Assembly (NCBI RefSeq): GCF_046581935.1 | Contig: NZ_JAYGFK010000022.1 | Coordinates: 2,540-66,539 of the forward strand | Reading direction: 5' to 3' | DNA: 64,000 nucleotides | Source of the DNA: Pseudomonas sp. | GTDB taxonomy: Bacteria; Pseudomonadota; Gammaproteobacteria; Pseudomonadales; Pseudomonadaceae | Shown: positions 1 to 64,000 of the stretch, piece after piece | Numbering within the stretch: position 1 is the first letter of the stretch | How the letters are laid out: the number at the start of each line of letters is the position of its first letter | Translations under genes and position numbers: made by a program | The notes under the pieces: generated by a model | Told to the model about the DNA's origin: nothing | Database searches by the model: none | Seen by the model: the letters and a program-made list of their open reading frames with translations, nothing else

Positions 1-1200
1 CGGCCTGGCGAGAAGGGCAACGCTCCGCTGCGTGAATTTGTTGCCAGGGCCAAGGCTCCGCCGCTTGATCTGGCCGCACCAGGTCTGCACATGGTGCTGT
101 ACAGCGATGTCCGCGGCTCATTGGAGGTAGGCAGTCCGATATTGTTTAAGCAGCTCAAAGTCGGTTCTGTACAAAGCTATCAGCTGTCACGGGATAACAA
201 GCAGGTGGCGTTTGGCGTGCACATCGAGCCTGAATACGCCCATCTGGTTAACACCAGCACACGATTCTGGAATGCCAGTGGCATCACCTTGAAAGGTGGG
301 CTGTCGGGCGTTGAGGTTAAGAGTGAGTCGTTACAAACCCTTTTGGCTGGCGGTATCGCATTTGAAACACCTAATCCGCAAGCTGCAAAGAGCGACAAGC
401 GGGTACAGCGTTTCAACCTGTACAGCAGTCAGGAAAGCGCTCTTGAAAAGGGCGTAGCGCTGACCATACGAGTTCCCCGTGGTGATGGCCTGAACCCCGG
501 TACGGCCATTCGCTACAAGGGGCTCGATGTTGGCAAGGTTGAGCGCATTGAGCTGACCGATGATCTGCAGGCGGTGATCCTCTATGCCCGGGTTACCCAG
601 GCAACGCAGCAGATCGCGCGCGCAGGCACGCAGTTTTGGGTGGTCAAGCCTGAGGTTAGCCTGACCCGTGCTGCCAATCTGGAGACGCTGGTCAGCGGTC
701 AGTACCTAGAGGTGCGCCCGGCCAATAAGCCAGGCGCTGCACAGGTGAAGTTTGTCGCGCTGAATTCGCCGCCGACAGAGAATGCCCGTGAAAATGGTTT
801 GCGCCTGGTATTGAGTGCTGCACGGCGTGGTTCGATCAAGCCCGGTGTGGTTGTCAGCTACCGCGAGGTGCCGGTGGGCAAGGTCACTGATTTTGAACTT
901 GGGCCGACCTCCGACCGCGTGCTGATCCATATTTTGATCGAGCCGCGTTATGCGCCGCTGGTCCGCAGCGGTAGCCGCTTCTGGAATGCCAGTGGCATTG
1001 GTGTGGATGCTGGCTTGTTCAGCGGCGTAAAAGTGCGCACCGAGTCGCTGGAGGCTTTGCTGGAGGGTGGGATCGCCTTTGCCTCACCGGATAACCCGCA
1101 GATGGGCGGCCCGGCGCAGCCAGGGCAGACCTTTGCCTTGCACGATGAGGTGAAGGAAGAGTGGTTACGCTGGGCGCCGAAGATTGCGCTAGAGAAATAA
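1..1200 (+). CDS. pqiB: PqiB/LetB-family multi-MCE (MlaD) domain intermembrane lipid transport protein, 5'-partial
   Basis: Frame is open from base 1 to TAA at 1200. Repeated MCE motifs (GSPILFKQLKVGSV, GTAIRYKGLDVGKV, GVVVSYREVPVGKV) and FWNASG...SLQTLLAGGIAF repeats. Confidence 0.85.
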   Translation, partial: RPGEKGNAPLREFVARAKAPPLDLAAPGLHMVLYSDVRGSLEVGSPILFKQLKVGSVQSYQLSRDNKQVAFGVHIEPEYAHLVNTSTRFWNASGITLKGGLSGVEVKSESLQTLLAGGIAFETPNPQAAKSDKRVQRFNLYSSQESALEKGVALTIRVPRGDGLNPGTAIRYKGLDVGKVERIELTDDLQAVILYARVTQATQQIARAGTQFWVVKPEVSLTRAANLETLVSGQYLEVRPANKPGAAQVKFVALNSPPTENARENGLRLVLSAARRGSIKPGVVVSYREVPVGKVTDFELGPTSDRVLIHILIEPRYAPLVRSGSRFWNASGIGVDAGLFSGVKVRTESLEALLEGGIAFASPDNPQMGGPAQPGQTFALHDEVKEEWLRWAPKIALEK

Positions 1201-1333
1201 CCGACAAGGGCCGCAATTGCGGCTCTTGTGGTTTGCGGTGTCCTGCTTGGCATCCTCTTGGTGGGTTACGCGGCGCGGCAAGATCTTCGTCGTTTGCCTA
1301 AGTGCGCATAGCGCCGCTAACCCACCCTACGCC

Positions 1334-4168
1334 TTAGACTGGCTCGGTTGCTGCAGTTGTGGTTTCAGCCTTGCTCTTGGTGCTGTCGCGGCGCTGAATA
1401 TATTTCCAATCCGCTTCGTCGATATAGATGCCATTTGGTCCGCTGCCGCCTTCCAGGTCGATGGCCACGTGGGCGGAGACCTGCGGCTTAACGGACGCCA
1501 GGATCGGCACGAAGCCCAACTGCAGGCTGGTTTCGATCAACGCCTGCTGGTTCTTCTCGTCGATATCCGCTGCCTCGTCCAGGTAGTAGGGCAAACGCAC
1601 CTTGCCGGCCTGGTCGCGGTCCATCAGGTGCAGCAACAGGTACATGTTGGTCAGCGCCTTGATGGTCATGGTGGTGCCGTTGGAGGCCGCGCCATCGATG
1701 TCGGTGTGAATAACCGGTTGGCCGTGCACCTTGGTGATCTCGAAGGCCAGTTCGAACAGGTCCTTCAAACCGAGTTGGTTATGGTTGGCGGCCACCAGGC
1801 GGGCCAGGTATTCCTTGGCTTCTTCGTTCTTGCTGTCCTGATCGCTGCTTTGCTGCAGGTCGAATACTGAGAGCGTTTCGCCTTCTTCGTACTGACCGGC
1901 GCTGTGGATGATCTGGTCGATATGCTTGAGCGCGTCCTTGTTCGGCGCGAGGACGATGCGGAAGCTCTCCAGGTTGGAAACCTGGCGCTTGTTGATCTCG
2001 CGGTTGAACAGCGCCAACTGGTGTTCCAGGTTGTCGTAGTCGCTGCGGATGTTGCGCAGGGTACGGGCGATGTCGGTAACCGCGGCGCGGCGCGCTTTAG
2101 CCAAGGTGATGGCTTCGTCCTGGCGGTGGGCGTAGGCGTTGACCAGCAGATGCAGGCGGCGCTCGACATCGTCTTCGCTGTCGAACTTGGCCACGCCTTT
2201 CAGGCGCACTTGCGCGTACAGCGCCTCGATCTGCCCGTCAACACGCTGCAGGCCTTGCCAGGCGTCTTGGTAGTCATTGAGCAGCGGCAGCAAGTTGTCC
2301 AGGCTGTCGTCCACTGGGTCGGTAAAGGGGGTGCCGAAGGGCAGGTCGGCCGGCAGCAGTTGGCGGCGGCGTAGGGCGTCTTCCAGGGTGCGTTCCTTGG
2401 CTTCCAGGTCGGCGAGTTGGCGGCCGACCAGTTGCAGCTTGGCGGAGAGCTGCTGCACGCGCTCGGTAAAGGCATCCGAGGCGCGCTTGAGTTCGTCCTG
2501 GGCGGCTTCCAACTGGGCCAGCTGCTCAAGCTTCTGCGGCTCTTCAACGGCCAGGGTCTGGCTTTTGCGGAAGTCTTCCAGGGCTTTCTGCGCATCCAGC
2601 ACAGCTTGGTAAAACTGCTCGGCCTGGGCCTTGCTGGCGGCGCGGTCGGCGGCGACAGCCTGCTGGGTTTTCAGCTGTTTGTATTCGCGGTCGAGGCGAT
2701 CTTTCTGGTCGCGTAGGGCGGCGCGGTCGGCCAGTGCTTGCAAGGCCGGTGGCTCGATATGCGACAGATCGATGGACAGACCCGGCACTTCGAAGTGCTC
2801 GCCTTTAAAACCATCGAGAATGGCTTCTAGGGATTTCACCCAGGCGTCGCCTTCGGCAACCTGAATACCGTTCTCGCCTAATGGCAGGCTGAACAACTGG
2901 CCATTGAACAGGCGCATCAAGCGATCAACGTCCTGTTGGCTGAATTCTTCACGCAGGCGTGAATAGCTGTTGTTGTCGGCGTGTTCGAGCTGCTGCTTGA
3001 CCGATTTCAGGCGTTTTTCCAGATCACGCAGGCGCTCGTCCAGATCTTCGGCGGAGAACTGCCGCGACTGCGCCAGGGCGCCGGCGAGTTCGTCGTGGGC
3101 ATCTTTGGCTACCAACAGCTGCTCTTCCAGCACTTTGGCGTCGTTGACCAGGGCGAAGCGGTTCTTCAGTACCGACAGCTCGCCAAGCCAGCGTTGGATT
3201 TCGCTGATTTCGCGCTCCATGCGCATCAGCTCTTGGGTGCCGCCACGTTGTTCCTGCTGCAGGCCGTCTTGTTCGCCACGGTAGTGTTCGGCCTGGATTA
3301 CAAGTTCTTCGCGGCGGGCTCCGGCGTAGTCCTGCCAGGTGCCGAGCAGCGAGTCGAGCAGTGGTGAGATGCGGTGCAGTTTGCCGCGCAGCAGTTCGCG
3401 TTGATTGACGCCGGCAGCCAGGGCTTCGATCAGCGGGCCGGCAGTGACCAGCGCTTGGTAGTCCTGCTCCATGCGGCGTACATCGCGGAAGGCTTCTTCG
3501 GTGGCGGCGATGTAGTCGACGCTGCCCGAGCGCAAGCTGTGCTCGAACGCATCAAGGAACAGCTGCTTGAGCTTGGCGGCGGTGATCTCGCGCATATGCA
3601 GCAGGTTGATAAACAGTGCGCGGAAGGTCTTCAGGCTCTGTTCGCTGGTGGAGCGCAGAGGGATCAGGGTCAGATCCAGCGGAATCGAGGTATGCCCGCC
3701 GACCAGAAGGCGGCGTAGTTCTTCGGGTTTCAGCTCATAGGCCTTGATGCCTTCGCGCTCAAGGTTATTGAATAGCTCGCGCTGGCGTAGGCAGGTGCCG
3801 TTTTTCTGGTAGTGCTCTAGATCCAGCGTGCCCTGATAGGCGAAGAACTGGTGACCGAAACCGCCACCTGGGCCGCGTCCGGCTACACCGATTACGTGCG
3901 GACCGTGGGGCAGGGCGACTTCGACAAGGATGTAGCTGGTGTCGCTGGCGAAGTAGAACTTGCGCGACTGCTCCAGGCTGTATTTGCCGAAGCTCATGTC
4001 CGACATGCGCGCCAGAATCGGAAATTGCAGGGCGTTGATCGAGGCGGATTTACCCAGGTTGTTGGCACCGTAAACCGATAACGGGTGTTCCAGCGGGAAC
4101 AGACCAAGGCTGTAGCCGGCGGTATTCAGTAGGGCGAAGCGGCGGATGCCGTAGCGTTCCTGGCTCAT
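1334..4168 (-). CDS. mksB: SMC-like condensin ATPase subunit of MksBEF (MksB in the literature; some pipelines name the large subunit MksF)
   Basis: 944 aa. Walker A GANNLGKS, long coiled coil, signature-like AASNGT, Walker B YYLDEAADID. ATGA overlap with mksE. Confidence 0.9.
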   Translation of the reverse strand: MSQERYGIRRFALLNTAGYSLGLFPLEHPLSVYGANNLGKSASINALQFPILARMSDMSFGKYSLEQSRKFYFASDTSYILVEVALPHGPHVIGVAGRGPGGGFGHQFFAYQGTLDLEHYQKNGTCLRQRELFNNLEREGIKAYELKPEELRRLLVGGHTSIPLDLTLIPLRSTSEQSLKTFRALFINLLHMREITAAKLKQLFLDAFEHSLRSGSVDYIAATEEAFRDVRRMEQDYQALVTAGPLIEALAAGVNQRELLRGKLHRISPLLDSLLGTWQDYAGARREELVIQAEHYRGEQDGLQQEQRGGTQELMRMEREISEIQRWLGELSVLKNRFALVNDAKVLEEQLLVAKDAHDELAGALAQSRQFSAEDLDERLRDLEKRLKSVKQQLEHADNNSYSRLREEFSQQDVDRLMRLFNGQLFSLPLGENGIQVAEGDAWVKSLEAILDGFKGEHFEVPGLSIDLSHIEPPALQALADRAALRDQKDRLDREYKQLKTQQAVAADRAASKAQAEQFYQAVLDAQKALEDFRKSQTLAVEEPQKLEQLAQLEAAQDELKRASDAFTERVQQLSAKLQLVGRQLADLEAKERTLEDALRRRQLLPADLPFGTPFTDPVDDSLDNLLPLLNDYQDAWQGLQRVDGQIEALYAQVRLKGVAKFDSEDDVERRLHLLVNAYAHRQDEAITLAKARRAAVTDIARTLRNIRSDYDNLEHQLALFNREINKRQVSNLESFRIVLAPNKDALKHIDQIIHSAGQYEEGETLSVFDLQQSSDQDSKNEEAKEYLARLVAANHNQLGLKDLFELAFEITKVHGQPVIHTDIDGAASNGTTMTIKALTNMYLLLHLMDRDQAGKVRLPYYLDEAADIDEKNQQALIETSLQLGFVPILASVKPQVSAHVAIDLEGGSGPNGIYIDEADWKYIQRRDSTKSKAETTTAATEPV

Positions 4169-4728
4169 GCGCGGGTCTCCTGGGCGTCACGTTCTTCGGC
4201 CATGGCGCGGTCTTGCTGCACACTCAGGCACACATCAAGGAAGCGGTGCATGGGCGCGAGGAAGCGGTAGATGCCGTTGTCTTCGCTGGCAAAACCGAGC
4301 TGGGTCAGGCGGCGCATGATTTTTTCTTCCAGCTCCTCAACGCTGGTGACTTCAGCCTGGAGGAACAGGTCGCGGTACTTGTCGAGCAAGGCTGGCAGTT
4401 CATCACGGCCGAGGCTACCGCCGTCGAGTACGGCCAGCGGGTCGCGGCCTTGGTCGGCCAGGTGTTCCACCAGAATGAAGGTGAACAGCGCCAGACGCTG
4501 GGCGGTCTTGTTGACCTGTGCCCCCATTTGCTCGGGAACGAAATAGTAGAAACCCCGGCTGTCGCAGGTCAGCTCATAGCCGAGGGCTTTGAACAGGCTG
4601 CGGTACTGATCCTGCTGGCTGGCCAGTTGGGTATACAGCTCCGGGTTGCTACGGCTGATGTGGTAGCCCTTGAACAGCTCGCGGAAAATCGGCGCGAGCT
4701 GGGTGAGTTCTTTCAGGTCGATATTCAT
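4165..4728 (-). CDS. mksE: MksE condensin subunit (short C-terminus)
   Basis: 187 aa, MNIDLKELTQLAPIFRELFKGYHISR. Middle gene of the coupled three-gene operon. Confidence 0.85.
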   Translation of the reverse strand: MNIDLKELTQLAPIFRELFKGYHISRSNPELYTQLASQQDQYRSLFKALGYELTCDSRGFYYFVPEQMGAQVNKTAQRLALFTFILVEHLADQGRDPLAVLDGGSLGRDELPALLDKYRDLFLQAEVTSVEELEEKIMRRLTQLGFASEDNGIYRFLAPMHRFLDVCLSVQQDRAMAEERDAQETRA

Positions 4729-5975
4729 ACGGTGGTAGTCCCGGCCGGCTTGATCAGGGCAAAGGAGCTCAGGCTGACCTGATGCTCGCGGGTGAGGTAG
4801 TCGCGGCGCTCAAGGCGCTCGCGCTGGAAGCGGCCGTCGCGCGATAAGCGCGAGAACCAGTAGAGCAATTCGTCGGTCGCGCCTTCGGGCTCCTGCTCCA
4901 GCAGCCAGACCATCAGGTCCGGCAACGGTAGGGCCTGTTCGCAGCGCTCGATCATCTCGCGTGCGGTACGCGGTGCGCGCGGGGCTTCGCCCTTGCGGCT
5001 GCTGTGCGCTTTAGGGAACTGCGCCGGTTTGGGTTCGAAACGGGCCAGGGCATACACATAGGCCTCGACCTGCGAGGCGGTGCCGAGAAACGTGCTTTGC
5101 GGACGACTGAACAGCGGCAGCGAGGCCTGCGGCACGGCGTCCAGCCCCTTTTTGCGGATCGCCGCCAGAGCCAGGGCTGCGCCACGGGTCACGGCGTTAT
5201 GCCGGCGGGCTTCTTCACGCAGCGGCAACAGCAGCTCGCGGGCGCGGCGCAGGGTCAGCTGGGCGGTGGTCTGCATTTCCAGGATGCGCGCATGGGTGCG
5301 CAGCAGCAGGTCGTCGTCCACCAGTTGGCCGAGGCGCTGCTGTTCGCCGAGCAGGCGCAACAGCACGTGCTCGACGCGGTACACGCCTTGTTCAAAGGCG
5401 CCGTCAGCGGCGACCAGTTGGATCATCGGTTCGACGTATTCATCCCAAGTCGCCAGCACTTCGGCATAACGCTGACGCAGGGGAATCTGCCGGTCGCTGG
5501 TCTTGGCGCGTTCGGCCACGGCGACCAGCGCCTGCTCGTCATTGGCCAGCTTCTTCAAGACATCGCGCACGCGCATATCGAGCAAACGCAGCTGCCGCGC
5601 GAGATCGGCGGCGTCGCGTACCTCGAAAGCGTCCTTGATATAGCCGGCCAGGCGCTCCAGGTGGCGCAAGTAAGCTTCGATCTCCAGGCACAGGCCCAGG
5701 CGATGTTCGCGGCGCAGGTAAGCGAGGAAGTCGTGGATCTGCGCGTTTAGCTCGAAGCGGTTGGGGCTTTTGGCCACCGGCACCAGGATATCCAGGCGGA
5801 TCCATTGGTCGAGCAGGGCGGTGACATCGGTTGGCGTGCCATCGGGCAACTGCGCGGTGAGCTGATTACGCAGCTCTACCAGGCTCAGGGTGCCGGCATC
5901 GAAGCGTTCGCACAGCGGCTCAAGCAACGTCCAGTGTTCAGCAAGGGCGCGCAGTACGCGCTTGGGGTCAATCAT
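4725..5975 (-). CDS. mksF: MksF kleisin-type condensin subunit
   Basis: Likely start MIDPKRVLRALAEHW at 5975 (416 aa). First gene of the operon, overlapping mksE. Confidence 0.85.
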   Translation of the reverse strand: MIDPKRVLRALAEHWTLLEPLCERFDAGTLSLVELRNQLTAQLPDGTPTDVTALLDQWIRLDILVPVAKSPNRFELNAQIHDFLAYLRREHRLGLCLEIEAYLRHLERLAGYIKDAFEVRDAADLARQLRLLDMRVRDVLKKLANDEQALVAVAERAKTSDRQIPLRQRYAEVLATWDEYVEPMIQLVAADGAFEQGVYRVEHVLLRLLGEQQRLGQLVDDDLLLRTHARILEMQTTAQLTLRRARELLLPLREEARRHNAVTRGAALALAAIRKKGLDAVPQASLPLFSRPQSTFLGTASQVEAYVYALARFEPKPAQFPKAHSSRKGEAPRAPRTAREMIERCEQALPLPDLMVWLLEQEPEGATDELLYWFSRLSRDGRFQRERLERRDYLTREHQVSLSSFALIKPAGTTTV

Positions 5976-6264
5976 CGGGGCATCCGCTCTGCGAGCTGTT
6001 CGCAAAAAAACGCCGATTGTACTGCATGGCGCGGCCAAGACCTGAGTGTCAGTCATCGTCTATAGGGCTTGCTTGGGCCGGTGTAACCGCCGATGGGGCG
6101 TTGGGTAACAGTATGGCGGCAGCCCGCGCCTAACCGAGTGAAGGGTTTCGGATTTTTCTCGACTATGGGTTGGCACGTTTAGGCGGTTGTTTTTTTATAG
6201 TGCTAATCAAGGCGTGGAGTCCGCAGTACTCCGCCATTCAAATAAGAACGACAGGGAATCAGCC

Positions 6265-7320
6265 ATGCGTCCGCCTCTTGGTTTTGTCCGAACTACGCTT
6301 GCCTTGCTCTGCGCTGGATTAATCAGCACTGCTGCTCATGCCAAGATGGTCGAGTTGGCGGATACCGAGTTGTCGGAAGTCACCGGCCAGGCCTTTATCA
6401 ACCTGACGACTGATAGCAACGCCGGTATCGATTACACCCGAGTCAATTTCGGTGTGAATGTCGACACCCAGTTGAATATGAAGAAGTTGCAGCTTGGCCA
6501 ATACAACGATTCGGTGACTCGCCCAGGCGAGGCGTCGGGTTCTTCTGACATCCTGATCAATAATTTCGCATTGGGTACGGTAAACGCCGACGACACTATT
6601 AACCCGTTCAAAGTCGCCAACCCTTATCTGGAGCTGGCTTATTCGGGCAATAAGGTGGTGGGGGTGCGCATTGGTTTTGGTGAAGCCAAAGGCACCCTGT
6701 CCGGGGATATTCAGAGCCTGACGGGCAATATCCCGGTGCATATCAAGGGCACTGCCGATGCGGTGTATAACAGCGCCAATGGTTTGCAGCGGACAGCACT
6801 GTTTTTGGGCGGTATTTACCGTACCAGCGTGCTGGAGGCGGATGCTCAGTTGGTGGCATCTGACGGCACCGCAGACCCCATTCGTGCCGGTATGTCGGGG
6901 ATCAAAAATGGCGACGGCCTAGAGTGCACCAGTGGCTGCTTGCCGGGGATATCCGATGCGGCGCTGGCAATCATCAAGTCTAATGGCTGTGCCCTTCTCG
7001 GCATCCAGACGTGTTTCTCGTTGTCGCAATTCCAGTCGCTGCCCGTGGGCAATATGGCGGTCAATGATTCCGCTGCTACCTCCGCCATTGAGGGGGCTGC
7101 CAAAGGCTTCTTTATTTCCATGCAAACCCAGGATGTTGCCTGGCGTGACATGGATAGCAATGCATTGATCAATACCTTGAAAGGGGCCTTTATGAATTTG
7201 CCCAAGTACCGTGATGCCAACGGCAACATGGTGGCCCCGATCAATATCGACTTCGAACAGGCGTTTAATGGTATCCCGCGCCAGGACACCTGTCTGGGCA
7301 CAGCCACTTCGGGGTGCTGA
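6265..7320 (+). CDS. Secreted DUF6160/FilA-like protein 1 (351 aa)
   Basis: ATG at 6265 after AGGGA. Sec signal ending AAHA, then KMVELADTELSEVTGQA. Gly/Asn/Ser-rich beta-type composition with several Cys pairs. Confidence 0.75.
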   Translation: MRPPLGFVRTTLALLCAGLISTAAHAKMVELADTELSEVTGQAFINLTTDSNAGIDYTRVNFGVNVDTQLNMKKLQLGQYNDSVTRPGEASGSSDILINNFALGTVNADDTINPFKVANPYLELAYSGNKVVGVRIGFGEAKGTLSGDIQSLTGNIPVHIKGTADAVYNSANGLQRTALFLGGIYRTSVLEADAQLVASDGTADPIRAGMSGIKNGDGLECTSGCLPGISDAALAIIKSNGCALLGIQTCFSLSQFQSLPVGNMAVNDSAATSAIEGAAKGFFISMQTQDVAWRDMDSNALINTLKGAFMNLPKYRDANGNMVAPINIDFEQAFNGIPRQDTCLGTATSGC

Positions 7321-7322
7321 TC

Positions 7323-8369
7323 ATGCGAGCGCTAAATGCGGTTGTTGCGTTGATGCTGTTGTCGGGCGTGGCCCAGGCAGAGATGCAGGCGTTGGATGAC
7401 CAGGAGCTGTCTGCCGTCCAGGGTGCTGGGTTGGGTTTGGTCTTGGACGGGATCCTGCTGGATGCGAGCGGTGCGGTGATCACCATCAATGACATCAATA
7501 ACGGTTCGGGGCAGAACGTGCCGATTGCCGTGAAGGAGTTTTATCTAGGGGCTGCTGGCAGTAATAAAGGGGCGAACCTTAATCCGGTAAATATTGGTCG
7601 GCTAGAGCATCCGTTTGAAGTCAATTTGGCCAAAGGCGAGAGCCTGCGCACGCTGCGTGATGATGGGCAGTGGGTGCAGACCACGCCGAGCAATGTCAGT
7701 GTGCTGGAGTTCAAATTTCCCGAGCGGTTGACCGGTGCTGCTGGGCAGGCTTGTATCAGCGGTTATGCCGCTGCCGGGAGTAACTGCTCCAGCCGCGCCT
7801 CCGAGCGCGTCGACATGGGTATTCGCTTCGACTTCCAGGTCGCTGCCGGGCGTACCGACATCATCAACCTCGACATCAGTGAGCTGGTTATGGATGGCAG
7901 TTACCTGCGGCTATGGGGTGATGATCCCCGGGGGCAACTGGTAGGCGAGGCGCGGGTGAATATTTTTGCCAAGAGTCTGCAATTGATGTCCTGCGCGGCC
8001 GGGACGGCCAACTGCAGCAGTGAGCAAGAACAGCTCGCGCGTACTCTGACGCTCGGGAATGCCTACGCCAGTATTTCCCTCGGTTATGGCAAAAGCCAAC
8101 CGCTGCTGTTCAATGTCAGCAGCAACGGTCAGTTTGTCCTGGAGCTGCCTAACCCGGTAACCCGCGCGGCCAACGGCAGTGCACGCTCGGCGGCAGAGCG
8201 CAATACGATTGCCAGCGACTTCTATGCCAATGCCCCGCGTACCAATATCGTGATCGATAACCTCAAGTCAGGTAACGGCAGCTTTGCCAGTGGCGGTTAT
8301 AACTTTGGCTATAACGCCATTCAGGGGCTCAGCATCAACTACCTGAAGGTGACCAGCCATGATCTGTAA
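7323..8369 (+). CDS. Secreted DUF6160/FilA-like protein 2 (348 aa)
   Basis: ATG 2 nt after the previous stop. Signal ending VAQA, then EMQALDDQELSAVQGAG. Cys-bounded loops. Confidence 0.75.
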   Translation: MRALNAVVALMLLSGVAQAEMQALDDQELSAVQGAGLGLVLDGILLDASGAVITINDINNGSGQNVPIAVKEFYLGAAGSNKGANLNPVNIGRLEHPFEVNLAKGESLRTLRDDGQWVQTTPSNVSVLEFKFPERLTGAAGQACISGYAAAGSNCSSRASERVDMGIRFDFQVAAGRTDIINLDISELVMDGSYLRLWGDDPRGQLVGEARVNIFAKSLQLMSCAAGTANCSSEQEQLARTLTLGNAYASISLGYGKSQPLLFNVSSNGQFVLELPNPVTRAANGSARSAAERNTIASDFYANAPRTNIVIDNLKSGNGSFASGGYNFGYNAIQGLSINYLKVTSHDL

Positions 8370-8964
8370 AGCCGGATTGATCATCGGTGCGTTACTGGCC
8401 TTGCCGGCCTATGCCGAGATGCAGGCGCTCGACGATGCCACGTTAAGCACGCTGAACGGCCAGGGCGGGGTTTATCTGTCGGGCGAGCTCAGCATCAACA
8501 AGGATGGCGGCGTGCTGTGGAACACACCAGCCAGCAATAACCCCAGTACCTGGACGGCGGGCCAGCGCAGTTGCGCCACCGCGGGCGCCAGTACGCCAGA
8601 AAACTGTGGCATGCGTATCGCGATTCGCGCCGAGGCTGCTGGCGGTTGGTATGTGCTGGACAACCTCAAGGGTGTGTTCAGCTTTGAAGGGCTGACGCTG
8701 CGTACCCGCACCATCAACAGCGGCTTCAATGGTGACGGGACGGCCTTTAATCAGGACGTTCTGGAGTTCGGTTTACCCAATGAGGTGAAGTTCAAAGATG
8801 GCAGCTTTGCCTTTGGCGTTGCCAACCAGGGCGGCTGGCAGAACAAGTCGTTGAGTGCAGCGAATGGCGGCAACCCGTCTTACCAGCAGACCAATATATT
8901 CTCGGCAAAGATCGATGGATCGATCCGTATGCAGGGCAACTTACTGGTCTTTCCGACGAACTGA
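8359..8964 (+). CDS. Secreted DUF6160/FilA-like protein 3 (201 aa)
   Basis: Overlaps the previous gene by 11 nt. Signal ending PAYA, then EMQALDDATLSTLNGQGG. Ends NLLVFPTN. Confidence 0.75.
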   Translation: MICKAGLIIGALLALPAYAEMQALDDATLSTLNGQGGVYLSGELSINKDGGVLWNTPASNNPSTWTAGQRSCATAGASTPENCGMRIAIRAEAAGGWYVLDNLKGVFSFEGLTLRTRTINSGFNGDGTAFNQDVLEFGLPNEVKFKDGSFAFGVANQGGWQNKSLSAANGGNPSYQQTNIFSAKIDGSIRMQGNLLVFPTN

Positions 8965-8975
8965 GGAGCTGAGCC

Positions 8976-11297
8976 ATGCATCGTCATATGCTGTTGTTGC
9001 TCGCGCTGCTGAGTCCCCTGGGGCAAGCCATGCAGGTGCTGGATGATCAGGCGTTGTCGGCGGTTAGCGGGCGCGATGGCATTAGCTTGCAAACCACGGG
9101 TGGCGGCTGGTCGGCAGGTAGCATCGATTACCGTCAGGATGACCAGACCCTCAGCCTGAAAGGCGTCAGCAGCACGCCACAAACGGCCGGCAGCAGCTCG
9201 ACCACCACGCTTGATGTGGTTGGCAATCAGCTACAGATCGAGCACAGCGGCCGCGCGCAGGTGCTGAGCGTCGACAGTATTGAACTGGCTGGCAGCAGCA
9301 ATAGCTTCGGTTCGTTTCGCGCCTTCTTCACCTTGGGTGCCAGCCTTAAACTGAGTGGCGGCGGGGCCAGTGGTGTCAGTGGTTTTAGCGTGGATGACAG
9401 CCAGCTATCGCTGAGTGCAGCGACCTTTTATTACCGCGATAACGGCTTTGATCTGATCGTCAAAGGCCTGTCGTTCGATACCTACCTGAACAACGCTTAT
9501 ATCGACATCGTCAGTGGTGGTAACGGCCAGGAGGTCAAACTGGATCTGGGCTCGTCGCGCTTTGTCGGCTCGATTGACGCTATTGGTCTTGATCTGGCCC
9601 ATGGCGACCCGACACCGGGCGTGGCAGTTACCCCAGACAGCCCCGACTTGCGTGATGTTGATGCACAGCGCAGTTTTGGCAAGCTGAATATGGACCTGCG
9701 TTTGGGCGGCAGTATCAGCATTGCCGGTGGCGGTGCCAGCGGTGAGGGGTTGCGGATCAAGCCCAACATCACCATCACCAATAGCTTGTTTCAGTATCAG
9801 GACGAAGGTGTGCTGCGCGCGGAAAACTTTGCCGGCAGCCTGATCAGTAATTCGGGCCTGACCCTTGACCTGGAGCATGACTCTCTTGGCAGCTACGCCA
9901 AGGTGGCCTTTCAAGACCTCAAGTTCAACGCCACCCTGGGTGGTTTGATCATGGGTAACCCGAGCAATCAAAAACTCGGTGCTCTGGCCGTAGATTTGAA
10001 TTTCGTCGATCAGGGTTCGTGGCAAAACTGGTTGAAACTACGTCCGGGTGGCGATCCCAACTCCGGGCAGAAGGGCATCAGCGGCGAGCTTAGTTGGAAT
10101 ATGGTCGACAGCTCGCTGGCCCTGACCGATAACGGCAATAGCCTGTGGTTCAGCGGTTTGCGTACGCACGGCACTGGCCAGTTCAGTTTCGACTTGACCA
10201 AGAGTTGCGCGGCCGGCGTCAGCAACGGTTGCTATGCCGGAACCAATAGCGACATGAACAGTGGTGGCTATAACGGTCACTTTGATGGCCTTCGCCTGGG
10301 CCTGAAGAATGTTGTTGGCAGCTACAGTTTTGACGGTCTGCGCGTTGGCACGGCTGATGCGCCGCTGCAAGGTGGCACCGAGTTGTTAGTGCTGATGGAA
10401 ATCTTCCCGGCTTATGACTTCACCCTTAATGGCCAGATCACCTTGCGTCCCGGTGGCGCAGTGGGGGACGGCCTGCGTTACAACGCCGACTTCTACATCA
10501 GCGAGGCCAATGCGGCGATTACCGTGGATGAAAACGGCAGGGGGCTGTGGCTATCGGGCAGCAGCTATGACATGCACTACCGCGATGGCTCGCTGGATAT
10601 CAGCAACAACGGTATTGAACTGCGTAAAGGCACGTACTGGTCGAAGCTGGATGTTTCGGATGTGCGCTGGGGTGATCGGCTCACCGGTAGCAGTATTGGC
10701 CGGCTGGTGCTCAAGCGTTATGAGCAGGGTTCGACACTGGCGCTCAGCTCCGGTGGTGCCGGTGCGCTGTGCGTGGGCGGCAGTGGCAGCACATCCGGTG
10801 CTTGTGCGAGCAATGGTGGGCGCTGGGAGGATCGCGGTAATGAAGGGCTTTCGGTCAAGCTGAAGAATGTCTTCGTACATGATGAAAGCGGCAACCCGGC
10901 CCATACTGTTTCAACCAACGAGAAGCGTAACCAACTCATCATCGAGACCGAGCGGGTAAACGGCGTAAATGGTACGGGCAGCCAACTGGTGGTGGATAAC
11001 TTCTCCACCTCTGATGGCGATCCGAATAACCCCAATGCCAACACCTATGGCTTTAACGCCGACCTCAGTCTGGATGTGGCACCCACCAAGGTGTGCACCA
11101 AAACAGCATCTGGCTGCACTGCGATCAGTCCCGATCCGCTGGGCTTTGCGGTAAGTGGTCGGGTGCACTTCAAAGAAGTGAATATCGACCGGATTCAACA
11201 TGTACATCCTGACGGCGGTGCAGTCACCTCTATGTATGGGGTCAAGCTGCAGAACGCCGACATCCGCGCCAACCTGACGGCGACGCCGATCAACTAA
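8976..11297 (+). CDS. Large secreted DUF6160-family repeat protein 4 (773 aa)
   Basis: GAGGAG RBS. Signal ending LGQA, then MQVLDDQALSAVSGRDGI. About five internal repeats; ends ANLTATPIN. Confidence 0.8.
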   Translation: MHRHMLLLLALLSPLGQAMQVLDDQALSAVSGRDGISLQTTGGGWSAGSIDYRQDDQTLSLKGVSSTPQTAGSSSTTTLDVVGNQLQIEHSGRAQVLSVDSIELAGSSNSFGSFRAFFTLGASLKLSGGGASGVSGFSVDDSQLSLSAATFYYRDNGFDLIVKGLSFDTYLNNAYIDIVSGGNGQEVKLDLGSSRFVGSIDAIGLDLAHGDPTPGVAVTPDSPDLRDVDAQRSFGKLNMDLRLGGSISIAGGGASGEGLRIKPNITITNSLFQYQDEGVLRAENFAGSLISNSGLTLDLEHDSLGSYAKVAFQDLKFNATLGGLIMGNPSNQKLGALAVDLNFVDQGSWQNWLKLRPGGDPNSGQKGISGELSWNMVDSSLALTDNGNSLWFSGLRTHGTGQFSFDLTKSCAAGVSNGCYAGTNSDMNSGGYNGHFDGLRLGLKNVVGSYSFDGLRVGTADAPLQGGTELLVLMEIFPAYDFTLNGQITLRPGGAVGDGLRYNADFYISEANAAITVDENGRGLWLSGSSYDMHYRDGSLDISNNGIELRKGTYWSKLDVSDVRWGDRLTGSSIGRLVLKRYEQGSTLALSSGGAGALCVGGSGSTSGACASNGGRWEDRGNEGLSVKLKNVFVHDESGNPAHTVSTNEKRNQLIIETERVNGVNGTGSQLVVDNFSTSDGDPNNPNANTYGFNADLSLDVAPTKVCTKTASGCTAISPDPLGFAVSGRVHFKEVNIDRIQHVHPDGGAVTSMYGVKLQNADIRANLTATPIN

Positions 11298-11535
11298 CCG
11301 TCATGCCGTTGTAACGCCTCTGCGCCATTCTGTCGGTGGCCTTGCTGGGCTGCTGGTGAGCTGCTGCCATGTGTTGGAGCCTCACCAGTGGTCACTGAAC
11401 CGACGAAATATCCCCCTTGCTCTTTCGATATGCGCCGGTTGTCGGCACAATTCGCCTCCACTTTTCGGGGAGGGGTCAGCACAGCTGATTGCCTGCCGGC
11501 CGACCTTGTATAGCACTCAGGGCATAGACACGCAG

Positions 11536-12633
11536 ATGATAAAGACGCCGTACTACCTCATCGACAAGCAAAAGCTGCTGGGTAACCTGGAGAAGATCGC
11601 CTATGTGCGCGAACACTCCGGAGCCAAGGCACTGCTGGCGCTCAAGTGCTTTGCCACTTGGTCGGTCTTCGACCTTATGCAGCAGTACATGGATGGCACC
11701 ACCTCCAGCTCGCTGTATGAACTCAAGCTGGGTCGCCAGAAGTTTGCCGGCGAGACCCATGCCTACAGCGTGGCCTGGGCCGACGACGAGATTGAAGAGA
11801 TGGTCGCCAACTGCGACAAAATCATCTTCAACTCCATCGGCCAGCTTGAGCGCTTTGCCGCTGGCACAGAAGGCACCACTCGCGGCCTGCGGGTTAATCC
11901 GCAGGTGAGCAGCTCTGATTATCTGCTGGCCGATCCGGCGCGACCCTTTAGCCGTCTTGGCGAATGGGACCCGGAAAAGATCGCTACGGTGATGGATAAG
12001 ATCAGCGGCTTTATGTTCCACAACAACTGTGAGAACAACAGCTTTGAGTTGTTTGACCAGATGCTCAGCACCATCGAAGAGCGCTTCGGTCATCTGCTTG
12101 AGCAGGTTGAGTGGGTCAGCCTCGGTGGCGGCATTCACTTCACCGGCGACGACTATCCGCTGGATCAATTCTGCGCGCGGCTCAAGGCCTTCTCCGAACG
12201 CTTCGGCGTGCAGGTTTATCTGGAACCGGGCGAAGCGGCAATCACCATGAGTTCCTCGCTGGAAGTCACGGTGCTCGACACCCTCTATAACGGCAAAAAT
12301 TTGGCCGTAGTCGACAGCTCCATCGAAGCGCACATGCTCGATCTGCTGATCTACCGGCTCAACGCCAAGATGGAACCCTGCAGCGGCGAGTACAGCTACA
12401 TGGTGTGCGGCAAGTCGTGCCTGGCGGGTGACATCTTCGGTGAGTACCAATTCGATCGTCCGCTGGCCATCGGCGATCGTCTGTCGTTTATCGACGCAGC
12501 GGGTTACACCATGGTCAAGAAAAACTGGTTCAACGGCCTGAAAATGCCGTCCATTGTGGTGAAGCAGCTCGACGGCAGCGTCGAAGTGGTTCGCGAGTTT
12601 GAGTTTAACGACTACCTGTCCAGCCTCTCGTAG
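11536..12633 (+). CDS. nspC: Carboxynorspermidine/carboxyspermidine decarboxylase
   Basis: MIKTPYYLIDK, ALLALKCF (PLP lysine), SLGGG, YLEPGEA, SCLAGD motifs. Confidence 0.92.
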   Translation: MIKTPYYLIDKQKLLGNLEKIAYVREHSGAKALLALKCFATWSVFDLMQQYMDGTTSSSLYELKLGRQKFAGETHAYSVAWADDEIEEMVANCDKIIFNSIGQLERFAAGTEGTTRGLRVNPQVSSSDYLLADPARPFSRLGEWDPEKIATVMDKISGFMFHNNCENNSFELFDQMLSTIEERFGHLLEQVEWVSLGGGIHFTGDDYPLDQFCARLKAFSERFGVQVYLEPGEAAITMSSSLEVTVLDTLYNGKNLAVVDSSIEAHMLDLLIYRLNAKMEPCSGEYSYMVCGKSCLAGDIFGEYQFDRPLAIGDRLSFIDAAGYTMVKKNWFNGLKMPSIVVKQLDGSVEVVREFEFNDYLSSLS

Positions 12634-12658
12634 GCGGCACAAAGGAGAGATAAAGAAA

Positions 12659-13903
12659 TTGAAGAAGAATGTTCTGATCATTGGTGCAGGAGGTGTCGCC
12701 AAGGTGGTGGCCCACAAGTGCGCGCAGCACAACGACGAACTCGGTCGGATTGCTATCGCGTCGCGCAACATCTCCAAATGCCAGGCCATCATCGACAGCG
12801 TAAAGGCCAAAGGCAGCTTGAAGCAGCCAGCCGAAATTCAGGCGTATGCCCTCAATGCGCTGGATATTGAAGCAACCAAAGCACTGATCCGCGAAACCGA
12901 ATCGCAGATCGTCATCAACGTGGGTTCGGCCTTCCTTAATATGTCGGTGCTACGCGCCTGCATAGACACAGGTGTCGCCTACCTTGATACCGCCATTCAC
13001 GAAGAACCGGGCAAGGTCTGCGAAACGCCACCTTGGTACGGTAACTATGAATGGAAGCACCTGGCTGAATGCCAGGAGAAGGGCGTGACTGCCATCCTTG
13101 GTGTCGGCTTCGACCCAGGCGTGGTCAATGCCTATGCTGCCCTGGCGCAGCAGCAGTACTTCGACAGCATCGAGTCGATCGACATCCTCGACGTCAACGC
13201 CGGTTCGCACGGCAAGTACTTCGCCACCAATTTCGATCCGGAAATCAATTTCCGTGAATTTACCGGCCAAGTCTGGAGCTGGCAGAACAGTCAGTGGACC
13301 AGCAACACAATGTTTGAAGTCAAACGTACTGATGACTTGCCGGTAGTCGGTGAACAGAATCTTTACCTGACCGGGCATGACGAAGTGCATTCCCTGTCCA
13401 AGCACCTGAACGTGCCCAACGTGCGTTTCTGGATGAGCTTCGGTGAGCACTACATCAATGTGTTTACCGTGTTGAAAAATCTTGGCCTGCTCTCCGAACA
13501 GCCGGTAAAAACCGCTGAAGGCCTGGAAGTGGTGCCGCTGAAAGTGGTCAAGGCCGTGCTGCCGGACCCAGCCTCGCTGGCGCCGGGTTACAGCGGCAAG
13601 ACCTGCATCGGTGATCTGGTCAAAGGCACTAAGGACGGCAAGCCGGCTGAGGTGTTTATCTACAACGTCGCTGACCACAAAGACGCCTATGTCGAGACCG
13701 ACAGCCAGGGCATTTCCTACACCGCAGGTGTGCCGCCGGTAGCCGCTGCGCTGCTGGTTGCCCGTGGTGACTGGGACGTGGCGCGCATGGCCAACGTTGA
13801 ACAGCTGCCGGCCGAGCCGTTCCTCAAGCTGCTCGATGTAATGGGCCTGCCGACTCGAATCAAAGACAAGGACGGTGATCGTCCCTGGGATCAGGCGCTG
13901 TAA
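12659..13903 (+). CDS. Carboxynorspermidine/carboxyspermidine dehydrogenase (saccharopine dehydrogenase family)
   Basis: TTG start after AAAGGAG. KKNVLIIGAGGVA Rossmann motif; GVGFDPGV, ATNFDPEIN and ISYTAGVP motifs; adjacent to nspC. Confidence 0.9.
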   Translation: MKKNVLIIGAGGVAKVVAHKCAQHNDELGRIAIASRNISKCQAIIDSVKAKGSLKQPAEIQAYALNALDIEATKALIRETESQIVINVGSAFLNMSVLRACIDTGVAYLDTAIHEEPGKVCETPPWYGNYEWKHLAECQEKGVTAILGVGFDPGVVNAYAALAQQQYFDSIESIDILDVNAGSHGKYFATNFDPEINFREFTGQVWSWQNSQWTSNTMFEVKRTDDLPVVGEQNLYLTGHDEVHSLSKHLNVPNVRFWMSFGEHYINVFTVLKNLGLLSEQPVKTAEGLEVVPLKVVKAVLPDPASLAPGYSGKTCIGDLVKGTKDGKPAEVFIYNVADHKDAYVETDSQGISYTAGVPPVAAALLVARGDWDVARMANVEQLPAEPFLKLLDVMGLPTRIKDKDGDRPWDQAL

Positions 13904-13919
13904 GCCAGACCCGCTAAAC

Positions 13920-13948
13920 AAAAAGGATCGCCTCGGCGATCTTTTTTG
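13920..13948. terminator. Bidirectional intrinsic terminator
   Basis: aaaaaGGATCGCC-tc-GGCGATCtttttt between convergent genes. Confidence 0.8.
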
Positions 13949-13993
13949 CTTTTTAGCCCCGCAGGTGGGCGAGCTTATATTGCGCTTGGCGAT

Positions 13994-15301
13994 TTAGACG
14001 GTCACTACACCGAGCAACACCGCCGAGGCCAGCATCACCAGGCTAATCCCCCAGGCCCAGAGCAGGGTGTAGCGGATGTGCTTGTATAACTCGACGCCGG
14101 CCAGGCCGATTGCCAGGTAAACGCTGGGCACCACCGGGCTGATGCCAAAGCCAGTGTTTTCGCCGATCAGCATGGCAGTGGCGACGGCGTCCTGGGTGAC
14201 CCCTGCCGCCACGGCAACATCGCGGATTACCGGCAGCAGGGCGAAGTAATAGGCGTCAGGCGAGAAGAGCATGCCCAGCGGTACGCCGAATGCACCGATG
14301 ATCACGTGTAACCAATTGGCAGAGCCTTCGGGCAGCACATTGATCATCCAGTGAGCCATGCCGTTGGACATTCCCGCACCGGCCAGCACGCCGAGTAAAA
14401 CCCCCGCAGCGAGCATCACCAGTGCCATCTGCATGGCATCGCTGGCATGGCGCAGCACCGCTTTGTTCTGTTCCTCCAAGCTCGGGTAGTTGAGCAGCAA
14501 GGCAATGCCCAGGCCGACCATAAAGCAGGCGAACAGAGGGAACACGCCCGTAAACAGGCAGGCCAGAATCGCCAGGGTCAGTGCCAGGTTGGCCCAATAA
14601 CGCCAGGTGCTCGGCGCAAGCATTTGCGAGCTGTCGACCTGTGGGCTAGGGGCGGCGGTGTCGCTCTCGATGGTTTGGCCAGTGCTGACGCCGCTGCGCT
14701 GGGCTTGCAGGCCGAGATAAACGGCCAATGCCAAAACTAACGCCAAGCCGATGGCTTGGATCGGGATCAGGGCGATCCACAGTTGCGCGGCTTCGATGCC
14801 GGTAACGGCGGCGGCACGCGCCGTAGTGCCGCCCCAGGGGACCATGCTCATCACCCCGGCGCTTAGCACAACCAGGCACAGCAACATCTCGCGCTTCATG
14901 CCCAGGCGCAGGTACAGCGGTAGCAGGGCAGGGATCACCAGTAGAAACGTGGCCGCACCAATACCGTCGAGGTGCGTGACTGCAGTAGCTGCCACGGTGA
15001 CGATGGCCACCGACAACGGCTTACCCTTGGTGCTTTTGAGTAGAAAGTTAACTAGCGGGTCAAACAGGCCACGCTCGCGCATCACGCCGAAGTAGAGAAT
15101 GGCGAAGATGAACAGCGTGGCGGTTGGTGCTACCGATTTCAGGCCTTCGGTGATGAATTTGCCAATTTCACCAGGGGCGAAGCCAGCCATGGCGCAGGCG
15201 ATTACAGGCAGGGTGACGAAGGCCACCAATGGGCTGATGCGGCGCATCAGAATCAGGGTGACGATGGTGAACATCAGGGTGAAGCCAAGGGCGGTGATCA
15301 T
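13994..15301 (-). CDS. CitMHS-family carboxylate transporter
   Basis: 435 aa, highly hydrophobic. FIFAILYFGVM, HLDGIGAATF and NMVPWGG-like (SMVPWGGT) motifs. Confidence 0.85.
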   Translation of the reverse strand: MITALGFTLMFTIVTLILMRRISPLVAFVTLPVIACAMAGFAPGEIGKFITEGLKSVAPTATLFIFAILYFGVMRERGLFDPLVNFLLKSTKGKPLSVAIVTVAATAVTHLDGIGAATFLLVIPALLPLYLRLGMKREMLLCLVVLSAGVMSMVPWGGTTARAAAVTGIEAAQLWIALIPIQAIGLALVLALAVYLGLQAQRSGVSTGQTIESDTAAPSPQVDSSQMLAPSTWRYWANLALTLAILACLFTGVFPLFACFMVGLGIALLLNYPSLEEQNKAVLRHASDAMQMALVMLAAGVLLGVLAGAGMSNGMAHWMINVLPEGSANWLHVIIGAFGVPLGMLFSPDAYYFALLPVIRDVAVAAGVTQDAVATAMLIGENTGFGISPVVPSVYLAIGLAGVELYKHIRYTLLWAWGISLVMLASAVLLGVVTV

Positions 15302-15352
15302 GACGATCTCTCCGGTTTTATTATTGTTGGAGTCGTGGGGCGAAGCGGGGCG

Positions 15353-15673
15353 TTATGAGGGAGCTGGCAGCCTCAGGTCGAGCAAGACATAGCTGAGGCT
15401 CTTGCCGTGGCGGTCGATGCCGGGGCTGGCGTTGACCCCGCCTTCCAGGGCGTTTTCCACCACAAAGTTGAGGCCGCCCAGGTTCGGCAGCTCATAGCGA
15501 TGCACGGCACCGATGCGGCGATGCGCCAGGCACTGGGCCACGCGTTCGCTGGTCAGCATTTGGGCCAGCCAGTTGTAGTGCTCCGGGGCGTAGGCAAACA
15601 CCGCGACGCTTAGGGTATTGCCCTTGTCACCCGCACGGGCGTGGGCGTAATCGCACAGCAACACATCCGTCAT
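15353..15673 (-). CDS. AtuA-related small protein (C-terminal AtuA-like domain)
   Basis: AHARAGDKGN and DRHGKSLS motifs. ATG overlaps the upstream TAA (TAATG). Confidence 0.8.
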   Translation of the reverse strand: MTDVLLCDYAHARAGDKGNTLSVAVFAYAPEHYNWLAQMLTSERVAQCLAHRRIGAVHRYELPNLGGLNFVVENALEGGVNASPGIDRHGKSLSYVLLDLRLPAPS

Positions 15674-17022
15674 TAGAACCACTCCACATGTTGTTGTACG
15701 GCGCTGCGTTCAATCAGAAAGCTCGCCGTGGCCAAGGACTCGCTCAGGTGCCGGCGTACGCCGCCACCGCCTGCCGGGCCATTGGTGTAGAGCGATTCGG
15801 CATCGAGTAGCAGCCTTTCCAGCAGGGTTTTGTCGCGGTCGAGAAAGCTGATGCGCAGGCGCACATCTTGGGGGTCTACCGCCTGGGCCAAGCGTTGCTC
15901 CAGCCATTGGCCGTGGGCGTCGTTGAACAGGCTGGCCACGCCGATCAGGTCGATCCACGGCGTCAGTTGCGGAGCCATGCGTGCGCAGCGCTGCAAAAGA
16001 ATCTCGCGGGCCAGCGCGGCACGTGCCAGGGCGCCGGGCCCGGCATAGGAAATTTCGGCTTCGGCAAACCATTGGCCGCGTAAGCCAATCAGCGCCTTGA
16101 GGTGCGTTGGTTGCGGATGGCCGCGCACGCCCTCGACGCGTACCAGATCGACGCCGACCTGCTGAACTCGCGCCTGGCTCAGGTCCAAGGTTACGTCCGG
16201 GGTCAGGTAGGCCGCTGGGTCATGCACTTCGTACAACAGCTGTTCCTTGACCGTCTGCTCGGTGACGCAGCCACCGGTGCCCGCGGCCTTACCAATGGTG
16301 ATGCGGCCATCGGCTTCGATACTGGCGATTGGGCAGCCGACATTGGCCAGGTCCGGTACGTCCTTCAGGCCCGGGTGGGCGAAGTAACCGCCACTGACCT
16401 GGGTGCAGCATTCAAGTAAGTGCCCAACTACCGTGGCCAGGGCGATGCGGTCCCAGTCATCGGCTTGCCAACCGAAGGCATGACGCAGCGGGCCGACTGC
16501 CAGGCAGGGATCGGCGACACGGCCACAAAGGACAATATCGGCACCTTCATCGAGCGCCTGCACGATGCCGTCGGCGCCGGTGTAAACGTTGACTGATACC
16601 ACCTCACCGTCGAGCGTGGTCGGCAGCCAGCGCTGCAGGGTTTCGTCGGCACCGAGCAAGTCGTCACCCAGTACACAGGCAATCCGCGCAGAGGCGTGGC
16701 GGCTGCCGTGCAATTGCCCGCGCAAACGTCGCGCGGCTGCGCTTGGGTTCGCTGCGCCACCATTGGTGATGATCGGGATGCCGGCATCCAGGCAGGTTTC
16801 CAGCACTGGCTCGATAAAATCGAACAGGCGCGTGGCATAGCCGCTGTCGGCGTCTGTCAGGCGGCGCAACTGCGCTTCGGCCAGGGTGCGTTCGGCGAGC
16901 AGCTCGAAAAACAAAAAGCGTCGACCGTCGCGGCTAGCCAGGTCGCGGGCTAGGGCCAGGGCGGCATCGGGACGGTCATTGGCAAAACCTGCGCCACAGC
17001 CGATATGAACAGTTGTTGTCAT
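15673..17022 (-). CDS. AtuA-family (DUF1446) protein
   Basis: IGCGAGFANDRP, ECLAERT-like ELLAERT, GHLLECCTQVSGG and EQLLYEVHDPAAYLTPDV motifs. Confidence 0.88.
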   Translation of the reverse strand: MTTTVHIGCGAGFANDRPDAALALARDLASRDGRRFLFFELLAERTLAEAQLRRLTDADSGYATRLFDFIEPVLETCLDAGIPIITNGGAANPSAAARRLRGQLHGSRHASARIACVLGDDLLGADETLQRWLPTTLDGEVVSVNVYTGADGIVQALDEGADIVLCGRVADPCLAVGPLRHAFGWQADDWDRIALATVVGHLLECCTQVSGGYFAHPGLKDVPDLANVGCPIASIEADGRITIGKAAGTGGCVTEQTVKEQLLYEVHDPAAYLTPDVTLDLSQARVQQVGVDLVRVEGVRGHPQPTHLKALIGLRGQWFAEAEISYAGPGALARAALAREILLQRCARMAPQLTPWIDLIGVASLFNDAHGQWLEQRLAQAVDPQDVRLRISFLDRDKTLLERLLLDAESLYTNGPAGGGGVRRHLSESLATASFLIERSAVQQHVEWF

Positions 17023-17094
17023 TGTTGATCCAGTAATCGGTCAGGATGGCCACAGCCTGCCGGGTCTGGATTTAGTTGTGAATTCGAAATGTGG

Positions 17095-17106
17095 TATCAA
17101 TTGATA
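17095..17106. promoter_or_regulatory. Perfect palindrome in the atuA/LysR divergent promoter, candidate LysR operator
   Basis: TATCAATTGATA within an AT-rich intergenic stretch. Confidence 0.45.
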
Positions 17107-17131
17107 AACATATTTTATAAAAGCCGATTTT

Positions 17132-18022
17132 ATGGACATCAACTTTCGTCAGCTTCAGGCCTTTGTGCTTATCGCGGAGCACCGCAGTTTCAGCCGCGCT
17201 GCCGAGCAGGTGCACCTGTCGCAGCCGGCATTGAGTTACAGCCTGCGCAAGCTGGAAGATGCGCTCGGCTTGTCGCTGTTTGCGCGCAACACCCGTAGCG
17301 TGGAGCTGACCGAGGCCGGCCTGCGCTTTCTGGATCAGGCTCGCCGCCTGCTGCGTGATATGGACAATGCGGTGCACGATGCCCATGAGCAGCTGCACCT
17401 GCAAAGCGGCTCACTGCGCATTGCTGTGCTGCCCTCGGTGGCGATCAAGCCCTTGCCTGACGTGTTGCGCGAGTACCGCCGGCGCTATCCCGGTATCGAG
17501 ATCAGCTTGCGTGATGGCCGCGCCGAGGAAGTTCGCCAGTGGGTCAGTACGGCAGAAGTCGATTTCGCCATCACCTCGGAGGCAGATGATCGAGCCGCGC
17601 TGGATTTTCAGCCGATCTACGATGACAGCCTGGTACTGCTGGTGCGGGGTATGGCGGCGTTGCGCGCGAGTGGGTTGGTGGACGCCTTGCGAGCCTTGGA
17701 TTATGTCGCGACCACCCGCGATACCAGCTTGCGCGCCATGGCCGACCAAACGCTGCAGCGCATGGGGCTGCTGCGTGAGCCCGCCTGGGAAGTGGCCTAT
17801 ATGAGCAGCGCAGCAGCACTGGCCCGTGCCGGCTTGGGTTATGCGCTACTTCCCGCCAGCGTGGCTGACACCTTCAATGGCGACGGCAGCTTGTCGGTTC
17901 ATCTACTGCCGGATGCGCCGCTGCGCAGCATCGGTGTGCTGCAGCGCAAGCCCTGCTACCTGAGTCCACCGGGCCAGGCCTTTGTCGGCCTGCTCAAACA
18001 GCATGCCGGGGTGCTCGGCTGA
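17132..18022 (+). CDS. LysR-family transcriptional regulator
   Basis: N-terminal HTH, FSRAAEQVHLSQPALS...LFARNTRSVELT. Divergent from the atuA operon. Confidence 0.93.
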   Translation: MDINFRQLQAFVLIAEHRSFSRAAEQVHLSQPALSYSLRKLEDALGLSLFARNTRSVELTEAGLRFLDQARRLLRDMDNAVHDAHEQLHLQSGSLRIAVLPSVAIKPLPDVLREYRRRYPGIEISLRDGRAEEVRQWVSTAEVDFAITSEADDRAALDFQPIYDDSLVLLVRGMAALRASGLVDALRALDYVATTRDTSLRAMADQTLQRMGLLREPAWEVAYMSSAAALARAGLGYALLPASVADTFNGDGSLSVHLLPDAPLRSIGVLQRKPCYLSPPGQAFVGLLKQHAGVLG

Positions 18023-18111
18023 TGGCCGGGCGCGCAGATGGGGCTACCCGCAGCAGGCGATTCACGCGACAATCACGGCCCTTGTAAATCGATGTGCCGG
18101 ATACCTGACGT

Positions 18112-18927
18112 TTGAATGCTGAGCTACGCCGCCGCGCCTACCTGACAGCCATGCAAGTGGCCAGTTGGCTGCCCCGTGTCGAACTGCCGTTCGCCGCACC
18201 CTCGCGGCCCGCGTTATTGCAGGTGTTGGTTGAACCAGAGGTTGAGCCACAGCCGTCTGCACCGCTAACGCGCGAAGCTGTTGCCGAGGTGACGCCGGCT
18301 CAGGCTGTGGCGCAGCCCGTGCCCGCTCAGGCCGAGCCGCGTGCTCGGATCGAAGTGCCGCGCCCTGCGCCGCAGGCGCGTACCAGTGCGCCCGAAGCCT
18401 CCGCCGTCAAAGACGAGGTTGAACCGGTGAAAGTCGCGGCCGTACCGCCGCCGCGCTTTGCCCTGCAATTGCTGCGCGCGGGTGCTTGTGCGGTATTGGT
18501 CGAGTTGCCCACCGGCGAGGCGCTGCAAGGCCGTGATCCTGCCTATTTGCTGCTCAAAGATTTGCTACGCGCCGCTGGCCTGCCGGACAGCCCGCAATTG
18601 ATTGGTGAGCCGGTGCGCTGGCCGCTGCTGGTGCGCGGGCAGATCGACCAAGGCCCGCAAGCGGCGCTGGAATACGTGCAGAGCTTTGTTGGCGCACGCC
18701 TGGAAGATCAAGAGCCTTGCAGTTGCTTGTGGCTGGTCGGCTTACCGGCCATTCGTTTTGCCGCCGAGGCGGATGCCGAAGCTTACAACCGCGAATTGCA
18801 AATTGAGGGCCTGGGCGCGGCTTGGGCCTTGCCGGGTCTGGAGCTGCTGATGGATGAGCCTGAGCGCAAGCGTGACCTGTGGCAGGCCATGCGCCGCGTG
18901 CGCCAGCGCTGGTTAGCCGCTACGTGA
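18112..18927 (+). CDS. holD: Pseudomonas-type DNA polymerase III psi subunit (PA4679-like, Pro/Ala-rich linker; often mislabelled TonB)
   Basis: N-terminal RRRAYLTAMQVASWLPR. Position directly upstream of rimI mirrors the holD-rimI order. Confidence 0.7.
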   Translation: MNAELRRRAYLTAMQVASWLPRVELPFAAPSRPALLQVLVEPEVEPQPSAPLTREAVAEVTPAQAVAQPVPAQAEPRARIEVPRPAPQARTSAPEASAVKDEVEPVKVAAVPPPRFALQLLRAGACAVLVELPTGEALQGRDPAYLLLKDLLRAAGLPDSPQLIGEPVRWPLLVRGQIDQGPQAALEYVQSFVGARLEDQEPCSCLWLVGLPAIRFAAEADAEAYNRELQIEGLGAAWALPGLELLMDEPERKRDLWQAMRRVRQRWLAAT

Positions 18928-18984
18928 ATCGCCTTTGTCCCGGCCTGTGGGCCGCGGTTTCTACCGCTTACCGAGTCAACCTGA

Positions 18985-19437
18985 ATGAGTGAAGCAATCA
19001 GTTTCCGCCCCATGACTGCGGCGGATATCGATACGGTGTTGAAGATCGAATACGCCGCCTTTAGCCATCCCTGGACGCGCGGCATCTTCACCGACAGCCT
19101 GACTGCCTATAAATGCTGGGTGATGTTCGAGGGTGAGCAGCAGGTCGGGCATGGGGTGATCCAGATCATCTTGGACGAGGCGCACCTGCTCAATATCACC
19201 GTCAAGGCGCAAAGCCAGGGCCGAGGCCTTGGCCTGAAGTTGCTTGAGCACCTGATGCAGCAGGCTCAGCTGCAGGGCGCTAAAGACTGCTTCCTGGAAG
19301 TGCGGGCCAGTAACCAGGTGGCTTATCGCCTGTATGAGCGCTTTGGCTTCAATGAAGTTGGCCGGCGGCGCGACTATTACCCGGCAGTCGGTGGCCGTGA
19401 AGATGCGCTGGTGATGGTCTGCCCGCTGTTCGACTAA
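18985..19437 (+). CDS. rimI: Ribosomal protein S18 alanine N-acetyltransferase
   Basis: GNAT motifs HLLNITV...QGRGLG, LEVRASN, GRRRDYY...EDA. Confidence 0.95.
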   Translation: MSEAISFRPMTAADIDTVLKIEYAAFSHPWTRGIFTDSLTAYKCWVMFEGEQQVGHGVIQIILDEAHLLNITVKAQSQGRGLGLKLLEHLMQQAQLQGAKDCFLEVRASNQVAYRLYERFGFNEVGRRRDYYPAVGGREDALVMVCPLFD

Positions 19438-19587
19438 CGCGCTGTGCGGCAGGTTGCTTGGCGCACGTTTGGGCCTGCTGAAGTTTTCTCGCGCGGCGCG
19501 GATTTGCGTTGTGACGGCGGCCCCCCCGTACTTGTCAAAAGCCCCGGGCACTCCTATGGTGCGCATCGACGAATCCGGGAGTGAAAC

Positions 19588-20232
19588 ATGAGTGACTTAC
19601 AGCACCTCTTCGACAACAACGCACGTTGGGCCGAGGCGATCAAAGAGGACGACCCGGAGTTCTTCGCCAAGCTGGCCAAGCAGCAGGTGCCTGAGTATTT
19701 GTGGATCGGCTGTTCCGATGCACGCGTACCCGCCAATGAAATTGTCGGCCTGCTGCCGGGCGACTTATTCGTTCACCGCAATGTCGCCAATGTGGTGCTG
19801 CATACCGATTTCAATTGCCTGTCGGTGATCCAGTACGCCGTCGACGTGCTCAAGGTCAAACATATCCTGGTCACCGGCCACTACGGCTGCGGTGGTGTGC
19901 GGGCATCCATGCAGGACACTCAGTTCGGCCTGATCGACGGCTGGCTGCGCTGCATCCGTGATCTGTTTTACGAGCACCGCGAGCACTTGGCGCAATTACC
20001 GAGTGAGGAGGCGCGGGTGGATCGTCTCTGCGAGCTCAACGTCATCCAGCAGGTGGCCAACGTCAGCCATACCACCATCGTGCAGAACGCCTGGCACCGT
20101 GGTCAGGAGCTCGCCGTGCATGGCTGCATTTATGGCATCAAGGATGGTCGCTGGAAAAACCTCAATGTCACCGTTAGCGGTATAGAACAGTTACCGCCGC
20201 AATACCGCCTGCGCCCGCTTGGGCAGAACTGA
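19588..20232 (+). CDS. can: Beta-class carbonic anhydrase
   Basis: WIGCSDARV, FVHRNVAN and GHYGCGG zinc motifs. Confidence 0.95.
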   Translation: MSDLQHLFDNNARWAEAIKEDDPEFFAKLAKQQVPEYLWIGCSDARVPANEIVGLLPGDLFVHRNVANVVLHTDFNCLSVIQYAVDVLKVKHILVTGHYGCGGVRASMQDTQFGLIDGWLRCIRDLFYEHREHLAQLPSEEARVDRLCELNVIQQVANVSHTTIVQNAWHRGQELAVHGCIYGIKDGRWKNLNVTVSGIEQLPPQYRLRPLGQN

Positions 20233-20235
20233 GGT

Positions 20236-21138
20236 ATGCGTCACTCTGCCCGTTACGCCGTTGCCGGTTTGCTGTTGGCGGTTCTCTGTTGGTCCGGTAA
20301 TGCCCTGGTGGCCCGCGCCTTTGCTGGCCAGATCTCGCCGTTTACCCTGTCTTTCTGGCGCTGGACTCTAGCCTTGTCGCTGCTGTTGCCCTTTGTGGCG
20401 AAACCGCTGTGGCAGCATCGCCGCGAGTTGCAGGCCGCTGGTTGGCGTTTGCTGGTGCTCGCGGCTGTCGGCATCGCTGGCTATAACAGCATGCTGTACG
20501 CCGCAGCACAGACCACTGCGGCGATCAATATCACCCTGGTAAACACCTGTTTACCGCTGATGACCTTTATTGGTGCCGGCGTACTGCTCGGTGAGTGGCC
20601 GCAACGACGTGCCTGGCTCGGCCTGGGCGTGGCGGCCATCGGTCTGCTAGTGCTAATTACCCGAGCCAGCTGGACGACCCTGAGCACGCTGTCGTTCAAC
20701 CATGGTGACCTGATCATGCTGCTCGCCGTGGCGGATTGGGCGCTGTATTCGCTGCTGCTACGGCGCTGGGCCAGCTACCTGCAAGCCATTCCGCCACTGG
20801 CATTGTTGGGCGTGCTGATGTTGCTGGGCGTGCCCTTAATCTTGCCGCTCTATCTGTACGAGCTGAGCCAAGGCGCGCGCTTCGTGCCGACTGCAGCCAC
20901 CCTTGGTGCCATCGCTTACACCGCAGTATTCGCCTCGCTGCTGGCCTACCTGTGCTGGAACCATGGCGTGCGCGTCGTTGGGGCGGCCAAGGCCGCGCTG
21001 AGCAACTACCTGATGCCGGTGTTCACCGCCATCCTCGGCTGGCTCCTGCTGGGCGAAGGGTTGCAACTATTCCACTGGGTCGGAGGCGCACTTATTTTCA
21101 GCGGGTTGCTATTGGGCACCAAGCGGCCGGCCAGCTAA
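20236..21138 (+). CDS. DMT/EamA-family transporter
   Basis: 300 aa, about 10 hydrophobic segments, two EamA halves. Confidence 0.9.
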   Translation: MRHSARYAVAGLLLAVLCWSGNALVARAFAGQISPFTLSFWRWTLALSLLLPFVAKPLWQHRRELQAAGWRLLVLAAVGIAGYNSMLYAAAQTTAAINITLVNTCLPLMTFIGAGVLLGEWPQRRAWLGLGVAAIGLLVLITRASWTTLSTLSFNHGDLIMLLAVADWALYSLLLRRWASYLQAIPPLALLGVLMLLGVPLILPLYLYELSQGARFVPTAATLGAIAYTAVFASLLAYLCWNHGVRVVGAAKAALSNYLMPVFTAILGWLLLGEGLQLFHWVGGALIFSGLLLGTKRPAS

Positions 21139-21158
21139 TTAGCCTGTGCTGCACTGAT

Positions 21159-21317
21159 TTACTGACGCTGCCCTACGTTAAGCGGAACAGCTGCCTGCAC
21201 ATACGCCACCAGCTTTTCCAGGCTGGTCTGCAAGGGTTCGCTGCCGCTGGCGAGGGTTAGTTCTGGCAGGGTAGGGGCTTCGTAGGGCGCGCTGATATCT
21301 GAGAGTTCGGCGTTGCG
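21159..21317 (-). pseudogene. cysC: 3' remnant of adenylyl-sulfate kinase
   Basis: Minus-strand frame reads RNAELSDISAPYEAPTLPELTLASGSEPLQTSLEKLVAYVQ...stop (21159-21161). ISAPYEAPxxPEL is the CysC C-terminal motif. In-frame TAG at 21318-21320 and no N-terminal P-loop part. Confidence 0.7.
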
Positions 21318-21428
21318 CTAAAGGTCCTGCCGGGGTGTCCAGAATCATTGAGCCACAACAACCTTCTTGCTGTTAGTCGGAAAGCACGACAAAGTTAAGC
21401 CTTCTTTGAGCTGCATTTTGGTTGTCTC

Positions 21429-22390
21429 ATGACTGAACGTTCCTCCAGATCGTCCGGGAATCCCTCTATCAATGAGCAATCGGAGGAGAATTTTTCTGAT
21501 AACGAAGGTTGGATCGCATGGCGAAACTTGACCACTGAAGCCATGGGGCGTTTTCACGAGCAGCTTCTTGCGAACGTTTCCAGGGCCCCGGGTTTGGTGG
21601 GCTACGAGGCAGCGAAACGCGCACGGGCAGCTAGTGGGAACTTTGCCTGGTCTTGGGGGGCAGCTGCTGAAATTCAGGAAACTATCAATACGATAAATTC
21701 GTGGGGGGGCACCTTCATGACTGGTGCGCTTGGAATGCCGTTGTTGAGTCATTTGAGACGGATGAAGATAAAGGGCAGCTGCTGCACCACTTCGTTAACC
21801 CCTTAGCTTTCTTCTGCATGCATCAACCTAGCGCAGTCAGTGATCTCCTGATGCTTCTTACCGAGACACTTTTACATCAGGCGAACTGTCTTGTAGAACC
21901 AGGCTACGTTGATCGACTTGATCAGGATGGTTTGAGACCTTGACAAGGGCTTCGACGCTCTGATCGCAGAAAACAGGTCATTCGCCTCGGTCACTGCTGG
22001 ACACGATTTAATGGGTTTCTGGCTGCGTTGGATGCAATCAATGACTCTGCCTATCGAAAACTTAGTCGCAATTTCCGCGACCTATCTGTTCACTCATTTG
22101 CACCTAGGTTCATGGTCGGGCAAATCATGCGCGCATTTCGTTCGATTGAGCCTTGGCAAGAACTCGTGGAGCAACCGGGCGGCGGCTCCTTACTTGTAGA
22201 TCATCCAACTAAGAAATGCGTCAGCTACACGATGTGTGTGCTGGAACCTTTTCCTCTCCGCGATGCATGCTCAGCCAGCCTTTCTGAGTACCAAAAAGTA
22301 GTGACCGCTATGAGTGCATTCTCTGAGCTGCTTGAGGAAATATGCGACAGCATGGATGCGATACCAGATCGCTTATCGGGACAGTCGTAG
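21429..22390 (+). pseudogene. Interrupted hypothetical gene with an RxxxxH (HEPN-like) motif
   Basis: Three ORF pieces join into one protein if G7 at 21703-21709 becomes G8 and the in-frame TGA at 21941-21943 is read through. Motif RDLSVH lies in the last piece. Confidence 0.6.
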
Positions 22391-22426
22391 GCTGGGATAA
22401 GGTTGAGACACTTGTGGGACACCCCG

Positions 22427-22519
22427 AAAACAAAAAAGGGCTTACCTTTCGGTAAACCCTTGTTTTGTTTGGTGGCTACGCAGGGACTTGAACCCCGGAC
22501 CCCAGCATTATGAATGCTA
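22427..22519. repeat. Left att repeat: 3' half of tRNA-Met (22470-22519) plus terminator hairpin
   Basis: 93-bp direct repeat of 30396-30488 with 2 mismatches; the 50-nt tRNA part is identical. Confidence 0.92.
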
Positions 22520-22599
22520 GGGTGTGCCAATACCCTGGCATTTATGATCTTTGATAAGCCTATACAGAATGAGGCTTTCAGCCTATCCTCGATCTTGCT

Positions 22600-22665
22600 G
22601 GCTATCACCAAATTTGATGATTTTTGATAGCCCGTGCTAGCCCGGTGATAGCCCGTCGCTAGCCC
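22600..22665. repeat. Putative integrase arm-type binding sites (left end)
   Basis: TAGCCC at 22628, 22638, 22649 and 22660, plus an inverted GGCTATCACC at 22600. The 22-mer 22634-22655 recurs exactly at 30372-30393. Confidence 0.65.
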
Positions 22666-22696
22666 AATCAATCCTCTGCGATCCTGAGGAGCGGGC

Positions 22697-24049
22697 ATGG
22701 TAAAGCTGAGATTCACCAAAACGGCACTGATGGCGGTCGCTCTGCCCGAGGCAGGTAAGCGAGTTGCCGTCTATGACACCGACACCCCAAAGCTCGCCAT
22801 GCGTATTACCGCAGCAGGCAGTCGCACCTTTTACGTTGTGAAGCGTGCCGGCGCCTCTATGGCATGGGTGAAGCTGGGCACCTTCCCTGAGATGACTGTC
22901 GAGCAGGCGCGCGGCGAAGCGCAAAAGATCCTTGCCGAGTTCGCCACCGGAGCGAATCCAGCCGCAGCCCGTCGTGCTATTCGAGAGGAACCGACTTTTT
23001 CCGAGGTGTTCGAGCAGTTCCTCACCGGCAAGAAAAAGCGCGACGGTACTCCCCTGGCTGAATCTACAAAGCAGGGTTATCGGGTAGTGCTGCGCGACTA
23101 CCTGGAACCGATCAAATCGAAAAAGCTTTCCCACATCACGCGCGGCGAAGTGAAGGCGATCCACAGCAAAACCACAAAGGTAAGCGCGTCCCAGGCTGAC
23201 CGCGCCCTTGCCGTTGTTTCCTCGGTCTTTAACTTTGCTGCCGACCTGGAAATCTTCACCGGCACCAGCCCGACCAGTCGCATTCAGAAGAACCCTGCGC
23301 CGTCGCGTGACCGCTTTGCCCAAGGAGTTGAGCTGCCATACCTGTTCGCCGCCATTGCCGAGTCGAGCCTGCGCGACTTCTTTATGCTGGCGCTGCTGAC
23401 CGGCGCACGCCGGGCCAACGTACAGTCGATGGCCTGGCGCGACGTAGATCTAGAGGCCCGTGTCTGGCGTATTGGCATGACCAAGAACGGCACACCGCAG
23501 AACGTCACGCTATCGCCTGAGGCCGTGGCCGCACTGGCCGCCCGCAAGCACACGACAGGCACATCACCATTCGTATTCCCCGGCGAGGGTAAGACGGGGC
23601 ACTTAGTCGAGCCAAAAAAAGCATGGGCTGCCATTCTGCTGCGCGCCAGTCTGCGCCGCCTACTCGATCACTTGGAAAGTTCCGGCAAGCTGACTGCCGA
23701 GGAGCGCAAGCAGGCTGGCTATGAGGTGATGACCGCCCCTGCAACCGCAGCAAGGCGCTATCGGGCCATCGCCGCCGCGCTGGGAATTGACCCCGCAACC
23801 TACGATATGACCGACCTGCGCATTCACGACTTACGCCGCACCCTTGGCAGTTGGCAGGCCAAGACTGGCGCGTCTATGGCGATCATTGGCAAGAGCCTGA
23901 ATCACAAGACCCAGCAGGCCACGGCTATCTATGCACGGCTTGACCTCGATCCCGTGCGGCAGTCGGTCAATACGGCAACCCAGGCAATGCTTGAGGCTGC
24001 AGGTATCAGGCAGTCTGCGGACGTGGTGCCGATCAATCGCAATCAATAA
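22697..24049 (+). CDS. int: Tyrosine recombinase/integrase with N-terminal arm-binding domain
   Basis: Catalytic set TGARR, TKNG, HDLRRT, LNHK, IYAR. N-terminal arm domain (YDTDTPKLAMRITAAGSRTFY). Confidence 0.95.
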   Translation: MVKLRFTKTALMAVALPEAGKRVAVYDTDTPKLAMRITAAGSRTFYVVKRAGASMAWVKLGTFPEMTVEQARGEAQKILAEFATGANPAAARRAIREEPTFSEVFEQFLTGKKKRDGTPLAESTKQGYRVVLRDYLEPIKSKKLSHITRGEVKAIHSKTTKVSASQADRALAVVSSVFNFAADLEIFTGTSPTSRIQKNPAPSRDRFAQGVELPYLFAAIAESSLRDFFMLALLTGARRANVQSMAWRDVDLEARVWRIGMTKNGTPQNVTLSPEAVAALAARKHTTGTSPFVFPGEGKTGHLVEPKKAWAAILLRASLRRLLDHLESSGKLTAEERKQAGYEVMTAPATAARRYRAIAAALGIDPATYDMTDLRIHDLRRTLGSWQAKTGASMAIIGKSLNHKTQQATAIYARLDLDPVRQSVNTATQAMLEAAGIRQSADVVPINRNQ

Positions 24050-24152
24050 GACAGCGCAGGCCAGCTGCATACATCGGCTGGGCAAAAAGCAGATTTTCTA
24101 CTTGCCTGGCTAGCAGATTTGTTCAGTAGTTGGATCGCCTGGAGGGCGAACA

Positions 24153-24761
24153 ATGAGCGAAGACGAAAAGGAAACATCCGAGCTGCGCCTTGGCTTGCAG
24201 GCCTGCTTGCAGCCTGGCTTTCACCTAGAGAAACAGTGGAACCCAGGTGTGAGTGTTGCCTCCCCTGAGGAGTTTCACCAATTCACGGCTCAACTCGCTA
24301 AGAGTTTACTGGAAACCAATTCTCCTGAGCACATCGCCACCATCGCAGCTCAGCACATAATCCTTTCGGATATGTCGAAATGCGTATTGGATAAGGCTAA
24401 TGAGGGCTTAGTTAAGGCTCTTACAGAAACTGCTCTGAAGGCAGCACTTCTTGGGGCTTTCGCGCATAGAAAGAAGGCAGCCAAGAAGCGCATGGCTGGA
24501 GGGCTCGATGAGCGTAATAATCGGGCTGCGCTCATAGGAAGGGAGATTCAGCGTCATGCCGAGGAGCTTTGGTCCGCCGATACCGATAAGGAGTTCAAGG
24601 TTACAGATATGGCACGCTTGGTGAAGGACGCCGTGGAACGAGACTACTCGGAAGGGACACCTGGCCTTGATCGTATCAAGGTGTTGATTAGGCCTTTGGC
24701 CCCCCAATATGCGCGTGAAGGAGGTGCGCCCAAAGGCAAGCGCGCGCGCTCAAAACCATAG
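24153..24761 (+). CDS. Hypothetical islet protein (helical, basic C-terminus)
   Basis: 202 aa with GGAGGG RBS, between int and alpA. Basic tail GGAPKGKRARSKP. Confidence 0.65.
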   Translation: MSEDEKETSELRLGLQACLQPGFHLEKQWNPGVSVASPEEFHQFTAQLAKSLLETNSPEHIATIAAQHIILSDMSKCVLDKANEGLVKALTETALKAALLGAFAHRKKAAKKRMAGGLDERNNRAALIGREIQRHAEELWSADTDKEFKVTDMARLVKDAVERDYSEGTPGLDRIKVLIRPLAPQYAREGGAPKGKRARSKP

Positions 24762-24765
24762 TGAG

Positions 24766-24793
24766 CGTAACGAGTATTAAGGTACTCGTTACG
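24766..24793. promoter_or_regulatory. 11-bp perfect inverted repeat upstream of alpA (candidate operator)
   Basis: CGTAACGAGTA-ttaagg-TACTCGTTACG. Confidence 0.55.
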
Positions 24794-24865
24794 GCTGTGA
24801 ATATTACTAACCCCTGCAATGCCAGATCATGACTCCTCCGAATCACACTCGTTGGAGTTAGACCC

Positions 24866-25150
24866 ATGCCCACCAGCCAATCCACAGAGCTTGTAACGCT
24901 CAAAGCCGAGATCGCCGCGCAGATCGCCGCACAGCTCGGTTTTAATCCAAAGACCCCGCCCGTAAACGTAGATGACAAGTCAGCTGCCGCGGTGCTTGGG
25001 GTACAGACAAACACATTATCTGTCTGGCGCTCACTAGGTCGCTATAACCTGCCCTACGTCAAAATCGGGCGGTCGGTGAAATATCGAATCAGCGACCTTG
25101 CCGAGTTTATTGCAAACCGCACCGCCTGCAACACCGGGGAGGCCAGCTAA
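24866..25150 (+). CDS. AlpA/excisionase-like helix-turn-helix protein
   Basis: VDDKSAAAVLGVQTNTLSVWRSLGRYNLPYVKIGRSVKYRISDLAEF; GGAG RBS. Confidence 0.85.
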   Translation: MPTSQSTELVTLKAEIAAQIAAQLGFNPKTPPVNVDDKSAAAVLGVQTNTLSVWRSLGRYNLPYVKIGRSVKYRISDLAEFIANRTACNTGEAS

Positions 25151-25629
25151 TGGACGACTTCCAGCTGTTCGACGGTGTTGCATTCAGCTGCCTAGAAAAT
25201 GAGCCGGCAACGATCCGCACCGGCCCTACGATTTATCTCGACCTACTCCCGCCATGCGCCTGCGGGTCACCCTCCGATGACACCCTGCTGAGCATCGTCT
25301 TTGCGTTGCTTGATGGTGGCTTTGCCGGAGTGCGCCAGCTAATTGGGGATGAGCTAAGTACAGCAACAAGCCTTCTGCTCACTGACTCCGACCTTGCGAG
25401 TGACAGGTCGATTTGGCTTTGGATTGACCCGGACAGCATTGAGGGTAAAACCATCATTGCCGTGCTGTGCAACATAAGAAGCGGCACATCCAAAACTGCT
25501 CAAGAGCTGGCTGACCATGCGATCCGCATTCTTGAATGCGCCTTTACAGAAGCCGGCCGCAAGGAGGAGTTTGGCGCTGCAGTACAGCGAATTTTGAAGA
25601 AGCGCCGCCATGAGGGGGCGAAGGAATGA
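25150..25629 (+). CDS. Hypothetical protein
   Basis: 159 aa, coupled to alpA (TAATG) and to the primase gene (ATGA). Confidence 0.65.
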   Translation: MDDFQLFDGVAFSCLENEPATIRTGPTIYLDLLPPCACGSPSDDTLLSIVFALLDGGFAGVRQLIGDELSTATSLLLTDSDLASDRSIWLWIDPDSIEGKTIIAVLCNIRSGTSKTAQELADHAIRILECAFTEAGRKEEFGAAVQRILKKRRHEGAKE

Positions 25630-28049
25630 GCATGCGACTTGATACCAATCAACATCAGGCGGCAACTGCGCAGTTTGACTACAGCAAAGTGCCCGAAGCT
25701 ATGAAGCGCCTGCCGCGCTGGATCGGCTTCACCGACAAAAAGGTGCCGGTCGATCCCCTTACAGGGTTCAGGTTGGACCACACCGACGCCACCCGACATC
25801 TGACATTTGAAACGGCACACGCCGGCTATCTGGCCGGCCATTGTTTCGCCTTGGGCTTCTGTATCGTCGAGAGTGACGGTGTCAGCTGCGTTGACTTGGA
25901 CAAGGTGCGCGGCAACCCTGAGCGCGAGCAGCGTGCAGCAGAGATCCTGCAAAAGATGCCCGGCTGGGTTGAGCGCAGTATGAGCGGCACAGGTCTGCAC
26001 ATCTGGGGTTATGGCGCGGGCAAGTCATTCAAAACAGCAGGCGGCCTAGAGTTCTACACCAACAAGCGCGCCATGCTAATCACCGGCAAGGTAATGCCGC
26101 AGTCCTTGGCCGCAGACCTGATCGACTTACACGCCGGCAGTCAGTGGCTTGCTACAACCTTCAATCAAAAAGCCGCGCCAGCGGCTCAACACCCAGCGGC
26201 ACTGCAGCTAGGCCCGCCGCCATCCCATTTGTATCTTGTCGGTGCAAGAGAGCTAAACACCGAGGCCGCAGGCAATCTAAGCGCCGGTCACGGCGATGAG
26301 GCCGAGCGGGTCCGTAGCGCCCTTGCTGTGCTGCCTGCCGATGACTATGACGCATGGTGGCAGACGGGACTGGCCCTCTACCGATCCACGCTTGAGCCTC
26401 AACAGGCTTACACAATCTGGCTGGACTGGTCGGCAACCAGCACCGAGAAATTCAGCGAACAGGTTTGTCAGGATAAATGGGCCAGCTTCTCTACCTCGGG
26501 CCAACCAGCGTCAGCAATCACACTGGGCACAATCTTTCACCGCGCCAAGCAAGCCGGCTGGGCAGATGCAGCTCATGCCGCTCAACCATGGCGCACTCCG
26601 GATACCCTGCTGACTGAGCCACAGCCCGCGCCATATCCAACAGCGAGCTTGCCAACGCTAATGCGCGAGGCCGTCAAAGCCATTGCCCATCATGTTGACG
26701 CACCCGAAGCTCTGGCCGCGCAGTGCGTAATAGCGGCAGCGGCATACTTGGCTCAAACGCGAATCAACGCGCCGCACATTCATTACCCCGATGGCATGCC
26801 TTGTTCGCTTTATCAGATGGCGCTGGCCGACTCCGGCGACCGCAAGAGCGCTTGCTACCGCCTAGCCTTCAAGCCTCTGATGGAAGCAGAGCGGCAGGAG
26901 CGCGACCGGCACGCCGCCATCGAGGCAGAACACAACCTCCGGGCAAGCCTGCTGAAAGGCAAAGCCCTGCAGGATTTTGAGAACAACAACAGGCTGCCAG
27001 CCAATCCGCGCACCATGTACACCGATTCGACCTTTGAAAAAATTGCCAAGGACTTTGTAGCAGGTATGCCGGCCGCATCCTGGGCAACCGATGAAGGCGG
27101 TAGGGTACTGGGTGGCCACAGTATGCAGGCCGAAACTCGGGCGGCAACCCTAGGCGGACTGGTCAAGCTTTACGACGATGGCACTGTAGAGCGTGACCGG
27201 GCTGGCGAGAGTGGCGGCATAGCCTATGACCGCCGTTTCACCATGCACCTGATGGCTCAGGCCGTTACCGTCAGGGACGCGCTAAATGACCCGCTGCTGC
27301 AGGGGCAGGGTTTTCTGCCTCGTTTCCTGCTGACCTCGGCACCTTCGCTCGCCGGCACCCGATTCATCACCGCCGAAACACTGCAAAACTCGGCCTATAG
27401 GAATTCTGCCATTCAGCGTTACTGGCAGCGCGTGAAGGAGATTGCGGCAACGCCCCGGCACGTTGCTGAGACGGGCGCAGTTCGCCCACCCGTGATTGCC
27501 CTGGCGGCGGATGCGCTGCAAGTTTGGATAGATTTTTACAACAGGGTTGAGGCTGAGCAGAGCCGGGGTGGTGATTACGCTGGCCCTATAAAACCCTTTG
27601 CCAGCCGTGCCGGCGAAAACGCTCGCAGGGTTGCAGCAGTCTTTACCCTGTTTAATGGCGAGCAGGAGATAACCGGCCCCACCATGACCGCTGCCTGTGA
27701 AGTAGTCGAGCACTCGCTTGGCGAGTGGGCGCGCTGGCTGGGCGGCAGTGGTACGGAAACCAGAGACAACAGGGACGCACTCGACTTGCTGGCCTGGCTC
27801 AAAGCCAAGGGACTTGATTCAATTCATCGCGACAAGCTGGGCACCAGCGGCCCCGTTCGTGGCAGAGCCAAACAGCGTGACAAGCTGCTCGGCATCCTTC
27901 TGGAGGCGGGCTGGATGCGCAGTGCAGACGGTCGGAATTTTGAAGTTAATCCGCAGCCCCTTGCAGATTGTGCAGATTCCGCTGAAAGGCCCATTACACC
28001 AGGGGCAAGCAGTGCAGACCCCGTGCAGATCACTGCAGAGAAAGGCTAG
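25626..28049 (+). CDS. Replicase: AEP primase-polymerase + PriCT-2 + DUF3987 (YfjI-like) P-loop domain
   Basis: AEP motifs CVDLDK, SMSGTGLHIW, GLEFY. PriCT-2-like DDYDAWWQTGLAL...WLDWS...KWASF...ITLGTIFHRAKQAGW. DUF3987-like ADSGDRKS, TDEGG, QGFLPRFL, RAGENARRVA. Confidence 0.85.
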   Translation: MSMRLDTNQHQAATAQFDYSKVPEAMKRLPRWIGFTDKKVPVDPLTGFRLDHTDATRHLTFETAHAGYLAGHCFALGFCIVESDGVSCVDLDKVRGNPEREQRAAEILQKMPGWVERSMSGTGLHIWGYGAGKSFKTAGGLEFYTNKRAMLITGKVMPQSLAADLIDLHAGSQWLATTFNQKAAPAAQHPAALQLGPPPSHLYLVGARELNTEAAGNLSAGHGDEAERVRSALAVLPADDYDAWWQTGLALYRSTLEPQQAYTIWLDWSATSTEKFSEQVCQDKWASFSTSGQPASAITLGTIFHRAKQAGWADAAHAAQPWRTPDTLLTEPQPAPYPTASLPTLMREAVKAIAHHVDAPEALAAQCVIAAAAYLAQTRINAPHIHYPDGMPCSLYQMALADSGDRKSACYRLAFKPLMEAERQERDRHAAIEAEHNLRASLLKGKALQDFENNNRLPANPRTMYTDSTFEKIAKDFVAGMPAASWATDEGGRVLGGHSMQAETRAATLGGLVKLYDDGTVERDRAGESGGIAYDRRFTMHLMAQAVTVRDALNDPLLQGQGFLPRFLLTSAPSLAGTRFITAETLQNSAYRNSAIQRYWQRVKEIAATPRHVAETGAVRPPVIALAADALQVWIDFYNRVEAEQSRGGDYAGPIKPFASRAGENARRVAAVFTLFNGEQEITGPTMTAACEVVEHSLGEWARWLGGSGTETRDNRDALDLLAWLKAKGLDSIHRDKLGTSGPVRGRAKQRDKLLGILLEAGWMRSADGRNFEVNPQPLADCADSAERPITPGASSADPVQITAEKG

Positions 28050-28160
28050 CGCATGCAGCCCTTCGCCAAGCCCAGTAAACAATCTGCACGCTTCTGCAAT
28101 CAGTCTGCAGCCCGAGGCCCAGCAGTTCCGGGGATTTCAGCGGAATCTGCACGGTCTGCA
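27962..28160. repeat. Mirror-symmetric iteron array, putative replication origin
   Basis: TGCAGA at 27962, 27971, 28013, 28024, 28034 and TCTGCA at 28083, 28093, 28104, 28146, 28155, all symmetric about 28061. 18-bp perfect IR at 27970-27987 / 28135-28152. Confidence 0.8.
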
Positions 28161-28262
28161 GTAGTCGGCACGCAGTCAACGCTCAGGCCTGGATGTGGCC
28201 ACAAACTCAAGCGCTACCTGTAACCACCACCTGCAAATAATGATTTTGGAAGGAGCAAAGCC

Positions 28263-28592
28263 GTGTCTGCATACACCTCAAGACTGCTAAAGCAGATAGC
28301 CGCTCAGCGCATGCAGCAAAAGCCAGCGCCCAGCCAGGCAGAGACGTTCAGGGAAAAACACGATGCTTGGTTTGCCAGCCTGCCCCCGGCATCCAAGCAC
28401 CGGCACTGGTCAATAGAGGAGATAGCCAGTGCGTTGAAGATTGCGCCCCGCGAGTTAAGCCAGACCTTGCTTGATGCTGGTTGGTTGCGAAAGCGAATAT
28501 GGTTTGAGCGGAGCAAGGGGCAGGGACGGTATTTGCGGGTTTGGATACCTCCGCAAATTCATAAATTATGCGGAGAAGATATGACTCGATAA
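28263..28592 (+). CDS. Small hypothetical protein, possible HTH/winged helix
   Basis: GTG start after AAGGAG. WSIEEIASALKIAPRELSQTLLDAGWLRKR segment. Confidence 0.6.
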   Translation: MSAYTSRLLKQIAAQRMQQKPAPSQAETFREKHDAWFASLPPASKHRHWSIEEIASALKIAPRELSQTLLDAGWLRKRIWFERSKGQGRYLRVWIPPQIHKLCGEDMTR

Positions 28593-28594
28593 CC

Positions 28595-29047
28595 CTAGTC
28601 AAATGCCCCATATATACTGGTCGGGCCTATCAGTTTTTCATAATTGCCGCTTTGAATGATTTTATCCTTATATAAATTCCCATCAGTAAAGTTATCAAAC
28701 CACTCAAATTTTGTCCTGCCATCAAGATACTCAATGCGCACATAGTATTCAACGGCGCTGCCGGAGTTAGTGTATCCAGCGCCTATATGATGGCAAGATA
28801 TAGGTATGCTCCCATTAATTACCTCTCCAGGATGGTTTTCAATAAACTTTTCTAGCCTTCCATCACAGTCAGATATCTCCCTCTCCTTTAATTTTTGGTT
28901 GCAGTTAAAATTGCGGATTGCCTGCTGTATGTAACCTAGAAGACCCATAAAAACCTCTTCGCCGAGCATGGAGGCGCTGGCTAAATTAAATTGCATGGCA
29001 ATCACAAAAAATAATTCCTGCCTTGAGTAAAGTATTAGCTTGGGCAA
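28595..29047 (-). CDS. Hypothetical AT-rich cargo protein
   Basis: 150-aa ORF in a visibly AT-rich segment; start uncertain (may be the internal MQF or MGL). Confidence 0.5.
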   Translation of the reverse strand: MPKLILYSRQELFFVIAMQFNLASASMLGEEVFMGLLGYIQQAIRNFNCNQKLKEREISDCDGRLEKFIENHPGEVINGSIPISCHHIGAGYTNSGSAVEYYVRIEYLDGRTKFEWFDNFTDGNLYKDKIIQSGNYEKLIGPTSIYGAFD

Positions 29048-29105
29048 ATTGCTCGCATGCTACATGGACGTTCGCCTCCGGCGAAACTGTCGGCAAGCTA
29101 GTGGT

Positions 29106-29408
29106 TCATCTGCCCAGCCCAAATAGTAGGGCTGGAATGCATGGAGCAAAAATAACGAATAAATAAGCAAGGCCCTTATTTTTTTCTGCCCAGGCGTACA
29201 TTGGGGAGCGGGATGAGACCACGAGCCATATGGCTAATGGGAATGTGATGAGCGGGCTTAGAAGCCACAAGCTACCGCCTGTACCGCCCGAGGCATCACC
29301 TTGAGTAGATTCAGTTATCGTATTCATCGGGTTTGCAGCAAGAATTATTTCGCATTGAACAAAGGCTAATGCTGCAGAGATAACTATTTTGATTTTGGAT
29401 GTGTCCAT
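29106..29408 (-). CDS. Small hypothetical membrane protein (cargo)
   Basis: 100 aa, GGAG RBS. Signal-like N-terminus plus two hydrophobic helices. Confidence 0.55.
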   Translation of the reverse strand: MDTSKIKIVISAALAFVQCEIILAANPMNTITESTQGDASGGTGGSLWLLSPLITFPLAIWLVVSSRSPMYAWAEKNKGLAYLFVIFAPCIPALLFGLGR

Positions 29409-29591
29409 GTTTTATGTGGCTCCTTGGTGGTGCCGTTCTAATTTATGGTTTTTAGTTATTGAGTTTATTGCGTATTTGAATGTCTGTGCATTCCTGCTGA
29501 GAGGAAGTGTAGCAAGTAGGAGTGACGTAAGTTTTCGGATAAGTATCTTAATAACTATGGTTGAATTTGGGAGAGGGTTTTTATGGGTTAT

Positions 29592-29861
29592 TTAAGATTT
29601 CTGCTGCAGACTTAACCCTTTCTGTCCTATTTGCCAATTTTGAAAATCTAAGTCAGCCTTGCCAACGCCAGCTTTTCTCAGCCATTTGGCACACGAGTCA
29701 ATCGAGCGCCATTGGCGCACATCACCGCGCCCAGTCATTAAGACCTTAGCCGTGCCCGTCGTTTTCGCCTCAACGTGAAACAGGCTGCCCTGTGCCGTGA
29801 TAAAGATGGACTTGACCGCCCCGGCCTCCAGCAGCAACTTTAACTCGCGCTCATTCATCAT
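29592..29861 (-). CDS. Small plasmid-type protein (resembles proteins annotated ParC/RepB-like), partner of the RHH gene
   Basis: MMNERELKLLLEAGAVKSIFITAQG...GRGDVRQWRSIDSCAKWLRKAGV. Start overlaps the RHH stop. Confidence 0.6.
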   Translation of the reverse strand: MMNERELKLLLEAGAVKSIFITAQGSLFHVEAKTTGTAKVLMTGRGDVRQWRSIDSCAKWLRKAGVGKADLDFQNWQIGQKGLSLQQKS

Positions 29862-30042
29862 CTCTATCCTCTTGGGGGAAAAGCTCCGCCTGGTCAGGTA
29901 TCGACACCCCAATGCGCTCGCAATGCTGACGAATCAGCACCTCTACCAGATTGGCAATACTTCGATGCTCTTGGGCTGCCGCGATCCGCGCAGCCTCTTT
30001 CAATACCGGATCAATGCGCAGATTCAGTGTTGCCGTTTTCAT
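29851..30042 (-). CDS. Ribbon-helix-helix (Arc/CopG/HicB-like) DNA-binding protein
   Basis: MKTATLNLRIDPVLKEAARIAAAQEHRSIANLVEVLIR: beta-ribbon, helix, RS-turn, helix pattern. Confidence 0.8.
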   Translation of the reverse strand: MKTATLNLRIDPVLKEAARIAAAQEHRSIANLVEVLIRQHCERIGVSIPDQAELFPQEDRDDE

Positions 30043-30060
30043 TGAAGGCCTCGCTACACG

Positions 30061-30098
30061 ATGTAATCACAATGTAACGCAGTTTGCGTTATCGGCAA
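30061..30098 (-). promoter_or_regulatory. Candidate promoter/operator of the RHH operon
   Basis: Minus strand TTGCCG-16nt-TACATT. Palindrome TAACGCA-gtt-TGCGTTA (30075-30091) and two ATGTAA direct repeats (30061, 30072). Confidence 0.45.
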
Positions 30099-30371
30099 GT
30101 GATTTCCCCGAAGTGATCTCGTAAGCCGACAAGCGGACAGATTGATACAGCCGAAAAATTTTCTTGGTGAATTGTGCGAGCAAGGGATAAGGGATACCCC
30201 TAAATTGCAATGGCCCCCCAGCGCCCTGCAGGGCCGGGTAATGATTCTTTGAGGCTAAGGCTGAGCCGTATAGGCCTTGATGAATTAGCGCGAGATTTGG
30301 CTGCTTAGCGTTGAGATGGCGCGTGATGCGCCGGGAGGAGGGGTGCAGATATTCGGCTAGATTTCTCGCCA

Positions 30372-30393
30372 GTGCTAGCCCGGTGATAGCCCG
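30372..30393. repeat. Putative integrase arm-type sites (right end)
   Basis: GTGCTAGCCCGGTGATAGCCCG, identical to 22634-22655. Confidence 0.65.
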
Positions 30394-30395
30394 CT

Positions 30396-30488
30396 AAAAC
30401 AAAAAAGGGCTTAGCTTTCGCTAAACCCTTGTTTTGTTTGGTGGCTACGCAGGGACTTGAACCCCGGACCCCAGCATTATGAATGCTA
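30396..30488. repeat. Right att repeat, including the tRNA 3' half and downstream terminator hairpin
   Basis: Direct repeat of 22427-22519. Confidence 0.92.
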
Positions 30489-30515
30489 TGCTCTAACCAG
30501 CTGAGCTACGTAGCC
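30439..30515 (-). tRNA. tRNA-Met (CAT), elongator type
   Basis: GGCTACGTAGCTCAGCTGGTTAGAGCATAGCATTCATAATGCTGGGGTCCGGGGTTCAAGTCCCTGCGTAGCCACCA, 77 nt with encoded CCA. Confidence 0.95.
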
Positions 30516-30592
30516 GAGTGGCGCGCATTATTCGCGTCTTGGGGGTTAGTGTCAACCCTTTCGAGCGAAAATTTCTGCGCGCGATCAAGCGC

Positions 30593-31693
30593 TTACACGT
30601 TAAAGCGGAAATGCATGACGTCGCCGTCTTTAACGATGTATTCCTTACCTTCCAGACGCCATTTGCCGGCTTCTTTGGCACCGGCTTCGCCTTTGTATTG
30701 GATGAAGTCGTTGTAGGCGATGACTTCGGCGCGGATAAAGCCTTTCTCGAAGTCGGTGTGAATCACGGCGGCAGCTTGCGGAGCTGTTGCGCCGACTTTG
30801 ACGGTCCAGGCGCGCACTTCCTTCACGCCGGCGGTGAAGTAGGTTTGCAGGTTGAGCAGTTCGTAGCCTGCGCGGATTACGCGGTTCAGGCCGGGTTCTT
30901 CGAGGCCCAGGGCTTCGAGGAACATGTCTTTTTCTTCGCCGTCATCGAGTTCGGCGATTTCTGCTTCGATCTTGTTGCACACCGGTACGACGGGGGCGCC
31001 TTCGGCGTCGGCGATAGCTTGCACCACGTCGAGCAGGGGGTTGTTCTCAAAGCCGTCTTCGGCAACGTTGGCGATGTACATCACCGGCTTGCTGGTTAGC
31101 AGGTGAAAGCCGCGGATTATTTGTTTCTCGTCGTCACCCAGGGTCTTCATCAGGGTGCGTGCTGGCTTGCCTTCGCTGAAGTGGGGGATGAGTTTTTCCA
31201 GCAGGGCTTTTTGCGCGACAGCATCTTTGTCGCCACCTTTGGCATTGCGGGTGGTTTTCTGCAGTTGCTTCTCGCAGCTGTCGAGGTCGGCGAAGATCAG
31301 TTCGAGGTCGATGATCTCGATGTCGCGCTTGGGGTCGACGCTGTTGGCAACGTGGATCACGTTGTCGTCTTTGAAGCAGCGCACCACGTGGGCAATAGCG
31401 TCGGTCTCGCGGATGTTGGCGAGGAACTTGTTGCCCAGGCCTTCGCCTTTCGACGCGCCTTCTACCAGGCCGGCGATGTCGACGAATTCCATGGTGGTCG
31501 GCAGCACGCGCTCGGGCTTGACGATCTCGGCCAGTGCCTCAAGGCGCGCGTCGGGCATCGGTACGATGCCGCTGTTGGGCTCGATGGTGCAGAACGGGAA
31601 GTTCTCGGCCGCAATCCCGGATTTGGTGAGGGCGTTGAACAGGGTGGACTTGCCGACGTTGGGCAGGCCGACGATGCCGCAGTTGAATCCCAT
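30593..31693 (-). CDS. ychF: Redox-regulated ATPase YchF
   Basis: [43 protein letters not shown]. Confidence 0.97.
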
Positions 31694-31725
31694 GGTGTGT
31701 CCCTCGCGCGAATGGCGGTAAAGAG

Positions 31726-32316
31726 TTAGGAGGAGGCTTTCTGGCTGTGCAGCTTGTGCATGGCTTTGCTCCAGTCGCCTGCGAGTATTTCTGGCAGGGT
31801 GCCTAGGGCAAAATCAATGCTGGTATCCAGCAGTTCCTGTTCGCTGCGTGGTGCGCGGCCGAGGACGAAGTTGGAGACCATGCTGCTGTGCCCGGGATGG
31901 CCAATGCCAAGCCGCAGGCGGTAAAAATTATTTTGGTTGCCGAGCTGGGCGATGATGTCGCGCAGCCCGTTATGCCCGCCGTGCCCGCCACCCAGTTTGA
32001 GTTTGGCGACGCCTGGTGGCATGTCGAGTTCGTCGTGAGCCACCAGAATGGCTTCCGGCGCAATGCGGAAGAAATTCGCCAGTGCCGCTACGGCTTGGCC
32101 GCTGCGGTTCATAAAGGTGGTGGGGATCAGTAGGCGAACATCGCGGCCTTGATGGCTGAATTTGCCAGTCAGGCCAAAATACTTTTTGTCGACGCTTAGG
32201 TTGATACGCTGGCTGTCAGCCAGGCGCTCAACGAAAAGGGCCCCTGCATTATGCCGGGTCTGGTCGTATTCAGGGCCGGGGTTACCCAGGCCAACGATCA
32301 GTTGTACGGCAGTCAT
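31726..32316 (-). CDS. pth: Peptidyl-tRNA hydrolase
   Basis: LIVGLGNPG...TRHNAG, HDELD, GGHNGL. Confidence 0.97.
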
Positions 32317-32385
32317 GTCAGGAGCCCTTTTGTGGAAATAGCTCGGCAGAGTCGCATGCCGAGCTGGTTTCCGATACTGCGAGAT

Positions 32386-32991
32386 TTACTCGGCAGCGTC
32401 TTCGTCTTTAGCAACGCGGGAGGCGTGGATGTTAGCCACTGCCAGGTCGTTACCGTGAGCCAGTGCAACCAGCTCAACGCCTTTCGGTAGTTTCAGGTCG
32501 GCCAAGTGAACGATCTGACCAACTTCAACGGCAGCCATGTCGACTTCGATGAATTCTGGCAGGTCTTTCGGCAGGCAGGTTACTTCTACTTCAGCGATAA
32601 CGTGGGAAACTTCGCCGCCTTGCTGCTTCACGCCAACCGAAGTTTCTTGGTTGATGAAGTGCAATGGAACGATAGCAGTCAGTTTCTGGCCGGCGACAAC
32701 GCGAACGAAGTCAGCGTGCATTACGTAGCCTTTGGCTGGGTGACGCTGCAGGGCTTTGATCAGGACGCTTTCGTTGCTGCCAGCTACGTTCAGGTTCAGA
32801 ACGTGGCTGTAAGCGGCTTCGTTTTCCAGCAGTTTGGCCAGTTCTTTGGCCAGCAGGCTGATCGATTGTGGGGCTTTTTCGCCACCGTAAATTACGGCAG
32901 GAACCATGGCAACGTTACGACGCAGGCGGCGGCTCGCACCTTTCCCCAGGTCGGAACGCACTTCGGCATTCAGGGCAAATTCAACAGTCAT
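32386..32991 (-). CDS. rplY: 50S ribosomal protein L25/Ctc
   Basis: [21 protein letters not shown]...HADF. Confidence 0.97.
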
Positions 32992-33104
32992 TTCACTTCT
33001 CCAAAATAACCAAACCGTCCGTTACGCTTGCGACCAGCGACGGGACGGTTGGTTGAAAGGCCGTGCCATTAGGGCAGGGCGTTTGCGTCAGGGCGTGTTC
33101 TGAA

Positions 33105-34046
33105 TTAACGGAACATCGCGCTGATCGATTCTTCATTGCTGATGCGGCGTACCGCTTCAGCGACTACCGGAGCAATATCCAGTTGGCGAATACGCGAGCA
33201 AGATTGCGCGGCAGCAGACAGCGGGATGGTGTTAGTTACCACCAGCTCGTCGAGTACGGATTTTTCGATGTTTTCGATGGCGCGACCCGAAAGGACAGGG
33301 TGCGTGCAGTAGGCAATAACCTTGGCTGCGCCATGTTCTTTCAGGGCTTTTGCCGCGTGGCACAGTGTGCCGGCGGTATCCACCATGTCATCGACCAGGA
33401 TGCAGGTACGGCCTTCAACATCGCCGATGATGTGCATCACTTCGGAGTGGTTGGCTTTCTCGCGGCGCTTGTCGATGATCGCCAGGTCAACGCCCAGAGA
33501 TTTGGCAACAGCGCGTGCACGCACTACGCCGCCGATGTCTGGGGAGACGATCATTAGGTTTTCAAAGCGCTGATCTTCAATATCGTCCACCAATACTGGT
33601 GAGCCGTAGATGTTATCTACCGGGATATCGAAGAAGCCCTGGATCTGATCCGCGTGCAGGTCGACGGTGAGAACACGGTCGATACCTACTACGGTGAGCA
33701 TGTCGGCCACTACCTTGGCGCTAATTGCCACGCGAGCGGAACGCGGACGGCGATCCTGGCGGGCATAGCCGAAGTAGGGGATAACAGCAGTAATTCGGGT
33801 GGCTGAGGAGCGGCGGAAGGCATCAGCCATCACGACCAGTTCCATCAGGTTGTCATTGGTTGGCGCGCACGTCGGTTGAATCAGGAAGACGTCTTTACCG
33901 CGGACGTTTTCGTTGATTTCAATCATGATCTCGCCGTCGGAAAACTTACCGACAGAAGCATCACCGAGGGGAATGTGCAGCTGACGTACGATACGTCGCG
34001 CCAGATCGGGGTTAGCGTTCCCCGTAAAGACCATCATCTTGGACAC
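33105..34046 (-). CDS. prs: Ribose-phosphate pyrophosphokinase
   Basis: GTG start ([15 protein letters not shown]), 313 aa. [30 protein letters not shown]. Confidence 0.97.
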
Positions 34047-34092
34047 GCGCAGTACCTGCCGGCTGAGGGTATACCTGGATGAGTACAGAAAA

Positions 34093-34167
34093 TGGCAGGG
34101 GCGGCTGGATTCGAACCAACGCATGCCAGGATCAAAACCTGGTGCCTTACCGCTTGGCGACGCCCCT
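34093..34167 (-). tRNA. tRNA-Gln (TTG), copy 2
   Basis: AGGGGCGTCGCCAAGCGGTAAGGCACCAGGTTTTGATCCTGGCATGCGTTGGTTCGAATCCAGCCGCCCCTGCCA, 75 nt. Confidence 0.95.
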
Positions 34168-34219
34168 GTATCTTGTGTAACTGAGTGCTTTAAGTTGTGT
34201 ATCCGCTCCAGGACGGAAA

Positions 34220-34294
34220 TGGCAGGGGCGGCTGGATTCGAACCAACGCATGCCAGGATCAAAACCTGGTGCCTTACCGCTTGGCGACGCCCCT
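34220..34294 (-). tRNA. tRNA-Gln (TTG), copy 1
   Basis: Identical 75-nt sequence to 34093-34167. Confidence 0.95.
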
Positions 34295-34333
34295 ACATAC
34301 AACCCGTAGCTTTTTACAACTAACCAACTTGAA

Positions 34334-35209
34334 TCACTTCTTGGTCAATTTTTCCAGCTTGCGGTGCAACATCGAGATGTTACGGCCTTGGGCAGTAAAA
34401 CTTGGCAAAGTGGCTGGAAGTTGGCGGGCGACTTTATCAGCATCGTCCTGGTTTGGGAAGCTCCCAAACACACAAGCTCCAGTGCCGGTTAATCGAGTTG
34501 GAACAAATTTGTTCAACAAGATCAAAGCGTTACGAACTTCTGGGTAACGCTTCTGAACTACCGGCTGGCAGTCGTTACGACCACCCCCCTCAAGAAGGCT
34601 GCGAACTTTAATGGGCGGCGTATCCCGTGTCAACTCGGGGTCAGAGAAAATTTCCGCAGTACTGACAAGCACTTGCGGAATTGCGACGAGAAACCAGGGT
34701 TCGTTCAGGGTCACCGGCTGCAGCTTTTCGCCTACACCTTCGGCAAAAGCCGCGTGGCCGCGCACGAATACCGGGACATCTGCGCCGAGCTGCAGACCTA
34801 GATCGGCGAGTTGGTCTTCGCTGCAGTCAAGCTGCCATAAGTGCTTGAGGCCGAGCAGGGTGGTTGCTGCGTCTGAGCTGCCGCCGCCAATGCCGCCGCC
34901 CATGGGCAGGCGTTTGTCGAGCCAGATGTCAGCGCCCAGCGGGCAGTTGGTTTGCTGTTGCAGTAGGCGCGCGGCCCGCACGATCAGGTTGCTGTCATGC
35001 GGTACGCCGTCGATAGGCGTATGTAGCTGGATCACACCATCTTGGCGCAAGGCAAAGCCCAGCTCATCGGCAAAATCGAGAAACTGAAACAGGGTTTGCA
35101 GTTCGTGGTAGCCGTCGGCGCGGCGACCGAGAATGTGCAACATTAGGTTGAGCTTGGCCGGTGCCGGCAGAATCAATTCGGCAGCGGCGGGAATTGCCGG
35201 GCTGCTCAT
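34334..35209 (-). CDS. ispE: 4-diphosphocytidyl-2-C-methyl-D-erythritol kinase
   Basis: [38 protein letters not shown]. Confidence 0.97.
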
Positions 35210-35823
35210 TGACCGAGCTGGCGCGGTTGCCAGTCCTTGATCACCAGGGTGACTTGCAGATCAAAGCCGCTCAGCTTGATCCGTTCTGGCAGCCAGAAGC
35301 CATTCTGTTCGGTGTAGCTGAGGTACTCGACATTCCAGCCGTCCTGGCTCAGTTGGGCCAGATGGCTTTGGTTGTCGAGATTCAGGCGGCTTTTGCTGTC
35401 AGGGGCGGGCAGGCCGCGAATCCACCACAGTAGATGTGAAACCGGCAGGTTCAGGCCTAGTTGCGCTTGCAGCAGTTGTTCCGGTGATGCGGCTCGATAA
35501 CGGCCCTGGTTGGCCACTTCCAGAAGGACATCGCCAGGACGGCCGGTCAGTCGGGCGGCACCGCGACCTAGCGGGCCGGACAAGCGAATGTCGTAGTAGT
35601 CCTGGCGCTGCAGCCAAAACAGGGTGCCGCTGCCTGAGTCTTTGGCGGCGCGAATACCCACTTTGCCATTGATCTGCCAGGCATCCAGGCTGCTGATTTG
35701 CTGTTTATGCGCCTGCCAGCTTTGCGCGTTGCCCTGGCCTTCGAGGGCTTCGCGGGAGGTCAGGCCGGCGCAGCCGGCGAGTAAGGTGATCAGGCTGAAA
35801 ACTATCAGGTGGCGCGCAAGCAT
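35206..35823 (-). CDS. lolB: Outer-membrane lipoprotein insertion protein LolB
   Basis: Lipobox LLAGC; [24 protein letters not shown]. Confidence 0.95.
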
Positions 35824-37553
35824 CAAAGCGTCTCTGCTCCGGTCAGGCGCAGCAAGGTGCTGCGCAGAATTTCACTGTCAGGCTGCTGTTTCAGGGCTTC
35901 GCGCCAGAGATCGAGCGCTTCCTTCTGTTTGCCTTGTGCCCACAACACTTCGCCCAGGTGGGCGGCCACTTCGTGGTCGGGGAATTCCTTCATGGCCTTG
36001 CGTAGCAGGCGTTCGGCTTCATCCAGGTTGCCCATGCGGTAATTGACCCAGCCGAGGCTGTCGAGAATGGCTGGGTCTTGCGGTGTGAGCTGGTGTGCCT
36101 GTTCGATCAGTTGTTTGGCCTCGGCGTAGCGCGTGGTGCGGTCTGCCAGGGTGTAGCCCAAGGCGTTTAGGGCCATGGCGTTGTCAGGTTCGCGTTCCAG
36201 GATAAAGCGCAGGTCTGCCTCAAGTCGGGCTAGGTCCCCGCGTTTTTCCGCCAGCATGGCGCGGGTGTAGAGCAGGTTGAGGTCTTCCGGGAACTGCTCC
36301 AATGCTTGTTGAATAACCTGCCAGGCGCGCTCGGTGTTGTGCAGCTTGGACCAGGCTTCCGCCTCGATCAGGTACAGCTGGATGGCGTAGTCGGGTTGGT
36401 TTTCGCGGGCCTGGTGCAGGCGTTCGGCGGCGTCATCTGCGCGCTGTTGTTTGAATAGCAGTTCCGTCTGACGGGCTTGGGCGGACAAGTAATCATTGCC
36501 GGGGCCGACTAGCGCGTATTCGATCAGGGCGCTGGGTGTGTCGCCGAGCTCTTCATAGGCGCGGGCCAGGTTGTAGTGCGCTGCATCGCTATGACTGCCG
36601 CGCTCAATCAGTTCTTCGAGGTAGACAATTGCTTCCTTCCAGGCCTGGGCTTCCAGGCAGACCAGCGCTAGGGAGAAGCGCAGGTCGTCGTCGTTAGGGT
36701 TTTGCTGCAGCAGCGAGGCAAACTCGCCCTTGGCATCGTCCAGGCGATTCTCGGCAACCAGCAGGCGGGCGTAGGTCAGGCGCAGGCGCTTGTCGTCCGG
36801 GTACTGGTTGATGGCTTTTTCCAGCAGAGGCAGGGCGTCGTCGTTGCGCTCCAGGCTTTGCAGCAGGCGTGCGTGCAGCAGAATCGAGGCAATCGGGCGG
36901 TTCTTGCTGGGTTGCTGCTCAAGAATCGCCAGTGCTTCCTCGGGGCGACCATCCTGTTGCAGTAACAGGGCTTTGCCGAATTGCAGTTGGTTGTTGTCCG
37001 GGTATTTCGCTTGCAGGCGATCAAAACTCTGCAGCAGCCCGGCGCGGGTGTCTGGGTCTGTTTCAGCAGCGGAGAGGGCGAGGAAGTCGAAATGCGTGTC
37101 GCCTTGGCGCTGCAGCACTTTTTCCATAAACGTCATGGATTCGTCGTAGCGGCCGGCGCGAGCCAGTTGCACGGCTGCAGCACGCAACGCGTCGATATTC
37201 TCAGGCGCGGTCTTGGCCCACAGCAGGCTGGTTTCCAGGGCTGGTTGCTCTGCGCCTAGGTATTCGGCTATGCGAAAACCGCGCTCGGCGACGCCAGCGT
37301 CCTGAGTGCTCTTGGCCTGCTGCACATAGTTGTCCAAGGCAATGTCGAAGCGATTGCGTTGGCCGGCTAGCTCTGCGGTCAGCAGCGATAGCAGGGTTTC
37401 TTCGCTGAACGAGCGATAAACCTGCGGCTGCGCGGGCGGCGCGACGACAGCTGGGTCTTCCACGGGTGGTGTGCCATCCGGGGCGGAGGGTGCAAACGTC
37501 TGGCAACCGCTTAAAAATGCAGCGGCAGTCAGCAAAGCTAAGGATCTATTCAT
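35823..37553 (-). CDS. lbcA: TPR-repeat lipoprotein (PA4667/LbcA-like)
   Basis: Start MNRSLALL, lipobox FLSGC. TPR motifs ([22 protein letters not shown]). Lies between hemA and lolB. Confidence 0.8.
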
Positions 37554-37740
37554 AGGAAGAGTATGTGGCCAACCTGCGGGTTTGGGCATCATGACACAAG
37601 CGCCGAGGCAAGCCCATGGGCGGCCATGATCCTGAGTGAGTCGGATAAACCTGGCTATTAGGACAATAGGTCGCGGTAGTTGTTCTCGCTTTGCTGAAGT
37701 AGGACAATTGCCGGCTTCCACTCCCTGTCAGCGATCTTGC

Positions 37741-39036
37741 ATGGCCTTTATTGCCCTCGGTATCAACCATAAGACCGCCTCGGTGGATGTCCGCGAACGC
37801 GTGGCTTTCACTCCCGAGCAGTTGGTTGAGGCTTTGCAGCAGCTTTGTCAGCGTACTAGCAGCCGTGAAGCAGCGATTCTTTCGACCTGCAATCGCAGCG
37901 AGCTGTACCTGGAACAGGACGAGCTGAGCGCCGACGAAGTCTTGGCTTGGCTGGCTAATTATCATCATTTGAGCCTCGAAGAGTTGCGTGCTTGCGCCTA
38001 TATCCACGCCGATGACGAAGCCGTACGGCATATGATGCGTGTGGCCTCGGGGCTGGATTCCATGGTCCTTGGCGAGCCACAGATTCTCGGCCAGATGAAG
38101 TCGGCGTTTGCCGTGGCCCGTGAGGCCGGCACCCTCGGGCCGCTGCTTGGGCGCTTGTTTCAGGCGACTTTCAGTACCGCTAAGACCGTACGCACCGATA
38201 CCGCCATTGGCGAGAACCCGGTCTCAGTCGCTTTTGCGGCGGTTAGCCTGGCCAAACAGATCTTTACTGATTTGCACCGCAGTCAAGCACTGCTAATCGG
38301 TGCGGGCGAGACCATCAGCCTGGTCGCCCGGCATCTGCACGATCAGGGCATCAAACGTATTGTGGTGGCCAACCGCACCCTGGAGCGCGCCAGCAATCTG
38401 GCCGAGCAGTTCGGTGCGCATGCGGTGTTGCTCTCGGAAATCCCTGACGAACTGGTTAACAGTGACATCGTCATCAGCTCTACTGCCAGCCAGCTGCCGA
38501 TTCTCGGCAAAGGTGCCGTGGAGCGTGCGCTGAAGCAGCGTAAGCATAAGCCGATCTTTATGGTCGACATTGCCGTGCCGCGCGACATCGAGCCGGAAGT
38601 TGGCGATCTGGATGACGTCTACCTGTACACCGTTGATGACCTGCATGAGGTGATTGCGGAAAACCTCAAGAGCCGCCAAGGCGCGGCCGAAGCGGCTGAG
38701 GAGCTGGTCAGCGTTGGCGCTCAGGATTTTATGCAGCGCCTGCGCGAGCTGGCGGCGGTGGATGTGCTCAAGGCCTATCGGCAACAGGCTGAACGCTTGC
38801 GTGACGAAGAGCTGAGCAAGGCCTTGCGCCAACTCGGCAATGGCGCATCGGCCGAGGATGTACTGGCGCAATTGGCCCGTGGCCTGACCAACAAATTGCT
38901 GCATGCGCCCAGTGTGCAGCTGAAAAAATTCTCTGCTGACGGCCGCGTTGACGCGCTGGGTGTTGCTCAAGAACTGTTTGCCCTCGACGAGGGCGTGCCG
39001 CCTGCTTCTACCCATAGCAGCTCGGCTAATAAATAA
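37741..39036 (+). CDS. hemA: Glutamyl-tRNA reductase
   Basis: [29 protein letters not shown]. Confidence 0.97.
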
Positions 39037-39045
39037 AGGTCTGCA

Positions 39046-40128
39046 ATGAAAGCGTCACTGATCAATAAACTCGACCTGTTGCAGGATCGTTTCGAAGAGC
39101 TGACAGCGTTGCTTGGCGATGGCGAAGTGATCAGCAACCAGACGCAGTTCCGCGCTTACTCCAAGGAATACGCCGAGATTGAGCCGGTTTACCAGGCCTT
39201 TAGCTCTTTCCGTAAGGTGCAAGGCGATCTTGAAGGCGCACAGGCGCTGCTCAAGGACAGCGACCCGGACATGCGTGAAATGGCCGAAGAAGAAGTCGCC
39301 GAGGCCAAACAACAACTGATTGAGCTGGAAGCCGCGCTGCAACGCATGCTGCTGCCCAAAGACCCGAATGACGGGCGCAACGTATTCCTTGAGGTACGTG
39401 CCGGCACCGGTGGCGACGAGGCGGCGATTTTCTCTGGCGACTTGTTCCGTATGTACTCGCGTTATGCCGAGAAGCAGGGCTGGCGGGTTGAGGTTTTGTC
39501 GGCGAGTGAAGGCGAGCACGGCGGTTATAAAGAAGTGATTGCCCGGGTTGAGGGCGATAACGTTTACGGCAAACTCAAATTCGAGTCCGGCGCGCACCGT
39601 GTACAGCGCGTGCCGGAAACTGAGTCGCAAGGCCGGATTCATACGTCTGCCTGCACCGTGGCGGTGTTGCCCGAGCCGGACGAGCAGATGGCCATCGATA
39701 TCAACCCGGCCGACTTGCGTGTGGATACCTACCGCTCCTCGGGCGCGGGTGGCCAGCACGTTAACACCACCGATTCGGCGATCCGCATCACCCACATTCC
39801 CACCGGCACTGTGGTGGAATGCCAGGAAGAGCGTTCGCAGCATAAGAACCGCGCCAAGGCTATGGCCTGGTTGGCAGCTAAGTTGAAGGACCAGCAGGAA
39901 GCTGCCGCGCACAAGGAAATTTCCGATTCGCGCAAATTGCTGGTCGGCTCCGGCGACCGCTCCGAGCGCATTCGCACGTACAACTTCCCGCAAGGGCGAG
40001 TCACCGATCACCGCATCAACCTGACCCTGTATTCGCTCAACGAGGTGATTGCTGGCGGTGTTGAGGCGATCATCGAGCCATTGCTGGTTGAATACCAGGC
40101 TGACCAGTTGGCGGCGCTGGGCGACTGA
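39046..40128 (+). CDS. prfA: Peptide chain release factor 1
   Basis: GGQ motif ([10 protein letters not shown]), [10 protein letters not shown]...[22 protein letters not shown]. Confidence 0.97.
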
Positions 40129-40141
40129 TTCGCGCTTCCGC

Positions 40142-40202
40142 GTAGCCCGGATGTAACCCGGGAGCGCCTGTTGAAGCCTGTCCCGGAGTGCATCCGGGCT
40201 AC
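40142..40202. repeat. GTAG-type REP doublet
   Basis: GTAGCCCGGATGTAACCCGGG ... CCCGGAGTGCATCCGGGCTAC as an inverted pair. Confidence 0.8.
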
Positions 40203-40214
40203 GGAATAAATGCC

Positions 40215-41048
40215 ATGGCCACCATCGAATCCCTGCTTAACCAAGCCGCCTTACCCGACTCACCAACCCCGCGCTTGGACGCTGAGCTATTGCTCGCCCA
40301 TGTGCTGGGCAAGTCGCGCAGTTACCTGCACACCTGGCCCGAGCGTGAGCTTGATGCGGCACAGCTTGAGCGTTATCAGGCGGCGCTGGCGCGGCGTCAG
40401 GCTGGCGAGCCGGTGGCGTATATCCTCGGTCAGCAGGGCTTCTGGAGCCTGGAGCTTGAGGTCGCTGAACACACCCTGATTCCGCGCCCGGACACTGAGT
40501 TGCTGGTGGAAACCGCCCTTACATTGCTGCCGGCCACACCTGCGGGTTTATTAGACCTTGGCACTGGCACGGGGGCGATTGCCCTGGCCTTGGCGAGCGA
40601 GCGCCCGGCCTGGCGGGTCACGGGCGTCGATCGTATCCCTGACGCGGTGGCTTTGGCTGAACGCAACCGTGAGCGGCTGCAGCTGGCGAATGCCAACTTT
40701 GTCGAGAGCCATTGGTTTAGCGCGCTGGCGGGCCAGCACTTCCAACTGATTGTCAGCAATCCGCCGTATATCGCCGCCGATGATCGCCATTTGGCCGAAG
40801 GCGATGTGCGCTTCGAACCGAGCAGTGCACTGGTGGCGGGTGCGGATGGCCTGGACGATATTCGCCTGATCATTGAGCAGGCTCCGGGCTATCTTGAAAC
40901 GGCCGGCTGGTTGCTCTTGGAGCACGGCTTCGATCAGGCTGCAGCAGTGCGTGAGTTGCTCCGCGTTCGCGGTTTTAGCGCGGTGGAGAGCCGGCGTGAC
41001 CTGGGCGGCCATGAGCGGATTAGTCTGGGCCGCTTCGATAATGAGTGA
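40215..41048 (+). CDS. prmC: Release-factor glutamine methyltransferase
   Basis: LIPRPDTE, LDLGTGTGAIA, SNPPY. Confidence 0.96.
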   Translation: MATIESLLNQAALPDSPTPRLDAELLLAHVLGKSRSYLHTWPERELDAAQLERYQAALARRQAGEPVAYILGQQGFWSLELEVAEHTLIPRPDTELLVETALTLLPATPAGLLDLGTGTGAIALALASERPAWRVTGVDRIPDAVALAERNRERLQLANANFVESHWFSALAGQHFQLIVSNPPYIAADDRHLAEGDVRFEPSSALVAGADGLDDIRLIIEQAPGYLETAGWLLLEHGFDQAAAVRELLRVRGFSAVESRRDLGGHERISLGRFDNE

Positions 41049-41823
41049 TGCCATGAACCCGGAAGACATGCTGAATGATGAGGAGCTGCTGCGTTACAGC
41101 CGGCAGATCCTCTTGCCCCAGATCGATATCGACGGTCAGTTGCGCCTCAAGCACAGCCGCGCGCTAATCATTGGCCTGGGCGGGCTGGGCTCGCCGGTGG
41201 CGCTGTATCTGGCTGCAGCAGGCGTTGGCGAGTTGCATTTGGCAGATTTTGATACGGTCGACCTGACCAATCTGCAGCGGCAGATCATTCATGACACCGC
41301 CAGTATTGGCCACAGCAAGGTCGATTCGGCGAGCCAGCGTCTGCTGGCAATTAATCCGCAGTTGCGCTTGCAGGCGCATCGCCAAGGGCTGGACAGTGAC
41401 TCGCTGGCTGCCGCTGTAGCGGCGGTCGATGTGGTGCTGGATTGTTCGGATAACTTCAGCACCCGCGAAGCGGTCAATGCCGCCTGCGTGGCGGCCAAGG
41501 TGCCGCTGGTCAGCGGTGCGGCCATTCGCTTGGAGGGGCAGCTGGCGGTGTTCGATCCGCAGCGTGATGACAGCCCCTGTTACCACTGCATTTACGGGCA
41601 TGGCAGTGAAGCCGAGTTGACCTGCAGCGAAGCCGGTGTGGTTGGCCCGCTGGTGGGTTTGGTCGGTAGTTTGCAGGCGCTGGAGGCCTTGAAGTTGCTG
41701 GCGCAATTTGGCGAGCCGCTGGTCGGGCGTTTGCTGCTTATTGATGCCCTCGGTAGCCGCTTCCGTGAGCTGCGGGTCAAGCGCGATCCGGGTTGCAGCG
41801 TGTGTGGCAGCCATGCCCAGTAA
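41041..41823 (+). CDS. moeB: Molybdopterin-synthase adenylyltransferase (start may be 41068)
   Basis: [23 protein letters not shown]-like TNLQRQ, CYHC...CSVC. Confidence 0.92.
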
Positions 41824-42616
41824 GCCATTAAGGAACGCGCCGATTGGCGTATTCGATTCCGGCGTCGGTGGCTTGTCGGTGCTGCGTGAGATTCGCAGTT
41901 TATTGCCCAACGAATCGTTGCTGTATATCGCCGACAGCGGCCATGTGCCCTATGGCGAAAAGAGCCCTGAGTTTATCCGCGAGCGTTGCCGGGCGCTGGC
42001 TGAGTTCCTCCTTGCGCAAGGCGCGAAGGCGCTGGTGCTGGCCTGTAATACCGCTACGGTAGCCGGAGTTGCCGAGTTGCGTGAGTTTTACCCGCAGCTG
42101 CCGTTGGTGGGCATGGAGCCTGCGGTTAAGCCGGCAGCTGCCGCTACCCAGAGCGGCGTGGTCGGCGTGCTGGCCACCACCGGTACGTTGAAAAGCGCCA
42201 AATTCGCCGCCTTGCTCGACCGCTTTGCCAGCGATGTGCGGGTGATTACCCAGCCTTGTCCGGGGCTGGTCGAGCGCATCGAAGCGGGCGAGTTGGAGAG
42301 CGCCGCCACTCGCGAGCTGTTGCAGGGCTATGTCGCGCCGCTATTGGCTGAGGGCTGCGATACGCTGATTCTCGGCTGTACCCATTACCCTTTTCTCAAA
42401 CCGCTGCTGCGCACCATGGTGCCCGACTCGGTCAGCCTGATCGACACCGGCGCAGCCGTGGCGCGCCAGGTGCAACGGTTACTTGCAGAGCGTGATCTGC
42501 TGGCAACTGGGCCGGCGCAGCCTGCGCAGTTTTGGTCCAGCGCCGAACCACAGGCCATGCAGCACGTGCTACCCCAGCTTTGGGGTGAGGCTGTACAGGT
42601 CTGCGCATTGCCGTAG
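41813..42616 (+). CDS. murI: Glutamate racemase
   Basis: [27 protein letters not shown]. Confidence 0.96.
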
Positions 42617-42722
42617 TGGGTTTAGCCATGACCTATCACCCTGCATTGCTGCATGAGGTTCTAGCGAGGCGGCGTTAAAAAACGCCAGTGATCTGCAGTT
42701 GTATCTCAGCTAGAAGGCACGC

Positions 42723-43034
42723 TTAGCGGTAGATACTGGCCATGAATTGGCGCTCATCCAGGCATTCGGGCGATGCAGTTTCGAATTCGCGGCAGATCAG
42801 CGGGCGCACTTCGTAGATGGTGCAGCGCATGCTGTTGCGGTCCAGTGCTGCGCACCAGCCATCGTCCAGGCGCAGCATCACTTCGCCGCCCCAGTCATCG
42901 GTATCGATAAAGCGTTTAGGCACGCCGGTATCGGTGATCAGCATGACTTCCAGTTGGCAGCAGCAGGCCGCACAGTTGCTGCAGCTGACGGCTGGTTCGC
43001 TTGGAAGTTGGGTGTGCGGGATCTGTTGGCTCAT
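42723..43034 (-). CDS. YkgJ-family cysteine-cluster (CxxCxxCC) protein
   Basis: CSNCAACCC, GWCAALD, CTIYEVRPLICREF. Confidence 0.88.
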   Translation of the reverse strand: MSQQIPHTQLPSEPAVSCSNCAACCCQLEVMLITDTGVPKRFIDTDDWGGEVMLRLDDGWCAALDRNSMRCTIYEVRPLICREFETASPECLDERQFMASIYR

Positions 43035-43127
43035 GCCGCGCAGTGTACGCCATCGGCGTTATGGCGAAGCCTGCAGCCGACGTAGGACGGGTGATTTTTT
43101 ATCCATCCAGCGAAGCCTGCGCGCGCT

Positions 43128-43196
43128 GTAGCCCGGATAAAATCCGGGAATGCAGTCTATAGCCACCATCGCTGCCCCGGATTGCATCCGGGCTAC
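43128..43196. repeat. GTAG-type REP doublet
   Basis: GTAGCCCGGATAAAATCCGGG ... CCCGGATTGCATCCGGGCTAC. Confidence 0.8.
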
Positions 43197-43211
43197 AAGA
43201 AACTTACCAAC

Positions 43212-43742
43212 CTAAGCCGACTGGCGAGTACGCAGGCTTTGTTCGTATTGGCTGCGATAGAGTTTGGCGAAGCCGTGCAGCACGGGCATCACTACGGCCC
43301 AGATTGCGCCGATCAGTAGCAGGGTCTGCCAGGTGCCATAAGGCAGGCCGACGCCGGCTATTTGTGCGCCGCCGTAATAGGACAGTGGTGCGCCGATGGT
43401 CCCTAGCAGGCTGCCGTGCCACCAGGGTTGTGCCGTCCAGGCCAGGCAATGATTGAGGGTTGTTGCCAGGAGCAGCCACAGGCAGGCCAGCCACAGCGGA
43501 ATCAAGGTACGTGGCTCGCCGAAATCAAACACTCCGAGGTTAAGCAGAAAGCTGTCCAGCGCGCTGCCGGCGATAAACACGCTGACCAGCAACTTGCCCT
43601 CGGCTGCCCAACTGCTGGTCCACAACAGATGCACCGCCAACACACCGGCAACAATCAGCAGCCACAGGCTGTCGCCGCCGAATATGCAGGCGAACCAGCC
43701 GAGCTGAAACAGTAGGGTGTTGGCGATCAATTTAGGCATCAA
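43212..43742 (-). CDS. DUF2878-family membrane protein
   Basis: NTLLFQLGWFAC, PLWLACLW, GAPLSYYGG. Last gene of the phr/cfa operon. Confidence 0.8.
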   Translation of the reverse strand: MMPKLIANTLLFQLGWFACIFGGDSLWLLIVAGVLAVHLLWTSSWAAEGKLLVSVFIAGSALDSFLLNLGVFDFGEPRTLIPLWLACLWLLLATTLNHCLAWTAQPWWHGSLLGTIGAPLSYYGGAQIAGVGLPYGTWQTLLLIGAIWAVVMPVLHGFAKLYRSQYEQSLRTRQSA

Positions 43743-45006
43743 TATTCCCTAATAACGGAGCCGGACGTGCTGCTGGTTTGGCCAGCAGCAGTTGCGCGGT
43801 GCCGATGGTGCGCTCGATAAAGCCGCCCTCGCAATAGCACAGGTAGAACTCCCACAGGCGGAAGAAGTAGTCGTCGTAGCCCTGCTGCTCCAGCTTGTGC
43901 CGTGCCTGGCGCAGGTTGTCGTGCCAGATGCGTAGGGTACGGGCGTAGTGCAGGCCGAAGTCTTCCAGGTGATGCAGGTTCATGTCGGTTTTGCTGGTGA
44001 CGATTTCCAGCATCTTGTTGACTGATGGCAGCGCGCCGCCGGGGAAGATATAGCGCTGGATAAAGTCCACAGCGCTTTTTGCCTGCTCATAGCGCTGGTC
44101 ACGAATGGTGATGGCTTGCAGCAGCATCAGCCCGTCGGGTTTCAGCAGGTTGGCGCATTGCTCGAAGTAGGTGGGCAGGAAGCGGTGGCCCACGGCTTCG
44201 ATCATCTCGATCGAGACCAGCTTGTCGTACTGCCCGCTGAGGTCGCGGTAATCCTCTAGCAGCAGGGTGATTTGTCCTTGCAGGCCGCGCGCCTGGATGC
44301 GTTGTTCGGTGTAGGCGAACTGCTCGCGGGACAGTGTGGTGGTGGTGACTTTGCAGCCATAGTGAGTCGCCGCATAGATCGCCATGCTGCCCCAGCCGGT
44401 ACCGATTTCCAGCAGGTGGTCGCTGGGTTTCAGGGCGAGCTTTTGGCAAATGCGCTCAAGTTTGTTCAGCTGCGCCTGCTCCAGGCTGTCGTCGGCGCTG
44501 CGGAACATGGCGGCTGAGTACATCATGCTGGGGTCGAGGAACTGCTCGAACAGGTCGTTGCCCAGATCGTAGTGTGCCGAGATGTTCTTGCGCGAGCCCT
44601 TACGCGTGTTGCGGTTGAGCCAGTGCAGGCCTTGGATCAACGGGCGGCCTAGCTGGGCCAGGCCGCTTTCCATGGCGTCGAGGACGTCGAGGTTGCTGAC
44701 GAATACACGGATTACCGCTGTCAGGTCTGGGGTGGTCCAGTAACCGTGGATATAAGCCTCGCCTGAGCCGATCGAGCCGTTGCCCGCCACCAAACCCCAG
44801 ACCGCGCCATCCAATACCTGAATTTCGGCGCAGAGGCTGGAGTGAACGTCGCCGAACTGCATGCGTTCTTCACCTTCGACGATCACCAGTTGCCCATGGC
44901 GCAGTTGCTTTAGCTGGCGCATAACCGCTCGGCGTAACAGGCTGGCACCGATGCCACTGCCGGCGCGAACGCTGTCCTTGGCTGAAACAAGGTTAGGAGT
45001 CTTCAT
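43732..45006 (-). CDS. cfa: Cfa/UfaM-like SAM-dependent fatty-acid methyltransferase
   Basis: NISAHYDLGN, MMYSAA, LEIGTGWG, SIEMIEAVG, YIFPGG. Confidence 0.88.
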   Translation of the reverse strand: MKTPNLVSAKDSVRAGSGIGASLLRRAVMRQLKQLRHGQLVIVEGEERMQFGDVHSSLCAEIQVLDGAVWGLVAGNGSIGSGEAYIHGYWTTPDLTAVIRVFVSNLDVLDAMESGLAQLGRPLIQGLHWLNRNTRKGSRKNISAHYDLGNDLFEQFLDPSMMYSAAMFRSADDSLEQAQLNKLERICQKLALKPSDHLLEIGTGWGSMAIYAATHYGCKVTTTTLSREQFAYTEQRIQARGLQGQITLLLEDYRDLSGQYDKLVSIEMIEAVGHRFLPTYFEQCANLLKPDGLMLLQAITIRDQRYEQAKSAVDFIQRYIFPGGALPSVNKMLEIVTSKTDMNLHHLEDFGLHYARTLRIWHDNLRQARHKLEQQGYDDYFFRLWEFYLCYCEGGFIERTIGTAQLLLAKPAARPAPLLGNIDA

Positions 45007-45793
45007 GGGGCGCTTCCTTTGATGCGGGACGGGCAACGCGGAAATCACCTTCAGCGGCCCGATGGGTGAATAGGGGGATACGTTTGAGCAGTAAGCGCAG
45101 GGCTTGCCAGTAGATGGCTGCGACGGTTTTGCCGGTCATCCAGGGGAACTGCAGCAGGTAGCGATGCAGGCTGGCGCGGGTTAGTTCTGTGCGCTGCAGG
45201 CTGAGGCTGGCGTCGAAGACTTTCTCATCCGCCTGCCAGTCGGCCATATGAATACCCAGGCGCTCGCTAGCCGGGCTGAAGCTCATGCGGTATTCCAGGT
45301 CACGCGGCAGAAACGGCGATACGTGAAACGCTTTGGTGACGGCCACGTGCTGATGGCCTGTGCCTGCAGCCGGTATTACATAGTGGTAGCGCTCACGGAA
45401 CGGCGTGTTACTCACTTCGCAGAGAATCGCCGCCAGGCTGCCATCGGCCTCATGGCAGTAGAAAAAACTAGCCGGGTTGAACGCCAGCCCCCAACTGCGC
45501 GCCTGGGTCAGCAGGCAGATGTGGCCCAATGGCGTGCGCCCTAGTGCCTCGCTGACACGTTGGCGCACCGCGTCAATCAAACGCATGCCGGCACTGGTGA
45601 ACTGCGGCAGGTAATCGGTTTCGCGAAAGGCGAACGGCGCAAAGCGCCCACGGCCGGCCAGCGGTGACAGGGCGAGCACCTGTTCTTGCTCGCTCAGGTC
45701 CAGGTACAGCAAGCCCATGCGGTAGCGAAAGTTGTGCTGGCGCGGGGTAAAGCGTCGGTGCTGCACCCAGCCGCTATACAGGGCACTGTTCAT
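44993..45793 (-). CDS. DUF1365-family protein (UfaO-like)
   Basis: HRRF...HNFRY, FNPASFFYC, EVSNTP, KAFHVSPF. Confidence 0.88.
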   Translation of the reverse strand: MNSALYSGWVQHRRFTPRQHNFRYRMGLLYLDLSEQEQVLALSPLAGRGRFAPFAFRETDYLPQFTSAGMRLIDAVRQRVSEALGRTPLGHICLLTQARSWGLAFNPASFFYCHEADGSLAAILCEVSNTPFRERYHYVIPAAGTGHQHVAVTKAFHVSPFLPRDLEYRMSFSPASERLGIHMADWQADEKVFDASLSLQRTELTRASLHRYLLQFPWMTGKTVAAIYWQALRLLLKRIPLFTHRAAEGDFRVARPASKEAPHEDS

Positions 45794-47040
45794 CACAGTG
45801 ATTCGCCAAATTCACGGGCCACGCGCAGCGCACTGACCACGCCATCTTCATGAAAACCGTTGGCCCAGTAAGCGCCGCAGAAGTAGCTGTGATTGGCACC
45901 GAGCAGCTCTTGCCAGCGCGCTTGCGCCGCCATGCCGGCCAAGCTGTATTGCGGATGGGCATAGGTATAGCGCGCGAGAATCTTGCTCGGGTCGATAAAG
46001 GCGGTCTGGTTCAGGCTGACGCAGAAGGTGGTGTCGCTCTGGATGCCCTGCAGAATATTCATGTCATAGGTCACCGCCGCTGATTGGCCAACCGGGCCCC
46101 CCAAGCGGTAGTTCCAGCTGGCCCAGGCCAGTGGCCGTTTTGGCAGCAGGCGGGTATCGCTGTGCAGCACTACGTCGTTGTCGGCATAGGGCAGCGCGCC
46201 GAGGATTTCTTGCTCGACATGCGTCGGTTCGGCCAGTAGCGCCAGAGCCTGGTCGCTGTGACAGGCGAACACCACTTTGTCGAAGCGCTCAGTTCCCTGG
46301 GCGCTGTGCAGGGTGACGCCATTGCTATCACGCTCGACTCGGCTGACCGGGCAGTTGAGGCGGATATGTTGCTTGAACGATTGCGTCAGTGGCGCGATGT
46401 AGCTGCTGGAGCCGCCCTCAACCACGCACCACTGCGGACGATCACTGACTGACAGCAGGCCGTGATTTTTGAAGAAGCGCACGAAGAACTGCAGCGGGAA
46501 GCCGAGCATATCGTTGAGCGACATCGACCAGATCGCTGCGCCCATGGGCACGATGTAATGCTCAATAAAGCGTTTGCTGTAGCCCTTGGCCTTGAGGTAA
46601 TCGCCCAGGGTCAGGTCGCTGGCGATGCGTTGCTGGTTCAAATCGTCCAGCGCTTCGCGGTTAAACCGCAGGATATCGCGCACCATGCCCCAGAACTTCG
46701 GTGATACCAGGTTGCTGCGCTGGGCGAACAGGCTGTTGAGGTTATGCCCGTTGTATTCCACGCCGCTGATCGGGTCACACACCGAGAAGCTCATCTCGGT
46801 GTCCTTGAAGCCCACGCCCAGTTGGCTGAGCAGGCGGATAAAATTCGGGTAGGTCCAGTTGTTGAACACAATAAAACCGGTGTCCACCGCATGGTGCTGG
46901 CCATCGACCTGTACATCCACGGTATGGGTGTGCCCGCCAATCCAGTCGCCGGCCTCGAATACAGTGATGTCATGCTGGCGGTTAAGCAGGTAGGCGCTGG
47001 TTAAACCGGCGATACCGCTGCCGATAATGGCAATTTTCAT
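45793..47040 (-). CDS. FAD-dependent oxidoreductase (UfaD-like fatty-acid desaturase)
   Basis: IGSGIAGL, GGHTHT, VDTGFIVFN, GAYWANGFHEDG. Confidence 0.88.
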   Translation of the reverse strand: MKIAIIGSGIAGLTSAYLLNRQHDITVFEAGDWIGGHTHTVDVQVDGQHHAVDTGFIVFNNWTYPNFIRLLSQLGVGFKDTEMSFSVCDPISGVEYNGHNLNSLFAQRSNLVSPKFWGMVRDILRFNREALDDLNQQRIASDLTLGDYLKAKGYSKRFIEHYIVPMGAAIWSMSLNDMLGFPLQFFVRFFKNHGLLSVSDRPQWCVVEGGSSSYIAPLTQSFKQHIRLNCPVSRVERDSNGVTLHSAQGTERFDKVVFACHSDQALALLAEPTHVEQEILGALPYADNDVVLHSDTRLLPKRPLAWASWNYRLGGPVGQSAAVTYDMNILQGIQSDTTFCVSLNQTAFIDPSKILARYTYAHPQYSLAGMAAQARWQELLGANHSYFCGAYWANGFHEDGVVSALRVAREFGESL

Positions 47041-47816
47041 AGGCTGTCCTTGGTCTTGGCTTCAGTGCGGGCCATGCGCGCGCCGAGGGCTACCTGCCAG
47101 CGTTTGGGCAGGCAGCCAAGCAATTTGAGAATGGCGATAAAGGGGCCGGGAAAGGCGATTTCAAAAGGCTGGGCTGCCAGGCGCTCGGCGATATAGCGGG
47201 CGGCTTTATCCACCGGCCAGCGCATGGGCATGGGGAAGTCGTTTTTCTGCGTCAGTGGCGTGTCGACAAAACCGGGGCTGACCAGGGTGACGGCAATATT
47301 CTCGGCGCGCAGGTCGATGCGCAGCGCTTCCATCAAGTAGCGTATGGCGGCCTTGGAGGCACCGTAGGCCTCGGCGCGCGGCAGCGGCATAAAGGTTACC
47401 GAGCTGCCTACGCCGACCAGATGCGGGCGATGGCCCAAGCGCAGCAAGGGCAGGGCGGCTTCGATGCAGTAGCTTGTAGAGAGCACGTTGGCGCGTATCA
47501 CCCGCTCGACCATCGCCGCTTCAAAGGCTTTGACCTCGACATATTCGCAGGTGCCGGCATTGAGGATGGCGCAATCCAGGGCGCCCCAGACCTGCGCAAT
47601 GTGCTCGCCGATGGCCTGTACTTGCGTCGCATCGCTGAGATCACCGGCGACCACCAATACCTGCTGCGGATAGCGTTTGGCCAGGTCCTGCAAGGCCTCA
47701 AGGGTGCGCGCACTGATTGCCAGGCGATGACCTTGTTGCAGCAGTTGTTCGGCCAGTGCAGCGCCGATACCGCTACTGGCTCCAGTGAGCCAGATCCGTC
47801 GTGCGTTCGCGTTCAT
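47037..47816 (-). CDS. SDR-family oxidoreductase
   Basis: TGASSGIG, NAG, YGASK. Confidence 0.92.
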   Translation of the reverse strand: MNANARRIWLTGASSGIGAALAEQLLQQGHRLAISARTLEALQDLAKRYPQQVLVVAGDLSDATQVQAIGEHIAQVWGALDCAILNAGTCEYVEVKAFEAAMVERVIRANVLSTSYCIEAALPLLRLGHRPHLVGVGSSVTFMPLPRAEAYGASKAAIRYLMEALRIDLRAENIAVTLVSPGFVDTPLTQKNDFPMPMRWPVDKAARYIAERLAAQPFEIAFPGPFIAILKLLGCLPKRWQVALGARMARTEAKTKDSL

Positions 47817-48235
47817 GCCAATCTCCGTTTTAGCCAGCGAATTACCGATCCGAGCACGGGCAGGTGCTCATAGAGCAGGCTGCCAGCGTCGAAGTAGTCA
47901 CGGTGACGATAGACCTTGCTGTGCCATAGCAGGTGCGAGCAGCCCTCCACGCGGATCAATTGACCTTTAGCCAGGCGTGGGTGGCGGTAGCTCATGGTCC
48001 AGCGCAGGTAGCCTTCACCCTCGCGCACTTGGTCAAAACCATAGAAGTCGAAGCGCAGTTCGCTGACGTTGGCGTACATCTCGGCGAAGTAGCGCTGCAT
48101 ATTGGCCAGCCCGCGTACTTCATGCAGTGGGTCGCAAAACAGCGCGTCGTCGCTGTAGAGCTGGCCCAGGCGGTCGAGGTTATTTTTATTCAGCCCGGCA
48201 AAGTCCTGGGCGAATTGACGCAGGAAGTCGCTCAT
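47813..48235 (-). CDS. NTF2/SnoaL-like protein
   Basis: FCDPLHEVRG, HRDYFDAG. Confidence 0.85.
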   Translation of the reverse strand: MSDFLRQFAQDFAGLNKNNLDRLGQLYSDDALFCDPLHEVRGLANMQRYFAEMYANVSELRFDFYGFDQVREGEGYLRWTMSYRHPRLAKGQLIRVEGCSHLLWHSKVYRHRDYFDAGSLLYEHLPVLGSVIRWLKRRLA

Positions 48236-49674
48236 AGCGCCTCCGTACCCGCAAAGTGCGGCAGGCTCTTGAACGCGGCCAGTGCACGTGTGCGGCTCTT
48301 GCTCAGGTCGACAATCGGCGTGGCGTAGTCGGCAATGCCGAACAAGCCGCCCATGGCCGCCGGGTTATGAATATTGGTTTTGTTCAGGCCCACCAGCTCC
48401 GGCAGCCACTGGCGGATAAAGCGGCCGTCCGGGTCGAACTTCTGCGACTGGCTAAGCGGGTTGAAAATACGGAAGTAGGGCGCTGAGTCGGTGCCGGTGG
48501 ATGAGCTCCATTGCCAGCCACCATTATTCGCCGCCAAATCACCGTCGATCAGGTGACGCATAAAAAAGCGCTCGCCTTCACGCCAGTCGATCAGCAGGTT
48601 CTTGGTCAGAAACATCGCCACGATCATCCGTAGACGGTTGTGCATCCAGCCGGTGGCCAGCAGTTGGCGCATCGCCGCATCAATAATCGGAAAGCCCGTA
48701 CGGCCTTCTTGCCAGGCTTTCAGTTCCAGTGGCGCGTTACGCCAGGCCAGCGCCTCGGTTTCCGGGCGGAAGGCGCGGTGCATAGACACGCGCGGGTAGC
48801 CGACCAGAATGTGCTTGTAGAACTCGCGCCAAAGCAGCTCGTTAATCCAGGTCACCACGCCGACATTGCCGCTGTCGAATTCGCCCTGATTGGCGGCCAG
48901 CGCGGCATGCAAGCATTGGCGTGGCGAGATAACACCGGCAGCCAGGTAGGCCGAGAGCTGGCTGGTGCCGGGCTTGGCCGGAAGGTCGCGGGCCGTTTGG
49001 TAGAAGTCGATCTGCTCTGCGGCGAAGTCATCCATGCGCCGCTGCGCCTCGGCTTCACCGGCCGGCCAGAGCTGTCGCAGAGTTTCACTGGGTGTAGAAA
49101 AGCCAGCGATCTGCTCGGGAACGACATCGCCAGTGATCGCCAGCGATGCCTGCGTCTTGGGTGTGGCGACCCGCGCCGGCAGGGCCGTGTGCAGGCGCTG
49201 ATAGCAGACCTTACGGAATTGGCTGTAGACCTGGAAGTACGTGCCGGATTTGGTCAGCACGCTGCCGGGTTTGAAGAACAGCTGGTCCAGATGGCTATTG
49301 AAATTGCCCCCTATTCCATCCAGCGCATTGGCCACGGCCTGGTCGCGACGGCTTTCGTGCACGCCGTACTCTTCGTTGACCTGCACGGCGCTGATTTGCA
49401 GTTGTTGACACAGCTCCGCGATGACCTGCGGTGCGGCGCTCCAGTCGTCAGCCTCACGTAGCAACAGCGGTACATTTAGCTTGCCCAGTTCGGTGGCCAG
49501 CTCCTTGAGGTTACGCAGCCAGAAATCGACTTTGCTCGGCGCATCGTCATGCATCAGCCACTGCCCGGGGCTGATCAGATACAGCGCCACAGTCGGGCCG
49601 CTGGCCATGGCGGCGGCCAGGGCACTGTTGTCTTGTACCCGCAGGTCGGTGCGGAACCACATCAATTGCAGCAT
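48232..49674 (-). CDS. phrB: Deoxyribodipyrimidine photolyase
   Basis: WFRTDLRVQDN, TSQLSAYL, GWMHNRLRM, NNGGWQW. Start ATG at 49674. Confidence 0.96.
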   Translation of the reverse strand: MLQLMWFRTDLRVQDNSALAAAMASGPTVALYLISPGQWLMHDDAPSKVDFWLRNLKELATELGKLNVPLLLREADDWSAAPQVIAELCQQLQISAVQVNEEYGVHESRRDQAVANALDGIGGNFNSHLDQLFFKPGSVLTKSGTYFQVYSQFRKVCYQRLHTALPARVATPKTQASLAITGDVVPEQIAGFSTPSETLRQLWPAGEAEAQRRMDDFAAEQIDFYQTARDLPAKPGTSQLSAYLAAGVISPRQCLHAALAANQGEFDSGNVGVVTWINELLWREFYKHILVGYPRVSMHRAFRPETEALAWRNAPLELKAWQEGRTGFPIIDAAMRQLLATGWMHNRLRMIVAMFLTKNLLIDWREGERFFMRHLIDGDLAANNGGWQWSSSTGTDSAPYFRIFNPLSQSQKFDPDGRFIRQWLPELVGLNKTNIHNPAAMGGLFGIADYATPIVDLSKSRTRALAAFKSLPHFAGTEAL

Positions 49675-49685
49675 GTTGAATCCTG

Positions 49686-50627
49686 TCAGCTGTGCAGCAG
49701 ATCGAGTTCGTTGAGGCTGTGCAGTGCCGCCAATGGGTCGGCGGCCAGGCTCAATTCGGCGTTCTGGACGGTTATGCCGGCTAATTCGTCGGCGTGGATC
49801 TGCACCACTTGCCCGACCAGCAGGCATGGGCAGTCATAACCACCGAGCAGGCGCTGCAGGTGGCTGCTGTTAAGAGCTTGGCTGGAATACAGCAGCACCG
49901 CGCGTGGCTGAATGTGCTCAACCGCCAGAGCCAGTTCGGGCGGCGGTAGCGGCCAGTCGAATACGTCGACGGCAATCCCGGCGCTGCTCGCCAGCCAGGC
50001 GGTCAGCCACAAGCCGGGGGCCATGGGCAGGTCGGACGCGTTGATCAGGAGCAGCGGCGCGCCGCTGGCCTGACGGTTGTTGTGATACAGGCGGGCACCG
50101 AGCTTGCTGCGCAGCCAGGAGTAGAAGAACACTCGCTCAGCTTGCGCACCGAACTGATTGCGCCAGCGCAACTCAAGCTCTTCGAGCAGCGGCAGCAGCA
50201 GTTGCTGGCATAGGGTATGCGGCGGGTAGAGCGCCAATTCACTGTTGAAACAATCGTCGAGGCGACGCTCGTTAAGGTTGCAGATGGCTTCCTGTAATTG
50301 CTGGCGCTTGGCCTCCCATTGCGAGCTGGCTTCAGCCGGTGCGGGCTGGTTGCTGCGCAGCAAGCCTTTTACCTGGCTGACGGATACGCCGCGATTGAGC
50401 CAGGTGAGAATGGCCTGGATGCGCGCCACATGGTCATCCGAGTACAGCCTATGACCCTTGGGCGTACGGTGCGGCACGATCAAACCATAGCGCCGCTCCC
50501 ACGCGCGCAGGGTAACCGCGTTGACCCCGGTGATCCTTGCCACATCACGGATCGGCATAAAGCCTTGGGAGATGGCCGCCTGGTAATCGTCGGCGGCAGC
50601 GCCCTCGCTGATCGGTTGCGGGCTCAT
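49686..50627 (-). CDS. MerR-family light-responsive regulator (class II LitR/PplR-like)
   Basis: TLRAWERRYGLI...GHRLY MerR HTH. CarH-like C-terminal part lacks the ExHxxG cobalamin motif. Upstream of phrB. Confidence 0.8.
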   Translation of the reverse strand: MSPQPISEGAAADDYQAAISQGFMPIRDVARITGVNAVTLRAWERRYGLIVPHRTPKGHRLYSDDHVARIQAILTWLNRGVSVSQVKGLLRSNQPAPAEASSQWEAKRQQLQEAICNLNERRLDDCFNSELALYPPHTLCQQLLLPLLEELELRWRNQFGAQAERVFFYSWLRSKLGARLYHNNRQASGAPLLLINASDLPMAPGLWLTAWLASSAGIAVDVFDWPLPPPELALAVEHIQPRAVLLYSSQALNSSHLQRLLGGYDCPCLLVGQVVQIHADELAGITVQNAELSLAADPLAALHSLNELDLLHS

Positions 50628-51589
50628 AGGGCGTTACGCAGGCTGAGGCTTTCCGGGTGCGGCTGCAGGTACACCTGTTGCGCGATGTAGCTGTCTGGAT
50701 GGCGGCGGAAGTGGTGCTTGAGCAGGGTCATGGGCACCACCAGCGGCACCACGCCGTGGCGGTATTGGCCGATCAGTTGCTGCATTTCCTGTTTGTCTTC
50801 GCTGCTTAGCGATTGCTTGAGGTAGCCGCTGATGTGCTGCAACACGTTGCTGTGGGTGCGGCGGGTGGCGCAGCTTTTCAGCGCGCTCATCAGCTCGCTG
50901 AAATAGCGTGGGGCCAGCTCATTCAGGTCATGTTGGCCGAGGTCACCGAGCATGCGCCCGAGCAGCTTGTACTGCAGAGGGTTGGTGGCCATCAGCAGGT
51001 ATTTGTAGCGCGAGTGGAAGTCGATCAGGCGCTTGCGGCTCAAGCCCTCGCGCAGTAGCTGTTGCCACTCGGAGTAGGCGAATACACGGGTGATGAAGTT
51101 CTCGCGCAGGACCGGGTCATTCAGGCGGCCATCTTCTTCCACCGGCAGATTGGGGTGCTTGGCGCAGAAGGCTTCGGCAAAGATGCCGCGCCCTGGTTCG
51201 CTGGGCCGGCCGTTGTCTTGATAGACCTTGACCCGGTGCAGGCCGCAGGACGGTGACTGCTGCATAAAAATGTAGCCGCAAATATCCGTTAGCTCGGCGG
51301 CCATGCGCTCGCCATAAGCTGTTAGTGGTGCGGTGACATCCTGTTCACGGTTGACTGCGCCGACAGCGCGCGGCGCGTGCGGGTCGCCGACTAGGCGAAT
51401 GGGCTCTCGCGGGATGCTCATGCCGATGCCCACTTCCGGGCAAACGGGGGCGAAGTCGAAATACTCGGTAAGGGTGCGGCTGCACAGGCGGGATTCCTTG
51501 TGGCCGCCGTTGTAGCGTACCTCGGAACCCAGCAGGCAGGCGCTGATGCCCAGTTTAGGTTTGCCAGTGGTGGTTTGTGTTGGGCTCAT
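50624..51589 (-). CDS. YbgA-family (DUF523/DUF1722) protein
   Basis: ISACLLG..VRYNGGH, VCPEVGIG, SPSCG, LPVEEDGRL. Confidence 0.9.
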   Translation of the reverse strand: MSPTQTTTGKPKLGISACLLGSEVRYNGGHKESRLCSRTLTEYFDFAPVCPEVGIGMSIPREPIRLVGDPHAPRAVGAVNREQDVTAPLTAYGERMAAELTDICGYIFMQQSPSCGLHRVKVYQDNGRPSEPGRGIFAEAFCAKHPNLPVEEDGRLNDPVLRENFITRVFAYSEWQQLLREGLSRKRLIDFHSRYKYLLMATNPLQYKLLGRMLGDLGQHDLNELAPRYFSELMSALKSCATRRTHSNVLQHISGYLKQSLSSEDKQEMQQLIGQYRHGVVPLVVPMTLLKHHFRRHPDSYIAQQVYLQPHPESLSLRNAL

Positions 51590-51610
51590 GGGCAACCTCT
51601 GATGACGACT

Positions 51611-51634
51611 TGTACAGATCCGTATGGATGTACA
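51611..51634. promoter_or_regulatory. LitR/PplR-type operator box 1
   Basis: TGTACA-N12-TGTACA exact. Confidence 0.75.
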
Positions 51635-51660
51635 ACTTGAGTTCATCATAGGTTTGTAAT

Positions 51661-51684
51661 TGTACAAGTCAATATATTTGTACA
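51661..51684. promoter_or_regulatory. LitR/PplR-type operator box 2
   Basis: TGTACA-N12-TGTACA exact. Confidence 0.75.
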
Positions 51685-51713
51685 ACTACTGTATGGCTTT
51701 GTGTATGAGGCTG

Positions 51714-52951
<1,238 letters not shown>

Positions 52952-52994
52952 TTACCTCGTTTTCTCAGCGTCAGGCTACGCTTTAGACAAAAGC

Positions 52995-53018
52995 TATACA
53001 ATATTGAATTTTTGTATA
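52995..53018. promoter_or_regulatory. LitR/PplR-type operator box 3 in a divergent promoter
   Basis: TATACA-N12-TGTATA, fitting T(G/A)TACA-N12-TGTA(C/T)A. Confidence 0.7.
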
Positions 53019-53141
53019 GGATGTGTCGTTGTCGATACTGCCTACTCACAGTTAAGACAACCTACGGCCGGATTGAAGCCATAAATGGCATAAATCAGTC
53101 GGCTGCTGCGTACCATGCAACAGTCATGCGAGGGCAATCTG

Positions 53142-54047
53142 ATGCACATACTTCTGACTGGCGGCACCGGCTTGATTGGGCGTGCGCTGTGCCGGTATTG
53201 GCTGCAACAGGGTCACCAACTGACCGTATGGAGCCGCCGCCCTGAACAGGTTGCTGCGCTGTGTGGCGAAGCGGTGCGTGGTATTGCTCGGCTTGAAGAG
53301 TTGGCCGAGGAGCCGCTGGATGCGCTGGTTAACCTGGCCGGTGCGCCGATTGCCGACCGGCACTGGACGCGCAAACGCAAAGCGCTGTTATGGGCCAGCC
53401 GAATTACCCTTACCGAACAGTTGCTGACATGGCTAGAGAGCCGTGAACAGAAGCCTGCCGTGTTGCTGTCCGGTTCGGCGGTGGGCTGGTACGGCGATGG
53501 CGGCGAGCGTGAATTGTTGGAGGATTCACCGCCGGTCAGCGAGGATTTCGCCGCCCAGCTCTGTGGTGCCTGGGAGGAAACGGCGCTGTGTGCCGAAGCG
53601 CTGGGCATTCGCGTGGTGCTGCTGCGCACCGGGCTGGTGCTGGCACCTGACGGCGGCTTTCTCAAGCGCCTGTTATTACCGTTCAAACTTGGTCTGGGTG
53701 GCCCGCTCGGCAATGGCCGGCAATGGATGCCGTGGATTCACATTGCCGATCAAATCGCTTTGATTGATTTTCTCCTGCAGCAGCAGGATGCTCGCGGTCC
53801 TTATAATGCCTGTGCGCCGACCCCTGAGCGTAACCGCGCCTTTAGTCAGGCGTTGGGCCGCGAGTTGCACCGGCCGGCGTTTATGCGCGCCCCCGCGTTT
53901 GTTCTGCGCCTGGCGCTGGGCGAGTTAGCGGTGCTGTTACTCGGTGGGCAGCGCGCCTTGCCGGCGCGTTTGCAGGCGGCAGGCTTCAGTTTTCGTTTCA
54001 CTCATTTGGATGTGGCCCTGGCGGATTTGCTGGGCACGCCTGACTAG
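53142..54047 (+). CDS. TIGR01777-family NAD-dependent epimerase/oxidoreductase
   Basis: [39 protein letters not shown]. Confidence 0.92.
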
Positions 54048-54055
54048 GATTACGC

Positions 54056-55078
54056 ATGACCGATCACGCCTTGTTACTGGTAAATCTGGGCTCGCCGGCC
54101 TCCACTTCCGTGGCGAATGTGCGCAGCTATCTCAACCAGTTCCTTATGGACCCTTATGTCATCGATGTGCCATGGCCGCTGCGCCGACTGATCGTTTCGC
54201 TGATTCTGATCAAGCGTCCGGCAGCATCGGCACATGCCTATGCCTCGATCTGGTGGGATGAGGGCTCGCCGTTGGTGGTGCTGAGCAAGCGCTTGCAAGA
54301 GTCGATGAAGGCGTCCTGGAAGCACGGCCCGGTGGAGCTGGCCATGCGTTATGGCGAGCCATCACTGCAAACCGTGCTGACCCGTCTGGCCGCGCAGGGG
54401 ATCAAGCAGGTGACCCTGGCACCGCTATATCCGCAGTTTGCCGACAGCACCACCACCACGGTGATCGAGGAGGCCAAGCGGGTGGTGCGTGAGCACAAGC
54501 TGCCAATCCGCTTCTCCATCCTGCCGCCGTTCTATGCGCAGCCGGAATATGTCGAGGCACTGGTCGACAGCGCCAAGCCGTATTTAGAGCAGGATTTCGA
54601 CCACCTGCTACTGAGCTTTCACGGCCTGCCAGAGCGTCACCTGCACAAGCTCGACCCCACAGGCCATTGCCTGAAAGGCGCGGATTGCTGCCGCACGGCC
54701 TCGCCAGAGGTGTTGGCCAACTGTTATCGCGCACAATGCCTGCGCAGTGCCGAGCTGTTCGCCCAAGGTATGGGGCTCAAACCTGAGCAATGGTCGGTGT
54801 CGTTTCAGTCGCGCCTGGGCCGCGCCAAGTGGATTGAACCCTACACCGAGGCGCGTCTTGAAGAGCTGGCAGCCAAGGGCGTGAAGAAGCTGTTAGTCAT
54901 GTGCCCGGCCTTTGTCGCCGACTGCATCGAGACGCTGGAAGAAATTGGCGACCGTGGCCGCGAGCAGTTTGTCGAAGCTGGCGGTGAGAGTCTGCAGCTA
55001 GTGCCGTGCCTGAATGATCATCCAAGCTGGGTGGCGGCGTTGACTGTCCTCAGTGAGCGTGCGCCGCTGATGCTTTAG
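54056..55078 (+). CDS. hemH: Ferrochelatase
   Basis: [32 protein letters not shown]. Confidence 0.96.
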
Positions 55079-55234
55079 CCGAATAGTGCGCTGCTGTCAT
55101 TCGCTCGAAAGGATGGTGCGCATTCGTCAAACTGATAACACCTACGGGCGATACTCATTGTTCTGTATATCGGCCTAAGCTGGCAGCTCTTTCAACCGTC
55201 GTGCACCGCACTCCCGGTGCCGAGGAGACTGCCA

Positions 55235-56566
55235 GTGCCCAACAACAATAACGGCTATCCCTCTTCCGCCCGCGCCTGGGCTACTGTCGCCATCTTGATG
55301 GTGGCTTACATACTGTCGTTTATCGACCGGCAGATTCTCAATCTGCTGGTGGGGCCGATCCGCCGTGACCTGATGATCAGCGATACGCAGATGAGCCTGT
55401 TGATGGGTTTGTCGTTTGCCATGTTCTACACCGTCTGCGGGATTCCGCTGGGGCGTTTGGCGGATACCAAGAGCCGGCGTGGGCTGATCGCCATCGGCGT
55501 ACTGTTTTGGAGTGCGGCGACAGCGGCCTGCGGTATGGCCAAGTTGTACTGGCAATTCCTGCTGTGCCGTATTGGCGTGGGTGTGGGGGAAGCGGCGTTG
55601 TCGCCAGCGGCTTATTCGCTGATTGCCGACAGCTTTCCGGCCGAGCGTCGCGCCACGGCGATCAGTGTGTATTCCATGGGTGTGTATCTCGGCTCTGGTC
55701 TGGCCTTTTTGCTCGGCGGCCTGGTGATTAAGTTCGCCTCGGCGCAGGGTGATGTAGTGCTGCCGGTGCTCGGTGAAGTACGTCCCTGGCAGCTGATCTT
55801 TCTCGCACTTGGCGCTGCTGGGGTGTTGTTCACCTTACTCATGCTGGCCGTCAAAGAGCCTGCGCGACGTGGCGTTGGTGCTGGGGTGGCCGTGCCGCTG
55901 GCCGAGGTTGGGCGCTATATCCGCGCCAACCGGCGCACCGTGCTGTGTCATAACTTTGGTTTTGCCGGGCTGGCGTTCGCGGGTTATGGCAGTGCGGCGT
56001 GGGTGCCGACCTTCTTTATTCGCACTTACGGCTGGGATGCTGGGCATGTCGGCGTGGTTTACGGCAGCATCGTTGCGGTATTTGGTTGCCTGGGTATCGT
56101 CTTTGGTGGCCGTTTGGCGGACTGGATGGCCAAGCGCGGCAGCAGTGATGCCAATATGCGCGTCGGCTTGTATGCCGCTATTGGCGCTGCGCCTTGTGTG
56201 TTGGCATTCCCGCTGATGGACAGCGCGCTGTTGGCGGCGGTGTTAATGGCGCCAACAGTGTTCTTCCTGAGCATGCCGTTCGGCGTGGCCCCGGCCGCCA
56301 TTCAGGAGATCATGCCCAACTCAATGCGTGGCCAGGCCTCGGCGATCTATCTGTTTGTCATCACCCTGATCGGCCTGGGCATTGGCCCAACGGCGGTGGC
56401 CTTGGTGACTGACTACGTATTTGCCGATGACAATGCGCTGCGTTATTCGCTGCTGATTGTTACGGCGCTGGCAGTGTTCAGCTCGATTGTGCTGCTGAGC
56501 ATGGGGCTGAAGCCGTACCGCGAGAGTGTGCTGCGGTTGCAGGGGTGGGCGGCTAACGCTGTCTAA
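55235..56566 (+). CDS. MFS transporter (spinster-like)
   Basis: GTG start after GAGGAG. SFIDRQIL, GRLADTKSRR, RIGVGVGEAAL. Confidence 0.9.
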   Translation: MPNNNNGYPSSARAWATVAILMVAYILSFIDRQILNLLVGPIRRDLMISDTQMSLLMGLSFAMFYTVCGIPLGRLADTKSRRGLIAIGVLFWSAATAACGMAKLYWQFLLCRIGVGVGEAALSPAAYSLIADSFPAERRATAISVYSMGVYLGSGLAFLLGGLVIKFASAQGDVVLPVLGEVRPWQLIFLALGAAGVLFTLLMLAVKEPARRGVGAGVAVPLAEVGRYIRANRRTVLCHNFGFAGLAFAGYGSAAWVPTFFIRTYGWDAGHVGVVYGSIVAVFGCLGIVFGGRLADWMAKRGSSDANMRVGLYAAIGAAPCVLAFPLMDSALLAAVLMAPTVFFLSMPFGVAPAAIQEIMPNSMRGQASAIYLFVITLIGLGIGPTAVALVTDYVFADDNALRYSLLIVTALAVFSSIVLLSMGLKPYRESVLRLQGWAANAV

Positions 56567-56581
56567 GAATGTCAGCGAGAT

Positions 56582-56609
56582 AAAAAAGCCCCGCAGTGCG
56601 GGGCTTTTT
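56582..56609. terminator. Bidirectional intrinsic terminator
   Basis: AAAAAAGCCCCGC-agt-GCGGGGCTTTTT. Confidence 0.88.
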
Positions 56610-56621
56610 CGTGGGCGCTAT

Positions 56622-57890
56622 TTACAGGTCTGGCTCTTCCAGCACGGTTTTGCTGCGCCAGCCTTGGCCGCCGGGTAGCAGCATATTGAGCAGCAGGGCG
56701 GCGATGGCGCACAGCGAAATGCCGGAGAGGGCGAAGTCACTGTTACCAATCACCATACCGCCGATGCCGAACACCAAAGTGACCGAGACGATGATCAGGT
56801 TGCGCGCCTCGGACAGGTCAACCTGATGGCGAATCAGGGTATTCAAACCGACCACCGCGATAGAGCCGAACAGTAGGCAAAGAATGCCGCCCATGACCGG
56901 CACGGGGATGCTCTGAAGCGCGGTGCCGAACTTACCGACAAAGGCCAGGCCGATGGCAAAGCAGGCTGCCCAGGTCATGACCTTCGGGTTGTAGTTCTTG
57001 GTCAGCATGACTGCGCCAGTGACTTCCGCGTAGGTGGTGTTGGGTGGGCCGCCGAACATCCCCGCCACCGAGGTGGCGATGCCGTCGCCGAGCAGGGTGC
57101 GATGCAGGCCGGGTTTCTTGATAAAGTTTTTCCCGGTAACGCTGCCGATTGCCACTACGCCGCCGATATGTTCGATGGCTGGAGCCAGGGCGACCGGGAC
57201 GATGTACAGAATCGCGCCCCAGTGCAGTTCCGGGGTGACAAATGCTGGAATCGCCAGCCAGGGCGCGGCGGCGATGTGGCTGGTGTCGATTACCCCGCAG
57301 AACGCGGCGACAATGCAGCCAACGCTGATCCCCGCGAGGATTGGCACCAAACGCAGCAGTCCACGACCCATGGCAGCGACCAATACCGTGGTGAGCAGGG
57401 CCGACATGGAAATAAGCATGGCGGTTTGGTACGGCACCAACTGCGCGCTACCGTCGCCAGCCTTGCCCATGGCCATGTTCACCGCTACGGGCGAAAGCGC
57501 CAGGCCGATGGAGATGATCACCGGGGCGATGACCACGGGAGGCAGCAGACGGTCGATAAAGCCCGCGCCTTTGACCCTTACCACCATGCTGAGCAGGATG
57601 TAGACCAAACCTGAGGCGACGATGCCACCGAGTACGGCAGGCAGACCGAACTCGCCTTTGGCAGCAAGAATTGGCGCGATAAAGGCAAAGCTGGAGGCGA
57701 GGAACACCGGCACCTGACGGCCCGTCACCAGTTGGAACAGCAGGGTGCCGATGCCGGCGGTAAACAGTGCAACGTTAGGGTCCATGCCGGTGATCAGCGG
57801 CATTAGCACCAGGGCACCAAAGGCCACGAACAACATCTGCGCGCCTGAGATGCCCTGACGCCAGAGTGGATCGTTGAATTCGTCGGTCAT
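56622..57890 (-). CDS. uraA: Uracil/xanthine permease
   Basis: QMLFVAFGA, SSFAF, PNTTYAE NAT signature; downstream of upp. Confidence 0.92.
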   Translation of the reverse strand: MTDEFNDPLWRQGISGAQMLFVAFGALVLMPLITGMDPNVALFTAGIGTLLFQLVTGRQVPVFLASSFAFIAPILAAKGEFGLPAVLGGIVASGLVYILLSMVVRVKGAGFIDRLLPPVVIAPVIISIGLALSPVAVNMAMGKAGDGSAQLVPYQTAMLISMSALLTTVLVAAMGRGLLRLVPILAGISVGCIVAAFCGVIDTSHIAAAPWLAIPAFVTPELHWGAILYIVPVALAPAIEHIGGVVAIGSVTGKNFIKKPGLHRTLLGDGIATSVAGMFGGPPNTTYAEVTGAVMLTKNYNPKVMTWAACFAIGLAFVGKFGTALQSIPVPVMGGILCLLFGSIAVVGLNTLIRHQVDLSEARNLIIVSVTLVFGIGGMVIGNSDFALSGISLCAIAALLLNMLLPGGQGWRSKTVLEEPDL

Positions 57891-57928
57891 GTGGGTCTGT
57901 TCCTGTTTCATTAGTGAGCCGCGTTGCC

Positions 57929-58121
57929 GCGAGAAATGGCCCCCGGTTAGGCGCAGGACGCGGGTAATGGCGCGCCCTTGCTAAGTCCTGCAACAACAGC
58001 GGGGACCATTTCTCGCGCAACCTGCAGGGCCGTGCCTGTTTTAGTGCGATGCTACGTTTCTCAACACTCATTTGGAGCACCAAACTTCGTGTCTCGCGCC
58101 TTGCCTCGCACTAAAACAGGC
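57929..58121. repeat. Double-hairpin palindromic intergenic element between upp and uraA
   Basis: IR1 57929-57944 / 58001-58016 (near-perfect). IR2 58034-58049 / 58106-58121 (16 bp perfect). Confidence 0.65.
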
Positions 58122-58155
58122 TTCGGCGCGGCCACGAATGAAGCGGGAGCAGACC

Positions 58156-58794
58156 CTAGGCGTCCTTCTGCTTGGTGCCGAAGATTTTGTCGCCGGCATC
58201 ACCGAGGCCAGGAATGATGTAGCCATGCTCGTTCAGGCATTGGTCGATGGACGCGGTATAAATCATCACGTCGGGGTGCGCATCGTGGACTGCCTTAATG
58301 CCTTCCGGCGCGGCGACCAGCACCATCGCGCGGATTTCCTTGCAGCCGGCTTTTTTCAGCAGGTCGATGGTGGCGACCATCGAGCCGCCAGTGGCAAGCA
58401 TCGGGTCGATGATCATCGCCAGGCGCTCGTCGATTTCCGGCACCAGTTTTTCCAGGTAGGTGTGCGCTTGCAGGGTTTCTTCATTGCGCGCCACGCCAAC
58501 GGCGCTGACCTTGGCCCCGGGGATCAGGCTGAGCACGCCTTCGAGCATGCCGATGCCCGCACGCAGGATCGGTACCACGGTGATTTTCTTGCCGGAGATT
58601 TTTTCCACCTGCACGGTGCCGCACCAGCCTTCGATCTCGTAGTTCTCCAGGGGCAGGTCTTTGGTCGCCTCATAGGTCAGCAGCGAACCCACTTCCTGAG
58701 CCAGCTCGCGAAAGTTTTTCGTGCTGATATCGGCGCGGCGCATCAGGCCGAGTTTGTGGCGGATCAGCGGGTGGCGGATCTCGAGGATGGGCAT
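58156..58794 (-). CDS. upp: Uracil phosphoribosyltransferase
   Basis: [34 protein letters not shown]. Confidence 0.97.
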
Positions 58795-59042
58795 GGGCGG
58801 GGTCTCCGGCAGGACGGGCGAAAAATTCGCGTTAGATTAAATCATTGGCCATGCCAAGTGCTGGGCCAAGATGGCTTAAATTCGCTAAAAAGCGCTAGTG
58901 TGGCGACCATTTCCAGCAATTGCCGCTGTTGGTCTGTATGGGCTTGCTCTACGGGATGCAGATGCGTACCTTTGCCGGCTTTTATTTTGACGCATCGATC
59001 AGCTTTTTGGTCTAAAGCGTCCCGCTCCCAAGAGGAAACAAC

Positions 59043-59600
59043 ATGTCCGTCGATCTCGCGCATATCCGCCAAGTCATGGCCGAAGCAGATTGCCTGTACA
59101 GCAATGCCGAAGTTGAAGCGGCCATTGATCAGGTAGCCGCCAAGATCAACGGCGAGCTAGCCGAGAGCAATCCGGTGGTGTTCTGTGTGATGAATGGCGG
59201 CTTGATCTTCTCTGGCAAGTTGCTGCCCAAGCTCAACTTTCCGCTGGAACTGTCCTACCTGCATGCCACCCGTTATCGCAATCAAACCAGCGGCGGCGAG
59301 CTATTCTGGAAGGCTAAACCGGAAATTTCCTTTATCGACCGCGATGTGCTGATCATCGACGACATTCTCGATGAAGGTCACACCCTCGGCGCGATCATCG
59401 ACTTCTGCCATCACGCCGGTGCCCGCGCGGTGCACACTGCCGTGCTGATCGACAAGGATCATGACCGCAAGGCGCGGCCGGATCTGAAAGCCAATTACGT
59501 TGGTCTGCCGTGCATCGACCGCTACATCTTCGGTTATGGCATGGACTACAAGGGCTACTGGCGCAACGCGCCGGGCATCTATGCAGTTAAAGGCCTGTAA
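59043..59600 (+). CDS. hpt: Hypoxanthine-guanine phosphoribosyltransferase
   Basis: VLIIDDILDEGHT, YIFGYGMDY. Confidence 0.92.
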   Translation: MSVDLAHIRQVMAEADCLYSNAEVEAAIDQVAAKINGELAESNPVVFCVMNGGLIFSGKLLPKLNFPLELSYLHATRYRNQTSGGELFWKAKPEISFIDRDVLIIDDILDEGHTLGAIIDFCHHAGARAVHTAVLIDKDHDRKARPDLKANYVGLPCIDRYIFGYGMDYKGYWRNAPGIYAVKGL

Positions 59601-59604
59601 GCAG

Positions 59605-59655
59605 GTAGCCCGGATGTAATCCGGGGGCAGGTTATGCGCCTGCATTCCCCGGATC
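59605..59655. repeat. GTAG-type REP with a degenerate partner
   Basis: GTAGCCCGGATGTAATCCGGG followed by a partial inverted copy. Confidence 0.65.
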
Positions 59656-59663
59656 ACCGCCAG

Positions 59664-61406
59664 TTACATGGCCGCTGTTTGCTCTTCGGCCTTTGGCGCA
59701 AGCCAGCGCAGGGCCTTTTCTCTGGCTTGTTCCAGGTCGCGTACATAGGCCAGTTGCCCCTCTACGCGGACAATTCCGGCGCGGCGCAATTGCAGGCGTA
59801 CTTGTGGCGTCAGGCCGCACAGCACTAGGCCGACATGTTGCTCGCGGTAATCGCGCAGTACGTTGCCCAGCGCGGCAATGGCAGTCATGTCCAGCAGCGG
59901 CACCGCGCTGATATCGACGATTACCACCTTTACCCCAGGGGTAAAGCGGCGCAGCACACTCAGGGCTTTTTCCGCCGCGCCAAAGAACAGCGGCCCACGA
60001 ATGGCATAGGCCAGCACGTGTTCGGGCAGGTCATTGAGTGCCCGATGAAAGTGCTTGGGCAGGGATTCGGTGTCGGTCAGGTCGCTCATGCGCTTGATAA
60101 ACAAACCGGCGGCCAGCAACAGGCCGACCGCGACAGCCAGCACCATGTCGAACAGCACGGTGAGAATCAGGCAGGTCAGCAGTACCAGCACATCACCGCG
60201 CGGTGCGATGCGTAAGGTGTGGCTTACATGGCGGGGCTCGCTCATGTTCCACGCCACCATCAGCAGCAAGGCCGCCAATGCCGCCATCGGCAGATAACTG
60301 AACAGCGGTGCAAGAAACAGAATGGCAATCAGCACCACACCGGCATGGATAATCGCCGCCATCGGCGAGTAGGCTCCGGCGCGCACGTTGGCGGCGCTGC
60401 GAGCAATCGCGGCAGTGGCGGTGATGCCGCCAAACAGTGGCGCAACCAGGTTGCCGATGCCCTGGCCGATCAGCTCGCCATTGGGATCATGCTTGCTGCC
60501 GGTCATGCCGTCCGCGACCACCGCACACAACAACGACTCGATAGCCCCCAGCATGGCGATAGCAAAGGCCGGGGCGAGCAGTTTGCGGAAAAGCTCAAAG
60601 TTCACATGCAGCGGCTGGCCGTCTGCGCCCGGCAACTGCCAGGGCCAGATAAACGTGGGCAGAAATGGCGGAATCCCGGGATGTTCAATGCCGTTCAGGC
60701 TGTAGCTGAAGCGCTCACCCAGGGTTGCCACGGGAATCTGCAGGCGCTCTAACAGCAAGCCGAGCAGCGCACCGATGGCCAGCGCCACCAAATGCCCGGG
60801 GACTTTCGGCACCCAGCGCGGCCAGACCAGCAGCACCGCCAGGCACACCAGGGCCACCACACTGTCGCCCAGTTGTAGGCTGGGCATGGCGTGCAGCAGG
60901 CCATTGAGTTGCTCGATGTAGTTGTGCGGCGTTCTGCTCAGGTGCAGGCCGAATAGATCCTTGATCTGTAGGGTGGCGATCACAATGCCAATGCCGGCGG
61001 TAAAGCCCAGCGTCACCGGGTAGGGGATAAATTCGATCAGCCGGCCGGCGCGCATCAGCCCGAGGGTAATCAAAATCACCCCTGCCATCAGGGTGCACAG
61101 CAATAAACCGCCGAGGCCGAACTGCTGGGTGACCGGCAGCAGAATCACCACAAAGGCGGCGGTCGGCCCAGAAACGTTGAAGCGCGAACCGCCAAACAGG
61201 GCAATCAGCGTACCTGCCACCAACACCGTATACAGGCCATGTTGCGGCGCGACTCCCGCAGCAATAGCCAAGGCCATGGCCAGCGGAATGGCGATGACGC
61301 CAACCGTCAGGCCGGCGCTCAGGTCACTGCGTAGGTTCTTCCAGCCGTAGCCGGCACGCAGCGTTTGACGCCAGGCGGAGAACAGCGGCGGTAAGTGCAG
61401 TGACAT
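59664..61406 (-). CDS. dauA: SulP/DauA-family anion or dicarboxylate transporter with STAS domain
   Basis: PLAMALAIA, GPTAAF, GAIESLL, NVRAGA, STAS GPLFFGAA. Confidence 0.85.
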   Translation of the reverse strand: MSLHLPPLFSAWRQTLRAGYGWKNLRSDLSAGLTVGVIAIPLAMALAIAAGVAPQHGLYTVLVAGTLIALFGGSRFNVSGPTAAFVVILLPVTQQFGLGGLLLCTLMAGVILITLGLMRAGRLIEFIPYPVTLGFTAGIGIVIATLQIKDLFGLHLSRTPHNYIEQLNGLLHAMPSLQLGDSVVALVCLAVLLVWPRWVPKVPGHLVALAIGALLGLLLERLQIPVATLGERFSYSLNGIEHPGIPPFLPTFIWPWQLPGADGQPLHVNFELFRKLLAPAFAIAMLGAIESLLCAVVADGMTGSKHDPNGELIGQGIGNLVAPLFGGITATAAIARSAANVRAGAYSPMAAIIHAGVVLIAILFLAPLFSYLPMAALAALLLMVAWNMSEPRHVSHTLRIAPRGDVLVLLTCLILTVLFDMVLAVAVGLLLAAGLFIKRMSDLTDTESLPKHFHRALNDLPEHVLAYAIRGPLFFGAAEKALSVLRRFTPGVKVVIVDISAVPLLDMTAIAALGNVLRDYREQHVGLVLCGLTPQVRLQLRRAGIVRVEGQLAYVRDLEQAREKALRWLAPKAEEQTAAM

Positions 61407-61619
61407 GGTGACTCCTAGGGTGCGGAACTGCTTTTGTTGGATTGATCGCGCAGCAAAGAACCGAGGGCGCATTATAGGGCCGCGTGCCGTCTACTGTGTT
61501 GACCTGCGTCGAGCCGTTCCGGCGCAGCGCTAAACCCCTTGTTATGCCTGCATCCGTTGAGCCGCTGACCGCCCCGGAGGTACACTGCCGGCCCCGTGTG
61601 GCCTGGTTAGCTGGAGTGA

Positions 61620-61910
61620 ATGATGCGTAAAGACAAGAAACAGGTGATTGGCGAAGAGATTGGTGACGAGCCGATCAAGCTGTTCCTCGGCGTAGAACCG
61701 GCCGATGCCACGCCACCGTCGCTGCACAAACTGGTCAAGGCTTACCGTGGTCTGCGTATCGATGATTTCGAGCGCTTTGTCGGCTTCTTTGTTGCCGCCG
61801 GCTATGACCTGAATGCCCAAGATGCCCAAGGCAATGACTTTGTTGCACTGATCCAGGATCAGCGTTTTGCTGAACCCTATATCGACGTGATCAAAGCCGC
61901 TCGCGGCTGA
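61620..61910 (+). CDS. PA4642-family protein
   Basis: RKDKKQVIGEEI, LVKAYRGLRIDDFERF. Confidence 0.85.
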   Translation: MMRKDKKQVIGEEIGDEPIKLFLGVEPADATPPSLHKLVKAYRGLRIDDFERFVGFFVAAGYDLNAQDAQGNDFVALIQDQRFAEPYIDVIKAARG

Positions 61911-62071
61911 AACGTGCCTTTCGCCAGGCCGTTTTATCTGGCCTGGCTCCGCGTTTTGCTCCGTGCAGAGCGCTGCGCTTCATTCTCTTGTTGCACCACA
62001 GCTAGCGCGGGCAAGCCCGCTCCTACACAAGCAAAGCCAGCCCTCCCTGGATCTGTGCTCATGCCAGATCC

Positions 62072-62136
62072 GTAGCCCGGATGTAATCCGGGGCGTTTTG
62101 CGCAAATGAGCATTTCCCGGATTTCATCCAGGCTAC
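62072..62136. repeat. GTAG-type REP doublet
   Basis: GTAGCCCGGATGTAATCCGGG ... CCCGGATTTCATCCAGGCTAC. Confidence 0.8.
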
Positions 62137-62209
62137 GGACTCAATCGTTTCTAAAACTCGCTCTGCTTCTTGCTGATAATCACGTAAATCAATAGTGCTG
62201 GGCGGAGCG

Positions 62210-62222
62210 AGACGACCGGTCA
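62210..62222. promoter_or_regulatory. Candidate TetR operator upstream of the TetR gene
   Basis: AGACGACCGGTCA, identical to 62851-62863, with a GACCGGTC palindromic core. Confidence 0.6.
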
Positions 62223-62235
62223 TATTCTTGTCGAC

Positions 62236-62829
62236 ATGAACTCCAGTATCCGACTCGACAAGCGTGACTTGATCCTCGCCAAAGGTGCCGAGGTGATGAC
62301 CCGGCGTGGTTATCACGGTGCCGGCGTGCAGGAAATCGTTCAGGCGGCCGGGGTGCCAAAAGGCTCCTTTTACCACTACTTCGCCAGCAAAGAAGACTTC
62401 GCCCTGCAAGCCTTGCAGCAGGTCTACCAGCCGCGCCTGGCGCGCTATGCCGAAGCCCTGAGTAATCCGGCGCTAAGTCCACGTGAACGCATCCTCGGTT
62501 ATTACGCGGAACTGGTGGAGCACTTCGCCCGGCAGGAGCGCCTGGAATACCACTGCTTTATTGGCAGCCTGAGTTTCGAGATGGCCGAGCTGTCGCCAAC
62601 GCTGGGTGCGCAGGTTGATGCGATTTTGCAGCAGTCCGCCGACACCTTGCAGCGCTGCCTGGAGCAGGCGCAGGCCGCCGGTGAGCTGGCCGCCGATGAG
62701 GACTGCCGCAACCTGGCGAGCTTTATCGCCAACGCCTGGCAAGGCGCGCTGACTCGCCTCAAGGTGGCTAACAACACCCAGGCGCTAAGCGACTTTATCC
62801 AGCGCTTGCAGCTGTTGCTGCGGGCCTGA
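62236..62829 (+). CDS. TetR-family regulator (NemR/AcuR-like)
   Basis: GYHGAGVQEIVQAAGVPKGSFYHYFASKEDF, CFIGSL, WQGA. Confidence 0.92.
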   Translation: MNSSIRLDKRDLILAKGAEVMTRRGYHGAGVQEIVQAAGVPKGSFYHYFASKEDFALQALQQVYQPRLARYAEALSNPALSPRERILGYYAELVEHFARQERLEYHCFIGSLSFEMAELSPTLGAQVDAILQQSADTLQRCLEQAQAAGELAADEDCRNLASFIANAWQGALTRLKVANNTQALSDFIQRLQLLLRA

Positions 62830-62850
62830 TTTTTTAAAACTACTTCAACA

Positions 62851-62863
62851 AGACGACCGGTCA
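62851..62863. promoter_or_regulatory. Candidate TetR operator upstream of the OYE gene
   Basis: AGACGACCGGTCA repeat. Confidence 0.6.
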
Positions 62864-62880
62864 CCTGGCCGGGTAGAGGA

Positions 62881-63996
62881 ATGATGATGACCGATTCCGT
62901 TAAAGCACTGTTCCAGCCGTTTACTCTGGGCAACCTGGAGCTGCCAACCCGTGTGGTAATGGCGCCGATGACGCGTTCTTTTTCGCCGGGCGGTGTGCCT
63001 AACAGCAAGGTTATCGAGTACTACCGTCGTCGCGCGGCGGCCGGTGTAGGCCTGATCGTCACCGAAGGCACCACGGTCGGCCACAAAGCGGCCAACGGTT
63101 ACCCGAACGTGCCGCGCTTCTACGGCGAAGACGCCCTGGCCGGCTGGCAGAAAGTGGTCGAAGCGGTTCACGCCGAAGGCGGCAAGATCGTCCCGCAGCT
63201 GTGGCACGTGGGCAATGTGCGCAAGCTGGGCACCGAGCCAGATGCCAGCGTGCCGGGTTACGGCCCGAGCGAGAAAATCAAAGAAGGCAACGTGGTTGTG
63301 CACGGCATGACCCAGGACGACATCAATGAGGTGATCGCCGCCTTCGCCCAGGCCGCCAAAGATGCCCAAACCATCGGCATGGACGGCGTGGAAATTCACG
63401 GTGCCCACGGCTATCTGGTCGACCAGTTCTTCTGGGAAGGCAGCAACCAGCGCACCGATGGTTACGGTGGCGATCTGGCCCAGCGCTCTCGCTTTGCCAT
63501 TGAACTGGTCCAGGCCGTGCGTGCTGCTGTAGGTCCGGACTTCCCGATCATCTTCCGCTTCTCGCAGTGGAAGCAGCAGGATTACAGCGCTCGCCTGGTG
63601 GAAACCCCGCAAGCTCTGGAAGCCTTCCTCAAGCCGCTGTCTGACGCCGGCGTGGATATCTTCCACTGCTCGACCCGGCGCTTCTGGGAGCCTGAGTTTG
63701 AAGGCTCGGATCTCAACCTGGCGGGCTGGACGCGCAAGCTGACCGGCAAGCCGACCATCACCGTTGGCAGCGTTGGTCTGGATGGCGAGTTCCTCCAGTT
63801 TATGGTCAACACCGACAAAGTGGCCCAGCCAGCCAGCCTGGAAAACCTGCTGGAGCGCCTGAACAAACAGGAGTTCGACCTAGTTGCCGTAGGCCGTGCG
63901 CTGCTGGTCGACCCTGATTGGGCGGTGAAGGTGCGTGATGGCCGCGAGCAGGACATTCTGCCGTTTAGTCGTGACGCGCTGACCAGCTTGGTCTGA
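62881..63996 (+). CDS. NADH:flavin oxidoreductase (old yellow enzyme family)
   Basis: VVMAPMTRS, PQLWHVG, EIHGAHGYL, RTDGYGG, VAVGRALL. Confidence 0.93.
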   Translation: MMMTDSVKALFQPFTLGNLELPTRVVMAPMTRSFSPGGVPNSKVIEYYRRRAAAGVGLIVTEGTTVGHKAANGYPNVPRFYGEDALAGWQKVVEAVHAEGGKIVPQLWHVGNVRKLGTEPDASVPGYGPSEKIKEGNVVVHGMTQDDINEVIAAFAQAAKDAQTIGMDGVEIHGAHGYLVDQFFWEGSNQRTDGYGGDLAQRSRFAIELVQAVRAAVGPDFPIIFRFSQWKQQDYSARLVETPQALEAFLKPLSDAGVDIFHCSTRRFWEPEFEGSDLNLAGWTRKLTGKPTITVGSVGLDGEFLQFMVNTDKVAQPASLENLLERLNKQEFDLVAVGRALLVDPDWAVKVRDGREQDILPFSRDALTSLV

Positions 63997-64000
63997 TGCT

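Follow-up and report, generated by a model that had tools for sequence, protein, structure and literature searches.

Fil fimbriae have been described for Acinetobacter sp. Tol 5 (PMC3498257); the fil locus of Acinetobacter comprises filABCDEF (NCBIfam NF050077-NF050081), and in A. baumannii FilF is a lipoprotein secreted by the type 2 pathway (PMC12802150). In the Fap functional-amyloid system of Pseudomonas, the substrates cross the inner membrane by Sec, secretion depends on the catalytic Cys of FapD, a stand-alone, Sec-exported periplasmic C39 peptidase, and FapF forms a trimeric outer-membrane barrel; the Fap proteins are without a canonical leader (PMC5557850, PMC6173800). Since 2017, it has been clear that secretion requires the periplasmic stand-alone C39 peptidases FapD and FilB, with the substrate, also that of FapD, being undefined (PMC5557850, PMC6173800). 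Class II bacteriocins, microcins and lanthipeptides have double-glycine leaders, which AMS/PCAT C39 domains cut off; these leaders are defined by a Gly in position -2, hydrophobic side chains in positions -4, -7 and -12, and a Leu(-12)-X3-Glu(-8)-Leu(-7) core (PMC6363468). The pilus-like-alpha filament 9XFV originates from an environmental sample and was used in its report only to validate map handedness, its family, leader and peptidase not being discussed (PMC12956863). In our literature search on DUF6160, FilB and FilC, DUF6160 came up once, in passing, no study dealt with the mechanism, and no paper linking DUF6160, FilB and the 9XFV filament was found.

The locus considered here lies on contig C18 of a Pseudomonas genome, of which a stretch of 64,000 nucleotides was analysed (the window). 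According to the ORF list, four co-directional tandem ORFs, A to D, each encode a hydrophobic Sec signal peptide followed directly by the leader, and the signal peptides end in AxA-type sites (AHA in A, AQA in B, AYA in C, GQA in D). Gene A (6265..7320, + strand) encodes a 351-aa precursor consisting of a signal peptide (residues 1-26), the leader K27-Q42 and a mature part of 309 aa with 6 Cys; its start is approximate, as a TTG at 6187 is also open. The leader of A, K-MVELADTELSEVTGQ (6343..6390, +), features Leu-12, Glu-8, Leu-7, Val-4, Gly-2 and Gln-1. Gene B (7314..8369, +), whose GTG start overlaps the stop codon of A, likewise encodes a 351-aa precursor (mature part 313 aa, 4 Cys), and its leader, E-MQALDDQELSAVQGA (7380..7427, +), combines Leu-12, Glu-8, Leu-7 and Val-4 with a Gly-Ala end, which is the canonical double-glycine-type ending. 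The start of gene C (8359..8964, +) again overlaps the preceding stop; its 201-aa precursor yields a mature part of 166 aa with 2 Cys, the leader E-MQALDDATLSTLNGQ (8416..8463, +) was placed by alignment and leader HMM, and E20, D26, L29, S30, G34 and G36 are invariant across 45 orthologues. Gene D (8976..11297, +) encodes the largest cargo protein (773-aa precursor, mature part 740 aa, 6 Cys), with the leader MQVLDDQALSAVSGR (9030..9074, +) being followed by DGISL, as in FilA-type subunits. Signal peptide and leader of A and B are also kept in orthologues. A promoter and terminator scan of the cassette gave nothing above shuffled controls. On the left, the cassette is flanked by a three-gene Mks condensin operon (1334..6056, - strand; NCBIfam equivalogs), on the right by nspC for carboxynorspermidine decarboxylase (11536..12633, +; TIGR01047, E 2e-120, 401.7 bits and thus slightly below the curated cut-off of 409.05); both are outside the system. 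The first-pass annotation had named mksF and nspC as flanks, of which nspC and the Mks operon stand, while by NCBIfam names the adjoining 443-aa gene is MksB and the 944-aa gene MksF, a difference of nomenclature only.

Directly behind the signal peptide, all four proteins contain the motif M-x-x-L-x-D-x-x-L-S-x-[VL]-x-G-[QAR], in which M, L, D, L, S and G are invariant in an alignment of the four N-termini. This consensus, already noticed at first pass, was borne out by the alignment as well as by family scores and a leader-only HMM. All four proteins pass the gathering threshold (27 bits) of Pfam DUF6160 (PF19657), with 33.3 bits for A, 28.4 for B, 28.8 for C and 46.4 for D, the matches of B and C covering model positions 1-50 only, i.e., signal peptide, leader and first strand. 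The leader HMM (22 residues, signal peptide excluded) was built from 136 family representatives and run on every six-frame ORF of 60 aa or more in the genome (39,332 in total). Its top six hits were the six DUF6160 proteins of this genome (E 7e-10 to 0.14; all others E >= 1.2), and the motif therefore exceeds chance, with the individual scores of A and B being weak genome-wide (E 0.14 and 0.02). The six proteins are A to D and two paralogues carrying Leu in place of the internal Met. This Met was rejected as an alternative start, since orthologues have Leu there and retain the upstream signal peptide, and since B and C overlap the preceding stop.

The leader resembles double-glycine leaders in its length of about 15 residues, the amphipathic helix and the hydrophobic -4, -7 and -12 positions; the core of Gly-2, Val/Leu-4, Leu-7 and Leu-12 is present in all four proteins, and Glu-8 in A and B. 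A further likeness would be that a single peptidase handles many unrelated cargo proteins encoded in cis or in trans. In contrast to those extreme N-terminal, Sec-less leaders, a signal peptide with an AxA site precedes the leader in six out of six proteins of the genome and in the 134 family representatives; moreover, the peptidase is a separate protein that probably acts in the periplasm, the cargo consists of proteins of 166-740 residues instead of peptides, and export would proceed through outer-membrane barrels, not through an ABC transporter. The -1 residue is mostly Gln and not Gly, Ala or Ser: it is Gln in A and C and Arg in D, whereas Ala in B alone fits the Gly/Ala/Ser rule. Among the family representatives (n=134, 50% identity; the anchor pattern required neither Gln/Arg at -1 nor Gly at +2), position -1 is Gln or Arg in all and Gln in 131, Gly occupies +2 in 133 and Asp or Glu -10 in 133; Leu or Met stands at -7 and -15 in nearly all, a hydrophobic residue there being demanded by the anchor. 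Past the cut site, A and B deviate from the family consensus by having no Gly at +2. We know of no characterised C39 peptidase that accepts Gln or Arg at -1.

In line with the first-pass annotation, which had seen no C39 peptidase or barrel partner in the 64 kb and had suggested machinery supplied in trans, neither a C39 nor a FapF-type gene was found within the window, and the only two C39 matches of the genome are on contigs C10 and C16. On contig C10, C39 peptidase and FapF/FilC-type barrel belong to one complete filABCD-like operon, composed of a DUF6160 subunit (98 bits), a FilB-type C39 (E 6e-84), a FapF-like FilC (6e-94) and a FadL-like FilD (1e-161). Gene set and order correspond to Acinetobacter Fil, and A to D feature the N-terminal block of FilA. 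Unlike in Acinetobacter, the cassette is unlinked to the operon, the mature domains are not FilA-like and the Pseudomonas operon ends with a MalM-domain protein gene, not with filE/filF; FilF of A. baumannii has no counterpart in this system. All scores obtained in this genome are below the Acinetobacter-tuned NCBIfam cut-offs (FilB 282 vs. 475, FilC 315 vs. 630, FilA 15-49 vs. 220 bits). A genome from another family of the same order has four filA genes followed by filB, filC, filD, a further gene and filF. When FilB from C10 was aligned to the PCAT1 peptidase domain, Gln, Cys, His and Asp were all in place. The protein is stand-alone with a conserved hydrophobic N-terminus and no basic n-region; this hydrophobicity and the likeness to FapD (PMC5557850) point to a periplasmic location. 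FilB also matches FapD (3e-34) and FilC also FapF (2e-16), both systems sharing a stand-alone Sec-exported C39 peptidase and a homologous outer-membrane barrel. Nevertheless, the Fap equivalog cut-offs are not reached (FapD 118 vs. 330 bits, FapF 60 vs. 700) and amyloid repeat proteins of the FapC/FapB kind are absent here. As the genome contains no FapD-type gene besides FilB, the partner is Fil-type and not Fap, a correction to the first-pass annotation, which had named both. The C39 match on C16 (marginal, 22.9 bits) is an LssB-type type 1 ABC exporter paired with a TolC-family gene and was rejected as the processing enzyme.

9XFV is the native filament of a DUF6160/FilA-type member. Residue 1 of its chain aligns right behind Ser-Gly-Gln in a precursor of 207 aa (E 4e-42), whose last residue the chain also reaches, the leader being absent from the solved chain; against the profile of the genome's FilA-like protein, 9XFV gives E 5e-13. 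The cleavage register had been set before this match appeared. Since 9XFV starts exactly past Gly-Gln, the cut most likely falls one residue after Gly, with Gly at -2 and Gln, Ala or Arg at -1, which is the classic double-glycine register. This mature family member has thus lost the motif, in agreement with the two-step processing suggested earlier, but the cut is most likely one residue later than the proposed position directly after Gly. The structure shows that the DUF6160/FilA-type family builds filaments with an ordered chain from after Gly-Gln; it was built from density, which leaves a slight chance that an uncut leader is present but disordered. For A to D themselves, we infer leader removal. 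In the AF2 model obtained for the FilA-like protein (pLDDT 74.6), a short helix spans -10 to -3 and the first strand begins at +2; a Foldseek search of this model against the PDB gave no significant match (best E 0.5), with 9XFV only at rank 14, and it was the sequence profile that provided the link to 9XFV. By sequence, A to D do not match 9XFV, and D, the C20 orphan and the C profile match no solved structure.

The co-occurrence proposed as a check turned out to be strict in a genus and a class sample. In the genus, DUF6160, FilB-type C39 and FilC occur in the same 14 of 201 genomes, the latter two each being present in 14/14 DUF6160 carriers vs. 0/187 non-carriers. The cassette, traced by D orthologues, was found in 12 of the 201 genomes, and all 12 have the fil operon, which speaks against the possibility raised beforehand that such genomes often lack a C39/FapF-type locus. 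In the class sample (401 genomes), the eight DUF6160 carriers from six families are exactly the eight top FilB scorers (8/8 carriers vs. 0/393 non-carriers). Hence, DUF6160 never occurred without a FilB-type C39 in 601 sampled genomes; the genus co-occurrence may reflect one clade, and the class sample is small with its eight carriers. In-trans clients are common, as two genomes of another family carry six and eight DUF6160 genes dispersed over 5-7 contigs with a single FilB. The same mks-nspC site bears a different DUF6160 cassette in another fil-positive species.

After removal of signal and leader, A to D are unrelated to one another. Pairwise BLASTP of the mature parts gave nothing better than E 0.039, and hhalign of the FilA-like profile against the C profile aligned 38 columns only, i.e., signal end, leader and first strand. 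With NCBIfam FilA (NF050077; cut-off 220 bits for a full-length match), A and C score 14.9 and D 25.7 bits over the N-terminal part only, and B does not match; judged by sequence, A to D are not FilA orthologues, and in their mature parts they show no relation to the genome's own FilA-like protein. Pfam and NCBIfam profile searches with the Fap families gave no match to A to D. The designation as an orphan subunit cassette is therefore kept in its first half: the cassette is an orphan, but "subunit" lacks a firm basis, since no mature part is similar to FilA or to any of the other three, and a role of A to D as pilus subunits is unproven. What is new is the orphan cassette, with its putative machinery encoded in trans, together with its unrelated cargo. 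Each mature part contains an even number of 2-6 cysteines, which fits poorly with export as an unfolded chain via a narrow FapF-type pore.

Owing to the shared leader and to the matching C39 peptidase and channels in the Fil operon elsewhere in the genome, A to D are likely substrates of a FilB-class C39 peptidase. Their precursors would carry two N-terminal export signals in series. The Sec signal peptide would bring them into the periplasm, where cutting by signal peptidase at the AxA site would expose the 15-16-residue amphipathic double-glycine-type leader (hydrophobic at -15, -12, -7 and -4, with Asp in position -10, Gly in position -2 and, in A and B, Glu in position -8). The FilB-type stand-alone, periplasm-facing C39 from the C10 operon would then recognise this leader and cut behind the post-Gly residue, and cleavage may be coupled to outer-membrane passage via the FapF-like FilC and FadL-like FilD barrels. 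A to D are therefore probably Sec-exported, C39-leader-bearing in-trans clients of the Fil fibre machinery; they might occur in the fibre as minor or tip components, or else be surface cargo in their own right.

Alternatively, the motif could serve for recognition or docking, being bound but left uncut in A to D, with only canonical FilA-type subunits being cleaved; it might guide the proteins to FilB, which would then act as a chaperone, or to the FilC/FilD channels, or be retained as an N-terminal fold element. This would agree with the -1 residues of A, C and D (Gln or Arg), with the missing near-invariant Gly at +2 in A and B and with the C39-like domains of type 1 systems that bind without cutting (cited in PMC5557850), and packing of the helix on the fold is not visible in C, whose AF2 model (pLDDT 49.5) is too poor for use. 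Still, uncut docking appears unlikely given the complete catalytic tetrad of FilB, Gln at -1 as the family norm also in the precursor type of the leader-free 9XFV filament, the classical Gly-Ala end of B and the conservation of the leader in orthologues of 70-88% overall identity. It is rather improbable that A to D are ordinary periplasmic or outer-membrane proteins unlinked to Fil, the block being a duplication remnant or the site of another protease: the absence of machinery genes from the 64 kb and the even Cys counts, which suggest periplasmic disulfide folding, would be in accordance, but the tag alone is conserved while remnants would retain mature-part similarity too, DUF6160 always occurs with FilB-type C39 in the sampled genomes, and the mks-nspC site of another fil-positive species has its own cassette. 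A start at the internal Met, with the C16 ABC exporter removing the leader in the cytoplasm through its C39 domain in the manner of classical bacteriocin export, is highly improbable, for although the motif begins with Met in 4/4 proteins and a second C39-family match exists, this marginal match belongs to a type 1 exporter with its TolC-family gene, the Met is replaced by Leu in orthologues and the other two paralogues, and the six proteins as well as the 134 family representatives have the upstream signal peptide with its AxA site.

The DUF6160 proteins make a probable substrate signal explicit, namely a double-glycine-type leader behind a Sec signal, and the portability of this tag is reflected in its presence on four proteins that are unrelated and whose genes lie far from those of the machinery. 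They further offer a test system in which a single peptidase is matched by six predicted clients, with new N-termini predicted for these, as well as a sequence rule (signal peptide, leader, Gly-Gln) for finding Fil-type cargo in other genomes. A more tentative possibility is that the 15-residue block works as a portable tag for sorting in the periplasm and that Fil loci constitute a general two-step secretion pathway. Any tagged Sec-exported protein would then be directed to FilB, FilC and FilD, cut after Gly-Gln and cross the outer membrane. The cargo would be genome-dispersed, here six proteins including the four unrelated ones of the cassette, and Fil loci would serve more than pilus assembly. 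Such a pathway would also reveal the recognition target of FapD-type periplasmic C39 peptidases.

Four tandem, co-directional genes form the cassette of the window: A (6265-7320, 351 aa), B (7314-8369, 351 aa), C (8359-8964, 201 aa) and D (8976-11297, 773 aa). The overlap of B and C with the stop codon of the respective preceding gene indicates a single operon. Each protein starts with a hydrophobic signal peptide with an AxA-type end, directly followed by a leader, which reads MVELADTELSEVTGQ, MQALDDQELSAVQGA, MQALDDATLSTLNGQ and MQVLDDQALSAVSGR in A, B, C and D, respectively. The post-signal motif described for all four proteins in the first-pass annotation was confirmed, as the positions M, L, D, L, S and G are invariant in their alignment and all four pass the Pfam threshold for DUF6160. 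In addition, the NCBIfam FilA model matches A-D weakly and in the N-terminal part only. The cassette is flanked by the Mks condensin operon (1334-6056, minus strand) and by nspC (11536-12633), as annotated before. The label mksF for the adjoining gene follows Muk-based naming; NCBIfam naming is the reverse and assigns MksB to this 443-aa gene and MksF to the 944-aa SMC-like gene of the operon. In another species of the genus, the mks-nspC site (L026:2922-8979) features a different, smaller DUF6160 cassette with one larger ORF besides the gene of a 173-aa protein, whose leader reads LQPLQEDEMQQVSGQ. This intergenic position appears to accommodate varying sets of leader-tagged genes.

The motif is not explained by chance. 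An HMM of the leader only (22 residues, signal peptide left out, built from 136 family representatives) ranked the six DUF6160 proteins first to sixth among 39,332 six-frame ORFs, with all following matches having E values of at least 1.2 and no signal peptide. A gene start at the internal Met opening the motif was ruled out, as this residue is often Leu in orthologous cassettes of five other species, in which a hydrophobic segment and an AxA site are still present upstream. Leaders recognized by double-glycine peptidases follow the code Leu(-12)-X3-Glu(-8)-Leu(-7) with Val at -4 and a Gly-Gly, Gly-Ala or Gly-Ser ending, and contain a two-turn helix of residues -4 to -11 that docks in a hydrophobic groove (PMC6363468). 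With the cut set one residue past the invariant Gly, A-D show hydrophobic residues at -4, -7, -12 and -15, and A and B additionally Glu at -8. This spacing matches the documented code, and the B leader with its Gly-Ala ending is fully canonical. Throughout the family, 134 representatives of 50%-identity clusters share the block [LM]-x-x-[MLI]-D-D-x-x-[LM]-[SG]-x-[VMTI]-T-G-Q-[AD]-G-[VI]-[TS]-I, with Gln or Arg at -1 in all of them and Gly at +2 in 133. The Gly at -2 lies at about residue 37 of these precursors, always behind a signal peptide. An AlphaFold2 model (pLDDT 74.6) of the FilA-like protein of the genome features a helix from -10 to -3 and a first beta-strand from +2.

Neither a C39 peptidase nor a FapF-type gene is encoded within the 64-kb window, in agreement with the earlier reading of an orphan cassette, and both C39 matches of the genome are located on other contigs. 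On C16, a type 1 ABC exporter of the LssB type, adjoined by a TolC-family gene, contains a marginal C39-like domain; as a processing enzyme it was rejected, since this exporter acts from the cytoplasmic side and has no relevance to Sec-exported proteins. The second match, on C10, is located about 90 bases 3' of the stop codon of the best DUF6160 gene of the genome, encoding the FilA-like protein (149 aa, 98 bits), and heads a complete Fil-type operon, as looked for in the proposed search for such partners. This operon (L009:1789-12581, corresponding to C10:29788-40580) encodes a FilB-type C39 peptidase (E 6e-84; FapD 3e-34 also), FilC (E 6e-94; FapF 2e-16 also), FilD of the FadL family (E 1e-161) and, where Acinetobacter has filE/filF, a final MalM-domain protein. 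It is preceded by two tandem MalT-like STAND/LuxR-type regulators (904 and 907 aa). Between the subunit gene and filB, a terminator-like hairpin that is rich in GC and has a T run behind it (L009:7951-7979) suggests attenuated read-through. In an alignment with the PCAT1 peptidase domain, the active-site Gln, Cys, His and Asp of FilB are all conserved. Its hydrophobic N-terminus is conserved as well and fits a periplasmic location as shown by experiment for FapD (PMC5557850). The sixth DUF6160 gene stands alone on C20 (L010:6474-7031, 185 aa), remote from the cassette and the fil operon alike. The leader of its product reads LLPMDNQSLSEVSGQ. This protein ends in KVWGH like the FilA-like subunit, to which its mature part is weakly similar (E 1e-6), and may represent a second fibre subunit.

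The distribution of DUF6160 proteins points to a dependence on this machinery. In a genus-wide sample of 201 genomes, 14 encode a FilB-type peptidase (267 bits or more), and DUF6160 and FilC occur in exactly the same 14, the co-occurrence that had been proposed as a check. Homologues of protein D were found in 12 of these and nowhere else in the sample. About 148 other genomes gave FapD-type matches only (95-113 bits), whereas the genome studied here has no FapD-type peptidase. Thus, of the two partner systems considered before, Fil is retained and Fap is not. A second, FapD-type match in four of the 14 Fil-positive genomes (G023, G043, G059, G077) shows that both systems are not mutually exclusive. 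As relatedness alone could explain co-occurrence within a genus, a class-wide sample of 401 genomes was added. Here, the eight DUF6160 carriers, from six families, are exactly the eight top scorers of the FilB model (at least 175 bits; next genome 139 bits). DUF6160 adjoins FilB in three of them and is unlinked in four others; accordingly, clients encoded in trans are normal for a Fil-type system. Among the latter four, two genomes of one family (G303 and G486, 2.3 Mb) feature eight and six DUF6160 genes on seven and five contigs, respectively, with a single FilB-type peptidase, and hence a large set of clients in trans. A genome of another family of the same order has the full Acinetobacter-like arrangement of four filA, filB, filC, filD, one gene and filF.

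Removal of the leader is indicated by a solved structure. The FilA-like family profile matched one entry, PDB 9XFV ('pilus-like-alpha', map EMD-66838, E 5e-13), a native filament from cave water identified from cryo-EM density in a study that does not discuss the DUF6160 family, a leader or a peptidase (PMC12956863). A 207-aa family precursor aligned to the 173-residue chain (E 4e-42), which begins with Asp right after Ser-Gly-Gln (precursor residue 38) and reaches the last residue of the precursor. The filament model thus lacks both the signal peptide (22 residues) and the leader (15 residues). An uncut, disordered leader is less probable but conceivable, as the model was built from density; the register of the cut had been written down before the match was found. 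The proposed processing at the motif is supported, with the cut probably one residue later than directly after Gly, as first assumed. Fil fimbriae have been reported for Acinetobacter sp. Tol 5, including a FilA band that was assigned by Edman degradation (PMC3498257).

What A-D share with the fibre subunit and with each other is confined to the tag. Profile-profile comparison of the FilA-like and protein C families aligned 38 columns only, which extend from the signal peptide end through the leader to the first strand. Without signal peptide and leader, pairwise BLASTP of A-D gave nothing better than E 0.039, and none of the mature proteins matched the FilA-like protein. A tag conserved on unrelated mature proteins looks like a sorting and processing signal and resembles neither a remnant of duplication nor a structural domain.

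The earlier proposal of two-step processing by machinery in trans is therefore supported by the C10 operon, the strict co-occurrence and the missing leader in 9XFV. Judging from these comparisons, the most likely route for A-D would start with Sec export and signal peptidase cleavage, whereupon the exposed amphipathic leader would be recognized by periplasmic FilB and cut after Gly-Gln, or after Gly-Ala in B and Gly-Arg in D. The predicted mature N-termini would be A43 in A, G39 in B, G36 in C and D34 in D. The mature proteins would then pass FilC/FilD to the surface and either join a FilA-type fibre as putative subunits or serve as separate cargo. Against this route, Gln or Arg at -1 in A, C and D is, to our knowledge, outside the known specificity of C39 peptidases, and A and B depart from the family consensus past the cut. 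Cysteine counts of the mature proteins are even throughout, with six each in A and D, four in B and two in C; the FilA-like subunit has none. Such numbers are awkward for a narrow FapF-type pore, as this channel is thought to pass unfolded chains and disulfide-bonded cargo would be unexpected.

Double-glycine leaders, C39 peptidases and the Fil and Fap barrels are known as such. In the literature searched, no report was found of such a leader being preceded by a Sec signal and combined with a Gly-Gln site and a free peptidase in the periplasm, of a link between this arrangement and DUF6160, or of the tag being used on unrelated, unlinked cargo. To these known elements, the window adds an orphan four-gene cassette with a strict genome-level dependence on the fil operon, whose cargo proteins are mutually unrelated.

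Follow-up and report, generated by a model that had tools for sequence, protein, structure and literature searches.

A tRNA-Met-borne island of Pseudomonas related by layout to int/alpA/primase phage satellites

Phage-inducible chromosomal minimalist islands (PICMI) are found in Vibrionaceae hosts and are defined by clustered genes for an integrase, AlpA (PF05930/PF12728) and a primase (DUF3987 PF13148 or DUF5906), with insertion next to fis as a 'hallmark characteristic' that is mandatory in the final model (PMC10803314). They are induced by a helper phage, packaged as concatemers and transduced; in PICMI115, excision or replication requires each of int, iolg, alpA and prim, and alpA by itself activates the element (PMC10803314). 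VEIMEs are also small and combine an integrase, a primase/helicase and AlpA with an absence of capsid genes; some carry plasmid-like partition genes, and their presumed mode of replication is by concatemers, which would fill helper capsids without remodelling them (PMC9618062). Gram-negative PICIs and P4-like satellites, as covered by SatelliteFinder, share an int-alpA-primase/replicase backbone with an origin beside the replicase, and integration at tRNA genes is common (PMC10085698). The I55 family comprises Pseudomonas islands that lack transfer genes, and jumbo-phage transduction is shown experimentally for I55 (PMC12595487).

The island described here was identified in a 64-kb window, the whole stretch of DNA that was analysed, and is organized in the order int, 202-aa ORF, AlpA-like HTH gene, 159-aa ORF, primase-helicase gene, iteron origin, 109-aa ORF, cargo slot and ParC-like/RHH pair. 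Gene calls and profile searches agree with the initial annotation, which had listed co-oriented int, hypothetical, alpA, hypothetical and primpol-helicase genes, an origin candidate and cargo. Its statement that capsid, terminase, portal, relaxase and T4SS genes are missing also held, as no structural, packaging, relaxase or T4SS family was found in any island ORF with Pfam, PHROGs, NCBIfam or PADLOC. The likeness to PICMI that it had proposed is borne out in gene content and order, and does not extend to the fis/Vibrionaceae hallmark. The three markers lie within 5.4 kb, namely PF00589, PF12728, whose 27.4 bits just reach the cut-off, and PF13148 (196.9 bits), and capsid-remodelling and packaging families are absent from all ORFs (Pfam, PHROGs, NCBIfam). 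By layout, the order int, ORF, alpA, ORF, prim and a variable slot before the attachment site is identical to that of PICMI (PMC10803314), the size class is similar (6–7 kb for PICMI, 7.2–9.0 kb for the family of the island), alpA, a small ORF and prim form one operon, no capsid or packaging genes are present, and gene turnover is high at the int-adjacent, alpA-adjacent and cargo positions. By contrast, the island resides in tRNA-Met (its relatives in tRNA-Met or tRNA-Thr) rather than at fis, and in a host outside the Vibrionaceae, so that it is not a PICMI proper. Its primase is a PrimPol+PriCT_2+DUF3987 fusion, it carries an additional conserved 109-aa winged-helix-like ORF and an RHH/ParC-like pair, its variable slot contains no known defence gene, and the use of a helper is a matter of inference.

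The E. coli cryptic prophage CP4-57 unites intA, the AlpA excision activator and the DUF3987 protein YfjI in one block at a tRNA-type site. It differs from the island in being a larger, cryptic prophage remnant whose YfjI lacks the PrimPol/PriCT_2 N-terminal half, and we know of no iteron origin described for it. Homologues borne on plasmids are annotated as 'YfjI family protein'. The VEIMEs (PMC9618062) resemble the island in size and core genes, but are defined as concatemers in virions of marine viromes, whereas no relative of the island was found in IMG/VR by protein or by origin pattern. PICIs and P4-like satellites are roughly twice the size of the island. The int-alpA-pri/rep backbone of proteobacterial PICIs is present, but their packaging and redirection module (terS, ppi, rpp, cpm) and any capsid-redirection gene are absent. 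The island lacks the psu, delta, sid, epsilon and P2-type cos site of P4-like satellites, with no PHROG or Pfam match to the four genes, and its primase is of the PrimPol/DUF3987 rather than the alpha type (Toprim/D5); both assignments were rejected. The I55 islands are alike by description in their direct repeats, tyrosine integrase and lack of autonomous transfer genes; they differ in being defence-rich and inserted at tmRNA, and the name I55 and the discussion of the paper, which limits satellites to ~20 kb and places I55 above this, imply a size several times larger (PMC12595487). By layout, the island family appears to be a variant related to known int/alpA/primase satellites, and is as such of moderate interest.

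The island is hosted by an elongator tRNA-Met(CAT) gene (30439–30515, minus strand) and is 7,969 bp long, the start-to-start distance of two direct repeat copies (22422–22519 and 30391–30488, both read on the minus strand). The repeat spans 98 nt; its four mismatches are confined to the first 31 nt, with two of them compensatory within the terminator stem. The exact part comprises 67 nt, formed by the 17 nt 3' of the tRNA and the 3' 50 nt of the tRNA itself, starting at tRNA position 28 in the anticodon stem. The att cores had been given as 50 nt; their start at the anticodon stem and the spacing are correct, whereas the repeat is longer and includes the tRNA terminator. The left copy (attL) is the displaced chromosomal one, and consists of the original terminator (22422–22469), with a terminator-like hairpin at 22461–22436, and the tRNA-Met 3' 50 nt (22470–22519). 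The right copy (attR) is element-borne and provides the working tRNA-Met with its terminator and 3' 50 nt. No third copy was found in the window or the genome. Older island debris lies to the left of the site and ychF-pth on the other side. Empty sites were found in two related species: in G022 the left flank (92% identity) continues directly into an intact tRNA-Met, and in G021 the terminator, tRNA and right flank (91%) are present and the element is absent, with attL 98.9% identical to the empty-site sequence. Repeats of a tRNA 3' segment, an adjoining integrase with an arm-binding domain and an empty site in relatives characterize tRNA-targeting tyrosine-integrase islands of the anticodon-loop sublocation, and all three are present here. 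As read from this arrangement, the island inserted by tyrosine-integrase recombination at the segment from the anticodon stem to the 3' end of tRNA-Met, and the gene is restored by the tRNA 3' half and terminator that the island carries.

The integrase (450 aa; 22697–24049, plus strand) consists of Arm-DNA-bind_3, SAM-like and catalytic domains (PF00589, 1.2e-17; PF13356, 1.3e-12; phrog_1, 7.5e-47). The int-proximal attP arm (22598–22666, plus strand) contains G(A/C)TAGCC(C/A) repeats about 10–11 bp apart, four of them direct and one inverted, which are probably arm-type integrase sites. Their number, spacing and orientation are unchanged in every family member checked, including the tRNA-Thr user L020. 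The second arm (30372–30393, plus strand) has two direct GTG(C/A)TAGCCCG repeats abutting the element-borne terminator, and is perfectly conserved in the circular relative L069.

The 202-aa ORF (24153–24761, plus strand) occupies the position of PICMI iolg, and is helical with a long coiled coil. It has no family match in Pfam, PHROGs, NCBIfam or PADLOC, and its AlphaFold2 model (pLDDT 67) yielded no fold match. Its homologues form only 16 clusters, every one of them in this kind of island, and in some family members the position is filled by an unrelated ORF of 145–177 aa. The 94-aa AlpA-like HTH_17 protein (24866–25150, plus strand) is a candidate excision and activation regulator, with matches to PF12728 (4e-6; 27.4 bits, with the cut-off at 27) and to phrog_66, 'excisionase and transcriptional regulator' (4.7e-5); it is 93% identical in L020. 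The 159-aa ORF (25150–25629, plus strand), at the position of PICMI up1, has no family match, is coupled to alpA by a 1-nt overlap and to the primase gene by an ATGA overlap, and evolves fast (52–58% identity between family members). The 807-aa primase-helicase (25626–28049, plus strand) is composed of an N-terminal archaeo-eukaryotic-type PrimPol, PriCT_2 (PF08707, 2.2e-15) and a YfjI-type DUF3987 ATPase/helicase (PF13148, 7.3e-58). Residues 18–160 match PHROG primase/polymerase families and residues 25–184 match PDB 'Primase' chains at ~5e-9, and D90, D92 and H125 are invariant across the family.

The origin candidate (27923–28160) overlaps the stop codon of the primase gene and contains 11 TCTGCA iterons in a mirror-symmetric layout, with six on one strand followed by five facing ones on the other. 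The motif occurs 48 times on both strands of the window, and the cluster is unique there. The number and spacing of the iterons (9/42/11/10, mirrored) are kept in L020 and in L069–L075 at 76–88% DNA identity; no cluster was found in the examined part of G041, whose primase gene is interrupted by an IS.

The 109-aa ORF (28263–28592, plus strand) is specific to the family and its most conserved accessory gene, with 19 homologue clusters, all within the family, and 36 invariant columns. A low-confidence model (pLDDT 58) displays a helix-turn-helix and a β-hairpin, and fold matches are insignificant (E of at least 0.2), with winged-helix regulators foremost; the product is probably a winged-helix DNA-binding protein. 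The cargo slot (28595–29408, minus strand) has a GC content of 0.43–0.45, against ~0.59 for the backbone, and encodes a 133–150-aa soluble ORF (28595–29047) and a 100-aa membrane protein (29106–29408), neither with a match in Pfam, PHROGs, NCBIfam or PADLOC. The content of the slot varies among family members, and defence genes of known kind are absent from it, in contrast to characterised satellites. It is followed by an overlapping bicistron (29592–30042, minus strand) that encodes an RHH protein (63 aa, 29851–30042; RHH_5 at 9e-4) and then a ParC-like protein (89 aa, 29592–29861; NCBIfam NF041544 ParC at 2.8e-7, with 30 bits where the cut-off is 95). The window's own 89-aa protein has no Pfam match, and its counterparts in relatives carry a weak precomputed match to PF28031 ParC-like. 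The pair is kept in most members, with the ParC-like gene truncated in L020.

The family comprises at least 15 variants of the Pseudomonas mendocina group (named hosts are Ectopseudomonas mendocina, E. toyotomiensis and Pseudomonas spp.) that share a conserved backbone and variable cargo, and target tRNA-Met or tRNA-Thr(CGT) with arm sites and iterons common to all. One relative, L069 (SRR30650669_13211, from the public run SRR30650669; 88% DNA identity to the island), assembled into a circle of 8,271 bp whose ends overlap by 30 nt. It contains exactly the predicted attP and is collinear with a synthetic attP at 92% over 418 nt; the att core is unbranched in the assembly, which holds no chromosomal junction. 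The circle is a single observation in one run, for which a plasmid-like state would account equally well. Members in assembled genomes are either integrated or stop at the att repeat, and the same is true, with a single exception, of those on metagenome or run contigs extending to an element end. The relative G041 is decayed, its primase gene being cut by an IS21-type element with further IS copies. The circle with its predicted attP supports the existence of a close relative as a free 8.27-kb circle or concatemer and, by extension, excision and an extrachromosomal form. The initial annotation had proposed a counterpart of PICMI that excises, replicates and hitchhikes in helper phage particles or on an ICE; an intact, bounded element with int, an AlpA-like gene, a primase and an origin fits the first two parts of this proposal, as does the circular relative with regard to excision.

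The island is very probably an intact element that excises and replicates. The AlpA-like protein would switch on excision together with Int, possibly with the ORF after int, and would drive the coupled alpA/159-aa ORF/primase operon. The PrimPol-PriCT_2-DUF3987 protein may then load on the TCTGCA iterons at the 3' end of its own gene and replicate the circle, with the low-GC slot as exchangeable cargo. As packaging, capsid, relaxase and mating-pore genes are all missing, movement from one cell to another has to rely on a helper. The case for an intact self-replicating integrative island moved in this way, most likely by an infecting phage, is evenly balanced. Such a phage would package concatemers of the replicated element, a route demonstrated for Vibrio PICMI and for VEIMEs of marine viromes; by this analogy, the island may depend on a phage helper. 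The I55 family offers a precedent in Pseudomonas for phage transduction of islands that have no transfer genes. Searches of the host genome for tailed-prophage hallmarks (HK97 capsid, portal and four terminase families) found none, and the helper phage would therefore have to come from outside. Nothing in the element was recognisable as a pac or cos site, as a small terminase or as a gene for interference with a helper. GenBank phages gave no DNA match to the element, and their similarity to the primase is limited to parts of its N-terminal domain; IMG/VR viral contigs, a weak indicator because such elements are rarely classed as viral there and distinct from a virion-read archive, held no relative of the primase or the origin. 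This lack of a trace in virome and phage databases and of a recognisable helper-directed gene, together with the circular relative and the ParC-like and RHH proteins beside attP, would also suit a plasmid-like episome without a dedicated helper, alternating between the tRNA site and a low-copy circle kept by the primase, the origin and the RHH/ParC-like pair, and spreading rarely by generalised transduction, vesicles or transformation followed by Int insertion. We regard this as rather unlikely, as the element has no match in 72,556 plasmid records, ParA/ParB or any other complete partition system is missing, the ParC similarity is weak and the gene is truncated in L020, and members, with a single exception among the metagenome or run contigs that extend to an element end, are inserted or break off at the att repeat.

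Conjugal transfer as an integrative mobilisable element, through the relaxase and mating pore of a co-resident element, is less probable still. The host does carry a Tn4371-like, trb-type ICE (contig C21, ~170–209 kb), which includes an integrase and a relaxase-like gene alongside a type IV coupling protein, in a genome where no tailed-prophage hallmark was found. Against it, neither the island nor any family member encodes a relaxase or mobilisation protein, and no sequence of at least 20 nt is common to the element and the rest of the genome, including this ICE, that could mimic an oriT, pac or cos (a cryptic oriT is conceivable); furthermore, the int-alpA-primase layout is documented for phage satellites and not for mobilisable islands. 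The decay of G041 and the older debris left of the tRNA site would be in line with a fixed, immobile remnant, a cryptic-prophage-like int-alpA-yfjI stump that only looks complete. This is highly improbable, since all core ORFs are intact with catalytic residues conserved family-wide, the direct repeats are near-perfect, related species lack the element, and variants occupy two tRNA sites in many samples, one of them circular.

Within the helper-phage reading, the family may tentatively be viewed as a Pseudomonas sister class of PICMI that targets tRNA genes, composed of obligate satellites of outside virulent or jumbo phages that are AlpA-induced, iteron-replicated and packaged as ~8-kb multimers without a packaging gene of their own. 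The 109-aa protein or the RHH/ParC-like pair would then serve in helper recognition or episomal maintenance and, if so, either could be the source of an undescribed function. The pair may form a module for maintenance or regulation that controls its own expression. The palindrome TAACGCA-N3-TGCGTTA (30075–30091), which lies upstream of the RHH gene and was read from the sequence and also called as a hairpin, is a candidate operator.

An elongator-type tRNA-Met(CAT) gene was located by ARAGORN and Rfam on the minus strand at 30439–30515, and the Rfam search over window positions 20–32 kb returned nothing beyond this tRNA. The sole long direct repeat detected in the region by the repeat finder pairs 22422–22519 with 30391–30488, with a start-to-start distance of 7,969 bp, and a third copy is absent from both the window and the 5.08-Mb genome. 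The repeat is 98 nt long, and all four mismatches between its copies fall within the first 31 nt. Exact identity extends over 67 nt, formed by 17 nt downstream of the tRNA and the last 50 nt of the tRNA itself, the latter beginning at tRNA position 28 in the anticodon stem. The initial annotation had proposed 50-nt att cores; their start in the anticodon stem and their 7,969-bp spacing stand, but the length has to be corrected to that of the longer repeat. Two of the four mismatches are compensatory stem changes in the tRNA terminator (ACC...GGT versus AGC...GCT; copies at 22436–22461 and 30405–30430), so that the hairpin is retained in the chromosomal and the element-borne terminator alike. 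Because the repeat spans the 3′ segment of the tRNA and the terminator, the element brings its own tRNA 3′ half and terminator, and restores the gene upon insertion.

None of the 40 relatives compared carries the element, and two of these genomes display the unoccupied site. In G022, the left flank of the window (21360–22517, 92% identity) continues straight into an intact tRNA-Met, and G021 has the terminator, the tRNA and the right flank (91%) but lacks the element. A synthetic attB, obtained by joining the two flanks of the window, aligns over the junction with both genomes. Judged from these alignments, the insertion is genuine and recent relative to species divergence. The segment between the conserved left-flank gene and attL (21113–22421) has a GC content of 0.50–0.55 and is not conserved in G021; its counterpart in G022 is 92% identical and is itself bounded by another degenerate att-like copy. 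Given the low GC, the lack of conservation in G021 and the additional att-like copy in G022, this segment looks like what is left of an earlier island in this tRNA-Met.

The plus strand of the element encodes a tyrosine integrase of 450 aa with an arm-binding domain, an ORF of 202 aa, an AlpA-like HTH_17 protein of 94 aa, an ORF of 159 aa that shares 1 nt with alpA and has an ATGA overlap with the gene after it, a primase of 807 aa with an N-terminal PrimPol domain, PriCT_2 and DUF3987, and an accessory ORF of 109 aa. The minus strand carries a two-gene cargo of low GC (0.43–0.45) and an overlapping RHH/ParC-like bicistron with a palindrome upstream. No ORF of the element matched capsid, portal, terminase, tail, relaxase, coupling-protein or mating-pore families, which bears out the earlier statement that capsid, terminase, portal, relaxase and T4SS genes are lacking. 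PADLOC assigned no defence model to the element ORFs, nor to ten cargo proteins of its relatives.

Among the accessory genes, the 109-aa ORF shows the strongest conservation, with 36 invariant columns, and it is found in this element family only. Its low-confidence predicted structure (pLDDT 58) combines a helix-turn-helix with a β-hairpin and gives only weak matches to winged-helix regulators, and the 202-aa ORF is predicted to be a helical coiled-coil protein (pLDDT 67). Neither of the two has a significant fold match in the PDB, and PDB profile searches were likewise empty. A stretch of the 202-aa ORF recurs with 51% identity in a different int-alpA-Toprim-DUF927 island of Pseudomonas sp. 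GWSMS-1, located in tandem at the same tRNA-Met. This recurrence hints that the 202-aa protein may act together with the integration module, like iolg, the gene that follows int in PICMI115, a characterised member of the phage-inducible chromosomal minimalist islands (PICMI) of Vibrionaceae.

Short repeats of the form G(A/C)TAGCC(C/A) are found at both ends of the element. The int-side arm (22598–22666), just upstream of int, holds one inverted and four direct copies placed 10–11 bp apart, and the second arm (30372–30393) holds two further direct copies that abut the element-borne terminator. The arrangement is identical in every family member checked, including a tRNA-Thr member with a 72%-identical integrase, and fits the pattern expected of arm-type integrase sites flanking the core on both sides. 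A second array, at the 3′ end of the primase gene (27923–28160), consists of 11 TCTGCA hexamers, six on the minus strand followed by five on the plus strand, with spacings of 9, 42, 11 and 10 that are mirrored around the primase stop codon. The full 64-kb window contains only 48 such hexamers on both strands, in keeping with shuffled sequences. The number and spacing of the iterons are kept in eight relatives at 76–88% DNA identity; no iteron cluster was found in the examined part of one relative with an interrupted primase gene. Satellites and small plasmids usually carry an iteron origin at the 3′ end of their replicase gene, and the array is taken as the candidate cognate origin of the 807-aa primase. 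The origin candidate of the initial annotation was in this way recovered independently.

Homologues of the 807-aa protein with 71–91% identity form about 19 clusters, the named ones from Ectopseudomonas mendocina, E. toyotomiensis and Pseudomonas spp. A DUF3987 homologue occurs in 79 of 400 species of the genus and matches the C-terminal half only; the full PrimPol+PriCT_2+DUF3987 fusion occurs in none of the 400, which makes this a narrow family. The element has at least 15 natural variants, with swapped cargo and swapped tRNA target. Insertions in tRNA-Met include that of E. mendocina CP148074 (L089; 7,480 bp) and that of a JGI metagenome contig (L076), whose integrase is 98% identical to that of the window. 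A full-length contig of 7,929 bp from run ERR12177257 (L084) is 94.7% identical, has the same cargo and ends inside the att repeat, and several more run and metagenome contigs contain further members. The members of E. toyotomiensis (L020, 6874–14424; 7,494 bp) and Pseudomonas sp. SP16.1 (L090, 4831–13921; 8,997 bp) occupy tRNA-Thr(CGT) rather than tRNA-Met and have a 72%-identical integrase, with arm-type repeats and iterons unchanged. Over its last 50 residues, the E. toyotomiensis integrase is 100% identical to that of the window, which suggests recombination within int. A backbone of int, an ORF, alpA, an ORF, the primase with its iterons and the 109-aa ORF is conserved throughout, and the ParC-like and RHH genes are present in most members. 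The ORF after int occurs as two unrelated alleles, and the ORF between alpA and the primase shows just 52–58% identity among members.

A 23.6-kb 'element' of Pseudomonas sp. GWSMS-1 (L059/L060; G041:C5:591260–614951) was rejected as a larger relative, since it consists of two islands in tandem at tRNA-Met. One is a family member with a 95%-identical integrase, further IS copies and a primase gene that an IS21-type element interrupts after codon 126; the other is the tRNA-adjacent, oppositely oriented int-alpA-Toprim-DUF927 island (int, 201-aa ORF, alpA, Toprim, DUF927 helicase).

One public contig has the organization of a free circle. SRR30650669_13211 (L069) is 8,301 bp long and closes through a 30-nt terminal overlap as a circle of 8,271 bp. 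The whole att core is internal to the contig, placed between the right arm and the left arm with int, and no complete tRNA is present. A synthetic attP made from the two ends of the window is collinear with this contig, with 92% identity over 418 nt. Such a junction cannot be produced by a single integrated copy, and the att core is not a branch point in the assembly, so that chromosomal junctions must be rare or absent there. This one contig supports, for the family, a state in which the element is excised, replicating or packaged. A search for papers by the accession of the run gave no match. Most element-sized run contigs have their ends precisely within the att repeat, where a k=31 assembly graph is expected to break if the copy is integrated; L070, L071, L074 and L084, all of about element length, were rejected as circles for this reason.

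In every feature visible at the sequence level the element resembles PICMI. PICMI are defined by insertion at fis and a Vibrionaceae host, neither of which applies here, and the element is thus not a PICMI under that definition. It also differs from P4-like satellites and PICIs, the defining genes of which are absent. Minimal satellites without packaging genes have been proven functional in marine Vibrio only, and no complete PICMI outside Vibrio was reported by the PICMI authors (PMC10803314).

The gene order equals that of PICMI115 position for position; PICMI115 depends on each of int, iolg, alpA and prim, and alpA by itself activates it (PMC10803314). By this analogy the element would leave the cell with a helper phage, which would have to be external, as for PICMI. 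Precedents are the capsid-less elements with primase and AlpA genes that occur in marine virions as packaged concatemers (PMC9618062), and the Pseudomonas islands without transfer genes that are transduced by a jumbo phage (PMC12595487). Several observations are neutral to phage transfer or speak against it. The whole-element DNA search against GenBank phages and PLSDB plasmids gave no match, and scans of IMG/VR with primase peptides, the family alignment and the origin pattern were equally negative. The 807-aa primase has only partial matches, to the PrimPol N-terminus of phage primases in GenBank (about 31%) and, across its C-terminal half, to plasmid YfjI proteins in PLSDB (about 28%). In the 99.99%-complete host genome, neither an HK97 capsid nor a portal nor any of four terminase families was found, and tailed-prophage hallmark genes were found nowhere. 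The element and the rest of the genome have no sequence in common that could represent a pac, cos or oriT mimic, with just chance-level matches of 16–23 nt.

The alternatives to a phage helper are conjugative mobilisation and a helper-less episomal lifestyle. For the former, the host genome offers a Tn4371-like integrative conjugative element with a coupling protein; the element itself has no relaxase, and no oriT-like sequence shared with the remainder of the genome was detected. This conjugative element, at about 170–209 kb of contig C21, contains ParA, a relaxase-like ORF of 649 aa, a TraG-type coupling protein, trbB/E/J/L/F/I-like genes and an integrase adjoining pheST.

The family represents a test case for minimal satellites in a culturable and tractable Pseudomonas lineage. 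Its boundaries are clean, its attP and arm sites are defined, it has a candidate origin and at least 15 variants, and one public run contains a free circle. With this circle, a clean origin and a tractable host, a bench test is worthwhile. If a helper phage is found, it becomes testable how an 8-kb element without pac, cos or a terminase gene is packaged, what roles the conserved orphan genes have, and if phage exclusion is a task of the small secreted or membrane proteins in the cargo. If there is no helper, the family exemplifies a very small integrative replicon that would spread in some other way.

The cargo slot is the most variable position of the family, and has a GC content of 0.40–0.45 in every member. 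It encodes small secreted or membrane proteins, DUF4124 proteins, an Adhesin_E-like protein and a DnaJ/zinc-ribbon protein. The sole semi-conserved cargo gene encodes a membrane protein of 100 aa (29106–29408), which recurs with 54–100% identity in the otherwise different cargo sets of L070, L071, L077 and L084. In another relative (L082), the contig ends inside the cargo slot in a (GTTGCT)n microsatellite (6100–6167), which is probably the reason why the assembly stops there.
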